DNA of 810 nucleotides from Escherichia coli (GTDB lineage Bacteria > Pseudomonadota > Gammaproteobacteria > Enterobacterales > Enterobacteriaceae): NCBI RefSeq assembly GCF_003334785.1, contig NZ_QOWV01000072.1; one strand, written 5' to 3'. The notes beneath the pieces are model-generated. The model worked only from the letters and a program-made list of their open reading frames with translations. It was not told where the DNA came from and made no database searches. Both the position numbers and the translations under genes were made by a program. Below are positions 1-810 of this stretch, in pieces (positions within the stretch are counted from its first letter, which is position 1; the number at the start of each line of letters is the position of its first letter).

Positions 1-26
1 TGTAGATTCAATCTGTCAATGCAACA
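1..26. repeat. Terminal inverted repeat of IS30 (the end proximal to the transposase 3' end, conventionally IRR), about 26 bp
   Basis: Sequence tgtagattcaatctgtcaatgcaaca at the extreme window start. This matches my recollection of the IS30 inverted repeat (begins TGTAGATTCAAT, 26 bp, imperfect match to the other end). The partner repeat is outside the window, so the inverted-repeat relationship cannot be confirmed from this sequence alone. The transposase stop codon (8-10) lies inside this repeat. Confidence 0.7.
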
Positions 27-810
27 CCCCTTTCAATTATCTCTTTCGGTGTTTTGAACTTCAGTGTCTTTCTCGGTCTGTTGTTTAGCTGAGCAGCAAC
101 CAGATCTAGTTCATGTTGAGTATATTGGGCAAGACATGTCTTTTTAGGAAAGTACTGCCGAATTAGCCCATTTGTGTTCTCATTTGTTCCCCGCTGCCAA
201 GGACTCTGAGGATCGCAGAAGTAAACTTTAACGCCGGTGCTGACAGTAAATTCTAGATGTCTGGCCAGTTCCATTCCTCTGTCCCATGTCAGTGATTTTC
301 TGAGTTCTGACGGTAAACTCAGGAATTTGTCGGTAAGAGCCTGATTTACTGAGACAGAATCTTTGCCCCTGAGTCTAAGGATGATCGTATAACGTGATTT
401 TCGGTCTACAAGTGTGGCTATATGAGAGTTTTTTGTACCTGAGACTAAATCGCCCTCCCAATGCCCCAGAGAGCGTCTGTTATCGATATTTCGGGAACGT
501 TCGTGAATTGGTGTTCCGTTCACTATGTTAATCGTACCTCTTTCGCCTTTGCGGGTATGACGCCTGCCATGGCGAAGGCTATGCGACCGTCGCAGATGCT
601 GTATATTCAGGTGGTGTAGCGCTTCACGGCTACGAAAGTACAGCGTTTTATAAATTGTCTCAGGTGATATTCGCAGCGTTTTTTGACGTGGTTTTGTTCG
701 CCTTAACCATCCTGATATTTGCTCTGGAGACCATTTCATCTCCAGCTTTTCCAGAACAAGCTTTCGCAATGGTAAATTTTGATCCAGTAAGCACGGTTTT
801 GGCCTTTTCG
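8..810 (-). CDS. insI: IS30-family DDE transposase, 5'-partial (N-terminus beyond window end). Stop codon TGA at plus 8-10 is included. About 266 C-terminal codons are present.
   Basis: Six-frame track ORF 8..769 (253 aa plus stop). I translated the minus strand from 810 and the frame stays open for 13 more codons upstream of the track's first codon (K R P K P C L L D Q N L P, then L-R-K-L-V-L-E-K...). The track's 'M' is therefore an internal TTG (Leu) at 767-769, not the real start. Family motifs verified on the sequence: HWEGD (D at plus 449-451, gat on minus), WDRG (D at 281-283, gac on minus), NENTNG (E at 179-181, gag on minus), with exactly 33 residues between the second D and the E. 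The protein C-terminus ...KEIIERGVALTD-stop was confirmed by manual reverse-complement translation of bases 1-60. Gene symbol insI is the E. coli K-12 name for IS30 transposase, assigned from memory. Confidence 0.93.
   Translation of the reverse strand, partial: KRPKPCLLDQNLPLRKLVLEKLEMKWSPEQISGWLRRTKPRQKTLRISPETIYKTLYFRSREALHHLNIQHLRRSHSLRHGRRHTRKGERGTINIVNGTPIHERSRNIDNRRSLGHWEGDLVSGTKNSHIATLVDRKSRYTIILRLRGKDSVSVNQALTDKFLSLPSELRKSLTWDRGMELARHLEFTVSTGVKVYFCDPQSPWQRGTNENTNGLIRQYFPKKTCLAQYTQHELDLVAAQLNNRPRKTLKFKTPKEIIERGVALTD
179..451 (-). other. DDE catalytic core of the transposase (RNase H-like fold), spanning the three predicted catalytic residues
   Basis: Catalytic-candidate codons located directly on the sequence: D in LGHWEGD (plus 449-451), D in LTWDRG (plus 281-283), E in RGTNENTNG (plus 179-181). 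Spacing D-55-D-33-E in the translated protein, with the D(33)E spacing characteristic of the IS30 family. No frameshifts or stops interrupt the domain. Confidence 0.8.

Follow-up and report, generated by a model that had tools for sequence, protein, structure and literature searches.

The window, i.e., the whole stretch of 810 bp of Escherichia coli DNA that was analysed, contains one long open reading frame on the minus strand, which is still open at base 810 and ends with a TGA stop codon at positions 10-8. It is part of the transposase gene of the insertion sequence IS30, and the features at this end of the element are as follows.

1-26, minus strand: right terminal inverted repeat (IRR) of IS30, sense sequence TGTTGCATTGACAGATTGAATCTACA; 23 of 26 positions match the other end, boundary at base 1
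1-7, minus strand: non-coding terminal heptamer ATCTACA (sense), between the stop codon and the tip
8-10, minus strand: TGA stop codon of the transposase; the RefSeq CDS has the same end
8-810, minus strand: 3' portion of the IS30 transposase gene, encoding residues 118-383 of 383; the gene extends past base 810
11-26, minus strand: C-terminal tail inside the IRR, Val-Ala-Leu-Thr-Asp (25-11) plus the wobble base of Gly381 (26)
14-19, minus strand: outward-facing perfect -35 hexamer TTGACA (codons Leu-Thr)
27-43, minus strand: subterminal region adjoining the IRR, coding (…KEIIERG); bases up to 35 lie inside the reported footprint of bp 9-35

The window shows 100% nucleotide identity to annotated IS30. 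Chromosomes and plasmids from 3,795 of the 5,426 complete E. coli genomes contain 8,726 matches in all, and 4,163 records matching at 99% or more carry the RefSeq label "IS30-like element IS30 family transposase". The identification as IS30 in the preliminary description is borne out by this identity to RefSeq-annotated IS30-like elements. All features compared agree with those of IS30 of E. coli (insI transposase; 1,221 bp, 26-bp inverted repeats, 2-bp target duplication), the sole difference being that the window is without the left 411 bp of the element. The window covers two thirds of IS30, from the right end inward, in a canonical copy.

The encoded 266-residue fragment scored 252.3 bits against the NCBIfam equivalog NF033563 (transpos_IS30), which has a cut-off of 80. 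The catalytic triad is formed by D237 (451-449), D293 (283-281) and E327 (181-179), all on the minus strand, with spacings of 55 and 33 residues. This D-55-D-33-E spacing fits the pattern D-(54-61)-D-(33)-E of the IS30 family (PMC2516522). In the full-length protein encoded by the IS30 copy of E. coli ATCC 11775 (locus L001), the Pfam rve domain covers residues 229-320, and the portion encoded beyond the window contains HTH_38 (residues 58-98, E 1e-18) together with a second, weaker match at 6-41. A search of the window for structured RNA at E<=1 revealed no Rfam family on either strand.

Since the window by itself cannot reveal a boundary at base 1, full copies were taken with their flanks from eight chromosomal or plasmid loci and 47 viral-contig loci. 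The complete IS30 of L001 is located at positions 1501-2721 and measures 1,221 bp, as do all of the about 21 full copies. The homology of the flanks stops exactly at TGTAGA.../...TCTACA in more than 10 different insertion contexts, and intact insertions are surrounded by 2-bp target duplications (AC, GC, AG, CC, and CT). A staggered attack with a distance of 2 bp has been described for IS30 (PMC9333248). Because of the shared break point in these contexts and the 2-bp duplications, base 1 of the window is the true tip of the right end. The preliminary description had proposed a comparison of bases 1-26 with the opposite end of the element. In L001, this comparison revealed an inverted repeat in which 23 of the 26 positions are complementary, the exceptions being repeat positions 13, 14, and 20, and the reported length of the IS30 repeats is 26 bp (PMC9333248). 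One might object that a repeat-like match and the position of the stop codon coincide here by chance and that base 1 is merely the cut edge of the window, which does begin at this very base, so that the boundary is not provable from the window alone. However, a coincidence of this kind is practically out of the question, given that over 10 independent genomic contexts break exactly at base 1, with 2-bp duplications, and that the probability of at least 23 matches in 26 in a fixed register is 1.6e-11.

Coding and recognition in the terminal repeat

The 26 bp of the IRR consist of the wobble base of Gly381, five full codons, the stop codon, and seven non-coding bases. Thus, the stop codon lies inside the terminal inverted repeat, as the preliminary description had stated, with TGA at 10-8 and seven bases beyond it. 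The same description regarded all of the ~26 bp as shared between coding and recognition; the overlap is real, but it comprises 19 of the 26 bases, which are either coding or part of the stop codon. The non-coding heptamer belongs to the outermost 11-12 bp, in which the two ends of the element do not differ and which are unchanged in a 76%-identical relative from Edwardsiella. That the stop codon falls within the right repeat is an ordinary, long-described trait of IS30 and its relatives. It is common for transposase genes to stop within the IRR or close to it. The sequence of IS30 dates from the 1980s, and experiments have since dissected its ends, its binding footprint, and its junction promoter; the primary papers defining the ends and the junction promoter Pjunc are those of Dalrymple from 1984 and 1987 and of Szabo from 2010.

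The 26-bp repeats are the sites that are joined and cleaved by the IS30 transposase, with cleavage taking place beside the tip of the joined repeats (PMC9333248). An N-terminal fragment of the transposase protects bp 9-35 of the ends, according to Stalder et al. (1990) as quoted in PMC7780238. This footprint spans the stop codon and the last eight codons of the gene. Sub-terminal sequences modulate IS30 transposition, at least according to the title of ref. 16 in PMC9333248.

The extent to which the encoded peptide also matters can be judged from related proteins. The NCBIfam IS30 profile ends 19 residues short of the C-terminus, and Pfam rve 63 residues short. In an alignment of 17 family members, conservation ends at the motif ...RPRKxLxxxTPxE, which is followed by tails of 4-17 residues without a common sequence. 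The Edwardsiella relative is likewise 1,221 bp long and shows 76% DNA identity overall and 84% protein identity to IS30, whilst its left repeat (IRL) matches that of IS30 in 25 of 26 positions and its IRR in 23 of 26. The changes in its IRR are found only at repeat positions 12, 13, and 20, which are the same as, or adjacent to, the positions where the two repeats of IS30 differ from each other. They amount to one synonymous change, GCA>GCG, and the replacement of Asp by Ser at the last codon. L041, a variant with 96% identity, carries the synonymous GCA>GCG change only. The sample contains three natural IRR variants in total.

For relatives, the ends were determined by an ungapped repeat search and manual reading; an earlier gapped pass had hit flanking repeats or spurious short matches in several loci. 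Members from Rhodococcus (L011) and Enterococcus (L019) as well as loci L015, L053, L065, and L067 yielded no convincing ends and were left out. Among the 13 relatives with convincing ends, seven have the stop codon inside the right repeat, as IS30 does. Judged from these ends, the overlap between stop codon and IRR is common in the IS30 family but not obligatory. The overlapping type is represented by ISCfr4, an ISAba125-like element, ISApl1, ISLpl1, and an IS from a Lactiplantibacillus plantarum plasmid, in which the stop codon lies ~7-14 nt from the presumed tip, a distance that is approximate as the tips of distant relatives were deduced from repeat alignment alone. Relatives of this type share 29-47% protein identity with IS30 and have the inner GTTGCA/GTCGCA motif in common with it. 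In contrast, members from Burkholderia, Vibrio, and Agrobacterium plasmids and from viral contigs (L058-L061) have the same transposase family and the same inner motif, but their stop codon is located 3-35 nt before the repeat, without coding overlap. An even more extreme compaction against the tip has been described for ISLxc2 and ISLxx4 of the IS481 family, where the stop codon lies in the duplicated target site (PMC2516522) and is, therefore, supplied by host target DNA, whereas that of IS30 lies within the element.

The inner repeat motif GTTGCA(C) is kept in relatives with 30-47% protein identity, but it is not read uniformly. It encodes Val-Ala in IS30, ISCfr4, and the ISAba125-like element and Leu-His in ISApl1 and the L. 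plantarum element, which use the other frame across the motif, and it is non-coding in the members with a stop codon 3-35 nt upstream of the IRR. Since the DNA motif is kept while the peptide varies, the repeat seems largely to dictate the tail and not the reverse. We infer that DNA-level roles dominate the constraint on bases 1-26 and that the encoded tail is a non-conserved appendage. It is also conceivable, although very unlikely, that the C-terminal tails in the IS30 family arose repeatedly by extension of the reading frame into the repeat, which would explain why GTTGCA is read in two frames.

This bears on the claim in the preliminary description that the last ~26 bp are under dual constraint. 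The DNA-recognition side of that claim is well supported by the published cleavage and footprint at the repeats, by the repeats of the Edwardsiella element, and by the GTTGCA motif, but the coding side is weak, as the tail is not conserved. In its strict form, the claim would mean that the peptide VALTD is needed for transposase function, with coding and recognition limiting the bases equally. The sequence G-V-A-L-T is indeed kept between IS30 and its 84%-identical relative, where the last residue alone differs, and the close variants carry only synonymous changes. However, conservation of the DNA motif by itself predicts the same pattern. The differing tails of the family members, the translation of GTTGCA in two frames or not at all, and the family profiles that stop well before the C-terminus all speak against a required peptide, and such a truly two-way constraint is distinctly unlikely. 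The preferred reading, i.e., that the DNA prevails, is a modest addition to what was known: the repeat motif is conserved in the family and the encoded tail is not, which reveals which of the two overlapping constraints is the stronger.

The outward -35 hexamer and transcription across the tip

The codons for Leu and Thr in the tail contain TTGACA, a perfect -35 hexamer that faces outward. IS30 transposes by a copy-out-paste-in mechanism. The intermediate is a minicircle or (IS30)2 dimer whose right end meets a left end across a 2-bp spacer, and a strong promoter, Pjunc, has been reported at this IRL-IRR junction (PMC9333248). When the junction was assembled in silico with a 2-bp spacer, it contained TTGACA-N17-TAGATT. 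This pair would constitute Pjunc; the assignment is our own reconstruction, and it fits the published promoter. IS30 is also listed among the insertion sequences whose IRR supplies the -35 for hybrid promoters (PMC9330008; PMC11894529). The outward -35 is, thus, a putative third function in the same bases, which is absent from the preliminary description, although it is only a modest addition. A generic promoter scan of an integrated copy revealed no complete promoter, as expected for a promoter whose -10 is contributed by the opposite end.

At the position equivalent to the IRR hexamer, the IRL has TTGACC in IS30 and TTGATC in the Edwardsiella element, whereas both IRRs have TTGACA. The mismatch between IRR and IRL of IS30 at repeat position 14 is a synonymous change at the wobble position of the Thr codon, and it perfects the hexamer. 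Selection on TTGACA is supported by the fact that the hexamer is perfect in the IRRs while the IRLs differ, together with this synonymous change.

In IS911, IS2, IS21, and IS256, too, a promoter forms once the ends abut in a circle or dimer, the IRR contributing an outward -35 and the IRL a -10 (PMC9330008). These elements differ from IS30 in belonging to other transposase families, and the IS3-family members among them use two frames and programmed frameshifting. In the closer relatives, -35-like hexamers overlap the TGA stop codon: TTGACA in ISApl1 and the L. plantarum IS, TTGAAT in the ISAba125-like element, and TTGAAC in ISCfr4. A second -35-like hexamer, TTGAAT, is also present in the window at 6-11 on the minus strand, where it overlaps the TGA stop codon; the same hexamer has been cited as the outward -35 of ISAba125 (PMC9330008). 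Its partner at a distance of 17 bp in the junction would be ATTGGT, which is a poor -10, and this hexamer is probably not part of Pjunc. It could pair with a host -10 located ~12 bp past the tip.

Transcription from the transposase gene itself may also cross the tip. No intrinsic terminators were predicted on either strand of the element and its near flanks, and 7 bp are too short to hold one, so read-out from the gene into host DNA, as suggested in the preliminary description, is plausible and, on these predictions, possible. It could then be supposed that read-through across the 7-bp tip is the main influence of IS30 on downstream host genes. The lack of terminator-like sites favors this, as does the predicted read-out RNA, which runs on into the flank at some hot-spot sites. 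However, reviews ascribe the outward activation by IS30 to the -35 in the IRR, acting in a hybrid or junction promoter, and describe the strong transposase promoter as only transient, existing in the junction between the repeats (PMC9330008; PMC11894529). A leading role of read-through appears unlikely, and the IRR hexamer is preferred as the source of outward activation.

When the end of the transcript was folded together with hot-spot flanks, the subterminal AAUUGAAAGGGG formed a long stem with CCUUUUUUAAU of the flank in some contexts. The subterminal RNA AGAUAAUUGAAAGGGG (window 27-45, minus strand) can pair with the hot-spot flank (G)CCUUUUUUAAUAU, with the right repeat looped out, for example at positions 1482-1500 of L001 and in the right flank of L031. 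A terminator-like hairpin with the flank was rejected as a general feature, as the duplex energies exceeded those of shuffled flanks in only two of eight contexts. On the opposite strand, IS30 has an antisense promoter at element bases 730-760 according to a review, corresponding to ~462-492 of the window on the plus strand; a simple promoter scan flagged no site in this region. A plus-strand reading frame of 52 codons starts with ATG at position 461 and covers 461-619.

In the overall explanation, which we hold with great confidence, bases 1-26 do three jobs and the DNA-level roles dominate. IS30 is a compact element of 1,221 bp whose single reading frame of 383 amino acids extends into the repeat and ends 7 bp short of the tip. 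The repeat serves as the cis-acting site for the element's own transposase, with the N-terminal HTH contacting its inner part and the catalytic domain the tip, as can be gathered from the literature. The same bases specify the five C-terminal residues and the stop codon. In addition, they carry the outward -35 TTGACA, which would complete a strong promoter driving the transposase gene once a 2-bp spacer links the two ends in a minicircle or (IS30)2 dimer.

The three-way overlap might go beyond compaction and act as a device for functional coupling, although we consider this very unlikely. Transposase bound to the IRR, with its footprint at bp 9-35 over the stop codon, would then block RNA polymerase or ribosomes that are finishing the gene. 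This would reduce read-out, and the end of translation would be tied to the site where the protein acts, which would contribute to a preference for action in cis.

The discovery value of these observations is small, since they concern a known property of a textbook element. They are of use in annotation: the window represents the right end of IS30, and any sequence adjoining it is an insertion junction. Next to a suitable host -10, TTGACA would lead to activation of flanking genes, and a downstream host gene that offers such a -10 at the right distance can be activated.

Insertion sites

Most of the sampled IS30 copies are inserted in transposase genes of the IS3 family (flanks of L001-L008 and L021-L066; e.g., L001 1482-1500 and 2722-2740). 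The hot spot is near-palindromic and reads ...ATATTAAAAAA(A/G)GC(N)AC / IS30 / ...GC(C)TTTTTTTAATAT, and it overlaps an A-rich "A AAA AAG" stretch that is typical of the frameshift windows of IS3-family elements. IS30 is known to prefer nearly palindromic hot spots (PMC9333248). The sequence of the site fits this preference, and the recurrent hits on other insertion sequences are striking.

In two loci, L006 and L007, where the element is located at 501-1721, the 2-bp flanks do not match (GT/AC and AC/GC, respectively). These flanks are re-assorted versions of those of L001 and L005, and the left flank of L006 is the reverse complement of the right flank of L001. This suggests an inversion or recombination between two IS30 copies.

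In the Edwardsiella tarda plasmid pEtSC002-2 (L009), the IS30 relative lies symmetrically between two inverted IS3-family orfA-like copies. These copies of ~300 bp, at about 151-469 and 1630-1947, are ~90% identical to each other, and both end with AAAAAAGGCGAG at the junction.

Follow-up and report, generated by a model that had tools for sequence, protein, structure and literature searches.

The stretch of DNA analysed here (referred to below as the window) is 810 nucleotides long, and all of these nucleotides match the insertion sequence IS30 at 100% identity. A megablast search of 5426 complete E. coli genomes placed this sequence at 8726 positions in 3795 of them, on chromosomes as well as plasmids (median 2, maximum 23 per genome), and all of these copies bear the annotation 'IS30-like element IS30 family transposase'. 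Of the 1221-bp element, the window takes up 810 bp on the right-hand (IRR-proximal) side, about two-thirds of the whole, and shows them as the reverse complement; it is IS30 proper, read in the reverse orientation. The multi-copy nature of the element, which the sequence-only reading of this DNA had raised, is evident from the above counts. The features that lie in the window are as follows.

Bases 1 to 26, minus strand: right terminal inverted repeat (IRR) of IS30, with base 1 outermost; the identity begins there, and 23 of the 26 bases match the left repeat (IRL).
Bases 8 to 10, minus strand: stop codon TGA of the transposase, inside the IRR and 7 nt from the tip, as given by translation and by annotated CDS ends.
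Bases 8 to 810, minus strand: 3' part of the IS30 transposase gene, comprising the 266 C-terminal codons of 383 and the stop.
Bases 14 to 19, minus strand: outward-facing -35 hexamer TTGACA, inside the IRR and 13 nt from the tip, as read from the sequence.
Bases 200 to 475, minus strand: catalytic DDE (integrase-core 'rve') domain, Pfam PF00665, residues 112-203 of the 266-aa translation, E = 4.8e-14.
Bases 462 to 492, plus strand: approximate place of the published IS30 antisense-RNA promoter (element bases 730-760), taken from the literature only (PMC9330008).
Bases 802 to 810, no strand: right edge of the window, inside IS30, base 810 being element base 412 in the standard orientation.

Upon translation, the sole long frame of the window is on the minus strand, and it is open from the right edge up to the TGA at bases 10-8. 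The 266-residue translation, which represents only the C-terminal part of the 383-aa full-length IS30 ORF, scored 252.3 bits (cut-off 80) against the NCBIfam model NF033563 (IS30 family transposase), covering profile positions 41-267 of 267. Based on this match and that to the Pfam rve domain (whose nucleotide coordinates were converted by hand from the residue positions), the encoded protein is a DDE transposase of the IS30 type. The window does not hold the complete 1221-bp element with both of its ends and an intact transposase gene, as it halts at element base 412. No match was found in an Rfam scan of the window and no site in simple promoter and terminator scans of it; a simple consensus scan of the window likewise gave no promoter-like site in the region of the antisense-RNA promoter. 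In the phage collection, IS30 is represented by one 280-nt fragment, in one phage.

The two ends of IS30, viz. TGTAGATTCAATCTGTCAATGCAACA (window end, IRR) and TGTAGATTCAATTGGTCAACGCAACA (IRL), agree at 23 of 26 bases and are unrelated from base 27 onwards. Within the window there is no inverted repeat that involves bases 1-26, and as the partner of the IRR lies beyond base 810, the repeat becomes visible only with full-length copies; the sequence-only reading drew on prior knowledge here, and did so correctly. Terminal inverted repeats of about 20-30 bp, which are a trait of the IS30 family along with short target duplications of 2-3 bp, are thus present, with the IRR in window bases 1-26 and the IRL in full-length copies; for IS30 itself, 26-bp inverted repeats and a target-site duplication of 2 bp are reported (PMC9333248). 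Ten annotated loci were aligned, and each has a 1221-bp element whose identity to the window begins at base 1, with flanks that vary from site to site. The same boundary is seen when IRR ends are pooled from all fetched loci (genomes, metagenomes and viral contigs), with extra ends gathered by means of the first 30 bases of the window (120 metagenome contigs, 36 stretches from the viral collection and 1 genome contig). Of these IRR ends, 175 had 30 nt or more of flank and gave 55 distinct left flanks, and the similarity halts exactly at position 1. The most frequent base at positions -1, -2 and -3 of these flanks reaches frequencies of only 0.49, 0.49 and 0.35, respectively, and due to this the homology does not extend upstream of position 1. 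Further, 21 of 37 distinct flank pairs have an identical dinucleotide directly next to bases 1 and 1221, where a chance rate of about 1 in 16 would give about 2 pairs, and a 2-bp duplication that lies flush with base 1 fixes the boundary of the element to a single base. The proposal that position 1 is not the true end, and that the element or its homology continues leftward, is hence contradicted both by the 55 distinct flanks, which lack conservation at -1 to -3, and by these flush duplications, and we consider it to have almost no chance of being right. Base 1 is the true outermost base of IS30. The sequence-only reading had taken position 1 as the first base of an IS30 inverted repeat with no host flank on that side, had expected a 2-bp target duplication, and had named homology running on before position 1 as the result that would overturn it; the aligned loci, the flanks diverging directly before base 1, the published value together with the 21 flank pairs, and the failure to find such homology in the 55 distinct flanks agree with it on each of these points.

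The flanks of the other copies also show where IS30 tends to insert. Across the population, the IRR flank has a preference for T at -13, AA at -11/-10, AA at -8/-7 and GC at -5/-4, and this is in accord with the published behaviour of IS30, which targets nearly palindromic hot spots (PMC9333248). The site seen most often is TATTAAAAAAGGCTAC|IS30, between the orfA and orfB fragments of elements of the IS3 family (IS911-like). Most of the sampled IS30 copies are located a few bases after an A6G run of IS3-family elements (in L001-L010 at about 1480-1500 and about 2722-2740, and in many metagenome loci). This run resembles the frameshift site of those elements, and the half-site of the IS30 hot spot would seem to coincide with their slippery run. 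One example of such nesting is provided by K-12, in whose CP4-6 prophage IS30A lies within IS911A. The other 16 of the 37 distinct flank pairs of full-length IS30 show no 2-bp duplication and bring together a small set of recurring half-sites in varying combinations; such pairs are what recombination or IS30-mediated rearrangement between copies would be expected to yield, suggesting that exchange or rearrangement is frequent. As the 810-nt sequence is identical at thousands of sites, the insertion site of the window, its 2-bp duplication and any effect on an adjacent gene are not recoverable from the window itself, and the earlier statement that the insertion context lies outside of it holds.

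If the left edge of the window is the tip of the element, then a second boundary is required at base 810, since a whole collapsed IS30 would be 1221 bp long. The sequence-only reading was right in placing the left edge at the IS tip, but it did not notice that the right edge lies inside IS30. A sequence with a boundary at this very base was found in one contig, viz. an E. coli contig from a gut metagenome (L012), where IS30 bases 1-810 are followed directly by the IS1 end GGTAATGACTCC. The sequence that comes directly after IS30 base 810 in this contig (region 10040-10980 of L012) is GGTAATGACTCCAACTT, the end of an IS1, and intact IS30 reads CCATTCTG beyond the same base. Relative to the window, the IS30 part of the contig has a 1-nt deletion, and the flank of the contig is E. 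coli DNA from a yeeS-cbtA-yeeU island. Bases 802-810 would presumably be the target duplication of IS1, if it has the usual 9 bp; the contig itself stops inside IS1.

The IS30(810)|IS1 junction was seen only in this contig. It is absent from the 5426 complete E. coli genomes, where three matches with full coverage each turned out to consist of two separate pieces, and it is likewise absent from the 5000 best-scoring plasmid records and from viral contigs. The 120-aa N-terminal fragment that is predicted for an IS1-interrupted copy was not on record. With a 200-nt probe across 810|811, the best place was contiguous in 3879 of 3947 records from complete genomes, and the sampled rows of these matches showed no copy truncated at 810. 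About 26 distinct internal breakpoints of IS30 are found among the fetched loci, and the chance that one of them equals 810 is about 2%, which is small but not negligible.

Several other truncated and nested copies were observed. A recurrent truncated IS30 ends at window 760/761 (L020, L053, L061, L166, L167, L170-L172 and L175) and abuts a sequence ending in ...ACGCTTAC, with IS66-family genes upstream; this neighbour would appear to be the terminus of an IS66-family element. The 243-aa C-terminal ORF left by these copies is found in 995 blocks of public assemblies, a count which takes in, besides these, full-length copies whose frame is disrupted by small changes and copies broken at other points, and a 253-aa truncated-ORF product is found in 2 contigs. 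These two products were considered as a route to base 810, and they led instead to breakpoints at 760/761, 767-771 and 806-808. In one locus, an IS1203/IS629-like element is nested at window 806-808 with a 3-bp duplication (L174, 1446-3739), and in another, an IS3-family element is nested in IS30 at 767-771 (L164, 1213-3769).

These observations bear on the possibility that the window was cut along the annotation of a partial IS30, from the IRR tip up to the interrupting IS, in which case it would represent a real one-ended remnant whose flank is present in the source. In the IS1-interrupted contig both edges are indeed element boundaries (IS30 tip and IS1 junction), and nested or truncated IS30 copies are common, with breakpoints at 760/761, 767-771, 806-808 and 810. 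However, if the piece had come from a gene-based annotation (PGAP), its first base would be base 8, where the CDS including its stop ends, and not base 1, and the IS30(810)|IS1 junction is absent from the annotated collections that were searched (complete genomes and the 5000 best-scoring plasmid records). We regard a cut along an annotation as a tentative possibility.

The manner in which contigs end in and around IS30 provides another line of evidence. None of the approximately 160 contigs found by pattern ends at the IS30 tip, the smallest flank being 55 nt. About 60 of them end inside IS30, 20 of these at 53-55 nt from the tip, and other contig ends lie 75-77, 89-99 and 125-127 nt inside the element, which are typical assembler k or overlap lengths. 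As the ends match assembler overlap lengths, contigs with a unique flank run k bases into the repeat, and only a collapsed node begins at the tip. The earlier suggestion that a sequence edge at an IS end is typical of a contig break holds for the collapsed repeat node, which does start at the tip, but not for contigs bearing a flank, which end about k bases inside. In public drafts, many contigs also end about 800-834 nt from the tip, running through the IRR into unique flank (L134-L163), and these deep ends do not fit the simple picture of k bases into the repeat. We also considered whether base 810 is a hot spot for contig breaks. With contig ends counted from the partial transposase products that mark end positions, in blocks of public assemblies, the marker product for ends at 808-810 was found in 47 blocks, compared to 49 (799-801) and 64 (832-834) for the controls, and the idea of a hot spot was rejected.

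A scan of one genome per species with the IRR 30-mer returned one contig (L011; GenBank JAIJJM010000048.1, 1-9853), which is filed as 'MAG: Collinsella sp.'. It stops 99 nt into IS30, and the 3 kb beside the element match E. coli chromosomes at 100% identity; it looks like an E. coli contig that had been binned in error with an actinobacterial MAG. The scan did not return the E. coli type strain ATCC 11775, although this strain has the IRR sequence (L002); either another genome represents the species there or the scan was not exhaustive.

The assembly behaviour expected for two such copies was modelled with a toy de Bruijn assembly, into which one intact IS30 (L006) was entered together with a copy similar to the IS1-interrupted one, the IS30 part of which was replaced by the window sequence because of the 1-nt deletion in L012. 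At k = 31, 55, 77 and 127, this assembly yields a unitig that is identical to the 810-nt window. The presence of an intact and an IS1-interrupted copy is thus a sufficient origin for the window; it should not be interpreted as proof that the window originated in this way. The same toy model bears on the suggestion that only the left edge is a repeat boundary, the right edge being an arbitrary end of a contig or window with no feature at 810. Public contigs do end anywhere inside IS30, as indicated by the 49, 47 and 64 blocks noted above for ends at 799-801, 808-810 and 832-834. However, a contig that lies flush with a repeat boundary is a node of the graph, which in the toy assembly normally ends at another branch, and a branch at exactly 810 is provided by the IS1-interrupted contig; an arbitrary right edge is, in our view, improbable. 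If instead two IS30 copies of one genome differed at base 811, the base difference could split a collapsed node, and a toy assembly of two intact copies differing by one base indeed gives a node that ends just before the difference, at 884. Among 72 ungapped full-length copies (33 distinct sequences), however, no variant is present at 811, the nearest ones being at 800 and 825, and a split of this kind appears very unlikely.

Based on these considerations, the window is the IRR-proximal 810 bp of IS30 with base 1 as its true end, and its edges most likely come from a stretch that is common to several copies, a reading to which we assign a probability of roughly 0.85. According to this reading, the coincidence of the sequence edge with base 1 would reflect how the piece was delimited and not a biological event. 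Several IS30 copies of one data set would have this piece in common; its left limit would be the IS tip, at which the differing flanks part, and its right limit the point after base 810 at which the copies themselves would diverge, an IS1 insertion being documented there in L012. A de Bruijn assembler would output this 810-nt node, and an element annotation of an IS1-truncated copy would give the same coordinates. The origin in an annotation and the origin as an assembly node amount to the same biology.

It may also be, although we hold this only tentatively, that the window is a genuine one-ended remnant of IS30, consisting of the IRR and the 3' 810 bp and cut off by IS1 as in L012. If this is true, the remnant would have no transposase of its own, and its IRR would be a preferred target of intact IS30 copies (IR-targeting), which would create IRL-IRR junctions with a strong junction promoter and seed local rearrangements. 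The window edge at the IS tip is in itself an ordinary outcome of cutting a repeated element from an assembly or an annotation, and not a biological oddity. When a fragment begins flush with an IS tip and breaks off at an internal breakpoint, it is to be recognised as repeat-bounded, and its context belongs to the source assembly and not to the window. Similarly, the signature of a contig break at an IS has two forms, as unique-flank contigs stop k bases inside the element and the collapsed node starts at the tip.

The position of base 1 is also of significance for the transposition of the element. IS30 transposes by a copy-out-paste-in mechanism, in which the transposase nicks one end and joins it to the other via a 2-base bridge, and replication then gives a minicircle or an (IS30)2 dimer, with IRL and IRR abutted and 2 bp between them (PMC9333248). 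Base 1 accordingly corresponds to the 3' end that is cleaved by the DDE transposase and joined to the other end via the 2-bp bridge (copy-out), and the IS30 end is then pasted into the target with a 2-bp stagger. When the IRR and IRL are joined on paper with two bases between them (IRR-NN-IRL), the outward -35 hexamer gives the arrangement TTGACA-17 nt-TAGATT. This arrangement is the IRL-IRR junction promoter of IS30, known as Pjunc (PMC9333248), and it is listed among the fusion promoters with an outward -35 (PMC9330008); a promoter activity of the -35 region in the IRR of the window is predicted from this literature. For a single insertion, the -10 partner must come from the flank, and for this reason activation of a neighbouring gene cannot be assessed from the window, as the sequence-only reading had also stated.

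All of the biology described here is already known and nothing in it departs from published IS30 biology: the ends, the 2-bp duplication and the target preferences of IS30 have, like the element itself, been on record for decades. With its outward TTGACA located 13 nt from the tip, the IRR of the window is similar to the right ends of other copy-out-paste-in elements that carry an outward -35 there, viz. IS911, IS2, IS21 and IS256 and, in the IS30 family, ISApl1 and ISAba125. As in those elements, a full promoter would result only if the ends abut or if the flank supplies a suitable -10 (PMC9330008), and there is no difference in principle between the window and any of these six elements, the -10 partner of the window lying outside of it. 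The nesting of IS30 in IS911 and other IS3-family elements is the context of most of the sampled natural copies, the window itself having no flank. Lastly, in comparison with the 1221-bp IS30 of E. coli K-12, which is the founding member of the IS30 family, the window is without the IRL and the promoter, and also without codons 1-117, where the N-terminal DNA-binding part is encoded, but it has the same 810 bases, the same IRR, the same C-terminus of the transposase and the same stop codon within the IRR.

What the first reader, a model, noticed from the sequence alone, without database searches (positions are those of the whole stretch)
1..810. Possible antisense regulation on the plus strand (known for IS30, not locatable here)
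From established knowledge, IS30 expression is tightly regulated. I recall reports of internal transcription signals and an antisense transcript opposite the transposase gene, but I cannot reconstruct their coordinates from memory. The plus strand here is antisense to the transposase. I scanned it for sigma70-like -35/-10 pairs and found only isolated -10-like hexamers (tatatt 121-126, tatatt 602-607, tataaa 649-654) without a convincing -35 at 16-18 bp spacing. I therefore make no promoter call; this is flagged only as a place where regulatory structure is expected but not demonstrable by eye.
Basis: established knowledge. Interest (0 to 1): 0.25.

Follow-up and report, generated by a model that had tools for sequence, protein, structure and literature searches.

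The report
Known IS30 antisense promoter region

Summary
The 810 bases are 100% identical to IS30 of E. coli. They are the reverse complement of IS30 nt 1221-412, so IS30 position = 1222 minus window position. [quoted passage not shown]

They are no more than chance gives (4 such hexamers on the + strand; 3.7 +/- 1.8 in shuffles). None has a usable -35.

Antisense control of IS30 is published (Arini, Keller and Arber 1997: promoter P30C, RNA-C). I could reach it only through secondary sources. One review places the promoter at IS30 bases 730-760, which is window 462-492 on the + strand. That is inside the window and away from all three hexamers.

The best hexamer pair there is ATGCCC(461-466)-N18-GATATT(485-490). 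It is weak and cannot be told from background by sequence alone.

The + strand RNA just downstream (about 497-650) is the most over-structured stretch of the element (z about -3). It ends in a hairpin followed by a U-rich run. This fits a discrete RNA of about 150 nt but does not prove one.

In three relatives 75-93% identical over the window, the -10 T and the extra structure are absent.

Verdict: already known, low interest.

The parts
1..26 (.). Right terminal inverted repeat (IRR) of IS30. On the - strand it contains an outward-facing TTGACA at 19->14.
   Evidence: Window 1-26 is TGTAGATTCAATCTGTCAATGCAACA. The opposite end of the 1221-bp element in L001 is TGTAGATTCAATTGGTCAACGCAACA. TTGACA located.
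8..810 (-). 3' two-thirds of the IS30 transposase gene (ORF-A / insI), from about codon 118 to codon 383 plus the stop at 8-10.
   Evidence: ORF. NF033563 transpos_IS30, 252 bits, E 6e-75. Annotated CDS at L001 1508-2659, which is IS30 nt 63-1214.
462..492 (+). Interval that should hold the published antisense promoter P30C (IS30 nt 760-730).
   Evidence: [quoted passage not shown] Coordinates converted with IS30 = 1222 - window. Secondary source only.
461..466 (+). Candidate -35 hexamer ATGCCC (3/6 matches to TTGACA). The assignment is inferred.
   Evidence: Best -35 for the GATATT hexamer, at an 18-nt spacer.
485..490 (+). Candidate -10 hexamer GATATT (4/6 matches, with A2 and T6 present). 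The assignment is inferred.
   Evidence: The -10-like hexamer I assign within 462-492. The pair has PWM score 4.38 and ranks 19th on the + strand, and shuffles give 24 sites at least as good, so it is not above chance. T490 is found only in IS30; the three relatives have G.
497..650 (+). Predicted body of antisense RNA-C if transcription starts about 7 nt after the -10. It is complementary to transposase codons of about 191-221. Predicted hairpins lie at 503-523, 540-578 and 594-648, followed by UUUUAUAAAUU (646-656).
   Evidence: Fold z-scores are -2.9 to -3.3 on the + strand and -1.2 to -1.7 on the sense strand. This is the lowest + strand (antisense) z-score of 22 sliding windows across the whole element. 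Both ends are inferred, not mapped.
121..126 (+). A chance-level match with no -35.
602..607 (+). A chance-level match; the best -35 is 3/6 at a 15-nt spacer. It lies inside the predicted third hairpin.
649..654 (+). A chance-level match with no -35. It is part of the U/A-rich run after the third hairpin.

Best explanation
The window is the right-hand two-thirds of the E. coli insertion sequence IS30, read on the strand opposite the transposase gene.

On this + strand, in the middle of the gene, lies the weak promoter P30C at window 462-492. The most likely hexamers are ATGCCC-N18-GATATT. It drives the antisense RNA-C, which starts near window 497 and runs rightwards, towards the 5' end of the transposase gene.

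RNA-C is complementary to the interior of the transposase mRNA, from about codon 221 downwards. It does not cover the ribosome-binding site. It lowers production of transposase and so lowers transposition, reportedly only on the copy that makes it (in cis).

Shown here: identity with IS30, strand geometry, and the coordinate mapping.

Taken from the literature: that the promoter and RNA exist, the approximate position, and the inhibitory and cis-only effect.

Inferred here: the hexamer assignment, the start near 497, three hairpins, and a possible 3' end near 650 (an RNA of about 150 nt).
For: Identity and geometry: 100% identity over all 810 bases in the listed E. coli records, and at least 99% in the best match of 4,163 of 4,276 matching records. 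The whole 1221-bp IS30 lies at L001 1501-2721, with the transposase CDS at IS30 nt 63-1214 on the opposite strand.

Existence and effect of RNA-C: PMC9330008 lists IS30 among elements with an antisense promoter and gives bases 730-760. PMC8450116 says the IS30 antisense sRNA inhibits transposase mRNA translation. PMC11601373 says RNA-C is antisense to the gene but not at the start codon, and appears to act only in cis.

Sequence support: GATATT at 485-490 is the -10-like hexamer I assign in the mapped interval, with a 3/6 -35 at an 18-nt spacer. This fits a weak promoter.

Structure: the + strand RNA immediately downstream is the most over-structured segment of the element and is strand-asymmetric. 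z is -3.19 for 501-650 against -1.64 on the sense strand. Hairpin 540-578 has z -3.2 and hairpin 594-648 has z -2.5, followed by a U-rich run.
Against: Sequence alone does not single out this site. The tool scan finds no promoter at its threshold. The candidate ranks 19th of the + strand PWM hits, and shuffled sequence gives 24 equally good sites.

The coordinates come from one review, not from the primary papers, which were not held.

I could not reach any genome-wide antisense start-site data for IS30.

The -10 T490, two stem pairs of hairpin 2 and the excess fold stability are absent from relatives 75-93% identical over the window. Third-codon-position divergence shows no dip across 461-660. 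There is therefore no comparative support.

The fold z of about -3 is the best of about 44 windows tested, so it is only marginally significant after correction. There is no Rfam family.
Confidence: 0.75

Rival explanations
1. The published antisense promoter is real, but its hexamers are not ATGCCC/GATATT. It would use a neighbouring site such as TCGTGA-N17-TATGTT (501-529). Alternatively, if the review numbered the element from the other end, it would lie at window 730-760, near TTTCCA-N19-TAAATT (748-778, with TG upstream of the -10).
For: Both alternatives score higher in my PWM scan than the preferred pair: 6.24 and 7.83 against 4.38. The review gives only an approximate interval and states no orientation.
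Against: Neither alternative falls inside 462-492 under the standard numbering, in which the transposase ATG is at nt 63. With the reversed numbering the hexamers at 748-778 still fall largely outside 730-760. The over-structured RNA segment starts right after 492, not after 529 or 778.
Confidence: 0.15
2. The control works by transcriptional interference rather than RNA pairing. RNA polymerase firing from P30C collides with, or dislodges, polymerase transcribing the transposase gene on the same DNA copy. The RNA product itself would be incidental.
For: RNA-C is reported to act only in cis and lies far from the start codon (PMC11601373). That pattern is what convergent-promoter interference predicts. 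No comparative conservation of RNA structure was found.
Against: The title of the primary paper and later reviews describe regulation of translational expression. A very weak promoter is a poor source of collisions. The + strand RNA shows strand-specific excess structure.
Confidence: 0.15
3. Nothing functional is encoded on the + strand of this window. Any antisense transcript is weak pervasive transcription with no selected role.
For: Promoter-like matches are at or below chance on both strands. The candidate -10 is not conserved, and synonymous divergence shows no dip. There is no Rfam hit.
Against: Secondary sources report that the antisense RNA reduces transposase expression. Only three relatives were compared, so the comparative test has little power.
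Confidence: 0.08

Closest known systems
IS30 P30C / RNA-C (Arini, Keller and Arber 1997, Biol Chem 378:1421; promoters mapped by Dalrymple and Arber 1985, EMBO J 4:2687)
   Same: It is the same element at 100% identity, on the same strand, and the mapped interval lies inside the window. This is the thing itself.
   Different: Nothing known differs. My hexamer assignment, start site, hairpins and 3' end are predictions that I could not check against the primary papers.
IS10/Tn10 RNA-OUT (pOUT)
   Same: A cis-encoded antisense RNA made from inside the element that lowers transposase translation. A stable stem-loop RNA is predicted here too.
   Different: RNA-OUT starts within about 100 bp of the element end, covers the ribosome-binding site and start codon, and acts in trans across copies. 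The IS30 promoter sits mid-gene, about 660 nt from the start codon. Its RNA does not cover the RBS if it ends near 650, and it is reported to act only in cis.
IS200 art200 antisense sRNA
   Same: An antisense RNA opposite a transposase gene that reduces translation.
   Different: art200 overlaps the 5' UTR and start region of tnpA. The IS30 RNA is internal to the coding sequence.

Membership tests
IS30 (the E. coli insertion sequence itself) | 1221-bp element bounded by 26-bp terminal inverted repeats | tested here: met
   Window 1-26 is the IRR. The full copy at L001 1501-2721 is 1221 bp, with the matching IRL at the other end.
IS30 (the E. coli insertion sequence itself) | Single 383-aa DDE transposase of the IS30 family, and near-identity to reference IS30 | tested here: met
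   NF033563, 252 bits against a cut-off of 80. 100% DNA identity to copies annotated 'IS30-like element IS30 family transposase', including IS30A, IS30C and IS30D of MG1655.
Cis-encoded antisense RNA control of a transposase (IS10 RNA-OUT type) | Promoter inside the element on the strand opposite the transposase gene | tested here: inconclusive
   The literature places it at IS30 730-760, which is window 462-492. The sequence shows only a weak 7/12 match that is not above chance.
Cis-encoded antisense RNA control of a transposase (IS10 RNA-OUT type) | Antisense RNA overlaps the ribosome-binding site or start codon of the transposase mRNA | tested here: not met
   The start codon is at IS30 nt 63, outside the window. 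The promoter interval is about 660 nt downstream of it in the mRNA. [quoted passage not shown]
Cis-encoded antisense RNA control of a transposase (IS10 RNA-OUT type) | Stable stem-loop structure in the antisense RNA | tested here: inconclusive
   Predicted z is -2.9 to -3.3 on the + strand for 497-650. It is marginal after multiple testing and is not conserved in relatives.
Cis-encoded antisense RNA control of a transposase (IS10 RNA-OUT type) | Inhibition in trans across copies (multicopy inhibition) | not testable with these tools
   Only a secondary statement is available, that RNA-C appears to act in cis only.
Any curated RNA family (Rfam 15) | Covariance-model match | tested here: not met
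   0 matches at E <= 1 on either strand of the whole element.

The most novel reading that the evidence does not exclude
RNA-C may be a discrete, structured antisense RNA of about 150 nt (window about 497-650) with a terminator-like 3' hairpin, and it may be a recent invention of IS30 proper. The -10 T (window G490T, which also causes H224N in the transposase) and two synonymous changes that each add a G-C pair to hairpin 2 (545, 572) are all derived relative to IS30H, a Rahnella copy and an Aeromonas copy. Antisense control would then have arisen within the last ~7-10% of sequence divergence.
Probability: 0.2. Interest if true: 0.3.

Novelty: already known. Interest (0 to 1): 0.08.

Why it matters
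It matters little beyond correct annotation. IS30 is a textbook insertion sequence, and its antisense RNA was described in 1997. The practical value is that the remembered feature can now be placed in window coordinates (462-492, + strand). The three hexamers flagged by eye can be dismissed as chance. The case also shows that a weak, experimentally defined promoter can be invisible to consensus scanning. The possible lineage-specific origin of the promoter and RNA structure is a small evolutionary side-note that would need transcript mapping to be worth anything.

Tried and rejected
(1) Primary papers. Dalrymple and Arber 1985 (PMC554561), Dalrymple et al. 1984 (PMC557656), Arini et al. 1997 (PMID 9461341), Mahillon and Chandler 1998 (PMC98933) and Thomason et al. 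2015 (PMC4288677) are not held. The cap on the number of papers was then reached.

(2) Genome-wide start-site data for an antisense 5' end.
- The stored part of the Cappable-seq GTF (PMC4782308) holds only + strand sites up to about 1.1 Mb. It therefore misses the antisense strand of IS30A, and IS30C and IS30D altogether.
- The SMRT-Cappable-seq and Kim 2012 tables have nothing at the expected coordinates, but they list sense or upstream starts and are truncated.
- Dornenburg 2010 and Conway 2014 have no supplements held.
- This is absence of data, not evidence of absence.

(3) Literature search for 'P30C' returned only unrelated matches.

(4) Consensus promoter and terminator scans on the window and on the whole element found 0 sites.

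(5) Rfam gave no hit.

(6) Comparative support from three relatives gave no conserved -10, no conserved structure and no dip in synonymous divergence.

(7) Small + strand ORFs (394-531, 461-619). I did not test these for coding potential. The ATG at 461 lies upstream of the predicted start of RNA-C, so I did not pursue them.

Full report
**What the window is.** The 810 bases match IS30 copies in E. coli at 100% identity over their full length. 4,276 records hold a match, and the best match is at least 99% identical in 4,163 of them. In locus L001 the complete element spans 1501-2721, which is 1221 bp. TGTAGATTCAAT... repeats lie at both ends, and the annotated transposase CDS is on the opposite strand at 1508-2659. 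In the standard numbering (transposase ATG at nt 63, stop ending at 1214) the window is the reverse complement of IS30 nt 1221-412, so IS30 position = 1222 minus window position. Window 1-26 is the right inverted repeat. The - strand carries transposase codons of about 118-383, scoring 252 bits against NCBIfam NF033563.

**The observation.** TATATT at 121-126, TATATT at 602-607 and TATAAA at 649-654 are all present. None has a -35 better than 3/6 at spacers of 15-19 nt. Dinucleotide shuffles give 3.7 +/- 1.8, so this is chance level. The tool's consensus scan finds no promoter-like or terminator-like site on either strand of the window or of the whole element. In my PWM scan the best + strand score (8.75) is below the mean maximum of shuffles (10.3 +/- 1.4). 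IS30 is, if anything, poor in promoter-like sequence.

**What the literature says.** The primary papers are not in the held library. [quoted passage not shown]
- PMC9330008 lists IS30 among elements with an antisense-RNA promoter. [quoted passage not shown]
- PMC8450116 says the IS30 antisense sRNA inhibits translation of the transposase mRNA.
- PMC11601373 names it RNA-C. It says RNA-C is antisense to the gene but not at the start codon, and appears to act only in cis.

Bases 730-760 convert to window 462-492. Even if the review had numbered from the other end, the interval would be window 730-760, still inside the window.

**What the sequence shows at that place.** Within 462-492 the -10-like hexamer I assign is GATATT (485-490; 4/6 matches, with the key A2 and T6). 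The best -35 is ATGCCC (461-466; 3/6) at an 18-nt spacer. This 7/12 match fits a weak promoter, but it ranks 19th on the strand, and shuffled sequence yields 24 equally good sites. The assignment rests on the literature interval, not on the sequence. A start about 7 nt after the -10 would be near window 497 (IS30 nt of about 725).

**Downstream RNA.** Sliding 150-nt windows over the whole element on both strands show that the antisense RNA from 451-650 is the most over-structured antisense-strand stretch. z is -2.3 and -3.2, against -0.6 and -1.6 for the sense strand of the same windows. For 497-650, z is -2.9 on the + strand and -1.2 on the sense strand. Three hairpins are predicted.
- 503-523.
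- 540-578: -21.5 kcal/mol, z -3.2.
- 594-648: -22.1 kcal/mol, z -2.5, followed by UUUUAUAAAUU.

The strand asymmetry comes from G-U pairs. If the last hairpin and its U-run terminate transcription, RNA-C would be about 150 nt long and complementary to codons of about 191-221. This is prediction only. With about 44 windows tested, z of about -3 is marginal. The tool's terminator pattern does not accept this interrupted stem.

**Comparison with relatives.** Three collinear 1221-bp relatives were aligned: a Rahnella plasmid copy (93%), IS30H from Citrobacter (90%) and an Aeromonas copy (75%).
- All three read GATATG or GATGTG where IS30 has GATATT. T490 is specific to IS30 and is non-synonymous in the transposase (H224 in the relatives, N224 in IS30).
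- Two IS30-specific synonymous changes (545 and 572) each create a G-C pair in hairpin 2.
- The relatives show no excess fold stability in the homologous segment (z -0.8 to +0.8).
- Third-codon-position divergence shows no dip over 461-660.

There is thus no comparative evidence that an antisense RNA is conserved in the IS30 group. If the hexamer assignment is right, P30C is a derived trait of IS30 proper. Three sequences give little power either way. Rfam has no matching family.

**Transcript data.** I looked for a mapped antisense 5' end in public E. coli K-12 start-site tables. MG1655 has IS30A (270541-271761, +), IS30C (1469296-1470516, +) and IS30D (4507459-4508679, -). The stored part of the Cappable-seq table holds only + strand sites for the first 1.1 Mb or so. 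It therefore covers only the sense strand of IS30A. The other tables were truncated, restricted to gene-upstream starts, or not held. No conclusion about antisense starts can be drawn.

**Mechanism.** The most likely picture is the published one. A weak mid-gene promoter on the antisense strand makes RNA-C, which pairs with the interior of the transposase mRNA made from the same copy and lowers transposase yield. Because the reported effect is cis-only and the target is far from the ribosome-binding site, transcriptional interference between convergent polymerases is a live alternative for the same promoter. I cannot separate the two here.

**Verdict.** The feature can be placed at window 462-492 (+), not at any of the flagged hexamers. 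This is an already-known feature of a textbook element, and its interest is low.

Noticed in passing
window 390, 376, 241, 112, 94, 13 (- strand; IS30 nt 832, 846, 981, 1110, 1128, 1209): Cappable-seq (PMC4782308, suppl. file 1) lists sense-strand transcription starts inside the transposase gene of IS30A, in addition to the main start at IS30 nt 48, which has the highest score (32.8). Three of them sit 6-8 nt downstream of the best - strand PWM hits: TTGTAG-N16-TACGAT, AGGAAT-N17-TAGAAT and CTAAAA-N17-TATACT. They may correspond to internal sense promoters and could give 3'-end transcripts that read out through the IRR. The coordinate offset between U00096.2 and U00096.3 (776 bp) was confirmed from the Kim 2012 table.
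   Followed up: partly
window 19->14 (- strand), inside the IRR: A perfect TTGACA points outwards from the right end. This is presumably the known -35 that forms the strong junction promoter (Pjunc) when IRR abuts IRL in IS30 circles or dimers (Pjunc is mentioned in PMC9333248). I located it in the sequence and did nothing further.
   Followed up: partly
window 490, 545, 572, 604 compared with L003, L004 and L005: Several IS30-specific substitutions relative to all three relatives cluster in the putative RNA-C region. G490T creates the T6 of GATATT and changes H224 to N. A545G and A572G are synonymous, and each adds a G-C pair to hairpin 540-578.
   Followed up: partly
L005 (Aeromonas salmonicida plasmid NZ_CP110651.1), 601-1821: The Aeromonas IS30-like copy (75% identical over the window, 1221 bp, intact inverted repeats) has two internal stop codons in the transposase frame and is not annotated as a gene. 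It is probably a decayed copy.
   Followed up: no
L001 1238-1495 and 2656-3628; L002 4207-6191; L008 3126-5802: IS30 often sits inside other insertion sequences. It interrupts an IS3-family transposase in strain 300709, and it interrupts IS911 in both the CP4-6 and KpLE2 regions of MG1655. This fits IS30's known preference for particular target sequences.
   Followed up: no
window 461-619 and 394-531 (+ strand): Two small antisense ORFs (52 aa from ATG, 45 aa from GTG) overlap the promoter interval. The ATG at 461 coincides with the candidate -35, so an RNA starting near 497 would not include it. Coding potential was not tested.
   Followed up: no
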